In this document: one piece after another, positions 1 to 44,515 of the stretch
Numbering within the stretch: the first letter of the stretch is position 1
Layout of the letters: each line of letters opens with the position of its first letter
UHGV virus genome: UHGV-1858859
From: a virus
Reading direction: 5' to 3' (one strand)
Length of the DNA: 44,515 nucleotides
The notes under the pieces: generated by a model
The model's input: the letters and a program-made list of their open reading frames with translations, nothing else
The model's database searches: none
Told to the model about the DNA's origin: nothing
Position numbers and translations under genes: made by a program

Positions 1-459
1 ATCGCGGATTGTGTTGCTAACTTATCGACAGGGGTTATTTACGCAGGCGCCCCCGGCAGCGATATAGCAGAGCTTGGTAATGGTTGGTATCGATTTACAG
101 AAACGGTAGCTATACGCCAGGGTGGCGCGTCTTCTCTGCTTTTAGCGTCATGGGTGTACAACAACTCCGCCGTTGGTTCATTTGTCGGTGACGGGGTTAG
201 TGGTATATTAGTGTGCGCGATGCAAATAGAAAAATCACCGTTTGCCACATCGCCGATAGTAACCGACGCATCACCATCCGCACGCCCCGCGGCATCGGCA
301 AAAGTAGCCATGAATGGTGCGACAAGCATCGACATTACATACTCTGATGGTTCCACCGTAAACGTGCCCGCAGTAGATAACTACGCCACCATCCCCCAAG
401 CGGATTCGGCGTGGGGTAGTAAATATATCACCCGTATTGATTTTAATGTGGACGGTTAA
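1..459 (+). CDS. 3' portion of a tail-module protein (5' end lies outside the window)
   Basis: Frame 1 is open from position 1 to the stop at 457-459; sits directly upstream of the minor tail / tail tip genes. Confidence 0.5.
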   Translation: MADCVANLSTGVIYAGAPGSDIAELGNGWYRFTETVAIRQGGASSLLLASWVYNNSAVGSFVGDGVSGILVCAMQIEKSPFATSPIVTDASPSARPAASAKVAMNGATSIDITYSDGSTVNVPAVDNYATIPQADSAWGSKYITRIDFNVDG

Positions 460-462
460 CTT

Positions 463-978
463 ATGAGCCAGGAATCAGTAGAAGCAGCCTACCGCCGTAA
501 GCTGGCCTCAAACCCCGACGGCGAGATTGACTACACGACGCTGGAGATAGTGCATCCGCTTCTTTCGAAGCGGTATTTACTTGTGCGCGGAACTTCTGAC
601 CTGACGGCAACGTTAGAGACCGGAGAAGTAGTTACGTTTGAGGCCACACCAATGGAGGCTAAAGGGGCCGCCAACAATAACGACATGGACCAGCGAGCAT
701 CGTTCGCATTGCCCGATATTGGAAACCAGTTAGACGATGAGATGGATAGGATACCGCCCGATAATACCGTGTTGCCTAAGTTTATATTCCGCCGTTTTGT
801 TAGTACCGATTTGTCTTACCCGGCTGACGGGCCTGTTGTGTACGAGTTGCAGTCGATAAACCAGGAAAAGGGGCTATTTACCGCCGACGTTGGCGTTCCT
901 ATGTTGAACCAAAGGGCCACTGGTGAACTAATGACCCCTTCAGTAATCCCATTGTTACGGGGCGTTTTGTCCACATGA
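463..978 (+). CDS. minor tail protein (in the position of lambda gpL)
   Basis: 171-aa ORF, ATG 4 nt after the upstream stop, in a tightly packed tail-tip gene string; assignment by position and weak N-terminal resemblance only. Confidence 0.4.
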   Translation: MSQESVEAAYRRKLASNPDGEIDYTTLEIVHPLLSKRYLLVRGTSDLTATLETGEVVTFEATPMEAKGAANNNDMDQRASFALPDIGNQLDDEMDRIPPDNTVLPKFIFRRFVSTDLSYPADGPVVYELQSINQEKGLFTADVGVPMLNQRATGELMTPSVIPLLRGVLST

Positions 979-1340
979 ATATTAATTCTTATACAGGGTT
1001 GCCGTACGACTTTCGCCGTCGTAATTGCTGGCACCATGTCCGTAACGTTCGTGCGGATGTAGGCCTCTTTACGCCTGAGTTTAACGTCGCTTCGCCAACA
1101 CAGATTAACGACGCCTTCGAAGAAGGCCATAAAGATACTAAAGGCCTTGTACGCGTAGAAACTCCGCAAAACTTCGATGCCGTGCTGATGGCAACACGGC
1201 ACAGAAACCGTGTAATCTGGCACGCCGGAGTATACTATGACGGTATGGTTAGTCATTGCGAGCTGGCGAGTCGCCAGGTACGGTTAGACCGTCTGGAAGA
1301 CTTGCGCGAAACTTATGCGGAGATAGAATTTTGGCGCTGA
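975..1340 (+). CDS. tail assembly protein (in the position of lambda gpK)
   Basis: 121-aa ORF overlapping the upstream gene by 4 nt (ATGA junction); Cys/His-containing N-terminal region; positional assignment. Confidence 0.4.
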   Translation: MNINSYTGLPYDFRRRNCWHHVRNVRADVGLFTPEFNVASPTQINDAFEEGHKDTKGLVRVETPQNFDAVLMATRHRNRVIWHAGVYYDGMVSHCELASRQVRLDRLEDLRETYAEIEFWR

Positions 1341-1402
1341 CATTACATTACACCCGTAACGAAGACGGTACTTTCGACCGCGAACGGCACAACGTACCGC
1401 CG

Positions 1403-3886
1403 ATGGAATACGTCGTCGCTAACATCCCCGACGGGGTGCCTGTACGTATTTACCGTGGCGAGATCGGCGAGGACACGGAAGTAACTGAAGATTTCGAAGC
1501 GCTGAAAGAAGACGATGTTTTCCATATTATCGAAGGCGCTGGTGGCGGTGGCGGTTTTCTGGGTAAACTCCTGGACCCTTTGGGTGTGCTTAAATTTGTT
1601 ACCAAGTTGATTTCTCCGTCGCAGAAAACGCCTAAAACGAGTTTAGCGAACCAGCAGGCTGAGTCCCCCAACAACAGCCTGACGGACCGAAACAATAAAC
1701 CCCGTCCATATGAACGGTCGTATGATATTTGCGGCAGAGTCCAGACTATCCCTAATGACCTCATGACTACCTATAAAATATTCGATGAATCTGGTCGCAT
1801 TATTGAATACGGATACTACGATGCCGGTCGTGGGTATCTGGACATCAAGGCCGAAGATATTACCGACGGCGATACTAAGGTACAGGAGATTACGGGGACC
1901 TCTGTCGCGGTGTACGCACCGTTTACATCCCCCAACAATACAAATACCCCGCAGCTTCTGGTGGGGGAACCTATCAATCAGAATCTTTATATAACTATCG
2001 CGTCTAATGAAGTAGATGGAGCCGTTCTTAAAGCCCAGAACGATATTCGGGTCAACCCAAGCGACACGGGCCGCGTGAGATATGACTCTGCTACAAAAAT
2101 TGGATACCTGTATGACGACACGGGGGATTCTGGCTTCGCGGAAATATTATCGGTGGGCGATACCGCGTCGTTCAATAACTTCGACGTTCCGGACGTGACA
2201 AACACCAACGGCAACTTCCGCGTTCTTTATGTCGATAACTTCGAGCTACGAGTTGACACTGGCGGCGCGTCTAACTGGGCAGCTTTAGGTTCAACAACCT
2301 ATTCACTTTCCCAGAGAAGTGACACTTGGGTTGGGCCTGTCGATACATATGAAAGAACACTGACAGACTGGACCACCTTAAACCGCCTAGAAGTTGAGCG
2401 TGTAGTTGCTAACATTGCTGCCGCAAATGGTATGTACAAGGACAATGGTAGTAAATTGCGTACATCGGTAACTGTCGAGCTTCAATACCAACTACTCAAT
2501 GAAACCGGGGTCCCGTACGGTGGTATTTATTCAAAGCAGGCTGTTATATCGGGCCGGTCCGCCGATTACACTGGTGTTACTATTTACGCTGACTTGCCGT
2601 TGCGGTCGAAAGTTAGGGTACGTGCCCGTCGTGTTACCAACCTGGACCTTGATTTCGAGGGCACCGTGGTAGACGAGGTTTCCTATATCAACCTTTACGG
2701 TCAGGTCCGTGACACTACGCCACATTACGGCAATCGTACTACCGTACACTCGGCACGTAAGCAGACGCCGCGGGCCGCAGAGATTAAGCAACCACAGTTA
2801 CGTATGGTCGCCACAGAGATGGTGTACAAATACCTCGGTAATGGTGTATTCGACACCGTAATGACACCGAATACTCAGGCCATTCAATCATTAATACGTC
2901 TCGCCCGTGACCCAGTAGTAGGTAATCTCAACCTAACAACATCCAATATGGACAAGTTGTTAGCGACTCAGACCGAGATTGAGAATTATTTCGGTAACGT
3001 GGAGGCGGGTCAATTCTGCTACACTTTTGACGACTATAAAATGACCATGCAGGATATCATCAGCACAATAGCCGATGCTATTTTCTGCACTCCATATCGT
3101 AAAGGGCAAGACATATTACTGGATTTCGAGCGCCCGCGTATGGGGCCGGAAATGGTATTCACACATCGAAGTAAGACAACAGCTTCGGAAAAGTGGACGC
3201 GCACATTCAACGACGCTCAGGTATACGATAGTCTTAAGTTCTCCTACATCGACCCAGATACTAACGTAAAAGAGACCATCAGCATTCCCGCCGAGGGCGG
3301 TGTTAACACAGAAACGTATGACTCTAAAGGTATACGTAATTATCGTCAGGCGTACTGGGCGGCGTACCGTCGGTACCAGAAGAACCTGTTGAAGAAGGTG
3401 ACGGTATCATTCACGGCGACAGAAGAAGGGGTTTTTGTGCTTCCAGGACGGGCAATAAGCGTAGTTAAAGGCTCGCGAGTAGCACCTCAAGATGGTTATG
3501 TCGTTGCCGTTAATGGGCTTACCCTTACTCTTTCTCAGCCGGTTACGTTTACTCCGGGGGATGACCACTCACTGATTCTTAAGAAGAGAGACGGCGGAGT
3601 TCAAAGTGTTGCTGTTGTGCCTGGAGGCCACGACCGTGAAGTGGTTATGCTCTCTGCGCCTCAAGAGGCGATATACACAGGGAATAGCGCACTAAAAACT
3701 GAGTTTTCATTCGGTAACGAAGCAAGGCATAATGCTCAGATGATTCTTGTTTCTACAGTTGACCCCGGAGACGACAGAACGGTTAAGATTACCGGGATTA
3801 ACTATGAAGCAGATTTCTATAAATACGACGGCGTCGCGCCATACGGCAGCGGTTTCTCCGACGGATTCAGCGATGGTTTTAATTAA
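1403..3886 (+). CDS. tail tip / central fibre protein with gpI-like N-terminus
   Basis: Long ORF (track 1256-3886 from a TTG; first ATG at 1403). N-terminal region with a poly-Gly stretch (HIIEGAGGGGGFLGKLLDP) resembles lambda gpI; C-terminus ends in GFSDGFSDGFN repeats. Confidence 0.55.
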   Translation: MEYVVANIPDGVPVRIYRGEIGEDTEVTEDFEALKEDDVFHIIEGAGGGGGFLGKLLDPLGVLKFVTKLISPSQKTPKTSLANQQAESPNNSLTDRNNKPRPYERSYDICGRVQTIPNDLMTTYKIFDESGRIIEYGYYDAGRGYLDIKAEDITDGDTKVQEITGTSVAVYAPFTSPNNTNTPQLLVGEPINQNLYITIASNEVDGAVLKAQNDIRVNPSDTGRVRYDSATKIGYLYDDTGDSGFAEILSVGDTASFNNFDVPDVTNTNGNFRVLYVDNFELRVDTGGASNWAALGSTTYSLSQRSDTWVGPVDTYERTLTDWTTLNRLEVERVVANIAAANGMYKDNGSKLRTSVTVELQYQLLNETGVPYGGIYSKQAVISGRSADYTGVTIYADLPLRSKVRVRARRVTNLDLDFEGTVVDEVSYINLYGQVRDTTPHYGNRTTVHSARKQTPRAAEIKQPQLRMVATEMVYKYLGNGVFDTVMTPNTQAIQSLIRLARDPVVGNLNLTTSNMDKLLATQTEIENYFGNVEAGQFCYTFDDYKMTMQDIISTIADAIFCTPYRKGQDILLDFERPRMGPEMVFTHRSKTTASEKWTRTFNDAQVYDSLKFSYIDPDTNVKETISIPAEGGVNTETYDSKGIRNYRQAYWAAYRRYQKNLLKKVTVSFTATEEGVFVLPGRAISVVKGSRVAPQDGYVVAVNGLTLTLSQPVTFTPGDDHSLILKKRDGGVQSVAVVPGGHDREVVMLSAPQEAIYTGNSALKTEFSFGNEARHNAQMILVSTVDPGDDRTVKITGINYEADFYKYDGVAPYGSGFSDGFSDGFN

Positions 3887-3898
3887 AGAGGACTCTAT

Positions 3899-6136
3899 AT
3901 GTCAAGCGGATGCGGTGACGTTTTAAGCCTGGCGGATTTACAAACCGCCAAGAAGCACCAGATTTTCGAAGCTGAGGTTATCACCGGTAAATCCGGCGGT
4001 GTTGCTACGGGTGCTGATATCGATTACGCGACAAATCAGGTTACTGGGCAGACACAGAAGACGTCACCCGCCGTGTTGCGTGATGCTGGTTTTTCTCCTG
4101 TATCGTGGGATTTCTCCTCTGGCGGTACGTTAACAGTTAATGACCGCGACAAAGTGGTGTACGACCCTGTAAGTAAAACGTGGTACTCGTACGCGGGGAC
4201 GTTACCGGTTACAGTTCCCGCGAGTTTTAATCCCGTAGGTAACGCTAACTGGAGGCCACAGACCGATCCTAATTTACGTGGTGAGTTATCCATCATTGAA
4301 AACATAGCTGAGCTTATGTCTAAAACGCCAAACCCAGAACTCACGTACACCGTGAAAGGCTATGCCCCCGGTACGACTTTCGGCGGGGGCATTTTCTACT
4401 GGGACGCCGCCCTCCCTAAGTCACAACACAACGGCATCACTGTATTTAGTCCAACGGTGCCATGGGACGGAACCTACACCACTCTCGCGACCTTCTTAGC
4501 TGGCACAGGGGAAACCACCCCATCCGGCAGCGGATGCTGGGTCCGTATGCAGAACAGCCGCGACATGCTCGTTTCTTGGGGCGGCGTTGACATCACAGGG
4601 ACGAACGTTGCGGACGCCGCTGTAACCGCTGTTATTAAGTATGCTAATACGGTCAAGCGTTCTGTTAGATTTGACTCTGGTGCAAATATTAAATGGGGCT
4701 TCTCTACCCTTGTCCAGCACTTTGACAAGTTCAATCTTAATGCGCAATGTTCTGTTGTTCTGGAGAATATCAGCGGGATTAAGGTTTACGCGGAGAATGA
4801 CGTTGAGTTCAACACTGACCACCCTACTTATGCGGAGCGTGTTGTCTTTCGCCTTAAAAACTGTAGCGAAGTGGAATTCTCTGGATTCAACTTCAACTCC
4901 AATTTCACCGACTATTCGACGACGACATCGGACACTACGTACAAGCCCCAAGAATGGTGGCAGGGCTTCACAGCCGAAGGTTGTTCTAATCTAGAAATCA
5001 CTAAGCATCACGTTAATGCGTGCCAAGTATTTGTAAGGGCTGATTGTACAAACTTAGCAGCAAACCTTCATAACATAAATATTCATGTTACAGATAACAT
5101 GTTTAAGTATGTAACGAATTACTGCGTTATTTCCAGAAACATAAATCTGGTTGAATTCAGCCGCAACAAGGTTTCATTTAATGGGCGTAACTGGCACACA
5201 TTCGGAGAGGCGTTCGCCCCGACGACAGGCTCCCTTAATATAATTGCCAAAGATAACATTTTTACTAACCAAATTGCGCAGCAGTCGTGTATTACGTCAA
5301 CTCTGGGCGCTTCATCTGTAACTATTCAAGGTAATTATTGCCGTCGACATTATGGTATTTTTGTCGAACTCGGTAGTTCGAGCAATGTGTTAATTTCAGG
5401 TAACACATCAATAAGTACTGGCGAACGTGCGGATACACCACACATTCTTATGGTTGGAGAGGTAGACGGCAACACGGCGGGAGGTCTTTCAAACGTCAAC
5501 ATTACTGCAAACTATTTTGAGGGTGGTGGTTTTGCCGTTCAAGAATACAATACCGGGCCTGCATTGCGCAGGGCTTTCAGTATAACTAACAACCATATGG
5601 TTGACTGCAAGTTACCCGCCATAACCAACCAATCTTACATTGGCGTGACTGTTCGCGGTAACTATATGGAAGCACCCACTAACTTTCCTGATTTAGCTAT
5701 CGCAGGACAGAGGCCTGTTATAGACGGTAACATGTTTGTTGGTGTTAGGGTGCGTGCAAGAGATTTAGGGTATAGCGTAATAGCTCCTAAGGTAACCAAC
5801 AATGTATGGAGAGCAAACTCCCTGGGGGAATCATATCCAGCACTTATCGACTATACCGAATTCACCGCATTAGTGGCGGATGGCAACGACTCAACAGCAG
5901 CGGCGTACACGGACTTCATTGTCCACCCTTCAAATTGTAATAATGCAGGGTTCCGTAGGGTAGGCCCAACTGAAGGTTTTAGCGTTAGCCCTTCCGCTCG
6001 TTTCGGCGCTAAATTGACGGACGCGCATGTGGGCGATTTTGTGGCTAATTCATCTCCTACGGCATCGGGTACTTATGCGTGGGTATGTGTTAATCAAACA
6101 ACAAAAACATTCAGTTCTATCGCATTGAGTGCATAA
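3899..6136 (+). CDS. tailspike protein (right-handed parallel beta-helix, probable polysaccharide depolymerase)
   Basis: 745 aa; N-terminal particle-binding-like region followed by repetitive beta-helix-like segments (e.g. NIHVTDNMF, ISGNTSIS); last gene of the tail module, followed by a terminator. Confidence 0.65.
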   Translation: MSSGCGDVLSLADLQTAKKHQIFEAEVITGKSGGVATGADIDYATNQVTGQTQKTSPAVLRDAGFSPVSWDFSSGGTLTVNDRDKVVYDPVSKTWYSYAGTLPVTVPASFNPVGNANWRPQTDPNLRGELSIIENIAELMSKTPNPELTYTVKGYAPGTTFGGGIFYWDAALPKSQHNGITVFSPTVPWDGTYTTLATFLAGTGETTPSGSGCWVRMQNSRDMLVSWGGVDITGTNVADAAVTAVIKYANTVKRSVRFDSGANIKWGFSTLVQHFDKFNLNAQCSVVLENISGIKVYAENDVEFNTDHPTYAERVVFRLKNCSEVEFSGFNFNSNFTDYSTTTSDTTYKPQEWWQGFTAEGCSNLEITKHHVNACQVFVRADCTNLAANLHNINIHVTDNMFKYVTNYCVISRNINLVEFSRNKVSFNGRNWHTFGEAFAPTTGSLNIIAKDNIFTNQIAQQSCITSTLGASSVTIQGNYCRRHYGIFVELGSSSNVLISGNTSISTGERADTPHILMVGEVDGNTAGGLSNVNITANYFEGGGFAVQEYNTGPALRRAFSITNNHMVDCKLPAITNQSYIGVTVRGNYMEAPTNFPDLAIAGQRPVIDGNMFVGVRVRARDLGYSVIAPKVTNNVWRANSLGESYPALIDYTEFTALVADGNDSTAAAYTDFIVHPSNCNNAGFRRVGPTEGFSVSPSARFGAKLTDAHVGDFVANSSPTASGTYAWVCVNQTTKTFSSIALSA

Positions 6137-6140
6137 AACT

Positions 6141-6166
6141 AAGGCCCCAAACGGGGCCTTTTCTCT
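6141..6166 (+). terminator. rho-independent terminator (hairpin also usable from the minus strand)
   Basis: aaggcccc-aaac-ggggcctt stem-loop followed by ttctc; 5 nt after the tailspike stop. Confidence 0.6.
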
Positions 6167-6207
6167 ACTCTTCCGATAACTTCTCCAGTACAAACGCCAG
6201 TTGCGCA

Positions 6208-6702
6208 TTAGCGGCGTCTCTTGACGCCGTGGTTTTCATGAAATCCGTAAGCAGCTTCTGCGGCTTTACGAACGGCAACCGCCTCTTCTAATGCGCAAAA
6301 GAATCCAAGGTTAATGTGTTCGCCGTCAACACGAATAGTTGCGCGCCACTTCGATACATCCTTTCGCCAATACACGCCGGTGTATCCCGACTTATTATTA
6401 GTTAATAGCGCCCTGTTTCTGGAGTTACCTTTATTATTCGTTTTCCTTAAATTCTCTATCCTATCGTCCGCTCTGTTGTGATTGATGTGGTCTATTTGGT
6501 CGCCTTTATTTAATTTATCGGTTGGATTATGCATCTCCCATACGATATGACTAACTTTGTACTTTTTACCCAAACAGCTAACATATCGGTATCCGTTTTT
6601 GTTCACAGAACCTGCAACTATCCCCTCGGGCTTGTTCTTGCAAGGCTTATTAACCCAGTAAAGAACTCCTGAATCGTACCGGAAAACACTATACCAATTC
6701 AT
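6208..6702 (-). CDS. HNH homing endonuclease with AP2 DNA-binding domain
   Basis: HNH motif GDQIDHINHNRADDRIENLR, then AP2-like segment SGYTGVYWRKDVSKWRATIRVDGEHINLGFF. Confidence 0.8.
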   Translation of the reverse strand: MNWYSVFRYDSGVLYWVNKPCKNKPEGIVAGSVNKNGYRYVSCLGKKYKVSHIVWEMHNPTDKLNKGDQIDHINHNRADDRIENLRKTNNKGNSRNRALLTNNKSGYTGVYWRKDVSKWRATIRVDGEHINLGFFCALEEAVAVRKAAEAAYGFHENHGVKRRR

Positions 6703-6842
6703 TCCACTCCACCCGTTATGATTTCAACAAATATCTGTATCTGAGAGTTTGCACTGTCGAGTTGCTGCCGTAGGCGTAGAACCTCTTCTTCAAGTTCCTT
6801 GATACGTTTTTGCAATGCAGGAATCGGGGCTATGATGTTCAT
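6699..6842 (-). CDS. small coiled-coil protein (47 aa)
   Basis: ATG overlaps the helicase stop (ATGA) and its own stop overlaps the HNH start (ATGA); below the ORF-track length cutoff. Confidence 0.3.
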   Translation of the reverse strand: MNIIAPIPALQKRIKELEEEVLRLRQQLDSANSQIQIFVEIITGGVE

Positions 6843-8269
6843 TTCTTACCTCGTCTCTTCATATAATTAAGTAGTTCGTCCTGTACAGACCTTTTCTCGT
6901 CCGTACGCGCTGCGACAACTTCATCTAGAGTATCTCGGGCTATTATTTGATAAATGAATACAGACCGTTTGTACCCAGACTGCATCTGCCTCACCGGACC
7001 TATGCGCTCGATAACCTGCAAATAGTGTTCCAGGTTCCACCCCTGACTCATAAAGGCCATGTGATGTCCGCCGTGTTGTAGCGACAGCCCGTGGCCCGCG
7101 GAGGCTGGATGTATCAGGAGCATAGGTATTTCCCCGCGGTTCCACGCTTCCATCTGCTTATTACCCTTAGCTCCTTTGGCGAACGCCTGTGCCTGCGGGA
7201 ATCGCTTAAGAATTCGCTCCAGTTCGTGCTTGAACTGATAGGCTACCAGTAACGGAGCACCCTGCAACTCCTCAACAATGGACTCGAGCGCATCCAGTTT
7301 CGTGTCGTGCACTTTCTCCCAGTCTTTCGTTGCTTCTCCGTCCGGTCCCGATACATACACGGCACCAGATGCAATCTGCAAACACTTCGACGTCTTCGCC
7401 GCGGCGTTAGCAGCTTCAACTTCTCCGCTCTCCAGTTCCGCGAATAACTTCTCCTCCATATCGATGTACGCCTGACGTGCTTTCTTCGGCAGGTCAATTT
7501 CAACCGGAACAATAATCGGCGCTTCACACCCGAACCACTCAGCGGCGTCAATCGTGAGACTAATGTCCTTCATCTTCTGGTGAATCTCATTATCCGCCCC
7601 CGGGCGCGCATGATACTCTCGCGCCATCGCCGACTTACCTTTCTGGACAGAGTTAAACCATCGGTCGGTGAATGCCGTGTATGAAGAACCGAGGCGCTCG
7701 CCAGCGTCGATAAACCAGTTCTGGCCCCACAGGTCTTTGAGGCCATTTGGTGATGGCGTACCGGTAAGGTTGATGAAACGCTTAACCTTACCGAATGCCA
7801 CTTTACTAAGCGCCTTTGCCCGCTTGCTGCCACCTGAACGGCTACGGAAAGATTTCAGTTTCGTGCTTTCATCGGCAACAATAACCGTAAAAGGCCAGTC
7901 GTCTTTGCCGTAGTAGTCAATCAGCCACTCGATAACTTCGTAGTTAGTGCACACCACGTTAGCATCTGACTCCAGCGCCGCGATGCGGCGCTTCTCTGAA
8001 CCGGTCGCATCTACGACGCGCAGACACGGGAATCCCCACTTAGTTTGTTCTGATGGCCATGTGCCGGACGCAACACGCAGCGGGGCGAGGATTAACACTC
8101 GGTCGTCATCATTAAGTTGGCCGTTGCGGAACAGTCGGTTAAGCACCCACATCGTTGCGGAACTTTTGCCCGCGCCCATCGAAGCCCAAATATTACAGCG
8201 CGGATGTTGCAACATGAACGAAGTCATGAGCTTCTGGTACTCCCTGCGGGTAAATTTAGACATAATCAA
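6839..8269 (-). CDS. SNF2/DEAD-like superfamily 2 helicase
   Basis: Walker A MGAGKSS, DExx-type motif VADESTKLK, motif III LTGTP, C-terminal helicase motif HPASAGHGLSLQ. Confidence 0.8.
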   Translation of the reverse strand: MIMSKFTRREYQKLMTSFMLQHPRCNIWASMGAGKSSATMWVLNRLFRNGQLNDDDRVLILAPLRVASGTWPSEQTKWGFPCLRVVDATGSEKRRIAALESDANVVCTNYEVIEWLIDYYGKDDWPFTVIVADESTKLKSFRSRSGGSKRAKALSKVAFGKVKRFINLTGTPSPNGLKDLWGQNWFIDAGERLGSSYTAFTDRWFNSVQKGKSAMAREYHARPGADNEIHQKMKDISLTIDAAEWFGCEAPIIVPVEIDLPKKARQAYIDMEEKLFAELESGEVEAANAAAKTSKCLQIASGAVYVSGPDGEATKDWEKVHDTKLDALESIVEELQGAPLLVAYQFKHELERILKRFPQAQAFAKGAKGNKQMEAWNRGEIPMLLIHPASAGHGLSLQHGGHHMAFMSQGWNLEHYLQVIERIGPVRQMQSGYKRSVFIYQIIARDTLDEVVAARTDEKRSVQDELLNYMKRRGKK

Positions 8270-8460
8270 CCCTTAACGTAGAGTACCAGCTCTTTCCGCC
8301 CGAACGCCGTAACGTTACCAGTTACATCTTCGATAACCAGTTTACCGTTTGACTCGACGAACACAGTATCAACGGCAACAGGCTGGCGGGTCTTAACGTT
8401 GAAAATCATGTCGCCAGGTACGATGTCACGAGCTGGTTTTCGGTCATATTCGTGTTTCAT
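8266..8460 (-). CDS. hypothetical protein
   Basis: 64-aa ORF translationally coupled (ATGA) to the helicase start. Confidence 0.4.
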   Translation of the reverse strand: MKHEYDRKPARDIVPGDMIFNVKTRQPVAVDTVFVESNGKLVIEDVTGNVTAFGRKELVLYVKG

Positions 8461-8471
8461 TTCTCAATTCC

Positions 8472-8777
8472 TTATATTGTTGGTGTATGACTACTATAGT
8501 AGTTCGCTATTAGGTCGTCAACCTGTTTGAACGACCCGACGATAAAAACATTTGCACCACGTTTACGCATCCGCTCGTGCTCCCGTAGCTGGTGCGGGTC
8601 TGGCTTCGTGTTTTCGTCTTTCTTAACCTCGACAAACCAGACGATGCCGCCGGGGAGAATCACCAGCAGGTCGGGAGCGCCGGAACGTCCTTCGTAGGAA
8701 AGTTTACGAACGAGGCCGCCGAGGGCCTCGAATCGCTCTTTTGCATATTTCTGTATTTTGCCCTCAGGCGTACTCAT
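8472..8777 (-). CDS. VRR-NUC domain nuclease
   Basis: GAPDLLVILPGG ... VEVK pattern typical of VRR-NUC (PD-(D/E)XK fold). Confidence 0.65.
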   Translation of the reverse strand: MSTPEGKIQKYAKERFEALGGLVRKLSYEGRSGAPDLLVILPGGIVWFVEVKKDENTKPDPHQLREHERMRKRGANVFIVGSFKQVDDLIANYYSSHTPTI

Positions 8778-8858
8778 CTATACACCTCTCCCGTTTCGTA
8801 TGTTCAATCCCACAGCGCGGACAGATTCGGCAGTCTTCTTCATAGAACCAGTAAATTT

Positions 8859-8990
8859 TCATTCCAGCACCCACAGATAAATCGCGATGAACATACCTAA
8901 TACGGCGACCATCATGCCGTATTGGCCCTCGTGACAGTAGACACCGGCGGCAAATCCCGCCAGTACCGCGATAATCAGTTTACTTGGCAT
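8859..8990 (-). CDS. small hydrophobic protein (43 aa)
   Basis: MPSKLIIAVLAGFAAGVYCHEGQYGMMVAVLGMFIAIYLWVLE; its ATG overlaps the polymerase stop codon. Confidence 0.3.
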   Translation of the reverse strand: MPSKLIIAVLAGFAAGVYCHEGQYGMMVAVLGMFIAIYLWVLE

Positions 8991-11900
8991 AACGCTTCAT
9001 CTCCGCACCTTCCGCGACAAGAGGGAAGCCTTCTGCCCACTCAGGCAACGCGCACATTAATTTTTCCAGCTCAGGCACCGTGTAATCCGGCGTATCTGGA
9101 GTTTCACATACCAGTTCATCGTGTACCGAAAGCACGATGGGATACCCGCCACCCTCAACATTAATCATCGCATATGCGAGTAAATCACGGCACAGCGCCT
9201 GAACAATGTTTTCGCAGGCTTTGCCGCCGTGTGTGTACAGGGTAGTCCATTGGCGGGTTAACTGGTTTTCACCTTGGTACTTGATTCGCACATTCGTGTT
9301 TACCCGTCCGTCTTCGTCTGTTTCTTTTGTCACGCTAACGCCGATTCCTGGATACGAGAGGATACGGCCCGACGGCAACTCCATACACAACCACCAACCG
9401 GGAACCTTCCTGCCGGATGAATCGAATTCTACCGTACGCCATATGCGGATAGCCCTTTCCCTGTTCCTGCGCAAGTGTGCTCCCGCCCAAAATTCACGAC
9501 CAGGATTGCGAACAGCGGCTAAAATTCCGTCTTTAAGGTCGCGCCAGAACGCTACTGTTTCCGGGTGTGACTCACGCCACATACGCTTGATTGCGTCACA
9601 GGTACGCCATACTTTCTTATCAAGAATGTACGATGGTCTGTCATCCTTTTCACCAGGATGCGGTGGTCGCTTGGCTTCCTGAATACGCGCCCATTCATAA
9701 CCACGTGCAGTAGCCGCCCATATATGATCAGGGAAAGTACCGTCCATTGTTTTTGCCATCTCGATAAGGTCAAGACCTAAGTTTTTGGCGAACGTAACGA
9801 ACGCTCCGACGCCGCCCTCGTAGCCGAGACCGAGCTCGCAGTTATGCGCCACAAGAAAGCCAGAGTCGGAAGCTATGAGAAAACGGTTGCCGTCGTCCAC
9901 ATCAATCAGGTCGTAAACCGGCTCGCAGTAGGTTAATTTCCCGTTCAAGCTCAGCAATGCGGGCAACGGCAGCATCGTACTTTCGTTGAAGCTCAGGTAT
10001 CCGCCGTCTGTTACGGCAGTTTTCCGAACGGCTGACAAACCGAATGTTTCCAGGCTCGTAGTTACCGTCTGTGTCGATTCTGTCCATTTCGAGGTTTGGG
10101 TCATCCCAGCCTTCCAGAGTTTGAACATATCTAAGAAACGACCTTTTATCGGTCCTCCACTGGTCACACACCGTGATACCCCTTGCCCCATAGTTTTTAT
10201 AACCCTTATCTCTGGGGCTTGTTGTTCGCACGATTGCCGCCGACAACCGGTTGAGCAATCGCGTTCTGTGCGCGTCATCTGGCATTGCGTCTTCGTAGCA
10301 GAAATATTGTTTACGATATCTTTTTGTCGCTTCAAGCGCGCAGCGGTTGCATTGAGTGGTTTTACCCGCTCTGACATTGTCATAATAGACCCGCCCTGGC
10401 ATCTCCCCACAATCACATTGGGCGAGTAGTTGTCTTTGGCCTTGTCGTTTAGATAGCTCACGTAGGATAACCAGGCGACCCCACCTCTCCCCAGGGCGAG
10501 GCCCATCATATATTTGTTTGAAACGAGTTGCTTTGCCGCCTTCCAGGAATGCGTCAAGATTTTGTGGTCTTCGGTCATTAGAACCCCGTCCACATTTATC
10601 ACTGGTTTCCACCCCATAAGGTGCGCGCCTTTTGTATTCACCCATTTTTCGCCACTCCATACTTTATCTGTTGGTGTAACCGCCATAATATCCTTAAATC
10701 CGCCATCGGTCAAAACTTGGGTATGACGGTGAAGGCAAGCCTTACCTATCTGGCGTAAGTCTTTACGTTCTTTCTTAATATCGTCGGGGTCCATGCCAAA
10801 CATCTTGCCCGCGGTTACACAGTAAATATCCAGTCCGGCGCGGAACGTATCGAGCGCGGTTTCTTCACCTGCCAGCCAAGCAAGCCCGCGGCCTTCAACG
10901 TTAGAGTAATCGGCGACGACAAACTTACGCCCGGCTTCCGGTATTATGCAGCTACGCACAGTAGATGCCGTTAGTTTGGCTACATCAAAACGGCGATGGG
11001 CGCGGCCCTTAAGTAACGCCGAAATGCCTTTATCCAGCTCATAATCGTGATAGTAACCGCGTGCCAGGTTCTGCGGCTGGAAGCCTTTACCTGCCCATCG
11101 CAGAGTACGTTTTGCCCCACCGTACTGCAAGCAACCGCGACGGCGGTCGTCCGAAGAGCGGCCCAGCAGCAGCGGGTTATATTTCGTTGACGCGGTGGAC
11201 GCGGCCCCGAGGCGCATTTCGATAATTGTGCGTGCGTCGTCCGGTAAATCATCGTCCGCAAGCAAGTCATTCAGTGTCGACTTCTGCGCGTTGTGAATAC
11301 GGTGTGCAGGCGCAAGTTCACGCAGAATCGGAAGAAAGTCCTTACCAGTAAGCGAGCCGCCGTATTTGCGTTGGGCTTCCTCCTGTAACTGCGCTTTGTG
11401 TTTCTCCACGGCTTCAATAGCGGCTTCCGCCAGTGCAACGTCAACCTTAAACCCGCGGTCGTTGATTAACTGGTCCAGCTCCAGTACACGGTCTTCGAAC
11501 TCAGAGTTACCCCAACGCGGCAGCTTATGGAAGACTTCACGCATCGCAGTGATGTCGCTCACGGCGTACTTGATGAACAGCGCCCACTCGTCCGGGTGTG
11601 TTTCTGCGGTGTAGCGGCGGATTTTGTAATTCTTCGGTGTCGGTTTAGAGAAACGCTGAATCAGCGCCTTGCCGCGTTTATCTTTTGCGTTGTCTGCTGA
11701 CACGCCCAGCACTTCGCACAACGCATCGAGGGAACCCGGCAGCGCGTGACGAAACGCCCAAATCATCGTATCAATGGTGTTGCCTACAGGAATATCAAAG
11801 TCCCAGCAGTGTTTCATGATGAGCCTATCGAACATTGAGCCGTTGTGCCATACCATCTTAATACGACTGTTCGGCTTAACCAGGCGGCGCAGTGCGCGGT

Positions 11901-12078
11901 GCAAATCACCCGGCATGTCGCTGCCGTCGGTGCAATCCCATACCCGCACAGGCTCGTCGTCAAAAGCATATGTGCAGATAAGCACTTCGGTAGTCGGGTG
12001 TTCGGCGTAAGCGTAGGAGCCGACTTTCTTCAAATCGGCTTCGGAGAATGTTTCAAAGTCCAGGTATAAGTAGCTCAT
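8980..12078 (-). CDS. family A DNA polymerase (3'-5' exonuclease + polymerase) interrupted by an in-frame intein
   Basis: Exo I motif LDFETFS near the N-terminus, motif A DYSNVEGRGLAWLAGE, motif B split as RQIGKA / CELGLGYEGG around the intein, motif C LSVHDELV. Start set at ATG 12078 (MSYLYLDFETF) with an AAGGA RBS rather than the track start at 12132. Confidence 0.85.
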   Translation of the reverse strand: MSYLYLDFETFSEADLKKVGSYAYAEHPTTEVLICTYAFDDEPVRVWDCTDGSDMPGDLHRALRRLVKPNSRIKMVWHNGSMFDRLIMKHCWDFDIPVGNTIDTMIWAFRHALPGSLDALCEVLGVSADNAKDKRGKALIQRFSKPTPKNYKIRRYTAETHPDEWALFIKYAVSDITAMREVFHKLPRWGNSEFEDRVLELDQLINDRGFKVDVALAEAAIEAVEKHKAQLQEEAQRKYGGSLTGKDFLPILRELAPAHRIHNAQKSTLNDLLADDDLPDDARTIIEMRLGAASTASTKYNPLLLGRSSDDRRRGCLQYGGAKRTLRWAGKGFQPQNLARGYYHDYELDKGISALLKGRAHRRFDVAKLTASTVRSCIIPEAGRKFVVADYSNVEGRGLAWLAGEETALDTFRAGLDIYCVTAGKMFGMDPDDIKKERKDLRQIGKACLHRHTQVLTDGGFKDIMAVTPTDKVWSGEKWVNTKGAHLMGWKPVINVDGVLMTEDHKILTHSWKAAKQLVSNKYMMGLALGRGGVAWLSYVSYLNDKAKDNYSPNVIVGRCQGGSIMTMSERVKPLNATAARLKRQKDIVNNISATKTQCQMTRTERDCSTGCRRQSCEQQAPEIRVIKTMGQGVSRCVTSGGPIKGRFLDMFKLWKAGMTQTSKWTESTQTVTTSLETFGLSAVRKTAVTDGGYLSFNESTMLPLPALLSLNGKLTYCEPVYDLIDVDDGNRFLIASDSGFLVAHNCELGLGYEGGVGAFVTFAKNLGLDLIEMAKTMDGTFPDHIWAATARGYEWARIQEAKRPPHPGEKDDRPSYILDKKVWRTCDAIKRMWRESHPETVAFWRDLKDGILAAVRNPGREFWAGAHLRRNRERAIRIWRTVEFDSSGRKVPGWWLCMELPSGRILSYPGIGVSVTKETDEDGRVNTNVRIKYQGENQLTRQWTTLYTHGGKACENIVQALCRDLLAYAMINVEGGGYPIVLSVHDELVCETPDTPDYTVPELEKLMCALPEWAEGFPLVAEGAEMKRYAK
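9841..10737 (-). mobile_element. intein (299 codons) inserted in DNA polymerase motif B
   Basis: Block A CLHRHTQVLTDGG right after motif B Lys-Ala; block B GVLMTEDHKILT; blocks F/G VYDLIDVDDGNRFLIASDSGFLVAHN followed by Cys +1. Removing it restores RQIGKACELGLGYEGG. Confidence 0.7.
9902..10660 (-). CDS. HNH endonuclease encoded inside the intein in a different reading frame
   Basis: 252-codon ORF in another frame of the same strand; contains KGYKNYGARGITVCDQW ... EMDRIDTDGNYEPGNIRFVSRSEN, resembling free-standing phage HNH endonucleases. True start uncertain. Confidence 0.6.
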   Translation of the reverse strand: MEWRKMGEYKRRAPYGVETSDKCGRGSNDRRPQNLDAFLEGGKATRFKQIYDGPRPGERWGRLVILRELSKRQGQRQLLAQCDCGEMPGRVYYDNVRAGKTTQCNRCALEATKRYRKQYFCYEDAMPDDAHRTRLLNRLSAAIVRTTSPRDKGYKNYGARGITVCDQWRTDKRSFLRYVQTLEGWDDPNLEMDRIDTDGNYEPGNIRFVSRSENCRNRRRIPELQRKYDAAVARIAELEREINLLRAGLRPD

Positions 12079-12230
12079 TTCTTTTTCCTTAAATCCAGTG
12101 CCTTCGTTTCGCTGAGTCTTATTTTCATACAATCACGACAAATCCACACATGCCTGTACCCGGCGCGGTACTCATCCGCGTACCACGGAAGCGGTTTCAT
12201 ATATCGGTATACGTGCTTACAGAAAAACAT
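12075..12230 (-). CDS. small Cys-containing protein (51 aa)
   Basis: MFFCKHVYRYMKPLPWYADEYRAGYRHVWICRDCMKI...; stop overlaps the polymerase ATG (ATGA); below track cutoff. Confidence 0.3.
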   Translation of the reverse strand: MFFCKHVYRYMKPLPWYADEYRAGYRHVWICRDCMKIRLSETKALDLRKKK

Positions 12231-12250
12231 GATTTTCGACCCTTAGTAAA

Positions 12251-12270
12251 AAGGCCCAATGAAGGGCCTT
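12251..12270 (-). terminator. stem-loop downstream of the SSB-like gene, weak T-run
   Basis: aaggccc-aatgaa-gggcctt hairpin about 20 nt after the stop at 12290; only ttt follows on the minus strand, so probably partial termination. Confidence 0.4.
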
Positions 12271-12289
12271 AGTTAAATTGATTCAGATA

Positions 12290-12916
12290 TTAACGGCGGC
12301 GACGTTCGCGGCGCGGTGCTTCATCTTCTTCGTCGTCTTCCAGGTCATTGACGCTTGCGGCGACTTTAGAACCACCAAACGCTTTACCTTCGCCAACATA
12401 TTTAATTGCCAGCAGGTTAACGCCTAGAACTTTATATTTCTGGCTGAACCAGATTTCAACGCTTACATTAGCTACGCAGCCACTGTAAACCTGTTCACCT
12501 TCAATCTGTTCGCCGTCTACGTTGAAGTCCTGCTCTACCTGAGTCTCACCTTTTTTAGATGTTACAATCAGTGGCTGTTTCTGTGCCTTAGCTTTGAAGT
12601 AGAAGCCTTCCGGGAAGTCTTCAAACGGATTGTCGCGTTCAGCAATATCTTTAATTGCACATTTATCCATGTGCTTACCTTCGCCGTAGTTGGACTTCAT
12701 CCACTTCTCGGCAGCGGCTGCGCCTAACGCTTCTTCAACTACAGCGTAGACAGTGTCGTAGAGCGCGTCGATTTGCGCGTGGTCAGACGGCAGGATTATA
12801 GTCGCGCTGTACTGGCCTTTAGTGGTGGAGCCATCATCGTTTTCACGGTCTTTTTCGCGTTCGAATACGTTAACCCAGGCAGTGTTTACTTTACGCAGAT
12901 TCAGCTTAATACCCAT
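12290..12916 (-). CDS. ssDNA-binding-like protein with acidic C-terminal tail
   Basis: 208 aa ending in DLEDDEEDE...RRERRRR; sits between a Cas4-like nuclease and the polymerase, as in a conserved phage replication cassette; own promoter upstream. Confidence 0.5.
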   Translation of the reverse strand: MGIKLNLRKVNTAWVNVFEREKDRENDDGSTTKGQYSATIILPSDHAQIDALYDTVYAVVEEALGAAAAEKWMKSNYGEGKHMDKCAIKDIAERDNPFEDFPEGFYFKAKAQKQPLIVTSKKGETQVEQDFNVDGEQIEGEQVYSGCVANVSVEIWFSQKYKVLGVNLLAIKYVGEGKAFGGSKVAASVNDLEDDEEDEAPRRERRRR

Positions 12917-12971
12917 ATCTCGATTCCTCAGTTTTTAGTTTACTCCGGGAAGCTGCCCGGCCAGTGATTAG

Positions 12972-13000
12972 AACTATAATAGCCAACTATTCAGGTGTCA
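12972..13000 (-). promoter_or_regulatory. sigma70-like promoter TTGACA-N17-TATAGT with embedded palindrome
   Basis: Minus-strand reading ttgaca cctgaatagttggctat tatagt; contains ATAATAG-ccaa-CTATTCA (plus strand 12975-12992). Confidence 0.6.
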
Positions 13001-13005
13001 ACACT

Positions 13006-14247
13006 TTATTCCAAATCTTCTTCACTAACCTGATTCCACTCAGGCCGTTTGTCGTCTGCCGTTGTGATGCATGGGGCACCTGGTTTACGTGTGATGAAGT
13101 CTTTCAGTTCTTCTTCCGGCACAACTTTAACCGCTTCGGTCGGCGTCATGAGCACTTCTTTAGTCAGCTTGTCGCCGTAGAGTTCTGTTACTTTCTCCGC
13201 GTCTTTCCACGCACGATTGCCCATCTTACCTTCAACCAGCTTGTACCCAGGAACTTTCTTACCGGAATGCAACGCGGCAGCCATAGCTTTCTCAACCTTG
13301 TCGATGTGCTGGCGCAACAACGGCAACTTCTCGTACTCAGCTACGAGTTCCTCCGGCGTAAGTTCCAGCGCAAAGTCGTCCTCCAGTTCTTCCGCCAGCA
13401 CCGCGTTGACGGTTTTTGTACGCGCGGCGCACTGCTCTGAGAAACGGCACCATTGGCAACCGTCGACAGACGGCCTGAAGTCCGACGCTTTCAGGTTCTT
13501 TTTACCACGGAAATACGCATCAAGAGCTAACAGCGCCCGTTTCTGCGCAAACTTAGCGAACAGTTCCAGACCTTCAACCGAGATGTCCCACTCCGACGCG
13601 CCGCCAGCGTATGGCTGAAAGATGACCAGACGAACGGTTGTTATGTTATAACGTCTCTTGAGTCGGCGATAAACACCTAGAGCGTAGAGCATAAGCTGCT
13701 TGTTTTCTTTCGCTTCGACACGATGCCGTCCTGTTTTCAGGTCGCCGATGATAAGCATGTGCCCGTCAGTGTTAGCCAGTTCCTGAACGGCAACAAGGTC
13801 AGCGGTTCCGAACGTCTCAACGCCTTCATACCCAGGATGCAATACCTCAGTAAGATTGACGCGCATTTCCAGCTTGGCGTAAGTTGCTACATCGATAATC
13901 GGTTTGCAGTAGTCGGTGTACTTTCGCACCTGCTCAATCATGTCCGCCGTAATCAGTACCGCGCCTTTCATCGGGCTGATTAGCGCCTTAATCTGGCCTT
14001 TACCCTCATCCAGCACGTAAGCGCCAACTTCACGCTCTAACGGCAACGCAGTGCAGCGGATATAGGCGTTGAGATGGACTTCAGCTATGGTGTGGCACGC
14101 TGTCCCCGTAACGGCGGATTTACCCGACGTGTTAGGAATATCTTTTTCACAGGCCAGTGATGCAGCGCATGACAGCCATTTTTTAGCACCTGACGGCGAA
14201 AGTAAGGCGTGAACATCGTTATTGCCGCCGCGTTCTTTTAGAATCAT
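13006..14247 (-). CDS. PD-(D/E)XK nuclease, Cas4-like with Cys cluster
   Basis: IIGDLKTG motif, N-terminal LSCAASLAC and C-terminal CQWCRFSEQC cysteines consistent with a Cas4/RecB-like Fe-S nuclease. Confidence 0.65.
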   Translation of the reverse strand: MILKERGGNNDVHALLSPSGAKKWLSCAASLACEKDIPNTSGKSAVTGTACHTIAEVHLNAYIRCTALPLEREVGAYVLDEGKGQIKALISPMKGAVLITADMIEQVRKYTDYCKPIIDVATYAKLEMRVNLTEVLHPGYEGVETFGTADLVAVQELANTDGHMLIIGDLKTGRHRVEAKENKQLMLYALGVYRRLKRRYNITTVRLVIFQPYAGGASEWDISVEGLELFAKFAQKRALLALDAYFRGKKNLKASDFRPSVDGCQWCRFSEQCAARTKTVNAVLAEELEDDFALELTPEELVAEYEKLPLLRQHIDKVEKAMAAALHSGKKVPGYKLVEGKMGNRAWKDAEKVTELYGDKLTKEVLMTPTEAVKVVPEEELKDFITRKPGAPCITTADDKRPEWNQVSEEDLE

Positions 14248-14606
14248 CGTAAACTCTCCAAATACAAGTTTAATGCCTGTAGCTGTTCTTCTGAGGGGGT
14301 GAAAGAATCATCGCGATGTAAGTCGCTTAACTGTTGCAACATTCCTGCGAACTGACGTCTTGCGTCAACAGCGGCCATGTGATGCTTTTCACTTTTGTAT
14401 ATTAATGTTTTCGGGTAATCCTCAAGCCTACCAGAAGATTTATTCACGCGGAGCGCCCGGGCTTCATGCGCAATGTGGATGTACTTTTTGCCGTTTTGTA
14501 ACACAGTAGCTACGCCGCTGTTCTTTCTGCGGTCACCGACGGTGTAAACCTTGTCACCGCTGCGCAAATTAAGCCACCATTTATCCGTCATACCCTGCTC
14601 TCCCAC
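14244..14606 (-). CDS. hypothetical protein
   Basis: 120-aa ORF in the leftward early operon, overlapping neighbours by a few nt. Confidence 0.5.
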   Translation of the reverse strand: MGEQGMTDKWWLNLRSGDKVYTVGDRRKNSGVATVLQNGKKYIHIAHEARALRVNKSSGRLEDYPKTLIYKSEKHHMAAVDARRQFAGMLQQLSDLHRDDSFTPSEEQLQALNLYLESLR

Positions 14607-14860
14607 TGGTCAATTAAATGTCTGGTCTGGTGCTGGCAATGCATGGCCCATCCATACATCGACTCGAAGACATAAAAGTCAGGCTTGGCAAAAGTCGTGC
14701 GCTTAATCTGCGACACATGACGGCCTATATCTTTAGCCCGCGGTACTTTGCCTAAGTACGCCATCTCTTCCATCTGGTGCGCACCTGACGGCGCACGCAA
14801 CAGCCACAACGCCTCTGTGTTATCCCGCCTGTCAACGGCGCGGTAGAGTTGGTAAATCAT
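14588..14860 (-). CDS. hypothetical protein
   Basis: 90-aa ORF in the leftward early operon. Confidence 0.45.
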   Translation of the reverse strand: MIYQLYRAVDRRDNTEALWLLRAPSGAHQMEEMAYLGKVPRAKDIGRHVSQIKRTTFAKPDFYVFESMYGWAMHCQHQTRHLIDQWESRV

Positions 14861-14903
14861 AATTACGACCCTCAGTTAAAGCGGCCCGAAGGCCGCGAGA
14901 TAA

Positions 14904-15404
14904 TTATTCTTCTTCGAAATACTTGTTCTTGATTGCTGTCAGGCGTTCCAGGTACTCGGCCAGGTCTTCGTCTTTAATCGCGGCAATCTTCATCTTCTTA
15001 CCGGTGAACTCTTCCAGCAGTTCATCAGAATCGTCGCACGCGGCATCGCTCGGACCTTCGTTAATTGCATCGTCGATAGCCTGAATCTGGTCACGAAGAG
15101 ACTGGTAATCGACCTCTTCTTTCTCTTCTTCTGGTTCTGGCGTCGACTCCTCTACTTTAGCTTTACGCGGCTTACGTTTTGGCTTCTCTTCTTCTGCCGG
15201 TTTAGTGTCGACGATGTCTTCACCTTCAACCGGGATTTCTTTTGTTTCTTCTTTAATACTTTCAGAGAACTGCTCAATTTTATGAGCGGCTACTGCGGCA
15301 GCCTCTTTGGCAGTAGTTGGCGCGAACTGTTTCGCACTATTCGCAGCAATCAGTTCATGTGCAACTACGAAACGTTCCAGTAATACTAAGAATTTCTCTA
15401 ACAT
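14904..15404 (-). CDS. acidic early protein
   Basis: 166 aa, Glu/Asp/Lys-rich; first gene downstream of the leftward promoter; RBS GAGGAGAG 6 nt before the ATG. Confidence 0.55.
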   Translation of the reverse strand: MLEKFLVLLERFVVAHELIAANSAKQFAPTTAKEAAAVAAHKIEQFSESIKEETKEIPVEGEDIVDTKPAEEEKPKRKPRKAKVEESTPEPEEEKEEVDYQSLRDQIQAIDDAINEGPSDAACDDSDELLEEFTGKKMKIAAIKDEDLAEYLERLTAIKNKYFEEE

Positions 15405-15435
15405 TTGTTTCTCTCCTCTCGTTTGGTATGGGCTA

Positions 15436-15464
15436 ACTATAATAGTGAACTATTCACATGTCAA
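15436..15464 (-). promoter_or_regulatory. sigma70-like promoter TTGACA-N17-TATAGT with embedded palindrome
   Basis: Minus-strand reading ttgaca tgtgaatagttcactat tatagt; contains ATAATAG-tgaa-CTATTCA (plus strand 15439-15456). Confidence 0.6.
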
Positions 15465-15468
15465 TGGG

Positions 15469-15497
15469 CTTTTCTAAAATAATTAATATGGTACTAT
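15469..15497 (+). promoter_or_regulatory. candidate rightward extended -10 promoter with degenerate motif copy
   Basis: tggTACTAT (TG-n-TACTAT) at 15489-15497 with a poor -35 (cttttc); CTATTCA half-site at 15494-15500; about 30 nt upstream of the HTH gene. Confidence 0.35.
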
Positions 15498-15528
15498 TCA
15501 CATATCAACTAACTAAGGAGTAATTGTC

Positions 15529-15744
15529 ATGCAACCATCTGAACTAGGCATCCGTGTAGAAAAACGCCGTAAAGAACTCGGCATCTCCCAGCGCCGTCTG
15601 GCGGTGCTGACCGGGGTTTCCCAGGGCGCAATTAACCAGCTGGCACTTGGGGTAACCCAGGACGTCCGCCCGGCAACGCTGTTTAAACTGGCGGAAGTGC
15701 TGGAGGTAGACGCCAAGTGGCTGGCGCTAGGTGAAGGGGCTTAA
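15529..15744 (+). CDS. XRE/Cro-type helix-turn-helix transcriptional regulator
   Basis: 71 aa; HTH signature ISQRRLAVLTGVSQGAINQLALG; AAGGAG RBS; divergent from the leftward operon. Confidence 0.8.
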   Translation: MQPSELGIRVEKRRKELGISQRRLAVLTGVSQGAINQLALGVTQDVRPATLFKLAEVLEVDAKWLALGEGA

Positions 15745-15760
15745 TGCCCCTTTCTTTTTA
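15734..15760 (+). terminator. rho-independent terminator
   Basis: aaggggc-ttaat-gcccctt hairpin spanning the stop codon, followed by tttcttttt. Confidence 0.6.
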
Positions 15761-15761
15761 C

Positions 15762-18002
15762 CTACTCCAAATCCTCCTCTGTCACCACCAGCATTTCATT
15801 CGGTTCGTATATTGTCTTCGGTCTTAATCTGTCGCCCATCTTTTCCGGTATCCTGTATGTGCCCGGTATAACTTCACCGTTAACATCGCACCCTAGCATC
15901 AACTCACCATCTTTCAGCATCTTCTCGAGATGGTGGTTGGTGATGGCGTGGTCGCCTGAGTTCACCACTATCTGCCGTTGGGTAAAACCGCGTCCGGTGT
16001 CGTCAGCCTGCTGCAGGTCTTCCAGCGCGGCGAGTATTGATTCCTTACGCCCTTCATCCTTCCCGCGTTTTACAGCATTCTTTACGTTTTCTTTACCTTC
16101 TTTCGTCAGCCCTTCTTCCCGCTCTTTCTCCTCGTCAGTTTTGAACGGCTCGAAGCCCCACGGCATCAACACAAGTGCCTTATGTGGTTCTGGCAGGTCG
16201 AGGTTTACGATTGTGCCGTATTCCTCTGTGCTACCCAGGAACTCAACCGCACGGTACTCTTTCGGCGGCGGGGCTTCACGGAACTGTACCGACTCCAGCA
16301 CCATACCAACCGTCTTCTGTTGAGGCCCGTGCTTAAATTTAGAGTGGTATACATTTATCTGACGGTCGGTTGCGCGTTCAATTGTCAGTTCCACATCGAC
16401 GCCTGCGTACAGCGCGCCACTACCACGGGCTTTCTTTCCACCCTTCGGGGTATGGTGGACGACGCCTACCGCGGCTTTAGTTGTGTCGCGTACTTCTTTC
16501 ATGATTGCGATAACTTTACCCATACCGATTGCCGTTGATGAACTGTTCTCGTCGAACTTATCGATCGTCAGGGCCAGCGTCTGGTTGAGGGTGTCAAACG
16601 CAACCATGCCAATAGGTTCATCCCCCGCAGTTTCGCGCATTAACTTAATCAGGCTTTTCAGTTTTCCGACTTCGCCCATGTCGATGACATGTACATAATC
16701 TTTACCTTCCTCGCCGTATTTAGCCGCGAGTGCGTCAATACGTGTGCGTGTAGCCGCGCCACCCTCACCGTCGATATAGAAGTGATGGCAACGCTGGGTG
16801 TCCGCCCCGGCGAACCGGTATCCGGCGGCGCTAAGATACATCATCCCCAGCGTATAGAACGATTTGTATGTGCCCGACTCCCCGACGATATCCCAGATGC
16901 AGTCTGACGGCATATAACCTTCAACGACGAAATCAGCCTTTACCGGTTCCGGTAGCTCGTCCTCCTCTGAGCCATCATCGTCTTCCAGGTCGTCCAGGCT
17001 GCATGAAACAGATTCACGCGCACCCCATCCGATAGCCTCGGCAACTTCACTGAACGGCAGCCCGGTCGCATCACACGCATACTTCCACACCTCTTTCGGC
17101 GACATGCCTTCGGTTGCCGTAATGTCAGTGTCGTGGATCATGGTTACGTTCGGCGCTTCGTAGCCCTCGCGCGGGAAGCACAGCAGGAAGTCGTCCGGGC
17201 GCGGCGTAGGGTCGCTGTAATTTTCTGCATGTTCCGGCGTAGCTGGCATCTTAAGGCCGCGGGGCGTCATAACACCGCCGTACTCAAACGCCAGTGCCTC
17301 AAACGCATCAGTAAACGCGGTACGCAGTTCTTCTGGTATCTGGTAGTCAGATGCGCTGCTCACCTCGTAATCCGGGATGCCTTCCAGTAACTCTTCCGGG
17401 TCAATCAGGTCGTTTCGGCGCGACCAGATAACGGTAGAGCCAACCGGCGGCAGGTACATAGGCTGCGACAGAGTGAAACCGCTGCGGTCCGCGCCCATGC
17501 CTTTGAAGAAGTGTTCCAGCAATCCATGGCGAACACGGATGATGTCTCCGCCTTCAACCGGGCGGCCCAGCGGCATGACGACGCGAAAGCGTGGTGACTC
17601 ATCGGTATGGGATGCCGTGGTGTAGAGGCACATAGCCTGGCGGCTGCGCTTAACCAGGAGCACAGCTTCCTGATACTCTTCCGGTGTTGCGCTGTCGAAG
17701 TCAAGATACGCCAGCGACGATTTGCTTACAGACGCATCGCAGCGATAGAAGAAGCCTTTGCGTGCTTGCTTAAAGTCTCCAGTTTCCGGGTCTTTTACAG
17801 TGCTGTGCGTCGAGTCGCACGCGGCAGTGATATAACCAGGCGCGGTCTTCGGGTTAACCCCGTCACGAACAGCATCGAGCGGCCGGAGTAGCTCTTTCAG
17901 GTCGTCCAGTGTTGCCGCATGTGTTGTTCTGACGTTTATATCCTTTTTCTCAGCCCGCGCGTTGCGGCGGGACCACGAGTAGGATAAAATTACATCGGAC
18001 AT
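15762..18002 (-). CDS. DNA primase/helicase (primase-polymerase-like N-terminus, P-loop NTPase C-terminus)
   Basis: 746 aa; DFD and SHTD motifs in the N-terminal half; P-loop-like VGESGTYKS and Walker B-like MVAFDTL in the C-terminal half. Confidence 0.6.
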   Translation of the reverse strand: MSDVILSYSWSRRNARAEKKDINVRTTHAATLDDLKELLRPLDAVRDGVNPKTAPGYITAACDSTHSTVKDPETGDFKQARKGFFYRCDASVSKSSLAYLDFDSATPEEYQEAVLLVKRSRQAMCLYTTASHTDESPRFRVVMPLGRPVEGGDIIRVRHGLLEHFFKGMGADRSGFTLSQPMYLPPVGSTVIWSRRNDLIDPEELLEGIPDYEVSSASDYQIPEELRTAFTDAFEALAFEYGGVMTPRGLKMPATPEHAENYSDPTPRPDDFLLCFPREGYEAPNVTMIHDTDITATEGMSPKEVWKYACDATGLPFSEVAEAIGWGARESVSCSLDDLEDDDGSEEDELPEPVKADFVVEGYMPSDCIWDIVGESGTYKSFYTLGMMYLSAAGYRFAGADTQRCHHFYIDGEGGAATRTRIDALAAKYGEEGKDYVHVIDMGEVGKLKSLIKLMRETAGDEPIGMVAFDTLNQTLALTIDKFDENSSSTAIGMGKVIAIMKEVRDTTKAAVGVVHHTPKGGKKARGSGALYAGVDVELTIERATDRQINVYHSKFKHGPQQKTVGMVLESVQFREAPPPKEYRAVEFLGSTEEYGTIVNLDLPEPHKALVLMPWGFEPFKTDEEKEREEGLTKEGKENVKNAVKRGKDEGRKESILAALEDLQQADDTGRGFTQRQIVVNSGDHAITNHHLEKMLKDGELMLGCDVNGEVIPGTYRIPEKMGDRLRPKTIYEPNEMLVVTEEDLE

Positions 18003-18059
18003 GTTGTATTTCCTTCAGCAAGTAATTTGGCCTCGGCGCTCTAACGTCGGGGCTTTCTT

Positions 18060-18293
18060 TTATTCCAGGTCTTCTAAAGTAGCGGTCATTCCGCGAACTT
18101 CAGCAATGGCACTATATTTCCCGCCGACATTTTTCACGACACCGGATTTAACCAGCACCTTCAACGACCCTTCAATAATGGCGGAACTATAGTACCTAAA
18201 ATAACTGCGGCGCAAGTCCATAACGCTGCACGAACCTTTTTTACGTGTTAAGGAAACTACCGCCGTAAATACGCGTGACTGGAACTCGGTCAT
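18060..18293 (-). CDS. hypothetical protein
   Basis: 77-aa ORF; its ATG overlaps the stop of the upstream HTH gene (ATGA). Confidence 0.5.
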   Translation of the reverse strand: MTEFQSRVFTAVVSLTRKKGSCSVMDLRRSYFRYYSSAIIEGSLKVLVKSGVVKNVGGKYSAIAEVRGMTATLEDLE

Positions 18294-18460
18294 TTTACAT
18301 TCTCCTTAATCCACGCTTCCACTTTCTCCGGGTCAAACGTGCCAGGCTGGCGACGGCCCATAATGCGGATACAACAATCCGGGAACTTCCCGCTCTTTAA
18401 CCAGTTATTCAGCGTGCGACGGGTAACCCCGATACGCTCAGCCACCTCATTCTGTGTCAT
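18290..18460 (-). CDS. AlpA/Xis-like HTH DNA-binding protein (56 aa)
   Basis: MTQNEVAERIGVTRRTLNNWLKSGKFPD... matches the AlpA/excisionase-like HTH pattern; GAGGG RBS; below track cutoff. Confidence 0.5.
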   Translation of the reverse strand: MTQNEVAERIGVTRRTLNNWLKSGKFPDCCIRIMGRRQPGTFDPEKVEAWIKENVK

Positions 18461-18492
18461 TCTTAAACCCTCATTATCAGTTAACGAAACCG

Positions 18493-18521
18493 AGTATACA
18501 TTGCGAATAATGGGAAATCAA
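18493..18521 (-). promoter_or_regulatory. candidate sigma70-like promoter TTGATT-N17-TATACT
   Basis: Minus-strand reading ttgatt tcccattattcgcaatg tatact, about 30 nt upstream of the AlpA-like gene. Confidence 0.4.
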
Positions 18522-18892
18522 ACATAATTGCACCTATTGACATTATGAAAATCTTCGTTTAAGGTGCTTCTATATCTTAGTTACTTTGATTCCTGTTCAC
18601 CTTGTAAGAATGCTTAACCCGTGCGTTAAGCAAAGGGTTAAGCAGCAGGCTTACTGAACACGAGAATTATTGTAACTTTCCTTCCTAAGTATCTCCGGTT
18701 GCCCTGGGCAAGCTCTATTCTCATCGGCGGCATATCTCTTAAGTATCTGATTTTCTTAATGTGCCGTAGATTCGCAACCGTAAAAATGTAACGATTATTG
18801 GGCAGGCTTAGGGCCTGCCCTTTAGTTACCAAGTAATAAGAATAAAGGCACAACTCTACCTGAAGAATCACAACGGCAACGTAACTATTTTC

Positions 18893-18921
18893 TTGCACAC
18901 CCCAACATAATAGGATACTAT
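18893..18921 (+). promoter_or_regulatory. sigma70-like promoter TTGCAC-N17-TACTAT with embedded palindrome
   Basis: ttgcac accccaacataatagga tactat; motif ATAATAG-gata-CTATTCA at 18907-18924; a 36-bp block is repeated as an exact inverted copy at 40388-40423. Confidence 0.65.
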
Positions 18922-18946
18922 TCACTTATCGAAACGAGACAGATGA

Positions 18947-19147
18947 GTGAGGGTTATGTTTAAGAAGGGTCAGTTGGTGAAAACGATGTACGGTAGCTTA
19001 GGTATTATTGAAAAGAAATCGACAGTGTACCGAAGTTCTTATGTCGTTAGCTTACTCAGGGAGCACGGGTTAAGTTCCACGGCGTATTACCGAGAGTATG
19101 AAATGAAGCTCATCGGCAACAATTTTAAATTCAAAGGGGCGAAGTGA
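18947..19147 (+). CDS. hypothetical early protein
   Basis: First ORF downstream of the rightward promoter; start ambiguous (GTG 18947 or ATG 18956). Confidence 0.4.
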   Translation: MRVMFKKGQLVKTMYGSLGIIEKKSTVYRSSYVVSLLREHGLSSTAYYREYEMKLIGNNFKFKGAK

Positions 19148-19398
19148 TGGAAGAATTAATTTGTATTGAGTCTAAAGCAGAAATGGGCGGTTGGTTTATA
19201 AAAGGCAACGAGTATTCGTTGAAAGTACACTACGACGGTCGTCTCTACGTTTTAGACGAGGAAGGTGATGAGTGGGATTTAGAGCAATCACATGGTGAAG
19301 CCTTTACCGTGAATGCCCTGGGCACACCGGCGGTAACATTCAGAACGGCATCGAATCATGATGCTCGTGCCGACGACTCTGAGGGAGGTTGCCGTTAA
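19144..19398 (+). CDS. hypothetical early protein
   Basis: 84-aa ORF with ATGA overlap to the upstream gene. Confidence 0.45.
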   Translation: MMEELICIESKAEMGGWFIKGNEYSLKVHYDGRLYVLDEEGDEWDLEQSHGEAFTVNALGTPAVTFRTASNHDARADDSEGGCR

Positions 19399-19589
19399 TG
19401 AGAATTCGAATAATTGATGTCGATTATGTGCTGCCGCCGAGGTATGGTGACCATTCTTTGCGCCACTTTGGTGTTTCGATAGGCGATGAGTTTGATATTA
19501 CTTACCGCAACGACTACGGGTATCTTGTAGAAAAGGATGGTGAAGAACTGTTTATTCGTAACAGAGAGGCGGAGATTATCTATGAATAA
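19389..19589 (+). CDS. hypothetical early protein (paralog A)
   Basis: 66 aa, MPLMRIRIIDVDYV...GVSIGDEF...; overlaps the upstream gene. Confidence 0.45.
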   Translation: MPLMRIRIIDVDYVLPPRYGDHSLRHFGVSIGDEFDITYRNDYGYLVEKDGEELFIRNREAEIIYE

Positions 19590-19649
19590 TTACCCGTTCA
19601 TTTTAATCATCAGCGCCGTTTATGTGGCGCACGCGTTGCGGGGGTTGGT

Positions 19650-19805
19650 ATGAGAATCCGTATAACTGACCGCAGGCTTGTAGATTTCGGTATCTCGGTA
19701 GGTGATGTTTTTATGGCGTTCAGCAGCAACCATTATGGTTTTATGATTGAGTACAAAGGGTCGTTATTGTTCGTGTATCGGGATGAATGCGAGGTTCTGG
19801 TATGA
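19650..19805 (+). CDS. hypothetical early protein (paralog B)
   Basis: 51 aa, MRIRITDRRLVDFGISVGDVF...; same MRIRI...G(V/I)SVGD pattern as 19389-19589; below track cutoff. Confidence 0.35.
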   Translation: MRIRITDRRLVDFGISVGDVFMAFSSNHYGFMIEYKGSLLFVYRDECEVLV

Positions 19806-19963
19806 GAGAAGCATTCGAACGGTGGGCCGTCGTCGAGGGTCTGCCGGTTAACAAGGGGCCAAAGAAAGAGTACCTGAACGTTAAGACGCGTCTCGCGTGG
19901 CGGGCGTGGAAAGCTGGTGCGAATGTAATGGCTGGTGCATTCGAAAAGAGAGGTGATTTATGA
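19802..19963 (+). CDS. hypothetical early protein (53 aa)
   Basis: ATGA-coupled at both ends between neighbouring ORFs; below track cutoff. Confidence 0.3.
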   Translation: MREAFERWAVVEGLPVNKGPKKEYLNVKTRLAWRAWKAGANVMAGAFEKRGDL

Positions 19964-20160
19964 GCGAGTGGATTAAGTGTAGTGAGATGCTACCAGGTAA
20001 CGGAAGTACTGATAAAGAGTTCCTGGCGTATGAAACGTTGAATAACGCAGTTCAGCACGACTATTACATCGTTCCTGATGACGGGAGAAAGCCGTTCTGG
20101 AATCACTATGATAAGTACGTGACACACTGGATGCCGTTACCAGAGCCGCCAGAAGTGTGA
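19960..20160 (+). CDS. DUF551-like protein
   Basis: C-terminal VTHWMPLPEPPEV recalls the conserved DUF551 C-terminus (from memory). Confidence 0.5.
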   Translation: MSEWIKCSEMLPGNGSTDKEFLAYETLNNAVQHDYYIVPDDGRKPFWNHYDKYVTHWMPLPEPPEV

Positions 20161-20193
20161 TGTTCAATAGTTTGGGATTTTACTGAGTGACTT

Positions 20194-20226
20194 ACGCTGC
20201 TACACGGCAGCGTATCATTTTTCTCA
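20194..20226 (+). terminator. rho-independent terminator
   Basis: acgctgc-tacacg-gcagcgt hairpin followed by atcatttttctcattttt. Confidence 0.5.
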
Positions 20227-20284
20227 TTTTTGTTCTATTTAACCAAACGCAACAATCGAAGCGACTATTGCAGGAGATGCAACA

Positions 20285-20455
20285 ATGAAACTGAATGACA
20301 TCGTAACCTGGACTGGTAGAAACGGAGAAAAGCGATTCGGGCTTATTGTTGCGTCAGACGGCAACAAGTACCGTGTTATGCGATGGCGTCAGTGGGCGAG
20401 ACGCCCGAGGTACTACTGGATTCGCGGTGAACAATTATCGTTAAAACACCAATAA
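20285..20455 (+). CDS. small basic protein (56 aa)
   Basis: ATG preceded by GCAGGAG RBS; Arg/Trp-rich; below track cutoff; no obvious promoter of its own. Confidence 0.3.
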   Translation: MKLNDIVTWTGRNGEKRFGLIVASDGNKYRVMRWRQWARRPRYYWIRGEQLSLKHQ

Positions 20456-20462
20456 AATTTAC

Positions 20463-20491
20463 TTGCACACTTGGATAGAATAGGCTACTAT
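20463..20491 (+). promoter_or_regulatory. sigma70-like promoter TTGCAC-N17-TACTAT with motif copy
   Basis: ttgcac acttggatagaataggc tactat; CTATTCA at 20488-20494; followed by leader cgaacgagaggagagacagaag-ATG. Confidence 0.65.
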
Positions 20492-20522
20492 TCATTTACA
20501 CGAACGAGAGGAGAGACAGAAG

Positions 20523-20672
20523 ATGGTTACTTTGATGGTTATGGAGTTTGAGAACAGCACCGCAACTTACCGCGAGATGACTATGGCGCAGGCGTATCAC
20601 CTGGCCTCAAACGGCAACTTCTACAAAGCGCAAATCATCAATGAGTTCGGGGTGATTGACTATGAATTTTAA
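20523..20672 (+). CDS. small early protein (49 aa)
   Basis: ATG 7 nt after a GAGGAGAGA RBS; below track cutoff. Confidence 0.4.
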   Translation: MVTLMVMEFENSTATYREMTMAQAYHLASNGNFYKAQIINEFGVIDYEF

Positions 20673-20934
20673 CAGCTACACCGTTACCGTTTATTTTGAG
20701 GGGCTGGAATTGCCCCTACCTAACAACTACCGATATATCTCACGCGATCGTAACGGGTTTATTCAGGGGTGGAGGAACAAACCGACAGACACTGAGTTTG
20801 GGATGTCGGGCGGAGAAGAGATGCCGATCACTTTCGGGCATCAGAGCAGCCACGAAGAACTTAAAACGGTGATTCGTAAGTATCGCCGCCGAGGTAACCC
20901 CGGGCTTATCGCGATAACAGGTGCTGTTGAATAG
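20662..20934 (+). CDS. hypothetical early protein
   Basis: ATG at 20662 (MNFNSYT), ATGA-type overlap with the upstream ORF; track start at 20656 is a TTG. Confidence 0.45.
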   Translation: MNFNSYTVTVYFEGLELPLPNNYRYISRDRNGFIQGWRNKPTDTEFGMSGGEEMPITFGHQSSHEELKTVIRKYRRRGNPGLIAITGAVE

Positions 20935-20952
20935 ACGAGAGGGGAGACAGAG

Positions 20953-21432
20953 ATGAGTAACAAAAACGAAGTATTCGAGTACCTGATTGACCAGCTACGG
21001 CAGCAGGTAAATAACAACCAGTGCGAAGACTTGGCACATGAGGTGCAGTCACTTAAGAATCAGTTACGTGATGCTTCGGCGCAGATTAAGGAGTTGCATC
21101 TGGCGTTGGTTAAAGCTACCGGTGACATAGGCGCTTATATAGCAGCAGAGCAATCTGGTTGCCGTAAGGAAGATACTCAGTACAACGCCTGGAGGCCGCA
21201 TTATGGTGCACGACAACCTGTGCCGGATGGGACTATGGTATTTATCCGGTATCGCAACGGGGAGGAGCCGAAACACAGTGTAGCAGCAGAAAAGCGGTCG
21301 TGGATTTGGGATGGAACATACGCAGACATAGTGGAATACAAGATTGACACACAGGAATGCGAGCATGACTATCGTTTGGTTCTGTGGTGTAGCGACTTAC
21401 AGCAGTGCTCTAAATGCGGGGTGATCAAATGA
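20953..21432 (+). CDS. hypothetical early protein with C-terminal Cys motif
   Basis: 159 aa; preceded by leader gacgagaggggagacagag-ATG; C-terminal CEHDYRLVLWCSDLQQCSKCG. Confidence 0.5.
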   Translation: MSNKNEVFEYLIDQLRQQVNNNQCEDLAHEVQSLKNQLRDASAQIKELHLALVKATGDIGAYIAAEQSGCRKEDTQYNAWRPHYGARQPVPDGTMVFIRYRNGEEPKHSVAAEKRSWIWDGTYADIVEYKIDTQECEHDYRLVLWCSDLQQCSKCGVIK

Positions 21433-21632
21433 CCAGCATATTATTTATCTGGGTACTGTCCGCAGGCCAGTTACAACTTGCGGCATCAGAAACGTTTTAC
21501 TCGATGGAGGCGTGCCAGTCAGCGGCACGCGCCGCAGAGAACGCGCACTTCCTGTTTCAGGGCGACAAGCCCAACGATTCAGAGGTACGCGCTATCTGCT
21601 CACCTAAGCGACTTGGTAAACAGGAGAAATAA
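21429..21632 (+). CDS. small protein with hydrophobic N-terminus (possible signal peptide)
   Basis: MTSILFIWVLSAGQLQLAASE...; ATGA overlap with the upstream gene. Confidence 0.4.
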   Translation: MTSILFIWVLSAGQLQLAASETFYSMEACQSAARAAENAHFLFQGDKPNDSEVRAICSPKRLGKQEK

Positions 21633-21634
21633 TT

Positions 21635-21889
21635 ATGGTACAGAGATATTTATTACAAGGTGGTTTAATAGGACCGCACGACGATGGTGACTGGGTTGGT
21701 TATGACAGCTACAAGGAACTGGACGACAGTTTCCAGGACTACATAACCACTACGGACATGGAGATAGAAGGGCTTGTGTCAAGACTGGCAGAAGTAAACG
21801 CCGAGTTACAGAAATACAAAGACCAGTTCCCTGATTACGTCGAGTGCGCGAACTGTGGGTCAGTTACACATGTGGAAGGGGTAGAGTGA
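21635..21889 (+). CDS. hypothetical early protein
   Basis: 84 aa; begins MVQRY like the next ORF; C-terminal CANCG motif. Confidence 0.45.
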   Translation: MVQRYLLQGGLIGPHDDGDWVGYDSYKELDDSFQDYITTTDMEIEGLVSRLAEVNAELQKYKDQFPDYVECANCGSVTHVEGVE

Positions 21890-22083
21890 TGGTACAGAGG
21901 TATGAGGTGGAAAAATGGGGCCTGCCAGAGCCTGAGATGGCTGAGTACGCATACGGCGATTATGTAGAATACGACGCTTATCTTAAACTGGAAGCAAAGT
22001 TACGTGAATTCGCTGAACAGGTAATGTACGAACCTTGTTCGAAAGTTACAGAAGAAATGGCCCGCGAGATTCTCGGAATATGA
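21889..22083 (+). CDS. hypothetical early protein
   Basis: ATG overlaps the upstream stop (GTGATGG); begins MVQRYEVEKWG. Confidence 0.4.
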   Translation: MVQRYEVEKWGLPEPEMAEYAYGDYVEYDAYLKLEAKLREFAEQVMYEPCSKVTEEMAREILGI

Positions 22084-22373
22084 GCCTTGCAACTGACATC
22101 CTGAAACGAAGCGGCCTTGCGCCGCTGTCACCGAGAACGAACACCCGAATATACAAGCGCCGCCGTAACGCGCTGTACCCTGAGATTCAAGCCAGACGCA
22201 AAGCAGTCCGCGCCTGCGGATTCCAGAACGGGAAGGCCGTGAATCTCGGTGAGTTTAAAACAAAGGAACGTGCAGCAATCGCTAATCGGTTATTTAATTA
22301 CTGGAAATCGCTGGGGTACGATGATATTCCGACGAAGCCACAGAGACGACAATACATCTGGAGACACAAATAA
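22080..22373 (+). CDS. hypothetical basic protein
   Basis: ATGA-coupled start; 97 aa, Arg/Lys-rich. Confidence 0.4.
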   Translation: MSLATDILKRSGLAPLSPRTNTRIYKRRRNALYPEIQARRKAVRACGFQNGKAVNLGEFKTKERAAIANRLFNYWKSLGYDDIPTKPQRRQYIWRHK

Positions 22374-22448
22374 ACCGTTATTAGGATAATTCCTACCCGT
22401 GGTATCCTCCAGTTACTGCATACTTAATACGCACCTGGAGGATTCATC

Positions 22449-22757
22449 TTGGATAAATTTACTGAAACAGTGACAGGCTGGCTTCTCGCTGCCGCGCTAG
22501 CCGGAGGGGTAATCGGACTACGGCAACATAAGTCCGCTATTTCCGGCCCTATCGACGGATTCTGCTTTATCGCAACTGGCTTCACTTGCGCTGTATTTGG
22601 CGCACCTCTTGCCGCTCAATGGTTTGGCATCACAGGCGACCGTGAAATCGCCGGGTTGGGCTTCATTATCGCTATTCTCTGGATGCCTATCTATTCCCGC
22701 CTTTCTGGCATCGTCGCCGGAGAATACATTGCACGTCGAGGAGGTCCAGATGAATGA
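22449..22757 (+). CDS. holin-like membrane protein
   Basis: TTG start with strong GGAGGA RBS; several hydrophobic segments; immediately upstream of the endolysin. Confidence 0.5.
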   Translation: MDKFTETVTGWLLAAALAGGVIGLRQHKSAISGPIDGFCFIATGFTCAVFGAPLAAQWFGITGDREIAGLGFIIAILWMPIYSRLSGIVAGEYIARRGGPDE

Positions 22758-23022
22758 GTTATTCTGGTTCGGCGGTATGCTGGCAATCGGCGGCACATCG
22801 CTGTTTAATGTGTATCATCCCAGCGTGGACGACGGGTTATTCGGTCGGGTGCTCTATATCCTGACAGCTATCGTCTGCGCAGCCGGATGTATCCACCTGT
22901 TGCAGGGCAGCATGTCACCAACGCTGCCTGAGACATTAATCACATTAGTTGCGCTGCGCCAGATTCGTCAGGCGTGGCTGTCATACGGAGGACATAAGCG
23001 TGTCTCGAAACATTTCAGATAA
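22750..23022 (+). CDS. second small membrane protein of the lysis cassette (holin or antiholin candidate)
   Basis: ATG with AGGAGG RBS; two hydrophobic segments (FWFGGMLAIGGTSLF, LYILTAIVCAAGCIHLL). Confidence 0.45.
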   Translation: MNELFWFGGMLAIGGTSLFNVYHPSVDDGLFGRVLYILTAIVCAAGCIHLLQGSMSPTLPETLITLVALRQIRQAWLSYGGHKRVSKHFR

Positions 23023-23488
23023 TGGATTGCATTTTACCGCTGCGTTCGAGGGCTTCCGGGGAACCGCGTACCTCGCTACGCCGGATGAGAAGTACCTGAC
23101 TATAGGCTACGGGCATTATGGGCCTGACGTAACCCCGGGCAAGACCATCACGCCGGGGCAGGGTCTCCTGCTACTGAATCGCGATATGGCTAAGGCCGTA
23201 GCTGCGGTTGACGCTGCGGCGCACCATTCACTGACACAGGCGCAGTTCGACGCAGTGTGCGACCTGGTCTACAACGCAGGTGCTGGCGTGATTGCGGCTA
23301 CTACCGGCACGGGCAAGGCACTGCGTTCTGGTGATATTGTAACTCTGCGGGGTAAGCTGGCGCTGTTCATCAACCAGAACGGCAAACCATTACTCGGCCT
23401 GCGTCGCCGTACTGCGGGCCGTCTGGCCCTGTTCGACGGCAAACCGTGGCAGGAGGCAGAGGCTATCGGGCGCGCGGTGAAAGGTTGA
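23000..23488 (+). CDS. endolysin, GH24 (T4/lambda-type) lysozyme
   Basis: FEGFRGTAYLATPDEKYLTIGYGH catalytic Glu/Asp/Thr spacing; QFDAVCDLVYNAG; in-frame GTG with GGAGGA RBS. Confidence 0.75.
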   Translation: MSRNISDNGLHFTAAFEGFRGTAYLATPDEKYLTIGYGHYGPDVTPGKTITPGQGLLLLNRDMAKAVAAVDAAAHHSLTQAQFDAVCDLVYNAGAGVIAATTGTGKALRSGDIVTLRGKLALFINQNGKPLLGLRRRTAGRLALFDGKPWQEAEAIGRAVKG

Positions 23489-23544
23489 CACCTGAGACTA
23501 ATCCGACGATACTTAAATCACCTCCTGTTCCATCCCTCTGCTCT

Positions 23545-23580
23545 CCAGTTTTATCCCGGCCCTGACCCAGCCGGGATTTT
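23545..23580 (+). terminator. rho-independent terminator after the lysis genes
   Basis: cccggc-cctgaccca-gccggg hairpin followed by atttttatctatttt. Confidence 0.55.
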
Positions 23581-23666
23581 TATCTATTTTCTGCAATGAC
23601 TAGTTGACTATTACCTTAGACCCTATTATATTTACTCCATCAACAACGAGAACGGAGTAGAGAGAA

Positions 23667-23855
23667 ATGATGACTAAGATTAAACATACCGATGACTGGG
23701 GTGATTTCATGGAGATAGAGAAGTGCAGGGATGGTTCATTACTTATAACTTGCACCGACGGTGATAGTGACGAATGGGCTAATGTTAATGTGAGCCTGGA
23801 CGATTTTGAGATTATTGTTGAGCAGGTTATGGCGTTTTATGGAGATGTTAAATGA
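23667..23855 (+). CDS. hypothetical protein
   Basis: 62-aa acidic ORF with GGAG RBS. Confidence 0.4.
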   Translation: MMTKIKHTDDWGDFMEIEKCRDGSLLITCTDGDSDEWANVNVSLDDFEIIVEQVMAFYGDVK

Positions 23856-24001
23856 AAATCACAGATATCGAAGCATTCGAAGACGCACAACTGATGGCAC
23901 GCATTGCCGTTAGTAACCTAGGCGGAAGCATTCCTGCGGACGCGTTCTGGTCCGCAGGAATGCAGGCACTGAAAGCAGCTTATGCAGGAGATAAGAAATG
24001 A
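23852..24001 (+). CDS. hypothetical protein (49 aa)
   Basis: ATGA-coupled; below track cutoff. Confidence 0.3.
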   Translation: MKITDIEAFEDAQLMARIAVSNLGGSIPADAFWSAGMQALKAAYAGDKK

Positions 24002-24153
24002 GCGAACAAGGTCAAGTAAGTCAACCCTTACGAGTAGGCCGTAAAGTCAGTCACACCCCGTTCCCGACACGCGAGGAATTGATGAAACGTAACAGTTTCC
24101 CAGGGCCGGACAAGAACAAGTATCTCAATCGCATGTGGGGAGAGCAGAAATGA
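23998..24153 (+). CDS. hypothetical protein (51 aa)
   Basis: ATGA-coupled at both ends; below track cutoff. Confidence 0.3.
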   Translation: MSEQGQVSQPLRVGRKVSHTPFPTREELMKRNSFPGPDKNKYLNRMWGEQK

Positions 24154-24338
24154 CTGATCGTGAATACGAAAAGATGATGGTGGACGCTGCAAATGGAAAA
24201 ACGCAGAATGCTAAAGCTGAAATAGGGATACTCGATAAGCGGATAGAAGAACAGGCTCGATACCTTGACCGCCTTATGGAACGCCGCCGTGAACTGATTA
24301 ATCGCTTCAACCTGAACAAAGGTGACGCCAATGCCTAA
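24150..24338 (+). CDS. hypothetical coiled-coil protein
   Basis: ATG at 24150 (MTDREYEK) overlapping the upstream stop. Confidence 0.4.
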   Translation: MTDREYEKMMVDAANGKTQNAKAEIGILDKRIEEQARYLDRLMERRRELINRFNLNKGDANA

Positions 24339-24570
24339 AATAACAATCGCATCACTTGAGCGCCGTATCCTGGTACTTGAGTCAGAGAAACAGACGTTAG
24401 GTGGGCAACTGTCGATTAACGGTGAGTTTCAACTGGAGGCGTTTAAGTTGTTACTTGATAAGTTGAAAGCGGACGAAAAGCCTTGCGCGCATGACTACTA
24501 CATGCATTTAGTTGATGGGGTACATCGGGTTACATGCATTAAATGCGGTAAAGCGTATGGAGTCGCCTAA
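24331..24570 (+). CDS. hypothetical protein with C-terminal zinc-ribbon-like motif
   Basis: CAHDYYMHLVDGVHRVTCIKCG; start overlaps the upstream gene. Confidence 0.4.
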   Translation: MPKITIASLERRILVLESEKQTLGGQLSINGEFQLEAFKLLLDKLKADEKPCAHDYYMHLVDGVHRVTCIKCGKAYGVA

Positions 24571-24739
24571 ACCAGTAGTTATAGATGGCGTCCTGTGGAA
24601 ACCCTACTCGGTTAACCACATCGACGCCGACGGGAAGAAGTTCAGCTTCTACATTTTTGCAATTAGCCGCGAACACGCCGCCTGTGTGGTCGATGATATA
24701 CGAGAAACGGCGTGGCTTGGCGATGAGGTAGTGGGGTGA
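24557..24739 (+). CDS. hypothetical protein
   Basis: ATG at 24557 (MESPKPVV), overlapping the upstream gene. Confidence 0.4.
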   Translation: MESPKPVVIDGVLWKPYSVNHIDADGKKFSFYIFAISREHAACVVDDIRETAWLGDEVVG

Positions 24740-24741
24740 TT

Positions 24742-24912
24742 ATGTTCAGTGACATCAACGCAGCAATCGAAGAAGCAATATGGCGGCGCTATAACGGCGA
24801 GCAACAGCGGCACTTTTGCCTCGTGCAACGCGGTAACATGATTGCCGTAGTGCAGGACCGCGATAACAAATATCCGAATGCAATGTGGACGACGAGGAAT
24901 TTCGTAGGATGA
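24742..24912 (+). CDS. hypothetical protein (56 aa)
   Basis: ATG 3 nt after the upstream stop; stop overlaps the next ATG (ATGA). Confidence 0.3.
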   Translation: MFSDINAAIEEAIWRRYNGEQQRHFCLVQRGNMIAVVQDRDNKYPNAMWTTRNFVG

Positions 24913-25145
24913 TTACCAGCATTCCGAACCTGATTAAAGAATACGGCACGATGGCGGAGACGTGCCGACGGACCGGCATCAACGAAATGACGATTGCAAA
25001 GTACAGCAAAGACGTTAACTGCGAGCGCCACGTAATTTATAACAACCGTCTTATGACGCATGTTAAGACAAGCCCGGTGTTATTCACTCGCCGCGGTATC
25101 ACTAAAACTGAGCAACGCATTGCTAAAGAGGAGAGTGAGGAGTGA
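24909..25145 (+). CDS. putative small DNA-binding protein
   Basis: HTH-like segment AETCRRTGINEMTIAKYS. Confidence 0.35.
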   Translation: MITSIPNLIKEYGTMAETCRRTGINEMTIAKYSKDVNCERHVIYNNRLMTHVKTSPVLFTRRGITKTEQRIAKEESEE

Positions 25146-25307
25146 AAAAGTTAACTGTCTACCGGAAAACCGGCGCTACGTCAGAACTCGATGTTTTCAG
25201 TGTAACGCAGTGTGAGAAGTTCTGGTGCGCAGAAACATTCAACGGAGAAGTGAGAATACCAATCGCACTGGCAGACGGCGGCGATATAACCGAATAGTCA
25301 CACCACA

Positions 25308-25331
25308 AGCCCTCTACGGAGGGCTTTTCTG
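25308..25331 (+). terminator. rho-independent terminator closing the early region
   Basis: agccctc-tacg-gagggct hairpin followed by tttct. Confidence 0.55.
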
Positions 25332-25424
25332 TACATCCTGCCTAATCCCCTTATATAATCCCTTTAGACGCGTAGGGCGCGTCTGGTGCGCTCTGATGGT
25401 CAGACGCATATGCAAGGGGATTCT

Positions 25425-25970
25425 ATGAAGCTGAAACTCAAGCAGCCATCGCCAGAGGTGGTGCAAGCTGCACATGAAGAAGCCGTTAGCGCAAACCGTC
25501 GCCGTAAACGACCGCGCGGTAAACAGAGCATTTATCAATCATCCCGTAATTCCGCCGCGTTGTGGGACCCGGACTATTGCGATGCATTGATTCGTTTCTT
25601 CGACCGCACGTCATGGGAGCTTGTACCTACGTCTAAGGGTGACGAACGCCCGCTGATTCAGGACAAACCGCCGTCACTGGCCCGCTTTGCCTTACGCATC
25701 GGCGTCACTATCCCGATTATTAAGCTGTGGCTGCGCGAGATTCCCGCATTCGCAGAAGCATGGGAGACAGCGCAGGCATTGGAAGAGGCATACTTCACTG
25801 AGACAGGGGCCGCAGGTATCTCTGCTACGTTTGCCGCTGCGAAACTTGGCCTTGGCAAAGAGAAACCAGTTGAATCCGCCGAAGAAACGGCACCGACTGA
25901 GATTATTTTCAGTGTTGCGGAGCCTGTAGGTAAAATTGTAACAACGAACATGGGTGAGGTAGAGGAATGA
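25425..25970 (+). CDS. terS: terminase small subunit
   Basis: Immediately upstream of and overlapping terL; basic N-terminus and HTH-like segment; start chosen at ATG 25425 with AAGGGG RBS. Confidence 0.55.
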   Translation: MKLKLKQPSPEVVQAAHEEAVSANRRRKRPRGKQSIYQSSRNSAALWDPDYCDALIRFFDRTSWELVPTSKGDERPLIQDKPPSLARFALRIGVTIPIIKLWLREIPAFAEAWETAQALEEAYFTETGAAGISATFAAAKLGLGKEKPVESAEETAPTEIIFSVAEPVGKIVTTNMGEVEE

Positions 25971-27217
25971 GTATTCAGCTATCCGCGCCGCAGGCACTGT
26001 TCCTGAATTGTGACAACAAATACAAGGCCTACGTAGGCGGCTTCGGTAGTGGCAAGACGTTTGTCGGCTGCCTTGACCTGCTTACGTTTATGCTTAAGCA
26101 CCCCGGTACGCGCCTTGGTTACTTCGGCCCGACCTACCCGGCTATCCGCGACATCTTCTACCCGACATTCGAGGAAGCTGCTAACCTCCTGGGCCTTGAT
26201 GTGCTGGTTAAATCCGGCGACAAAGAGGTCGTCGTTACGAGAGGTAAGACAGTAATCGGTACAGTAATCTGCCGTTCGATGGATAACCCAGGCTCTATCG
26301 TCGGTTTCAAAATAGCCGCGGCGGTCGTTGATGAACTGGACGTTCTGAGCCGCGAGAAAGCGGAACTGGCGTGGAACAAAATCGTAGCCCGTATGCGTCT
26401 GGTTATCCCTGGAGTGGTAAACCACATCTCCGTTACCACGACACCGGAGGGATTCAAGTTCGTCTACGCCAAGTTCAAAGAGAACCCGACACCGAGTTAC
26501 TCAATGGTGCAGGCTTCCACCCACGAGAACGCGCGATTCCTGCCGCCTGACTACATTAGCTCGCTGACCGAGACTTACCCAGCGCAACTGATTAACGCGT
26601 ACCTGAATGGGGAGTTCGTTAACCTGACATCCGGCAGCGTCTACTACGCCTACGACCGACGTAAGCATCGCAGCAAAGAGACAATCCAACCGGGCGACAC
26701 GCTGTACATCGGGCAGGACTTCAACGTTACGAAGAACGCCAGCGCCGTGTATGTGCAACGTAAAGACGGCTGGCACGCGGTAGCAGAACTGAAGGGCCTG
26801 TTCGATACGCCAGATACCGTGCGTGTGATTACCGAGAAGTGGAAGTCGCAAGGCCACCGCATCGTCGTTTACCCGGACGCCAGCGGCAAGAACCGCAAAA
26901 CCAACTCGGCGTCAATCTCCGATATCGCCTTACTACAGCAGGCCGGTTTTGATGTTCGCGCTAAATCCGCCAACCCACCGGTTAAAGACCGTGTTTTAGC
27001 CGTGAATACCGCGCTGGAAAAAGGTAAGCTGTGGGTTAACGACCACTTATGCCCTGAGATAGCGAAGACGCTGGAGCAGCAGGCATATGATGATAACGGA
27101 GAGCCTGCTAAAGACGGCGTCATTGACCATATGGCGGATGCTCTCGGCTATCCTGTAGTTTATGAGATGCCGGTGGTTAAACCAGTAATCAACATCCCGG
27201 TGACTTTCGCACTTTAA
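25967..27217 (+). CDS. terL: terminase large subunit
   Basis: Walker A GGFGSGKT, Walker B AAVVDELD, C-terminal nuclease-like acidic motifs (GQDFN, DASG, DHMADALG). Confidence 0.85.
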   Translation: MSIQLSAPQALFLNCDNKYKAYVGGFGSGKTFVGCLDLLTFMLKHPGTRLGYFGPTYPAIRDIFYPTFEEAANLLGLDVLVKSGDKEVVVTRGKTVIGTVICRSMDNPGSIVGFKIAAAVVDELDVLSREKAELAWNKIVARMRLVIPGVVNHISVTTTPEGFKFVYAKFKENPTPSYSMVQASTHENARFLPPDYISSLTETYPAQLINAYLNGEFVNLTSGSVYYAYDRRKHRSKETIQPGDTLYIGQDFNVTKNASAVYVQRKDGWHAVAELKGLFDTPDTVRVITEKWKSQGHRIVVYPDASGKNRKTNSASISDIALLQQAGFDVRAKSANPPVKDRVLAVNTALEKGKLWVNDHLCPEIAKTLEQQAYDDNGEPAKDGVIDHMADALGYPVVYEMPVVKPVINIPVTFAL

Positions 27218-27229
27218 GAGGATTATTCA

Positions 27230-28711
27230 ATGTTAACTATGAACGGTCAGAATCAGGGTGTTAAGACAAAACACCGGGAATGGCTGCATCACTTCAATAA
27301 ATGGCAGAAGGTGCGCCACGCGCTGGAAGGCGACCTCATCCGTTACCTGCGCAATGTCGGGAAGAACGAGCCTGACCCGACCTATGCGGCACAGCGCCAG
27401 GAAGAATACGAGAACGGCGCTATCTGCTACAACTTCACTAAACGTACCCTGGCGGGGATGGTCGGCAGTGTTATGCGTAAAGACCCTGAGCAGATTATCC
27501 CGCCTGAACTTGAGTACCTGTTACGCAACGCTGACGGTTCGGGCGTCGGGCTATGGCAGCACGCGCAGGATACTTTGATGGAAATTGACTCGGTAGGTCG
27601 TGGCGGGTTGCTGGTTGATGCACCAGAGACCGCCGCAGCAACGGCAGCCGAACAGAACGCAGGATTATTAAACCCGGTCATCGCATTCTACACCGCGGAG
27701 AACATCATCAACTGGAGACTGACCCGCGTCGGTTCAGTTAACCGCGTGACAATGGTCGTGTTGCGCGAAGTATGGGAATACTCTGAACCCGGTGCAGAGT
27801 TCGAAACAAAGTTCGGTGAGCAGTATCGCGTTCTCGATTTGATTGACGGGCGCTACCGCCAGCGCATTTACCGCTTCGATGCCGAAGGTGGTGTTCATGG
27901 TGAAGTAATCGAAATATTCCCGGAACTTGGCGAACAGTTACGCGGCAAAATCCCGTTCACGTTCATCGGGGCAAGCAACAACGATGCCGCCATCGACGAC
28001 GCACCTTTGCTACCGTTAGCTGAGCTGAATATCGGGCATTTCCGTAACAGCGCGGACAATGAAGAGTCCAGTTTCGTTGTAGGCCAGCCCACTCTGTTCA
28101 TCGCCCCGGGCGAGAACATGAGCATGGAACAGTGGAAAGAGGCCAACCCACACGGCGTGCGCATGGGGTCTCGTTCAGGCCATAACATCGGGTACGGCGG
28201 CAACGCGTTTCTGGTTCAGGCAGGGGAGAACAACCTGGCTAAGCAGAACATGCTGGATAAAGAGAATCAGGCCATCCAGATTGGCGCGCAGCTTATCACC
28301 CCGACGCAGCAAATAACCGCTGAATCGGCCCGCCTGCAACGTGGTGCGGATACGTCTGTTATGGCGACAATCGCACGTAACGTAAGCATGGCGTACACCG
28401 ATTCGTTGCGCTGGGTGGCTGCGATGCTAGGGTTGCGTGAAGGCACAGAGATTGAGTTCAAACTTAACATGGAGTTCTTCCTGCAACCGATGACCGCTCA
28501 GGACCGCGCTCAGTGGATGGCGGACATTAATGCCGGTCTGCTGCCAGCGACCGCTTACTACGCCGCGTTGCGTAAAGCAGGGGTGACTGACTGGACCGAC
28601 GAGGATATTCAGAACGCTATTGAGGACGCACCTCTGCCGTTAGGTGCTGTTACTCAGGTGGCAGGAGAGATTCCGCAGTCGGCGCAGCAACAAGATGTCA
28701 CTCAGCAGTAA
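27230..28711 (+). CDS. portal protein
   Basis: 493 aa immediately after terL; size and position typical of portal. Confidence 0.7.
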   Translation: MLTMNGQNQGVKTKHREWLHHFNKWQKVRHALEGDLIRYLRNVGKNEPDPTYAAQRQEEYENGAICYNFTKRTLAGMVGSVMRKDPEQIIPPELEYLLRNADGSGVGLWQHAQDTLMEIDSVGRGGLLVDAPETAAATAAEQNAGLLNPVIAFYTAENIINWRLTRVGSVNRVTMVVLREVWEYSEPGAEFETKFGEQYRVLDLIDGRYRQRIYRFDAEGGVHGEVIEIFPELGEQLRGKIPFTFIGASNNDAAIDDAPLLPLAELNIGHFRNSADNEESSFVVGQPTLFIAPGENMSMEQWKEANPHGVRMGSRSGHNIGYGGNAFLVQAGENNLAKQNMLDKENQAIQIGAQLITPTQQITAESARLQRGADTSVMATIARNVSMAYTDSLRWVAAMLGLREGTEIEFKLNMEFFLQPMTAQDRAQWMADINAGLLPATAYYAALRKAGVTDWTDEDIQNAIEDAPLPLGAVTQVAGEIPQSAQQQDVTQQ

Positions 28712-28721
28712 GTTCACATAT

Positions 28722-28744
28722 AGCCCCGAAAGGGGCTTTCTTAT
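28722..28744 (+). terminator. stem-loop / partial terminator after the portal gene
   Basis: agcccc-gaaa-ggggct hairpin followed by ttcttat. Confidence 0.45.
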
Positions 28745-28780
28745 AGTATGCTATTAACTTTAGCGCCACAGGGTTTATCT

Positions 28781-29824
28781 ATGAGCTTACTTACATCTCT
28801 AATCAGCCACCAGATATGGCTGCAACGCACTGCATCCGGTGAGGTGAAAGACCTCGCGCCGTTCATTAAGGAGATGCGGGACGAAATAAAACGGCAGGTG
28901 CTGTTATTCGGTGACGACGGGCGGAGCACTGCGCGACTGAATAAGCTGTTACTCGACCTTGAAGAAGCACTGACGGGGCTTACAGGCGACTGGCAAACAA
29001 AGCTGACAGAAGACCTTAAGGAACTGGCCGCATATGAGGCTGAGTGGAACGTAAAAACACTGACCGCCAACGTTGACGCGGAATTTGTTACGCCTACCGC
29101 CGAACAGGTGTGGGCTGCTGCCGAGTTTCAGCCGCTGTCGTTAAGCGACAAGCCCGTCGATTTCACTAAGCTGATGGCAGGCTGGGGTGAAACGGAGGCC
29201 GCGCGCCTCGTAACCGGCGTTAAGATGGGGTTTGTTCAGGGCCAAACCACACGGCAGATTGTTAAAAATGTCGTAGGCGCTGGTGGGCTGGCGGACATCT
29301 CTGAACGCAACGCGGCTACGGTAATCCGCACCGCGCTGTCTCACGTATCCAACGAAGCCCGCAACGAGACATACCGCCAGAACGACGACATCATCGAGAA
29401 ATACGAATGGGTGTCAACGCTGGACAGCCGTACCAGTACGATTTGCAGGGCCAGAGACGGGATGACGTGGGAAATCGGTAAAGGTCCGATGCCCCCCGCC
29501 CATTTTGGATGTCGAAGTACCACTGCACCGGTAATAAGTTCGGAGTTCGACTTCCTAGATAAAGGTGCAAAACGCGCGGCTAATGGTGCGGACGGCGGTA
29601 TGCAGGTAAGCGCAGACACCACCTATTACGAGTTCCTGAAACAGCAACCGGCATGGTTCGTGGATGAAGCACTCGGACCTACCCGCGGTGCTATATTCAG
29701 GAATAGTGGGATATCCCCAGAGGAATTCCGGGTAATATCCGTCGACGCTTTTGGTAGACCTTTAACCTTGAAGGAGATGGCGGCGTTAGATAACAGGGTT
29801 GCTGAATATCTTAGGTCGGTATAA
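28781..29824 (+). CDS. head morphogenesis protein (Mu gpF / SPP1 gp7-like)
   Basis: Conserved C-terminal motif STLDSRTSTICRARDGMTWEIGKGPMPPAHFGCRST; start chosen at ATG 28781 downstream of the hairpin. Confidence 0.65.
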   Translation: MSLLTSLISHQIWLQRTASGEVKDLAPFIKEMRDEIKRQVLLFGDDGRSTARLNKLLLDLEEALTGLTGDWQTKLTEDLKELAAYEAEWNVKTLTANVDAEFVTPTAEQVWAAAEFQPLSLSDKPVDFTKLMAGWGETEAARLVTGVKMGFVQGQTTRQIVKNVVGAGGLADISERNAATVIRTALSHVSNEARNETYRQNDDIIEKYEWVSTLDSRTSTICRARDGMTWEIGKGPMPPAHFGCRSTTAPVISSEFDFLDKGAKRAANGADGGMQVSADTTYYEFLKQQPAWFVDEALGPTRGAIFRNSGISPEEFRVISVDAFGRPLTLKEMAALDNRVAEYLRSV

Positions 29825-29882
29825 AGTATATCTAGTAGCTAGCTTTGGTCGGTGAACTACTAAAAATAGAGAAAGAATATAA

Positions 29883-29938
29883 CCCCATGAAGGTATGCCT
29901 ATCTCTGGCATCGACCAATCTTCATGGGGTTTTCTTAT
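29883..29938 (+). terminator. long stem-loop with T-run
   Basis: ccccatgaag ... cttcatgggg 10-bp arms with a 27-nt loop, followed by ttttcttat; encloses the ATG at 29895 used by the track. Confidence 0.4.
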
Positions 29939-29948
29939 AGGGTTTAAT

Positions 29949-30518
29949 ATGGGAATTGTTTTTGGTGTGGGTATTAACGATGTTTCACCAATAAGTTGCG
30001 GAGGGGTGCATATAGCGTCCTACGCCGTATGGAAGAACATGTTAAAGAGGTGCTACGACAAGAAATGGCAGCAAAGAAACAGAACTTATATAGGTTGCCG
30101 TGTGTCGGACGATTGGTTGGTGTCCAGTAATTTCAAGGTCTGGTCTGATGATTTTTATGTACCTGGGTGGCAGATAGATAAGGATTTACTTAACCCGGGA
30201 AATAAGGTTTACGATGCTTCTAACTGTGTTTTCATCCCTAAATCCCTCAATACTTTCCTAACAGCCCACGACGCTCTTCGAGGCGAACACCCACTCGGCG
30301 TACATTTCCATAAACAAAAGAAAAGATTCATCGCTCAAGTATCCGTGGATGGCGTATCTGAACAAATAGGCGCTTACGAAACCGCTCAAGAGGCACACGT
30401 AGCATGGTTTCATAGAAAAATTGAATTAGCATATGAATACAAAGGTCTTTGCGATAGCATAGACCCACGCCTTTTCGAAGGCGTCTTACGTAAGATTAAC
30501 TCAATGAAAGAGGTTTAG
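29949..30518 (+). CDS. HNH-family homing endonuclease with C-terminal AP2 domain
   Basis: N-terminal WKNMLKRCY ... WQIDKDLLNPGNKVYDASNCVFIP nuclease-like region; AP2-like HKQKKRFIAQVSVDGVSEQIGAYETAQEAHVAW. Start uncertain (ATG 29949 chosen). Confidence 0.55.
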   Translation: MGIVFGVGINDVSPISCGGVHIASYAVWKNMLKRCYDKKWQQRNRTYIGCRVSDDWLVSSNFKVWSDDFYVPGWQIDKDLLNPGNKVYDASNCVFIPKSLNTFLTAHDALRGEHPLGVHFHKQKKRFIAQVSVDGVSEQIGAYETAQEAHVAWFHRKIELAYEYKGLCDSIDPRLFEGVLRKINSMKEV

Positions 30519-30521
30519 TTT

Positions 30522-30980
30522 ATGGGCTTTTTTAAAGTAACTGATGTGCCGTCGCGTCGCGTAGTCCAGTACGCCCGTGTATCCGGTTCTGGTGAGAACG
30601 TAACCTACGTTGAAGATGAAAGTGTACTAGGTACACCTGTAGACGAGATGCCGTATGCGGACAAGACCGGTATCGCACTCTCTGCTGCTGGTATGCTTTA
30701 TGAGATTCCGTATCTGGCAGATGCTGGTGATGTGTATTTCTCTGTGCAACCGAAAGACACCGAGCTGGTCGACGGTAGCGCCACCATCACTGTCGAAGTT
30801 AAGGCGGGTAAAGCGCCGTATGTACTGACCTGGTACAAAGACGGGAAGGAAGTGGTGAACGCCCCGGAAGAGGCTCTGTCTCTGACTGTTAATGCGGCTG
30901 GTGAATACTTCGTTAAAGTTACTGATGCCGATGGTGCGGAGGCCGTAAGCAAAGCGGCGAAGGTCTCTAAACCAGGATGA
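30522..30980 (+). CDS. Ig-like domain protein (possible capsid decoration)
   Basis: PYVLTWYKDGKEV ... EYFVKVTDADG pattern of an Ig-like fold. Confidence 0.45.
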   Translation: MGFFKVTDVPSRRVVQYARVSGSGENVTYVEDESVLGTPVDEMPYADKTGIALSAAGMLYEIPYLADAGDVYFSVQPKDTELVDGSATITVEVKAGKAPYVLTWYKDGKEVVNAPEEALSLTVNAAGEYFVKVTDADGAEAVSKAAKVSKPG

Positions 30981-30983
30981 TAA

Positions 30984-31014
30984 AAGGCCCCATAATGGGG
31001 CCTTAGTTTTATTT
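30984..31014. terminator. bidirectional rho-independent terminator
   Basis: aaggcccc-ataat-ggggcctt hairpin with T-runs on both strands (agttttattt on plus, ttttatcatc on minus); lies between convergent genes. Confidence 0.6.
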
Positions 31015-31530
31015 AAATCGCGCAGGCATTAACACCATAAAGGCCGTGTTTGAAAATTGTATTTTGCATCCTCTGGTTTGGTCCTGGAAATCGAAACGAG
31101 CAATTTCATTTTTGTATGCCTTAGAAATCTTGTACGCGTCTGCCAAATAGCGCAGAGTGAACCCTATACTGTCGACAACACCCGGTGTGATGTGCGCCAC
31201 GCGTCTCCAGTCAGGAAAGTTTCCTTCTACAACATCTACCGGAAGTGTACATATAAGCGCACGATTATCGTCATAGAAAGATACACTGCCGTTGTCGTGG
31301 TTTACCTCTGCGTAGTTAAATTTAGAAGGCTCTCTCCCTTTGATGTCTATGAGAGTCCCTTTCTCAACGTTGGTCTTCACATTGTCGCAGAACAATCTAT
31401 GACCGTCCGTAGACACTATCAATCCTTCAGGGTCTATGTAAAAAGCGTTCAAATAGTAGCGAACATCATTTTTAGCCCTGCATATTTTCGCCCCTACATA
31501 CGCAGGGAAAGTAATTACTGTAGTAACCAT
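31009..31530 (-). CDS. truncated DnaN (DNA polymerase III beta sliding clamp)-like protein
   Basis: DVRYYLNAFYIDPEGLIVSTDGHRLF, VVEGNFPDWRRV and C-terminal AFMVLMPARF match E. coli DnaN segments (DVRYYLNGMLFE...ATDGHRLAV, VDGRFPDYRRV, AYVVMPMRL) recalled from memory; only 173 aa against 366; AGGAG RBS and own promoter. Confidence 0.6.
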   Translation of the reverse strand: MVTTVITFPAYVGAKICRAKNDVRYYLNAFYIDPEGLIVSTDGHRLFCDNVKTNVEKGTLIDIKGREPSKFNYAEVNHDNGSVSFYDDNRALICTLPVDVVEGNFPDWRRVAHITPGVVDSIGFTLRYLADAYKISKAYKNEIARFDFQDQTRGCKIQFSNTAFMVLMPARFK

Positions 31531-31556
31531 TTCTCATCTCCTGTTTAAGTTAACTG

Positions 31557-31585
31557 AATAGTACCCTATTATGTTGGTGCGCGCA
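31557..31585 (-). promoter_or_regulatory. sigma70-like promoter TTGCGC-N17-TACTAT with embedded palindrome
   Basis: Minus-strand reading ttgcgc gcaccaacataataggg tactat, with ATAATAG-ggta-CTATTCA. Confidence 0.6.
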
Positions 31586-31861
31586 AACTATTTATTTACG
31601 TATTCCAGTTATTCCACTCAATTGTAAACGTTGGAATAAACTATTCGAATAGTTGACTTTTCACTGAAAATATGATAAGCTCCACCTGAGCTTGTGAAGT
31701 ATGAGCAAGCGACCGCGGCGCGGGCAGGTAACGGAGCGGGACGTAAGTCCTGAGTGTAGTTACGCTGACGCGTTCGGAAGGGCCATACTCTATTGCTTGT
31801 GTAAAAAGTAACTGGTTTACTGAGATTACGCCGTTTCTATGTTTAAATGATAAGGACTAGC

Positions 31862-31888
31862 GCCCCGCTTTAAGGCGGGGCTTTACTT
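31862..31888 (+). terminator. stem-loop with short T-run just upstream of the Rz-like gene
   Basis: gccccgc-tttaag-gcggggc followed by tttactt; function unclear (terminator or attenuator-like). Confidence 0.35.
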
Positions 31889-31905
31889 ATTGAGAAAGGG
31901 GAAAC

Positions 31906-32292
31906 ATGAATCTTAAAGCAACTGTCGTAGCCGGAGCATGTTTCGTCGTCCTAGCCTACGCACACGGCATCTATCAATACCGCAGCGGCTGGGGTGAAGG
32001 CCGTGCTAATCTCGTTTCGCAGCAACAGCAGAAAGCACAGGCTGAGCTGACGAAGAAAACACAACGGCAGCAGCAGGATGAATCAAAGGCCGCCGCCGCT
32101 GACAACGAAGGCAAGACGAAATCAGAGGTGATTACCCGTGAAGTCGTTAAGTACATTAAAACGCCTGGCCGCAGCGTGTGCACTTTCGACGATGCTCGCG
32201 TCCTGCTCAAGTCCCACGCCGTTGCCAACGCCAATTCCATCCCCGGATACGACGATGATGCAGCCGCCGTGCAAACTGGCACCGCCAAGTAG
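31906..32292 (+). CDS. i-spanin (Rz-like)
   Basis: N-terminal transmembrane segment (ATVVAGACFVVLAYA), Gln/Lys-rich coiled-coil region, overlapping lipoprotein ORF in another frame; AAGGGGA RBS. Confidence 0.6.
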   Translation: MNLKATVVAGACFVVLAYAHGIYQYRSGWGEGRANLVSQQQQKAQAELTKKTQRQQQDESKAAAADNEGKTKSEVITREVVKYIKTPGRSVCTFDDARVLLKSHAVANANSIPGYDDDAAAVQTGTAK

Positions 32293-32401
32293 CGACGCTG
32301 ACGAGGATTTAGCTATCGACGTTCAGAACGCCGAATGTGTACGGCAACTGAGACTGAAAGTGTTCATGTTGCAGGATTACGTGAGGAATATTCTGGAATA
32401 G
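32138..32401 (+). CDS. o-spanin (Rz1-like lipoprotein), overlapping the i-spanin in another frame
   Basis: Lipoprotein signal with lipobox LASC, followed by Pro-rich mature region; begins inside the Rz-like gene and extends past its end. Confidence 0.6.
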   Translation: MKSLSTLKRLAAACALSTMLASCSSPTPLPTPIPSPDTTMMQPPCKLAPPSSDADEDLAIDVQNAECVRQLRLKVFMLQDYVRNILE

Positions 32402-32483
32402 TTGCCTTGTATGTTGGAATAATTTATTCTTGACATGTAAATCCGGGAGGCCCGGATTCCAACGTCCAGGGGACATACTGACT

Positions 32484-33185
32484 ATGAATCGTTTTTTACA
32501 CTATCCGTTCCAGGAAGAAGCTGGGGCAGAAGATAAATCTGGCGGTGGCGACGCTCCAAAAATGTTCACCGCTGAAGAAGTTCAGGCGCTGATTGAGAAA
32601 GAAGTTGCCGGGCTTAAGGCTAACCAGGAAGCATTGCTGGCTGAGAAGAAAGAAGCCGCTCGTAAAGCAAGAGAGGCCGAAGAGGAACGTCAGCGCGCGC
32701 ACCAGGAGGCGCTAAAAGCCGCCGGTAAGATGGACGAGTTCGAAAAGACGATTCGTAGCCAGTATGACCCGGTGTTAGCCGAGAAAGATGGTCGCATCAC
32801 CAAAATGGCTGAGCGCATCCTCGGCAGCGAACGTAAAGCGGTGTTAGGCTCTTTCGCAGGTGACTTTATTACCCCGGAAGCAGTAGACATTCTTGCTCCG
32901 TTCGTTAAGACTGAGTTCGAAGGTGATGATGTGGTTACTAAGTTTGTTGGGCCAGACGGCGGTGTAATCACGACTGACCCTGAACAGTTCCGCAAATACC
33001 TGCGCGAACACAAAGCGTTTTCGCATTTGATTAAAGCAAATGCAGCTTCCGGCGGCGGGGCTTCCGGTGGTAAAGGCGGCGGGGCCGCACCAGCGTTTAA
33101 AGACATGAGTGAAGCGGAGCGTTTAGCTCTGTATAAATCGAACCCTGCCGAATTTGAACGGCAACTTAAAGCCCTGAGGAAATAA
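32484..33185 (+). CDS. scaffolding protein
   Basis: Charged, alpha-helical, Ala/Glu/Lys-rich protein immediately upstream of the major capsid gene; ATG at 32484 chosen. Confidence 0.55.
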   Translation: MNRFLHYPFQEEAGAEDKSGGGDAPKMFTAEEVQALIEKEVAGLKANQEALLAEKKEAARKAREAEEERQRAHQEALKAAGKMDEFEKTIRSQYDPVLAEKDGRITKMAERILGSERKAVLGSFAGDFITPEAVDILAPFVKTEFEGDDVVTKFVGPDGGVITTDPEQFRKYLREHKAFSHLIKANAASGGGASGGKGGGAAPAFKDMSEAERLALYKSNPAEFERQLKALRK

Positions 33186-33187
33186 TA

Positions 33188-34237
33188 ATGGCAATTACCA
33201 CTATCGGCGATATCGTAACTGGCAACATCCCGGTCCTGGCGTCTTATATGACCGAGGACCCGGTAGAAAAAACCGCGTTCTTTCAGTCTGGTATTCTGAC
33301 CCCGACCCCATACGCTGCCGAGATTGCCCGCGGCCCGTCCAACGTCGCTAATATTCCGTTCTGGAAAGCGATTGATACTTCTATCGAGCCTAACTACTCG
33401 AACGATGTATACCAGGACATCGCCACCCCGCGTAACGTGCAAACCGGCGAGATGATGGCCCGCGTTGCGTACCTGAACGAAGGTTTCGGCCAGGCGGATT
33501 TGACCGTTGAACTGACCAGCCAGAACCCGCTGCAATCTGTGGCTTCTCGCCTGGATAACTTCTGGCAGCGCCAGGCACAACGCCGTCTGATTGCTACCGC
33601 GCTCGGTCTGTACAATGACAACGTAGCCGCTACCGACGCATACCACGAGCGGAACGACATGGTAATTGACGTGTCCTCTACTCTGGGCTTCGATGCAGGC
33701 GCGTTCATCGACGCCACCCAGACTATGGGCGACGCGCTGATTGGCAACGGCGGTGAAGTGCTGGGTGCTATCGCGATGCACAGCTTTGTTTACGCGCAGG
33801 CCCGTAAGCAGCAGCTCATCGACTTCGTGCGTGACGCGGACAACAACACCATGTTCGCCACCTACCAGGGCTACCGTGTGATTGTTGATGACAGCATGAC
33901 CGTAGTCGGTACTGGTAATGACCGCAAGTTCATCAGCATCATCTTCGGCAACGGCGCTATCGGTTACGGCGAAGGGTCTCCGTCCAACCCGTTGGAATAC
34001 GAGCGCGAAGCGTCTCGCGGCAACGGCGGTGGCGTTGAAACCCTGTGGACCCGTAAGACCTGGTTGCTGCACCCACTGGGCTACAGCTTTACCAGCGCAG
34101 TAATCACCGGTAACGGCACCGAGACCGTCGCACGTTCTGCTTCCTGGCAGGACCTGGCGAACGCTTCCAACTGGAATCGTGTGGTTGACCGTAAGCACGT
34201 ACCTATTGCCTTCCTGGTAACTGGTGTCGGGGCTTAA
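33188..34237 (+). CDS. major capsid protein
   Basis: 349 aa directly after the scaffold gene and before a terminator; size and position typical. Confidence 0.75.
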   Translation: MAITTIGDIVTGNIPVLASYMTEDPVEKTAFFQSGILTPTPYAAEIARGPSNVANIPFWKAIDTSIEPNYSNDVYQDIATPRNVQTGEMMARVAYLNEGFGQADLTVELTSQNPLQSVASRLDNFWQRQAQRRLIATALGLYNDNVAATDAYHERNDMVIDVSSTLGFDAGAFIDATQTMGDALIGNGGEVLGAIAMHSFVYAQARKQQLIDFVRDADNNTMFATYQGYRVIVDDSMTVVGTGNDRKFISIIFGNGAIGYGEGSPSNPLEYEREASRGNGGGVETLWTRKTWLLHPLGYSFTSAVITGNGTETVARSASWQDLANASNWNRVVDRKHVPIAFLVTGVGA

Positions 34238-34252
34238 GGTTAAGATATAATC

Positions 34253-34281
34253 GAGAGGGACTTCGGTCCCTCTTTTCATTT
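34253..34281 (+). terminator. rho-independent terminator after the major capsid gene
   Basis: gagaggga-cttcg-gtccctct hairpin followed by tttcattt. Confidence 0.5.
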
Positions 34282-34296
34282 ACTAAGAGGTAAATT

Positions 34297-34596
34297 ATGG
34301 CTAAGACCGGAAAAGGCTTGCCGCGCAGCCTTCAGAATGTCGACTTCGGCGACTTTGATATCCCAGTCACGCCTGCTACTACCAGCGTAGTTGGTGGCGT
34401 TAAAAAGTCGGCTACTGTAGCCGCACCTGCGGCCATTACTGCTGCTGCCGGAGTTCAGGCCGTCGCAGTCCCGACTAAGGCAGAGTTTGATGCGCTTGTA
34501 GCGGAGTACAACAAACTCCGAACCGATGTTACCGCGCTGCGCACTACCGTAGCAAATTTGTTGACTGCGCTTAAAAACGCAGGAACCGTAAGCTAA
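34297..34596 (+). CDS. hypothetical head-associated protein
   Basis: 99 aa, Ala/Thr/Val-rich with C-terminal helical segment; AAGAGG RBS. Confidence 0.45.
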   Translation: MAKTGKGLPRSLQNVDFGDFDIPVTPATTSVVGGVKKSATVAAPAAITAAAGVQAVAVPTKAEFDALVAEYNKLRTDVTALRTTVANLLTALKNAGTVS

Positions 34597-34608
34597 AGGA
34601 GCTTAAAA

Positions 34609-34959
34609 ATGGTTGATGTAATTAAACGTCGCATTACTGGTGTCTCCGACGACTCCCCGGCCGATGGTCAGGTAGAAATTGACATGGAGAATATTTCTCC
34701 GGCGTCTTTCTTTACCGCACTTGCGGCCACCACCGCAGTTACGGCAGGACAGACCATTACGCTGACCGTAGCAGTAACCGGAGGGGCCGAACCGTATTCA
34801 TACCAGTGGTACAAAGATAACAACGCTATCGCTGGCGCAAACGCTGCTTCCTATGCTAAAGCGTCAACCACTACCGCAGATTCGGGCACGTATAAAGTGG
34901 TTGTTCACGATGTGTATGGTAATATTATCTCCAGCAGCACCGTAGCAACGGTATCTTAA
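34609..34959 (+). CDS. Ig-like domain protein
   Basis: PYSYQWYKDNNAI ... SGTYKVVVHDVYG pattern; second Ig-like protein in the head module. Confidence 0.5.
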   Translation: MVDVIKRRITGVSDDSPADGQVEIDMENISPASFFTALAATTAVTAGQTITLTVAVTGGAEPYSYQWYKDNNAIAGANAASYAKASTTTADSGTYKVVVHDVYGNIISSSTVATVS

Positions 34960-34995
34960 TACGGCGGCCCTTCGGGGCCGTAATAAGGAAAGGTC

Positions 34996-35175
34996 ATGGC
35001 AGATAATTACGTAATCCGCGAAAAGTACACCCACGTTGATATTGTTGACGGTCAGGTAATGCCGGTTCGCGGTGTTGTAGAAGCGGATGAACTGGTTGCG
35101 ACTCAACCGGACAACGAAGAAGCGCACAACAACGGCGGTGGTACTAAGCGTCGTCGCCGTAAGTCAGAGGAATAA
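34996..35175 (+). CDS. small acidic protein with basic C-terminus (59 aa)
   Basis: AAGGAAAGG RBS; ends KRRRRKSEE; below track cutoff. Confidence 0.35.
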   Translation: MADNYVIREKYTHVDIVDGQVMPVRGVVEADELVATQPDNEEAHNNGGGTKRRRRKSEE

Positions 35176-35178
35176 TTT

Positions 35179-35691
35179 ATGCCGCTAATCGTGGAAACTG
35201 GGGTGATCGTCCCAAATGCCGACAGTTACATTAGTCTGGCTGACGCCCGCGCGTTAGCGGCTAATTATGGCCTTGAGCTGCCGGAAGACGATACCGCAGC
35301 AGAGGTGGCCTTACGCAACGGTGCTACTTATGTAGGGCTTGCAGAACCGCAGATGTGCGGTCGTCGAGTATCCGCCGAACAGTCTCTTGCATACCCCCGC
35401 ACCGGCGTTACGTTAAACGGGTTCCCGGTGGCCAACAACGCCATTCCGAAACAGGTGATTCTTGCGCAGGTAATCGCTGCCGCTACATATGGCGAGGGCA
35501 CCGAAGTCCGGGCTAACTCAGACGGCCGCGCCGTGCAGACTGAGCGTGTCGAGGGTGCGGTAACAGTGACCTACTTCAACAATGGCAACAGTGGCGCTAC
35601 GACCGCGATTACCGCTGCTGACGACGCTTTACGCCCGTTATTGTGTGGTGGTCTTAACAATGGTTTCTCGTTTAACGTGTACCGGGGTTAA
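35179..35691 (+). CDS. head-tail connector/adaptor protein
   Basis: Position between head and neck genes; assignment by synteny. Confidence 0.4.
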   Translation: MPLIVETGVIVPNADSYISLADARALAANYGLELPEDDTAAEVALRNGATYVGLAEPQMCGRRVSAEQSLAYPRTGVTLNGFPVANNAIPKQVILAQVIAAATYGEGTEVRANSDGRAVQTERVEGAVTVTYFNNGNSGATTAITAADDALRPLLCGGLNNGFSFNVYRG

Positions 35692-35693
35692 AA

Positions 35694-36308
35694 ATGGCGA
35701 AGACTAAATCAGAGATATTCACGCTAATCGGTTCCGAGCTACCGGACAACACGACCGGACTTATTACGCCTGCGAAGTTGCGCGGGGTATTAACCCAGAT
35801 GGCTGACTCACCTATTTACGCCACTCCGGGTGTTAAAGAGGTTGAAGTTCTCCGCGCTGCGTCGACAGTAGCGCAAGCGCCTACCGCAGTAGATACGGCG
35901 TTGCAGGTATCGTTCGGCTCTGCTCAGGGTAGTGCATCTGACCTGGTAATGATTAATGCTGCGGGGTTGGTTACGTTCAACACCGCGGGTAACTACGCCG
36001 TTCGCATCAAGTTACAGGCAGGCCGCACTGGTGCTAGCGGAACCTCTATCTTGCTATCGTGCATTCTGGTTAATGGCGCACAATACGGCTCGCCAGCCGC
36101 TACGAAACTGGTAAGCGCGGATACTACAATTCCTATTGAGTCTCGTGTTGCTATTAACCCGACCGCAGGCCCGACGTTTGCCGTTGAGATTATGCGGGAT
36201 AGCACCGGGAGTAACTTCGGCGGCGTATACCCACAAGCCGCTACGGTAACCGCATGGGGTACCGCCCCGTCGGCACTACTGGTTATTTCGAGACTGGAGG
36301 CCGCTTGA
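35694..36308 (+). CDS. hypothetical structural protein
   Basis: 204-aa ORF starting 3 nt after the upstream stop. Confidence 0.45.
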   Translation: MAKTKSEIFTLIGSELPDNTTGLITPAKLRGVLTQMADSPIYATPGVKEVEVLRAASTVAQAPTAVDTALQVSFGSAQGSASDLVMINAAGLVTFNTAGNYAVRIKLQAGRTGASGTSILLSCILVNGAQYGSPAATKLVSADTTIPIESRVAINPTAGPTFAVEIMRDSTGSNFGGVYPQAATVTAWGTAPSALLVISRLEAA

Positions 36309-36402
36309 TGAATAAGTTCACATGTGGTGTAGTTTTTGGTTTTCTTACCGCGGTAGTCTTGCACAGTTACGGTGTTCTTTTGACGCTGCAAGAGGTGCTA
36401 AA

Positions 36403-36762
36403 ATGAGCACCGCTTTCAGTAAACGTATGCAAGGCGTGGGTACACGCCTGCTAACCAAATTCGGTAGCACGGTATCTCTGGTTCGCGCTGGCTCGAAAGT
36501 GTGGGATGAAGTTCTCGGTGAGTATGTCCGGTCCGCGGATGAAGTGCTGCCGTTGAAAGCTGTTCCGGTTCCGGTAAACGCGGGACTGGTGAACGGTACG
36601 ACGATTCAGGCGGGAGACGTGATTGTTAAAGCCGATTGCAGCGTCGTACCGAATATGGAAGACAAGGTGCAATTCGGCGGCGAGCAATGGTCCGTCGTAG
36701 CCATTGAGAAGAAGATGGTTAACGATGATGTCGTGGCCTACTTTATTCAGGTGAGAAAATGA
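36403..36762 (+). CDS. head closure / neck protein
   Basis: ATG at 36403 (MSTAFSKR); positional assignment. Confidence 0.4.
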   Translation: MSTAFSKRMQGVGTRLLTKFGSTVSLVRAGSKVWDEVLGEYVRSADEVLPLKAVPVPVNAGLVNGTTIQAGDVIVKADCSVVPNMEDKVQFGGEQWSVVAIEKKMVNDDVVAYFIQVRK

Positions 36763-37154
36763 GTTTCGCGCTGGACGTCTCTAAGTTTGTGGAAAAGGCG
36801 AAGAAGAATCCTGAGAAGGTGATGCGTCAGGTGTCTATCAAGCTGTTTTCCGCTATCATAAAGGCTAGTCCAGTGGACACCGGCCGCTTTCGTATGAACT
36901 GGATGGCGTCTGGTGGTACTTCTGCTTCCGGGATTACGGACGCCACCGATAAATCAGGAAACACGGCAACCGGAAACGCTACAAGTTTCGTACTGAAAGC
37001 CACCGACTGGCACGAGTTCACGCTAACAAATAATCTGCCGTATGCTCAACGGCTGGAGTATGGTTGGTCGCAGCAAGCGCCGCAGGGCATGGTCAGGACT
37101 AACGTGTCTCGCTTCCAGCAACTCATTAACGAAGAAGCCAACAAGGTGAAATGA
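36759..37154 (+). CDS. neck / tail completion protein
   Basis: ATGA overlap with the upstream gene; positional assignment. Confidence 0.4.
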   Translation: MSFALDVSKFVEKAKKNPEKVMRQVSIKLFSAIIKASPVDTGRFRMNWMASGGTSASGITDATDKSGNTATGNATSFVLKATDWHEFTLTNNLPYAQRLEYGWSQQAPQGMVRTNVSRFQQLINEEANKVK

Positions 37155-37567
37155 TGGGCTACTTTGAGGACTTAACCAAAGCATTTGATGTGCCGCTGGT
37201 AGCCTTCGGAACAACCAACGGCATCAAGGTCTCGCTTGAAAACATCGACGCGCCGACGTCAACCGATACGCCGTATCTGGCAAGTTACATGTTACTTGCG
37301 GATACAGAACAGGCGGATTTGTTCTTCACAGAACAACGCTCAGGTGTTTATCAGGTCGACATTAACTACGCATCGGTGAAAGGTAGCGCGCCAATCAATA
37401 AAATGGCAGACTTACTTAACACGGCATTTAAAGCAGGTAAGTCATTTTCACGTAACGACATCTGCGCCGAGGTTCAATCGGTAAGCCTGGGGCCGCTGAT
37501 TGTAGAAAACGGATGGGCCAAACGACCATTGTCAATTAACTTTATTGCATTCACCAAGAGGCTGTAA
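37151..37567 (+). CDS. tail terminator-like protein
   Basis: ATGA overlap; immediately upstream of the major tail gene. Confidence 0.4.
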   Translation: MMGYFEDLTKAFDVPLVAFGTTNGIKVSLENIDAPTSTDTPYLASYMLLADTEQADLFFTEQRSGVYQVDINYASVKGSAPINKMADLLNTAFKAGKSFSRNDICAEVQSVSLGPLIVENGWAKRPLSINFIAFTKRL

Positions 37568-37569
37568 AT

Positions 37570-38736
37570 ATGGCTACAACTCCTTTTAAGGGCGCGAATA
37601 CAGCGCAATTCTATGTGGCGGAAGTGACCCCGGGCGTAACCCCAGACAACCCTGTCTGGTCGCCGCTGCGCAATACGGGCGGTGTTCCTGCGGTAACCCG
37701 CGATGCGCTGACCTCCAACGAACTCGACGGCAGCCGAGAAACTACATCCATCCGAACCGGCAACAAACAGGTTAGCGGGGAGTACGCCATCGAACTTAGC
37801 TCCCGTAGCCAGGATGATTTCCTCGCGGGTGCTATGACTTCTACGTGGCAAGCTGGGGTAGAGATTACGGGTGCAGAAATTACGGTCGCTCCAGCAGGTA
37901 AAACATTCACCCGCGCTGCTGGTAGCTTCATTACTGACGGTGTAGAAGTTGGCGACCTGATTGCGTTCACCGGCTTAACCAGCGACAACGCAAAACCGTT
38001 TATCGTGACCGAGGTTTCTGCTCTTGTAGTTACGGGTTCTGGCATTCAACACACGCTGACAGCAGAGACTGTAACCACCGGCGCTAAAACAGGCGATAAA
38101 TTGGAAACCGGTAACGCATGTAAGACGTTCTCCATCCTGACATGGTTCAAAGGACAGTGCGGGAACCCTGACGCGTACATGCTGACCAAAGGCGTGGAAA
38201 TCTCCGGTTTCACCATTGAACAGGCCGTAAACGCGATGGTGACAGGCAGCTTCCCGTTCATCGGTCTGAGTCAGGAAATTCTTTCTGCACGGCCAGCAGG
38301 TTCTGATTTCTCTCAGGTGACGTTTACCGATGAGCCGTTCTCATCCGTAGATGTGTCTGTGTTCGACGGTTCTACGCCGTTGCGTTGCGATACTCTGACC
38401 ATCACCAACGACAACGGTGCTTCCGCACAGTTCGAACTCGGCAACAGTAGTGTTGCGTTCGTGGAACGTGGCCGCGCAGCTAACACATTCTCCATCTCTG
38501 GTAAGCTGTACGACATGGCGATGATTCAGAAGTTTATCAACGAACAGCAGGTAGAGATTAACTCTATTCTGGCGGGGGTAAACGGGGCTATGTCTTTCAG
38601 CCTGAAACGTGCCGAGTTGACCGCAGTTACGCCAGAAATATCTGGCCCAGAATCAATCACCCAGAGCATAGAGGGACAGTCCACCGGCAATCAGTACCAG
38701 TCATCTATCGTAATTCAACGTATCACCTACGCATAA
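37570..38736 (+). CDS. major tail protein
   Basis: 388 aa, Thr/Gly/Val-rich, followed by a strong terminator and located before the chaperone and tape measure genes. Confidence 0.6.
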   Translation: MATTPFKGANTAQFYVAEVTPGVTPDNPVWSPLRNTGGVPAVTRDALTSNELDGSRETTSIRTGNKQVSGEYAIELSSRSQDDFLAGAMTSTWQAGVEITGAEITVAPAGKTFTRAAGSFITDGVEVGDLIAFTGLTSDNAKPFIVTEVSALVVTGSGIQHTLTAETVTTGAKTGDKLETGNACKTFSILTWFKGQCGNPDAYMLTKGVEISGFTIEQAVNAMVTGSFPFIGLSQEILSARPAGSDFSQVTFTDEPFSSVDVSVFDGSTPLRCDTLTITNDNGASAQFELGNSSVAFVERGRAANTFSISGKLYDMAMIQKFINEQQVEINSILAGVNGAMSFSLKRAELTAVTPEISGPESITQSIEGQSTGNQYQSSIVIQRITYA

Positions 38737-38740
38737 AACT

Positions 38741-38766
38741 AAGGCCCCTTTCGGGGCCTTTTTCTT
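38741..38766. terminator. rho-independent terminator (near-identical copy of the one at 6141)
   Basis: aaggcccc-tttc-ggggcctt followed by tttctt; also terminates the convergent minus-strand cassette. Confidence 0.6.
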
Positions 38767-38995
38767 ACTCATCAATATTACTTCGGTACTCCCGTAACTT
38801 CTCCAGACTTTCTATTGCTTCCGCTAAGTCGGTTCCGGTGTCCTTGTGCCCGCGAAGGCCCATACACAGAAGTTTCTTCAACGCGTGCTGTAGTGCCGGG
38901 TCGCGGATGTCGAAGGCGCGTAGCACATCATAAACGTCTACTGTCATTGTGCTGCCGTGAGTATTTGTCATTGTGCGGTTGTATTTTGAAGTCAT
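38765..38995 (-). CDS. hypothetical protein
   Basis: 76-aa ORF, last gene of the minus-strand cassette. Confidence 0.45.
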   Translation of the reverse strand: MTSKYNRTMTNTHGSTMTVDVYDVLRAFDIRDPALQHALKKLLCMGLRGHKDTGTDLAEAIESLEKLREYRSNIDE

Positions 38996-40122
38996 CCCAG
39001 CATCTCCGGTGAAATAGTTAAACGTGCCACCTCCCCATATTCGGCGCTATAAGTTATCACGTTAGCACTACGACCGGACATCCAGCCCCCTCGCGATGCG
39101 TAAGCATCTTTCGCGGCCAGGGTTCGGTGTTGTTCGACTACCATATTGCGGCTTTCTACTAATTTCTGATGATGTAGATGCCCTACATGAGCGTAGCTGT
39201 ATGTGCTTTCTCCAAAAGCCTTACGGAATTTAGAAATCATTACTGACTCTATGGCGTCGAATCTCGCACGGTGTCCATGATGCATGAATAGCGTAGTTTT
39301 CCCGTGCTGGACCATCTTGTATACGTCGGGGGAGGTGTCCACAAATACGCGAGGTTCGTTATCGTACAATGTACAGAACATTTCGGCGAGCCATACAGAG
39401 CCTACAGGGTCGTGGTTACCTTGAACTATTAAGAGTTTGACTGTGTGATGTTTAACAAGCGCCATATCGACAACACGACGCACCATACGAATCATGTAGC
39501 GAACTAGTTTCTGATAGCGAGTATCGGCGTCTAACACATGACGCGACTCAGGGGTAACGGCATCAAGACTATCGAAGTGCGCGAAGTCTCCTAGCAGGTT
39601 AATAACTCCTGTTCCCGCGTCTGGTGCTTTCTGGAACGCTGCGTCAAACCAACGGGAGAACAGGTCTTCCGCAATCTTCATGTCCCAGTCGTCGCCGCTC
39701 TCGTCAGCCCAGGCCAGCATACCGAGATGGAAATCAGACACAGTGTAAAGATTGAGTAGTTTATCGTCGCGTTTGGCGCGAACGGCTTTAACAGGAGCAA
39801 CGGGGGTAATCTCCGACTTCATGCCTTCGATTACGGCCTTCATTAACTCGACCTGACGTTCTGCGTCAGTGTCGGTCTTAACCCATTGCAGTTTAGTGTT
39901 GCCGAACTCGTCCACCAGAGACGACGTACCTTTAATCTTGTAGCCGTCAGGCACAAGGTGACTAACGTCGCGACCGTGGCCTACACCTTTCTTAGCCAGC
40001 TTCGCTTTACGGATACGGATAACGCGGTCTGAGATTCCGTACTTACGTGCGATATCAATAATTTTTGTTCCGGCGTTCAATTCTTCCCGTAACTGTTCGT
40101 CGGTTATTTTCTTATGAGCCAT
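38992..40122 (-). CDS. calcineurin-like metallophosphoesterase with N-terminal HTH
   Basis: Metallophosphatase motifs GDFAHFD, GNHD, GHLHH; N-terminal HTH-like segment KIIDIARKYGISDRVIRIRKAK. Confidence 0.7.
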   Translation of the reverse strand: MAHKKITDEQLREELNAGTKIIDIARKYGISDRVIRIRKAKLAKKGVGHGRDVSHLVPDGYKIKGTSSLVDEFGNTKLQWVKTDTDAERQVELMKAVIEGMKSEITPVAPVKAVRAKRDDKLLNLYTVSDFHLGMLAWADESGDDWDMKIAEDLFSRWFDAAFQKAPDAGTGVINLLGDFAHFDSLDAVTPESRHVLDADTRYQKLVRYMIRMVRRVVDMALVKHHTVKLLIVQGNHDPVGSVWLAEMFCTLYDNEPRVFVDTSPDVYKMVQHGKTTLFMHHGHRARFDAIESVMISKFRKAFGESTYSYAHVGHLHHQKLVESRNMVVEQHRTLAAKDAYASRGGWMSGRSANVITYSAEYGEVARLTISPEMLG

Positions 40123-40161
40123 GCTTTACTTCCTCGTGTTTAGGATTTGTCCTATACTAGC

Positions 40162-40353
40162 TCACTTCTCTTTGACATTCGAGTTGCACGCCCAGATTAA
40201 AATAAATACCCACGGCAGCAGAACCCAACCGAGAAACAGATTAGCCATGAATATCGCTAATTTAGCTTTATGGTTGCGCATATGCGCCACGAGAAATGGG
40301 ATAAAATAAACTAAAACGATAATGATTAAGAAGAACATAGTAATACCTGTCAT
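40162..40353 (-). CDS. superinfection-immunity-like small membrane protein
   Basis: YFIPFLVAHMRNHKAKLAIFMANLFLGWVLLPWVFILIWA resembles the Imm_superinfect family signature (from memory); AGGAG RBS. Confidence 0.5.
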   Translation of the reverse strand: MTGITMFFLIIIVLVYFIPFLVAHMRNHKAKLAIFMANLFLGWVLLPWVFILIWACNSNVKEK

Positions 40354-40394
40354 GGGGTAGCTCCTGTTTGAGTTAACATTGTTGGTGTAAGTGA

Positions 40395-40423
40395 ATAGTA
40401 TCCTATTATGTTGGGGTGTGCAA
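40395..40423 (-). promoter_or_regulatory. sigma70-like promoter TTGCAC-N17-TACTAT, exact inverted copy of the 18893 promoter block
   Basis: Minus-strand reading cttgcacaccccaacataataggatactattcactt is identical over 36 nt to plus strand 18892-18927. Confidence 0.65.
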
Positions 40424-40530
40424 GTAATGTGTTAGAATTATTTTGCGCCTAGTGTCGCACACGAAAAGCGGGTGGTTCCCGTCTGGCGCATTAACCTTAA
40501 CCAGTAACCTCTTAACCAAAGGATTAAAGA

Positions 40531-40947
40531 ATGAAACTTTCTGATTTTTATTACGAAGCTGAGGCAGAAAAAGGCGCCCGTATGCCAATACCACTGAAAG
40601 ACGGCACCGATTCAGGGGAGTGGCTGAACGTTGTTTCACCGGAGGCAGACGTTGCCGTTAAAGCTATGAGGGCGTTTACACTTGCGTACCGCGCGGCATT
40701 AGGTAAATTGAAACCGCTTCGTGATAAATGCGAGGAACTGAAAGATTTCTCGGAATACAATATTAAGATGGAAGACGCCGCGACGGACCTTAACCGCCAG
40801 TTAGCACTTGAACTGGTTAACGGTTGGAGTCTCGACGATGAATTTAATAAAGAGAACCTGAACACTCTTTTCTCACAATATAAACGCCTCGCTGAACACG
40901 TTGTTGTTTTCCACAACGAACAGCTTCACCAATTGCAGGAAAAGTAG
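40531..40947 (+). CDS. tail assembly chaperone (G-like)
   Basis: 138-aa acidic protein immediately upstream of the tape measure gene; -1 frame ORF continues past its stop. Confidence 0.55.
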   Translation: MKLSDFYYEAEAEKGARMPIPLKDGTDSGEWLNVVSPEADVAVKAMRAFTLAYRAALGKLKPLRDKCEELKDFSEYNIKMEDAATDLNRQLALELVNGWSLDDEFNKENLNTLFSQYKRLAEHVVVFHNEQLHQLQEK

Positions 40948-41312
40948 ACGCGTTGCTCCAGTTTGCCCGTTGGAACTTCATAACCCGCCACAAACGGCGG
41001 GAGTTTGACAGCATTGCCGACGGACATAAAGCCGCGCTAATTGCTATGGGGGTTATGCAAGACGCGCCGGAAGCAACGCAGGATACCGGGCCAGAATGCC
41101 CCCCTGAGCTATTAACCACCTTCGAGAAGTACCGGGAAATCAAATTTACCCGCCGAGTGGATGACGACGGCATCAAGATGTACCCGCGCGAACAGTTAAG
41201 ATGGTCGGATTTAGTGGCATACAGCACCGTTTCGGGCCAGAATATAGACATGTTTGAATCTGACATCATCATGAGCTTAGACGCTATTTTCGAGGGCAGA
41301 AACGATGGCTGA
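40531..41312 (+). CDS. tail assembly chaperone frameshift product (GT-like), inferred
   Basis: Join of the G frame to the -1 frame ORF 40953-41312 via slip near 40938-40944; conserved arrangement upstream of tape measure genes. Confidence 0.4.
40938..40944 (+). other. candidate -1 programmed frameshift site (GGAAAAG) for a G-T fusion chaperone
   Basis: Heptamer sits 1 codon before the G stop; the -1 frame is open from here to 41312 (GKVDALLQFARWNF...). Confidence 0.45.
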
Positions 41313-43641
41313 TGTAGCTAGTTTAGTTGTAAAAGTATCAGAGCAAGGCGCGAAAGCTACCTCAGACCGTCTTGATAACCTTTCCAAGTCCGCAAAGGTA
41401 GCCGGGGCCGCGGTAGCGGGCCTCGCTTCCATCGTCGCTGCTACCGCGTACAAGGCCGCACAGGAACTGGTAGACTCCCAACGGCAACTGGACAAGATGT
41501 CCGCCAGCCTGAAAACACTAACCGGAAGCACGCAGGGGGCAAGACAGGCATTAAGCATCCTGCAAGACTTCGCGCGCGACACTCCGTATGGTCTTGAACA
41601 GGCAGTAGAGGGATTCCGTAAACTTGTGGCGCTTGGTCTTACACCATCAGAAGAAGCGTTGCGCTCCTATGGCAACACTGCCGCTGCTATGGGTAAAGAC
41701 CTAAATCAGATGATTGAGGCCGTTGCGGACGCCAGTACGTTTGAATTTGAGCGCCTTAAAGAATTCGGCATCAAGGCTAAGCAGAACAAAGACGATGTTG
41801 AATTTACATTCCAGGGCACTACTACGGTGGTTAAGAAGAGCGCTGCCGATATCGAGCAATACCTGCTCAACATTGGTAACGTAAACTTCGCTGGGGCTAT
41901 GGCGGACCAGGCTAACACACTTAACGGGGCCATAGCCAGTGCCAGCGACTCATGGTCGCAGTTAAAAATGACACTGGCTACCAGTCTTGATGTTGGTGCG
42001 CTCGCCGAACCTATCCGATACATCGATGATTTAATCCAGGAACTTAACGCACAGGTTGCATCCGGTGAACTTGCCGCAGAGATGCGTATGTGGGGTGACA
42101 TCGCGTCGGAAGTAGGAAGCGCGATAGAGATGTCGTTCGACGCGGCATTTGGTTTTGTAGGTGACGCGATAAATGGACTGAATGAACTTTGGGATTTTAG
42201 CAGTAAAAGTATCACCGACAGCGGCGAACAAACGGCGACAACCATCGCGGAATCAGCAGCCGATGCGCTCGATTTCATCGCGGAAGAATTTACCGCGATG
42301 GAGCGCTTCTTTGAAGATATGGTTAAAGGGGCGCAGGACGCTGGCCGGTTGGTGAAAGCAGCCTTCACACCAGGGGAATCTGTAGACGTAGCAAAAAACA
42401 TTAACTTCCAGCTAGGGATGGCACTGGATACTCAGCGCGATGTTGCGGACCTGACCCGTAAAAGTTTCCGCGAACAGGTGGAGGCTCAGCAAAATATCGT
42501 CGCGCTTAAACGCGCGGCATATGACATCGACAAAGAAGCCGCTAAGGAAGAAGGGCTTAGTAAATTTAAGGTAACTGGTACTGGTGGCGGGTCCGAAGAT
42601 GATAATGCTGGTGCAAAAGCCGCCAAGAAAGCTGCGGACGCGTTCGAGCGCCAGAAGAAAGCCGCGGAGGATTTCTACTACCAGTCGATTCATCTCAATG
42701 ACGACGTATTCCAGAAAATAGAAGCTAATCAGGAGCAACAGTTAACCAAGCTACAAGAGTTTTACGGCAACCAGCTTCTTAGCGACCAGCAATACGAGAA
42801 CGCCAAAACTCAAATTATGCTGGAGGCGGACACCGCACGTCAGGAAGAACTCGCCAAGCGGGAGAAAGAACGGCAGGAGAAGAACCAGAAAGGCGAGGAC
42901 TTCATGGCTCAGATTATGGGCCAGAATGCTGCCGAGCTTGAGCTTCTGGAGATTCAGGAACAACAAAAACTGGACGTTGCTGATAGATACCGTGAACAGA
43001 ATCTGATTAACGAGGAGCAGTACCAGGCAGCGGTTAACGCGATAAACGACCAGTACGCATTGAAACGTGCCAACGCTACCGGTAACGCTTTTGGCATGAT
43101 GGCGGACAACATTAAGTCATCGCTAGGCGAGGCGTCCTCCGCGTATAAAGCATTCGCTATCGCTCAGGCCACAATAGCCACATACACATCCGCCATCGAG
43201 GCTTATAAATCTGCGTCCGCGATTCCTATTGTCGGTTGGGTACTTGGTCCGGTGGCTGCCGCCGCGGCGGTAGCCGCAGGTCTGGCTAACATCGGCAAGA
43301 TTCGTTCGGCCCGTGAGCAGGGCGGTAACTTAGCTGCAGGTCAGTTATCTACTATCGCGGAACGTAACAAGCCAGAAGTTATTATGCCTGCAGGGGCGTC
43401 ACGCGTACGTACCGCGGAACAGATGCGCCAGATTATGGGCGAGAACGGCAACAAGTCAGGCGGTGACAGCGTTACAATCGTCAACAACACCACCGGACGA
43501 GTTGATTCCGCCGTTACAGAGCGTGACGACGAAGGGCGGTTACGTGTTATTATCAGCGAAACAGTATCGGCGGCGTTGCAGGACAGCAACAGTGCGATCT
43601 CCAAGTCCCGCCGTGCTACACGAAACCAGCCGGGGTATTAA
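41305..43641 (+). CDS. tail tape measure protein
   Basis: 778 aa, Ala/Gln/Glu-rich helical protein with a Gly/Ala-rich hydrophobic segment near the C-terminus (VGWVLGPVAAAAAVAAGLANIG). Confidence 0.8.
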   Translation: MADVASLVVKVSEQGAKATSDRLDNLSKSAKVAGAAVAGLASIVAATAYKAAQELVDSQRQLDKMSASLKTLTGSTQGARQALSILQDFARDTPYGLEQAVEGFRKLVALGLTPSEEALRSYGNTAAAMGKDLNQMIEAVADASTFEFERLKEFGIKAKQNKDDVEFTFQGTTTVVKKSAADIEQYLLNIGNVNFAGAMADQANTLNGAIASASDSWSQLKMTLATSLDVGALAEPIRYIDDLIQELNAQVASGELAAEMRMWGDIASEVGSAIEMSFDAAFGFVGDAINGLNELWDFSSKSITDSGEQTATTIAESAADALDFIAEEFTAMERFFEDMVKGAQDAGRLVKAAFTPGESVDVAKNINFQLGMALDTQRDVADLTRKSFREQVEAQQNIVALKRAAYDIDKEAAKEEGLSKFKVTGTGGGSEDDNAGAKAAKKAADAFERQKKAAEDFYYQSIHLNDDVFQKIEANQEQQLTKLQEFYGNQLLSDQQYENAKTQIMLEADTARQEELAKREKERQEKNQKGEDFMAQIMGQNAAELELLEIQEQQKLDVADRYREQNLINEEQYQAAVNAINDQYALKRANATGNAFGMMADNIKSSLGEASSAYKAFAIAQATIATYTSAIEAYKSASAIPIVGWVLGPVAAAAAVAAGLANIGKIRSAREQGGNLAAGQLSTIAERNKPEVIMPAGASRVRTAEQMRQIMGENGNKSGGDSVTIVNNTTGRVDSAVTERDDEGRLRVIISETVSAALQDSNSAISKSRRATRNQPGY

Positions 43642-43644
43642 CCA

Positions 43645-44515
43645 ATGAGTGATTTGAGATTCCCTATGTCCCTTCGACCAATAGTGTCGAAAGGATACTC
43701 CCAAACGAGAGGGAGTAATATCTGGCGTACAGAAGTTCAGGGCGGTGTGCCTCGTCAGGGGCGTGATACATACTTTGAGCCAGTGCCGATTAGCGTTACG
43801 CTCGTCGTATCGTCGCTCGGGCGACAGGCGTTCTATAGCTTCCTGAACAACATAGACGGCGGTGCGTCTTCATTTATCATGCCGCACGATACGGGTTTAG
43901 GTCTCGAAGACCACCAGGTACTTATTACGTCGGACATTAGCGACAGCACCGACGATGGTAAAAACTGGGTAATTACTTTCACAGCAACCGCGGAGCGGAC
44001 TGCGATTCAGGAAGATACCTGCCTTACGAAGAATCTACCGGATTTGTATGGTTGCTACGGGGATTGTCTGGGTAGTTTCCTGAAAATATACGCGAACTAC
44101 GAAACTACGTTCCCGCGCATCTGGAGCAATGAAGGGCCTGCCGGGTATCCACCGATTAACCTTCTGGCGTCGACTCTTGATAGCCGCATTGTTTACGACG
44201 GGCCGCAGGTTTATTACATCAACCGCAACGGCAATCTTGTGCAGTCCGCCGCTAATGAATGGCCTCTTACGTTTATTGATGGGGTTGCTGTTGGACGTGT
44301 TCCGCCGGAATCCGCGTCCAGTAATATCCTGATTAAATCGTCGAAATTATCTGACGCATCGTGGACTAAAACTAGAGCAACAGTGTCGGATGCAGTTGAC
44401 GGATTTCTAAACGGTGGTACGTTCTCGCTAGTCCCGAACCAGACAAACGACAGCCATCTCGTATATCAATCGGTGTCTTCCGCTTTTGCGGAGGGTGATG
44501 TATACACTCTCAGTT
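43645..44515 (+). CDS. distal/minor tail protein, gpM-like N-terminus (3' end outside window)
   Basis: ATG 4 nt after the tape measure stop; frame open to the window end; N-terminal GYSQTRG ... ISVTLVVSS ... FYSFL loosely resembles lambda gpM. Confidence 0.5.
   Translation, partial: MSDLRFPMSLRPIVSKGYSQTRGSNIWRTEVQGGVPRQGRDTYFEPVPISVTLVVSSLGRQAFYSFLNNIDGGASSFIMPHDTGLGLEDHQVLITSDISDSTDDGKNWVITFTATAERTAIQEDTCLTKNLPDLYGCYGDCLGSFLKIYANYETTFPRIWSNEGPAGYPPINLLASTLDSRIVYDGPQVYYINRNGNLVQSAANEWPLTFIDGVAVGRVPPESASSNILIKSSKLSDASWTKTRATVSDAVDGFLNGGTFSLVPNQTNDSHLVYQSVSSAFAEGDVYTLS

What the first reader, a model, noticed from the sequence alone, without database searches (positions are those of the whole stretch)
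38765..40423. Minus-strand cassette in the tail module: Imm-like membrane protein plus HTH-metallophosphoesterase
Between the major tail gene and the tail chaperone genes, an antisense unit carries its own promoter (40395-40423), a 63-aa membrane protein resembling superinfection immunity proteins, a 376-aa protein combining an N-terminal HTH with calcineurin-like phosphoesterase motifs (GDFAHFD, GNHD, GHLHH), and a 76-aa ORF, ending at the bidirectional terminator at 38741-38766. The position and orientation are those of an accessory (moron) insertion, suggesting superinfection exclusion or host takeover; the phosphoesterase could act on a nucleotide signal or on DNA ends.
Basis: partly seen in the sequence, partly recalled or inferred. 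Interest (0 to 1): 0.7.

Follow-up and report, generated by a model that had tools for sequence, protein, structure and literature searches.

The report
Conserved antisense island in tail operon
A three-gene unit reading backwards inside a coliphage's tail genes is real and has its own promoter and terminator, but it is already annotated in related phages, and its main gene is an old, very widespread phage enzyme (the phage T1 ST16 family) that most likely cuts DNA.

Summary
The window is a Kagunavirus-type (Guernseyvirinae) siphophage. The minus-strand unit exists as described: promoter 40395-40423, Imm-like gene 40162-40353, HTH-metallophosphoesterase (MPE) 38992-40122, 76-aa ORF 38765-38995, bidirectional terminator 38741-38760. 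A generic scan missed the promoter. It is nevertheless one of four copies of a 30-nt element (0.01 expected) that also heads the small-ORF block, and it is conserved in relatives.

The Imm-like protein passes Pfam's Imm_superinfect threshold and has two hydrophobic spans. The MPE has all five metal-binding motifs, invariant across the family. Its model is nearest the DNA-nuclease branch (PolD DP1, Mre11/SbcD).

The "moron" reading holds only in part. The island is a lineage-specific insertion into a tail operon that is contiguous in distant relatives, and its accessory content varies. The MPE, however, is a full-length homologue of T1 ST16, occurs in about 2,000 phage records, appears near-universal in Guernseyvirinae, and has native base composition.

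My best reading is an HTH-tethered DNA phosphodiesterase involved in DNA breakdown and nucleotide salvage. The cassette is already annotated in public records, so this is of modest interest. No experiment has addressed the function of the HTH-MPE family.

The parts
40395..40423 (-). Promoter of the island: -35 TTGCAC (40418-40423), 17-nt spacer, -10 TACTAT (40395-40400). It overlaps the palindrome AATAGGATACTATT (40394-40407).
   Evidence: One of four copies of a 30-nt composite element (18893+, 20463+, 31586-, 40423-); 0.01 expected by chance. Conserved in relatives. Not listed by the generic sigma-70 scan.
40361..40365 (-). Shine-Dalgarno AGGAG, 7 nt upstream of the Imm ATG. It lies within a 5'UTR (gttaacTYaaacaggag) shared with the second antisense island at 31557(-).
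   Evidence: Read directly from the sequence.
40162..40353 (-). 63-aa two-span membrane protein of the Imm_superinfect family; candidate superinfection-exclusion factor.
   Evidence: Pfam PF14373 7.7e-14, above its cut-off. phrog_1039 2.5e-23. Hydropathy profile. Found in 371 phage records, with only residues 23-63 conserved.
39988..40122 (-). N-terminal helix-turn-helix region (residues 1-45) of the 376-aa protein.
   Evidence: AF2 helices 8-16, 21-28 and 32-45. Weak HTH_Tnp_1 and LrpA-type matches. Homologues hit HTH_8, HTH_30, HTH_23, Sigma70_r4 and HTH_1.
39769..39987 (-). Linker region (residues 46-118): a beta-hairpin with invariant W80 and conserved K82-T83, followed by one helix.
   Evidence: AF2 strands 61-70 and 76-85, helix 87-101, pLDDT 63-72. 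W80 is invariant in both alignments.
38992..39768 (-). Metallophosphoesterase catalytic domain (residues 119-376, plus the stop codon) with a complete dinuclear-metal site.
38765..38995 (-). 76-aa protein of unknown function. Its start overlaps the MPE stop codon (ATGA).
   Evidence: phrog_2452 2.4e-36. Found in 774 phage records. 91% identical in Jerseyvirus Ent1. It forms the C-terminal domain of longer proteins in Acinetobacter phage and Bas79. No match in Pfam, PDB, NCBIfam or PADLOC.
38741..38760 (.). Bidirectional intrinsic terminator (8-bp stem, 6 G-C pairs) shared by the tail-tube gene (+) and the island (-).
   Evidence: Terminator scan on both strands.
40373..40401 (+). Flanking feature, not part of the unit: a divergent promoter-like site (TTAACA-17-TAGTAT) that would restart tail-chaperone and tape-measure transcription. 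It overlaps the same palindrome.
   Evidence: Promoter scan, 9 of 12 positions. The + strand reads tgAATAGTATCCTATTATGT, matching the 'phage promoter' motif reported for fBC-Eco01.

Best explanation
The region is an autonomous transcription unit fixed inside the Guernseyvirinae tail operon. A sigma-70-type promoter, of the same sequence class as those heading the phage's small-ORF block (presumed early), drives three genes that end at a terminator shared with the tail-tube gene.

Gene 1 is a two-span inner-membrane protein of the T4 Imm family. It most likely protects the infected cell against secondary infection by related phages.

Gene 2 is the main cargo. It belongs to the phage T1 ST16 / PHROG 704 family: an N-terminal HTH tethers a dinuclear-metal phosphodiesterase of the Mre11/SbcD/DP1-like branch to DNA. 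I think it acts as a stand-alone DNA nuclease in DNA metabolism. The most probable role is breaking down DNA, host DNA above all, to feed nucleotide salvage and silence the host, as shown for the unrelated mycobacteriophage MPE Gp48.

Gene 3 is a small helical protein, common among phage early genes, whose role is unknown.

Shown here: the anatomy, the promoter family, the conservation, the intact active site and the fold neighbourhood. Inferred: the timing, DNA as substrate, and the biological role.
For: Anatomy and promoter family.

The second antisense island (31009-31530) shares the promoter and 5'UTR and also encodes a DNA-metabolism protein (phrog_3007 3.6e-36; clamp-like hits).

Catalytic residues are invariant in members only 26-30% identical to the window protein.

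An HTH is present in every architecture examined, sometimes doubled.

Outside Guernseyvirinae the gene sits with DNA-metabolism genes: helicase and Dam in T1 and other Drexlerviridae, and DNA polymerase, exonuclease and endonuclease in the podovirus altidsur.

It is repeatedly linked to nucleotide enzymes. MPE, HAD_PNKP phosphatase and dNMP kinase occur together in Kagunavirus UTI89UKE1 and in Yersinia phage YenM_39, with the kinases 47% identical at 1e-42. A dATP/dGTP-diphosphohydrolase-like gene follows in altidsur and a dNMP phosphatase in Ruegeria phage V18.

Precedent: an early-expressed phage MPE with DNA-nuclease activity degrades host DNA and counters host defence (PMC12287305).

Imm.
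Against: No experiment addresses this family.

No Rad50/SbcC or DP2 partner is encoded, so the known nuclease complexes are not reproduced.

The phage already has a PD-(D/E)XK/DUF2800 exonuclease, and its polymerase shows a weak 3'-5' exonuclease match.

Early timing is inferred from promoter similarity alone. The only transcriptome study placed the Imm gene in a 'late' class together with DNA polymerase and the methylases, in a long multi-cycle design.

The family also occurs in temperate phages and prophages, where indiscriminate host-DNA destruction would have to be tightly controlled.
Confidence: 0.5

Rival explanations
1. The HTH-MPE processes the phage's own replication or recombination intermediates. 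It would trim ends, hairpins or mismatched 3' termini, like Mre11/SbcD or the DP1 proofreader, rather than attacking host DNA.
For: The top structural neighbours are exactly these enzymes. The gene sits next to helicase, Dam, DNA polymerase, exonuclease and endonuclease genes in T1, Webervirus and altidsur. It is also conserved in temperate phages.
Against: There is no SMC-type ATPase or DP2 partner. The phage has its own exonuclease plus annealing-protein pair and a polymerase with a weak exonuclease-domain match. The linkage to a dNMP kinase, phosphatases and a dNTP diphosphohydrolase-like gene fits nucleotide turnover better.
Confidence: 0.22
2. The MPE is a counter-defence phosphodiesterase that destroys nucleotide immune signals (cyclic mono-, di- or oligonucleotides, or 2'-5'-linked products).
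For: The cyclic-nucleotide phosphodiesterases Rv0805/Icc and GpdQ are only slightly weaker structural matches. The unit sits next to an exclusion gene under a presumed early promoter.
Against: An obligatory DNA-binding HTH is unexplained by this role. The gene's neighbours are DNA and nucleotide-pool enzymes, not known anti-defence genes. PADLOC gave no match. No literature link was found.
Confidence: 0.1
3. The MPE is an end-healing enzyme. With the HAD 3'-phosphatase and a kinase, it would repair nucleic-acid ends (2',3'-cyclic or 3'-phosphate) left by host nucleases.
For: A HAD_PNKP phosphatase domain lies directly downstream in three lineages, and in UTI89UKE1 its start overlaps the MPE stop codon. 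From general knowledge, bacterial Pnkp uses an MPE-fold healing domain.
Against: The linked kinase is a dNMP kinase (phrog_139), not a polynucleotide kinase. No ligase is nearby. The window phage itself has neither the phosphatase nor the kinase in the island.
Confidence: 0.08
4. The protein is mainly a transcription regulator: the HTH does the work and the MPE domain senses or modulates. It might act on the palindromic AATAG-N4-CTATT promoters.
For: The HTH is conserved. The SO-1 record notes 'putative transcriptional regulator'. There is a weak phrog_836 'late transcriptional activator' match at 1e-3. The palindrome overlaps about 10 promoters, including the island's own.
Against: All catalytic residues are invariant across the family. 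T1 has the protein with a similar HTH but no enrichment of the palindrome (1 match against 1.7 expected), whereas Bas74 has 13 against 1.4.
Confidence: 0.05
5. The whole cassette is a recently acquired moron with purely accessory functions.
For: It has its own promoter and terminator, is antisense, and interrupts an otherwise contiguous operon. The Imm gene and other extras vary among relatives.
Against: The MPE and the 76-aa gene are present across Kagunavirus, Jerseyvirus and Cornellvirus (FSL SP-101) records at the same place. Composition equals the genome mean. The MPE family is far older than the subfamily.
Confidence: 0.05

Closest known systems
The same island as annotated in other Guernseyvirinae (for example Bas74_0021-0023; fFiEco03 FE3_020-023; Ent1 SEP1_gp21-24; fBC-Eco01 Gp27c and Gp28c)
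   Same: Same position between tail tube and chaperones, same strand and same gene order. Proteins are 85-100% identical. Records annotate them as 'superinfection immunity protein' and as 'metallophosphoesterase', 'DNA repair exonuclease' or 'DNA polymerase II small subunit'.
   Different: Nothing essential differs. The accessory content varies: HNH endonuclease, Rha/ANT protein, HAD phosphatase plus dNMP kinase, and extra small ORFs. The published names are homology labels, not tested functions.
Phage T1 ST16 / PHROG 704 ('DNA repair exonuclease')
   Same: Full-length homologue, 377 aa against 376 aa, 44% identity, with the same HTH, hairpin and MPE architecture.
   Different: In T1 the gene lies on the forward strand after helicase and Dam and before HNH and the lysis genes, not in the tail module. 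Its function is uncharacterised as well.
Mre11/SbcD and the PolD DP1 exonuclease (nuclease branch of the MPE superfamily)
   Same: Best structural matches. Same five metal-binding motifs, including the GDxxH form of motif II.
   Different: Only 10-16% identity. No Rad50/SbcC or DP2 partner and no evident capping or OB domain. An N-terminal HTH is present instead.
Mycobacteriophage A10ZJ24 Gp48 (cluster A MPE)
   Same: A phage MPE with five motifs, expressed early. Its phosphodiesterase and DNA-nuclease activity degrades host DNA and counters defence (PMC12287305). It is the only functional precedent I found for a stand-alone phage MPE.
   Different: Going by the residue numbers given in the paper (D10, D41, H175), its catalytic domain starts at the N-terminus, with no HTH before it. 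Mycobacterium phages were not among the organisms listed for the tblastn hits. The relation is analogy within the superfamily, not family membership.
T4 Imm (Pfam Imm_superinfect, PF14373)
   Same: A small two-span membrane protein that matches the family model above its cut-off.
   Different: Shorter, by my recollection (63 aa against about 83 in T4). Only the C-terminal 40 residues are conserved even within Guernseyvirinae. Blocking of DNA entry is untested here.

Membership tests
Imm_superinfect (T4 Imm-type superinfection immunity protein) | Match to the family profile above the curated threshold | tested here: met
   PF14373, 51.8 bits against a cut-off of 27.9, E 7.7e-14, covering profile positions 1-42 of 42. 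phrog_1039 2.5e-23.
Imm_superinfect (T4 Imm-type superinfection immunity protein) | Small protein with two membrane-spanning helices | tested here: met
   Hydropathy peaks at residues about 5-24 and 32-56, with the basic loop HMRNHKAK between them.
Imm_superinfect (T4 Imm-type superinfection immunity protein) | Blocks genome entry of superinfecting phage | not testable with these tools
   Needs expression in the host and plating or DNA-entry assays.
Calcineurin-like metallophosphoesterase superfamily | Five metal-binding motifs: DxH, GDxxD/H, GNH[D/E], H, GHxH | tested here: met
   D130-x-H132, G178-D179-xx-H182, G235-N236-H237-D238, H282 and H315-x-H317 are invariant or nearly so in 10 and in 66 sequences.
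Calcineurin-like metallophosphoesterase superfamily | Pfam Metallophos or Metallophos_2 above the gathering score | tested here: not met
   22.4 bits against 27 and 18.4 against 21.5. Some homologues do pass (P0300 at 25.1).
Calcineurin-like metallophosphoesterase superfamily | The MPE beta-sandwich fold | tested here: met
Mre11/SbcD nuclease family | Nuclease-type catalytic core (GDxxH in motif II; closest fold) | tested here: met
Mre11/SbcD nuclease family | Partner SMC-type ATPase (Rad50/SbcC) encoded with it | tested here: not met
   The annotated genome of close relative Bas74 has no such gene, and none turned up among the window's replication ORFs.
Mre11/SbcD nuclease family | C-terminal capping domain | tested here: inconclusive
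PolD DP1 (B-subunit) family | PDE domain preceded by an OB fold, working with a DP2 catalytic subunit | tested here: not met
Phage T1 ST16 / PHROG 704 family | Full-length homology with the HTH plus MPE architecture | tested here: met
   phrog_704 7.8e-161 over residues 4-375. T1 ST16 44% identity over 377 aa. 1,957 of 2,013 phage records cover at least 80% of the query.
Moron (autonomous accessory insertion) | Own promoter and terminator, inserted between genes of a conserved operon | tested here: met
   (promoter and terminator). (operon contiguous in distant relatives).
Moron (autonomous accessory insertion) | Patchy presence among close relatives | tested here: not met
   For the MPE and the 76-aa gene, Salmonella-phage record counts are 373 and 371 against 359 for the tail tube. 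These counts are approximate, not a per-genome census. Imm is patchier: 263.
Moron (autonomous accessory insertion) | Atypical base composition | tested here: not met
   MPE 0.495 and 76-aa gene 0.489 against 0.505 for the genome. Imm is 0.385 overall but its GC3 is 0.50.

The most novel reading that the evidence does not exclude
The T1 ST16-type HTH-MPE is a DNA-tethered phosphodiesterase whose real substrates are nucleotide immune signals or unusual phosphodiester linkages, not bulk DNA. That would make it a new and extremely widespread class of phage counter-defence enzyme, found in thousands of phages from T1 to roseophages.
Probability: 0.08. Interest if true: 0.7.

Novelty: already known. 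Interest (0 to 1): 0.27.

Why it matters
The cassette itself is ordinary. It is annotated in dozens of public Kagunavirus and Jerseyvirus genomes.

What remains open is the function of its main gene. The gene is conserved in about 2,000 sequenced phages, including the classic phage T1, and no experiment addresses it. If it is the enzyme that breaks down host DNA and feeds nucleotide salvage, it would explain how these small virulent siphophages shut down their hosts. It would also be relevant to choosing therapeutic phages, since Kagunavirus, Jerseyvirus and Webervirus are common candidates.

The promoter family found here gives a concrete handle on the transcription programme of these phages.

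Tried and rejected
1. Two of the three word-indexed protein searches returned only relatives at 85-96% identity and added no diversity. A third search with the Ruegeria phage homologue supplied the alignment used for AF2.

2. Is the 76-aa protein a universal MPE partner? Rejected. The ORFs that overlap the MPE stop codon in SO-1 and altidsur are unrelated, and UTI89UKE1 lacks the 76-aa gene.

3. Is the 76-aa protein a DUF3310 or MazG-like domain related to dGTP_diPhyd_N? This was a lead from memory. hhalign gave a probability of 0.1%, and Pfam, PDB, NCBIfam and PADLOC gave no matches. The single-sequence AF2 model had pLDDT 64 and was not used.

4. Essentiality data. The CRISPRi-ART paper's phage PTXU04 has a different gene content (for example a 2,198-aa polyvalent protein) and the paper never mentions Kagunavirus or Guernseyvirinae, so it says nothing about this gene.

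5. Timing from the K1B4 transcriptome. It places only the Imm gene in a class ('late', together with DNA polymerase and the methylases). The supplements searched held only host-gene entries for these terms.

6. Does the HTH bind the palindromic promoter motif? This is disfavoured, because T1 has the protein but not the motif.

7. Literature searches for a link between T1 host-DNA degradation, or defence-escape mutants, and this gene found nothing.

8. The AFDB50 fold library was unavailable.

9. The minus-strand ORF 40406-40639 (77 aa, GTG start) overlaps the promoter region and the chaperone gene start, and I regard it as spurious.
Full report
**What the window is.** Megablast of 38600-40600 matches 269 phage records, mostly Escherichia and Salmonella phages of Guernseyvirinae (Kagunavirus, Jerseyvirus). 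The fully annotated relative Bas74 shows the genome plan: terminase, head, neck and tail genes on the + strand, a replication module on the - strand, and a + strand block of many small ORFs followed by lysis genes. The finding lies between the tail-tube gene (37570-38736, +) and the tail chaperone genes (from 40531, +).

**Checking the observation.** The last two overlap by ATGA, and each has a Shine-Dalgarno sequence.

The hairpin at 38741-38760 scores as an intrinsic terminator on both strands.

It turns out to be better supported than a consensus match would be. The palindrome AATAG-N4-CTATT occurs 12 times in the window against 1.3 expected. With flanks aligned, the sites fall into two classes:
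- Class A, TTGCRC-N10-AATAGGnTACTATT. This occurs exactly four times (0.01 expected): 18893(+), 20463(+), 31586(-) and 40423(-). The copies at 18893 and 40423 are identical over all 30 nt.
- Class B, found in the minus-strand replication module. It has a consensus TTGACA, the palindrome in the spacer, and TATAGT as the -10.

The class A element is conserved at the four equivalent places in Bas74 and in the islands of fFiEco03 and UTI89UKE1. The fBC-Eco01 paper reports the same motif as a predicted phage promoter (PMC9825357). So the unit does have its own promoter, of the class that heads the small-ORF block.

I infer early expression from that similarity; it is not shown. The only transcriptome study (K1B4, PMC12645636) put the Imm gene in a different temporal class from the structural genes, including a tail protein, and in the same class as DNA polymerase and the methylases. 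The design was long and multi-cycle and the class was called 'late'.

**The proteins.**
- Gene 1 passes Pfam Imm_superinfect well above threshold and matches phrog_1039. It has two hydrophobic spans separated by a basic loop.
- Gene 2 matches phrog_704 ('DNA repair exonuclease') end to end at 7.8e-161, although the Pfam Metallophos hits are below threshold. In alignments reaching members only 26-30% identical to the window protein, the residues of all five MPE motifs are invariant or nearly so. An AF2 model built on a 66-sequence alignment (pLDDT 84) shows a three-helix HTH (8-45), a beta-hairpin plus helix (61-101, with invariant W80) and an MPE core (119-376).
- Gene 3 belongs to phrog_2452 and is found in 774 phage records. 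It has no match in Pfam, PDB, NCBIfam or PADLOC, and its single-sequence model was too poor to use.

**Is it a moron?** Partly.

For an insertion:
- Distant phages with a homologous tail tube (Vibrio 1.115.B, Stenotrophomonas A1432) have the tube, chaperone and tape-measure genes contiguous.
- The island's content varies among Guernseyvirinae. Ent1 has an HNH endonuclease between the MPE and the 76-aa gene, and a Rha/ANT protein beyond an internal terminator. UTI89UKE1 replaces the 76-aa gene with a HAD_PNKP phosphatase and a dNMP kinase. fFiEco03 has extra small ORFs and an HNH-like gene.

Against an accessory cargo:
- tblastn finds the 376-aa protein in 2,013 phage records, 1,957 of them nearly full length. 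An exhaustive search finds 4,510 clusters at 50% identity.
- Phage T1 ST16 is a 377-aa homologue at 44% identity.
- Among Salmonella phages, record counts for the MPE (373) and the 76-aa gene (371) match or exceed the tail-tube count (359), while Imm is lower at 263. These are record counts, not a per-genome census.
- Composition is native: 0.495 and 0.489 against 0.505, and the low GC of Imm disappears at third codon positions.

So the island is an old, fixed insertion whose constant cargo is a widely conserved phage gene. Only Imm and the extras behave as accessory genes.

**What the MPE most likely does.**
- Motif. A profile of the catalytic domain gives only non-significant PDB hits, but the best are DNA nucleases (P. 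putida nuclease MPE, Mre11). The family's invariant GDxxH aligns with their GDFLH and GDLFH.
- Architecture. Every architecture I inspected keeps one or two N-terminal HTH domains of varying type.
- Context. Outside Guernseyvirinae the gene sits with DNA-metabolism genes. It is repeatedly followed by nucleotide enzymes: a HAD 3'-phosphatase plus dNMP kinase in two lineages, with the kinases 47% identical; a dATP/dGTP diphosphohydrolase-like protein; and a dNMP phosphatase.
- Second island. The other class A antisense island in this window (31009-31530) also encodes a DNA-metabolism protein.
- Missing partners. No Rad50/SbcC or DP2 partner exists, so I do not file the protein under Mre11/SbcD or DP1.
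- Precedent. The one functional precedent for a stand-alone phage MPE is mycobacteriophage A10ZJ24 Gp48. It is expressed early, is a phosphodiesterase and DNA nuclease, degrades host DNA and thereby blunts host defence. It is dispensable on one host and required on another (PMC12287305). It is not a detectable sequence relative, so it supports 'works like', not membership.

Taken together, I favour an HTH-tethered DNA phosphodiesterase in DNA breakdown and nucleotide salvage (about 0.5). Processing of the phage's own DNA intermediates is the main rival. Signal degradation, end healing and pure regulation are less likely. The idea that its HTH recognises the palindromic promoter motif is disfavoured, because T1 has the protein but not the motif.

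**Novelty.** The cassette is annotated in many public records as 'superinfection immunity protein' plus 'metallophosphoesterase', 'DNA repair exonuclease' or 'DNA polymerase II small subunit', and it is mentioned in a genome paper. The window's proteins are 93-100% identical to database entries. The feature is therefore already known at the annotation level. The unresolved part is the biochemical role of the T1 ST16 family, for which I found no experimental work.

**Limits.** Timing, substrate and role are all inferred. The structural discrimination between nuclease and other phosphodiesterase branches is modest. Conservation was judged from record counts. The 76-aa protein remains unexplained.

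Noticed in passing
window 6404-40407: 12 sites, e.g. 8498, 12978, 15441, 15485, 18909, 20479, 31557, 40394: The palindrome AATAG-N4-CTATT is about 10-fold enriched (12 against 1.3 expected) and overlaps the core of two promoter classes. Class A is TTGCRC-N10-palindrome, with the -10 inside the palindrome. Class B is TTGACA, 4 nt, the palindrome, then TATAGT. It looks like the operator of an unidentified phage regulator that controls most of the non-structural transcription. It is enriched in Bas74 as well, but not in T1.
   Followed up: partly
window 31009-31586 (-): A second antisense island lies inside the head-gene region. It has the same class A promoter (31557-31586) and the same 5'UTR as the Imm island. 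It encodes a 173-aa protein (phrog_3007 'RusA-like resolvase' 3.6e-36, with weak beta-clamp similarity).
   Followed up: partly
window 8980-12132 (-), insertion at about 9841-10737; ORF 9902-10660 (-): The family A DNA polymerase ORF is 1,050 aa. Compared with Bas74 it carries an in-frame insertion of about 294 aa, bounded by '...GKAC' and '...VAHN|C' in the manner of an intein. An HNH endonuclease ORF (phrog_374 8.5e-46) lies in a different frame within the same stretch. Whether this is an intein, an intron-like element, or a frameshifted intein endonuclease is unresolved.
   Followed up: partly
L001 5492-5821 (fFiEco03 Imm, annotated as 109 aa); L002 4794-4907 (Bas74_0024, 37 aa): Both annotated features extend over or lie on the conserved island promoter (L001 5724-5753, L002 4782-4811). 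The 109-aa Imm start is probably too far upstream, and the 37-aa ORF is probably not a gene.
   Followed up: partly
L003 (Ent1) against L020 (ABTNLsp11241) and the window: Jerseyvirus phages carry two very different MPE alleles (about 85% and about 55% identity to the window protein). The adjacent 76-aa protein stays about 91% identical. This indicates mosaic exchange within the island.
   Followed up: no
L019 2501-4667; L011 3489-5781: A three-gene block of HTH-MPE, HAD_PNKP-type phosphatase and dNMP kinase is shared by a Kagunavirus and an unrelated Yersinia phage. The gene annotated as 'polynucleotide kinase' there contains only the phosphatase domain.
   Followed up: partly
window 6208-6702 (-): A free-standing HNH endonuclease ORF (Pfam HNH_3 6.2e-9) lies at the end of the replication module. 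HNH genes also flank the MPE gene in Ent1, T1, mar001J1 and Vibrio phage K137, as expected for homing endonucleases next to conserved genes.
   Followed up: no
window 40406-40639 (-): A 77-aa ORF with a GTG start overlaps the divergent promoter region and the start of the chaperone gene. It is most likely spurious.
   Followed up: no

Follow-up and report, generated by a model that had tools for sequence, protein, structure and literature searches.

Genes G and T of this phage, which we examined within a window of 44,515 nt (i.e. the whole stretch of DNA analysed), very probably give rise to two products that share a start codon, with the longer product (GT) arising through a -1 slip of the ribosome at the last lysine codon of G. 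The reading is built on the layout of the genes, the protein families matched by both reading frames, the lack of an independent start for T, and the selection that acts on the site at the nucleotide level. Judged by comparison of sequences, the feature is real, conserved and almost certainly functional. The locus is an ordinary member of the known G/GT system, for which close relatives already carry annotations; what we add is modest, namely that the shift can be assigned to the final two codons of G, that its signal consists of NNA_AAG followed by TAG or TAA without RNA structure, and that an invariant GCG-YTG is found downstream.

The genome belongs to Kagunavirus (Guernseyvirinae), and the 1.2 kb around the locus are 99.8% identical to the Escherichia phages vB_EcoS_XY1 and vB_VIPECOTH07 and match approximately 300 records of Escherichia and Salmonella phages. 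Within the tail module, the G/T pair (Table 1) immediately precedes the tape measure gene and lies past the tail tube gene, with a three-gene cassette on the reverse strand (38765-40353) between the tube gene and G. The G protein matched the Pfam family PF08748 (Phage_TAC_4, E 2.5e-8, above cutoff) and the PHROG families phrog_15027 and phrog_313 ('tail assembly chaperone'), and the -1 ORF (T) matched PF23812 (Phage_TAC_18, E 4.6e-19, above cutoff). Since G (positions 1-138) and the -1 ORF (positions 143-259) together fill the single phrog_15027 profile (259 positions), this family was evidently built from joined products. The last 8 nt of T are shared with the tape measure gene, beginning at the ATG of the latter (ATGGCTGA), and the match of the tape measure protein to Pfam TMP_3 fell below the cutoff. 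A PDB sequence search with the GT profile returned nothing meaningful (best E 0.4). The G-T type chaperone fusion proposed in an earlier note on this DNA thus gains support from the protein families, the gene order, the absent T start and the invariant A_AAG with its TAG/TAA.

Table 1. Coordinates of the G/T locus and of neighbouring tail genes within the window.
Feature	Position	Strand	Remarks
Tail tube protein gene	37570..38736	+	388 aa; Pfam PF18906 Phage_tube_2, E 6.2e-34
Gene G, tail assembly chaperone	40531..40947	+	from the ORF list; ATG to TAG, 138 aa, 15.9 kDa
Predicted GT fusion	40531..41312	+	codons 40531-40944, 1-nt backward slip, then 40944-41309
Overlap, -1 frame already open	40896..40947	+	TGA 40893-40895 closes the -1 frame upstream
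Putative shift site G_GAA_AAG	40938..40944	+	conserved core A_AAG = 40941-40944
T segment, -1 frame	40944..41312	+	122 codons (GTA ... GGC) + TGA 41310-41312
TAG stop of G	40945..40947	+	directly 3' of the shift codon; gives the TA of Val139 GTA in the -1 frame
GCG TTG (Ala141-Leu142 of GT)	40950..40955 (+5..+10)	+	conserved as GCG YTG; third base of Leu always G
Tape measure protein gene	41305..43641	+	from the ORF list; 778 aa; phrog_1538, E 1.9e-198

Gene G ends in CAG GAA AAG TAG (AAG at 40942-40944, TAG at 40945-40947). As the earlier note had it, the -1 frame is open from the end of the chaperone gene through 41312; it runs from 40896 to the TGA at 41310-41312, which provides a 49-nt overlap window within G and 122 codons past the junction. 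The heptamer GGAAAAG lies at the positions given there (40938-40944), and only its spacing has to be amended: it had been placed one codon before the stop, which it directly abuts. The statement that it is not of the X-XXY-YYZ kind holds as well, since a P-site tRNA moving off GAA would meet GGA, with a G.U pair in the middle, and G_GAA_AAG is accordingly not a canonical tandem-slippage heptamer, at which both tRNAs re-pair. The move that had been singled out as favourable, that of the A-site lysine from AAG to AAA, is the only re-pairing that is conserved, since the preceding codon varies (GAA, GCA, GTA, GGA) among relatives. What the site does display is the NNA_AAG hexanucleotide (a zero-frame A_AAG preceded by a codon ending in A), positions -4 to -1 always being A AAG. 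The motif by itself is not enriched within the 44,515-nt window (15 copies of AAAGTAR against 11.7 +/- 3.2 expected from shuffles), and long -1 extensions past stop codons are common in this genome because neighbouring genes overlap. Among the AAAGTAR copies, only that at 40941 stands at the end of a long ORF and has a long -1 ORF after it. It is this combination that goes beyond chance: a lone copy between long ORFs, and its invariance in about 80 relatives amid free synonymous variation.

Relatives were gathered from IMG/VR (with the G protein as the first query, followed by the G-T alignment) and were supplemented by one match to a genome contig and by four contigs from Logan assemblies. 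The core comparison comprised 78 distinct sequences with identities down to 43%, which share ancestry, so that the counts given below do not represent independent events. The scan of genome contigs yielded one real match, in a Taishania assembly, and this is probably phage contamination. G measures 138 aa in 75 of the 78 relatives (134 in L052 and 144 in L076), the gene of L031 is disrupted by several frame errors, and the -1 ORF spans 120-122 codons wherever it is complete. NNA_AAG was found at the end of G in all 78 distinct relatives and in the 4 further contigs, mostly as GGAAAAG (59 relatives) and otherwise as CGCAAAG (9), AGCAAAG (3), GGTAAAG (3), GGCAAAG (1) and GGGAAAG (1). Canonical heptamers occur only in L058 (G_GGA_AAG, the lambda type) and in the most distant relative, L030, which carries A_AAA_AAC directly before the stop. 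The stop of G is TAG in 56 relatives and TAA in 21 (the sole TGA belonging to the broken L031), the base after it is A or C in all relatives, and it adjoins the AAG in 77 of the 78; the exception, L076, keeps GCA AAG and has its stop one codon later (AAG TTA TAG), with a -1 frame that reads K-V-I-A-L. In the four Logan contigs G is extended at its N-terminus or expanded internally, and ends in TCG GAA AAG TAG followed by [AC]NGCGYTGTAC. A search for protein homologues with the GT fusion gave 5 matches, the contigs of which all show the same junction. The stretch before the stop in which the -1 frame is open is shorter in relatives (25, 16 and down to 7 nt), and in the two with the shortest (L077 and L081) a -1-frame TAA stands just before the heptamer and leaves only 7 nt (C GCA AAG) for the shift. 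The reservation in the earlier note that the site may lie slightly elsewhere is therefore no longer needed, the 7-nt heptamer being the only conserved solution.

Selection on the junction is visible at the level of nucleotides. The 65 distinct junction sequences all agree at positions -6 and -4 to +1 (G.A AAG TA), although, in the G frame, two of these (-4 and -1) are third positions at which a change would be synonymous. When 73 GT coding sequences were aligned by codon, the encoded residue was invariant (Met and Trp left aside) in 37 columns, and only 3 of these had zero codon entropy (Lys138 AAG, Val139 GTA and Ala141 GCG), the remainder ranging from 0.36 to 2.39 bits. The freezing of Val139 as GTA is explained by the overlapping stop of G. 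The other invariant lysine (K205) is written as AAA in 53 and as AAG in 20 of the 73 sequences. Upstream of the heptamer, variability peaks at the third position of the G frame (1.53 bits vs 1.07 and 0.93), and past the stop (+2 to +100, a stretch that lies upstream of the first shared ATG) the peak moves to the third position of the -1 frame (1.37 bits vs 0.71 and 0.59). Taken together, these patterns show nucleotide-level selection on the putative A_AAG shift site. The GCG-YTG downstream, the sole further element found to be conserved, may serve as spacer context for the shift; no pairing partner was found for it.

On the assumption that the slip takes place as proposed, most ribosomes would complete G (138 aa) and terminate at the TAG at 40945, and a minority, on reaching the final sense codon of G, would move one nucleotide back. 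There, the only tRNA-Lys of E. coli (anticodon mnm5s2UUU) would leave AAG (40942-40944) and re-pair with AAA (40941-40943), after which GUA (Val) would be read and translation would proceed in the -1 frame to the TGA at 41310. The resulting GT is predicted to have 260 aa and 29.9 kDa, with the junction ...QLQEK-VDALLQFAR..., a junction-spanning Glu-C peptide KVDALLQFARWNFITRHKRRE and an adjoining tryptic peptide VDALLQFAR. In this phage the P-site tRNA-Glu could re-pair in part (from GAA to GGA, with a G.U in the middle). In the 16 of 78 relatives with GCA or GTA in the P site, re-pairing after a -1 move is essentially impossible, and slippage of tRNA-Lys alone would therefore be the conserved event. 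The signal is likely to be of the NNA_AAG hexanucleotide class, in which a single tRNA-Lys slips, and the setting fits this assignment: close relatives infect E. coli and Salmonella, E. coli has a single tRNA-Lys(UUU) (PMC5009743), and no tRNA gene that could supply a competing phage tRNA was found in the 44,515-nt sequence. Among 16 tetramers, A_AAG ranked first for shifting in E. coli (Sharma et al., PMC4066793), and its shiftiness has been ascribed to the weak pairing of AAG by the single E. coli tRNA-Lys (PMC5009743). It is a minimal Z_ZZN shift site, used incidentally in B. subtilis cdd and productively in IS1222 (Atkins et al., PMC5009743), and at NNA_AAG the efficiency depends on the two 5' bases, with shifting being possible without re-pairing in the P site (PMC5009743). 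As for function, roles can be carried over from lambda G and T (PMC5009743): G and the G part of GT would coat the tape measure protein of this phage, and the T part would recruit the tail tube protein, the presumed partner of the T domain. By the same analogy, neither G nor GT would be part of the virion. Our literature search turned up no test of the frameshift by proteomics or reporters in Kagunavirus or Jerseyvirus, and no proteomic report for Guernseyvirinae.

A stimulator accompanying an NNA_AAG site would be a hairpin or pseudoknot 5-9 nt downstream, or an upstream Shine-Dalgarno-like element, and neither kind is present here in conserved form. When 27 diverse junctions (-9 to +100) were folded, no conserved downstream structure emerged (3 pairs, -0.25 kcal/mol, no covariation). 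The phage's own downstream fold is mildly better than that of shuffles (z -2.0), and its tightest hairpin (CCCGCC-ACAAAC-GGCGGG, 40984-41001) begins 39 nt past the shift site, is clade-specific and is absent from most relatives. No Shine-Dalgarno-like element is conserved among relatives at -21 to -7, and Rfam holds no frameshift element that matches the locus. The Rfam search also returned an unrelated near-threshold match (int-alpA) in the leader of G. Bare Z_ZZN tetramers shift barely above background in reporters (0.147% vs 0.112%, and 5.6% with a pseudoknot; PMC4066793). As no structure is conserved, GT would either be made at a very low level or the stop and the downstream context would supply the pause, which the adjacent TAG/TAA perhaps lengthens; we infer that the efficiency of the slip is probably a few per cent or less. 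It is conceivable, though on balance we hold it to be unlikely, that the stop after A_AAG, the A or C as next base and the frozen GCG-YTG (+5 to +10) jointly constitute a structure-independent stimulator of NNA_AAG. If this were true, the locus would exemplify a compact -1 signal (a 'shifty stop plus spacer') that annotation tools currently do not look for.

The layout could also be accounted for if T were a separate protein initiated at TTG 40953, either directly or through termination-reinitiation, in which case there would be neither a frameshift nor a fusion. A 119-aa CDS from this TTG is indeed called by gene callers and present in several records (XY1, KMB36, Golestan, PBSE191), a weak Shine-Dalgarno sequence for it might be seen in the AGGA at 40937-40940, and the last two bases of the YTG at this position are invariant. 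The same codon is, however, CTG in 53 of 73 relatives and encodes an invariant Leu of the -1 frame; the AGGA lies 12 nt from the TTG and is lost in the GCA and GTA variants. The position of the first T-frame ATG, GTG or TTG past the stop of G varies from 8 to 323 nt, so that initiation there would remove conserved residues, and metagenome gene callers start T from an internal ATG (88 aa) or do not call it. No T-frame start codon is conserved among the relatives, two of which have one also upstream, inside G. Strong conservation extends over the 33 residues that precede the first shared Met, with third-position variation in the -1 frame, the conserved pattern of T in this part being ...A-L-x-x-[FY]-x-x-W...F-D-S-I-x-x-x-H-x-x-A-L-x-A-M-G-V. 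Moreover, a separate start for T gives no reason why the last two codons of G should have their third bases frozen as A and G. We therefore consider an independent T to be very unlikely, and by the evidence of these alignments the T segment is very probably translated only as the C-terminal part of the predicted GT.

If GT is produced by a slip at the last lysine codon, the same fusion could be reached by more than one route. Peptidyl-tRNA-Lys might slip while in the P site, with a slowly decoded TAG or TAA in the A site (a 'shifty stop'); this would agree with the adjacency of AAG and stop in 77 of 78 relatives and in the 4 contigs, with the restriction to TAG or TAA followed by A or C, and with the fact that no other stimulator is conserved. 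It would also agree with the reporter measurements (PMC4066793), since a bare A_AAG is barely shifty and some pause element therefore seems to be needed. Against it, L076 keeps A_AAG with its stop one codon later, most relatives have GAA and one has GGA (which allow re-pairing in the P site as in a tandem slip), and the adjacency together with the A or C could merely reflect coding constraint on residues 139-140. Lambda-type sites, as Levin et al. reportedly found in 1993, work without an adjacent stop. Near-universal stop adjacency thus favours a slip in the P site, L076 and the predominance of GAA favour a slip in the A site or during translocation, and we hold the 'shifty stop' to be a serious possibility, albeit the less probable of the two. 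For this phage alone, a slip upstream at T_TTC (40908-40911) could be envisaged, as the GTT TTC of the G frame places T_TTC inside the 49-nt open window and U_UUC ranks second among the E. coli tetramers (PMC4066793); it would yield a fusion with a different 12-residue linker (...VVVF-PQRTASPIAGK-VDALL...). We rejected this candidate as extremely improbable: in L032, L033 and L036, whose G protein is identical, a -1-frame TGA 25 nt before the stop closes this route, other relatives have windows of 7-22 nt, and the -1-frame peptide encoded at 40908-40941 is not conserved. Slippage of RNA polymerase on the short A run at the site (AAAA, 40940-40943) could drop one A, with GT then arising by normal translation. 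Transcriptional slippage is known on runs of about 7-9, which are far longer than the 4 A found here and the 3 A of the GCAAAG and GTAAAG relatives, and it would not explain why neither the stop nor the G that follows the run varies; we accord it hardly any probability.

The proposed G-T fusion is, in part, already present in the databases. Joined CDSs are annotated in K1G (ORF22A/22B, NC_027993), fFiEco03 (FE3_024/025, MT711524) and Salmonella phage Shelanagig (gp25/26, MK931446), which are 55-97% identical at the locus (fFiEco03 96.9%); two of these three records carry the label 'tail assembly chaperone frameshift product', and all three joins are predictions made in annotation only. K1G, the type species, has the same GGAAAAG-TAG junction. 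Other records of the genus split the locus into two CDSs, and in the announcement of Shashou (96.8% identical here) the frameshift was left unannotated because the site is not X_XXY_YYZ, no canonical slippery sequence being present (PMC6776780). The Guernseyvirinae records are consequently inconsistent, offering a joined CDS, two 'chaperones' of which the second starts from the nonconserved TTG, a hypothetical T, or (in some metagenome contigs) no gene at all. The main value of the present analysis lies in annotation, as the comparative evidence settles the annotation question and places the site at the last two codons of G. The locus furthermore provides a well-populated natural example of NNA_AAG next to a stop without RNA structure, which could help to train frameshift predictors, and a simple system for testing if an adjacent stop stimulates -1 slippage; the understanding of tail assembly is left unchanged by it.

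The closest known counterpart is lambda G/GT (Levin, Hendrix & Casjens 1993; Xu, Hendrix & Duda 2004, 2013, 2014; summarised in PMC5009743), with which the locus shares a pair of overlapping ORFs that closely precede the tape measure gene (of which the second is in the -1 frame and has no start of its own), a shift at a Lys AAG near the end of G and an abundant short product with a rare fusion (both predicted here), and no evident strong RNA stimulator. The lambda heptamer is the canonical G_GGA_AAG, whereas here it is G_GAA_AAG (elsewhere C_GCA_AAG, etc.) and only the A_AAG half is conserved; moreover, the present site abuts the stop, the Pfam families differ (Phage_TAC_4 and Phage_TAC_18), and the reverse-strand cassette of three genes parts the tube gene from G. 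Burkholderia phage KL1 (gp18/gp19, 142 + 264 aa) is alike in the sizes of its products and in that its heptamer stands immediately before the stop of the short product. It differs in that the heptamer is the canonical G_GGA_AAC, the stop is TGA, and the tape measure gene is preceded by an extra tail gene (PMC3483164). KL1 shares other tail proteins with K1G-type phages. With regard to the signal itself, the nearest cases are IS1222 (G_CGA_AAG) and B. subtilis cdd (A_CGA_AAG), in which likewise only tRNA-Lys re-pairs and the preceding codon ends in A (work of Fayet and colleagues, cited in PMC5009743; PMC4066793), and for which a low level of shifting is to be expected where the host possesses only one tRNA-Lys(UUU). 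Their P-site codon is CGA in place of the GAA, GCA, GTA or GGA found here, and the characterised IS and cdd cases depend on stimulators (a structure downstream, a Shine-Dalgarno-like element upstream, or both), of which this locus conserves neither kind. E. coli dnaX (A_AAA_AAG) has a full heptamer, Shine-Dalgarno and stem-loop stimulators, an efficiency of about 50% and a shift that shortens the product, yet the A-site event is the same as that proposed here, i.e. a move from AAG to AAA by the sole tRNA-Lys.

Shortly after the junction between the tail assembly chaperone gene (G) and the −1-frame segment (T), the hexamer GCG TTG (codons Ala141 and Leu142) is constrained at the nucleotide level: the first codon is GCG in all 73 of 73 relatives and the second (YTG) has G as its third base in every one of them; the remaining invariant Ala and Leu codons of the same proteins vary freely. 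A pairing partner was sought for this hexamer, and none was found. Two other elements were considered and rejected, one as a shift site and one as a stimulator. The tetramer T_TTC (G frame), a second theoretical −1 shift site within the 49-nt stretch that is open in this phage, cannot serve in those relatives whose G protein is identical: there it is followed by a −1-frame TGA. The perfect 6-bp G+C hairpin CCCGCC-ACAAAC-GGCGGG (within the T coding region, and limited to the closest relatives) lies 39 nt from the shift site, too distant for a classical stimulator.

Three of the relatives' loci deserve separate mention. In the IMG/VR sequence L076 (IMGVR_UViG_2162886012_000023), whose G carries an insertion of 6 residues as well, the junction (~1630-1650) reads GCA AAG TTA TAG (−1 frame K-V-I-A-L), making it the sole relative whose G stop does not adjoin A_AAG; this could be a natural test of the importance of stop adjacency, or the metagenome, an old one, could contain a read error here. 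Several frame breaks inside G of L031 (IMGVR_UViG_638275545_000001, a Jerseyvirus-like genome) appear to stem from sequencing errors, the record being an old one; the same junction, QLQEK*/KVDALF, is still recognisable. Furthermore, a 13-kb contig of a Bacteroidota genome assembly (L110; NZ_JACVEL010000023.1, Taishania pollutisoli CZZ-1) carries a G-T locus with 93% identity to the window G protein and a junction of Jerseyvirus type; the contig is most likely contaminating phage DNA and not a prophage.

Features around G and T, and leader matches in relatives' G-T loci (L-numbers)
Feature	Location	Strand	Remark
76-aa ORF	window, within 38765-40353	-	
Metallophosphoesterase, 376 aa	window, within 38765-40353	-	'DNA repair exonuclease', phrog_704
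Superinfection-immunity-like membrane protein, 63 aa	window, within 38765-40353	-	
Extended -10-like element	window 40430-40438		TGTTAGAAT
int-alpA match	window 40442-40506	+	Rfam RF02996; 34.2 bits, E 4.3e-5
int-alpA match	L037 1112-1176		Rfam RF02996
int-alpA match	L058 1111-1175		Rfam RF02996
int-alpA match	L052 1114-1177		Rfam RF02996
int-alpA match	L061 1112-1174		Rfam RF02996
T_TTC	window 40908-40911		G frame
GCG TTG	window 40950-40955		Ala141, Leu142
Hairpin	window 40984-41001		

In the 5' leader of G, a match to the int-alpA RNA motif of Rfam falls short of the gathering score (35.8 bits); it recurs at the same position (~25 nt 5' of the G start) in divergent relatives, one of which exceeds that score (36.6 bits). 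Immediately 5' of the window match lies the extended -10-like element. This suggests that the G-T-tape-measure operon has a leader whose structure is conserved. The usual tube-G-T-tape-measure order is broken by the cassette of three reverse-strand genes, which splits the tail tube gene from G-T, and G-T would therefore need a promoter of its own. The same arrangement of tube gene, reverse cassette and G is found in K1G and the Jerseyviruses.
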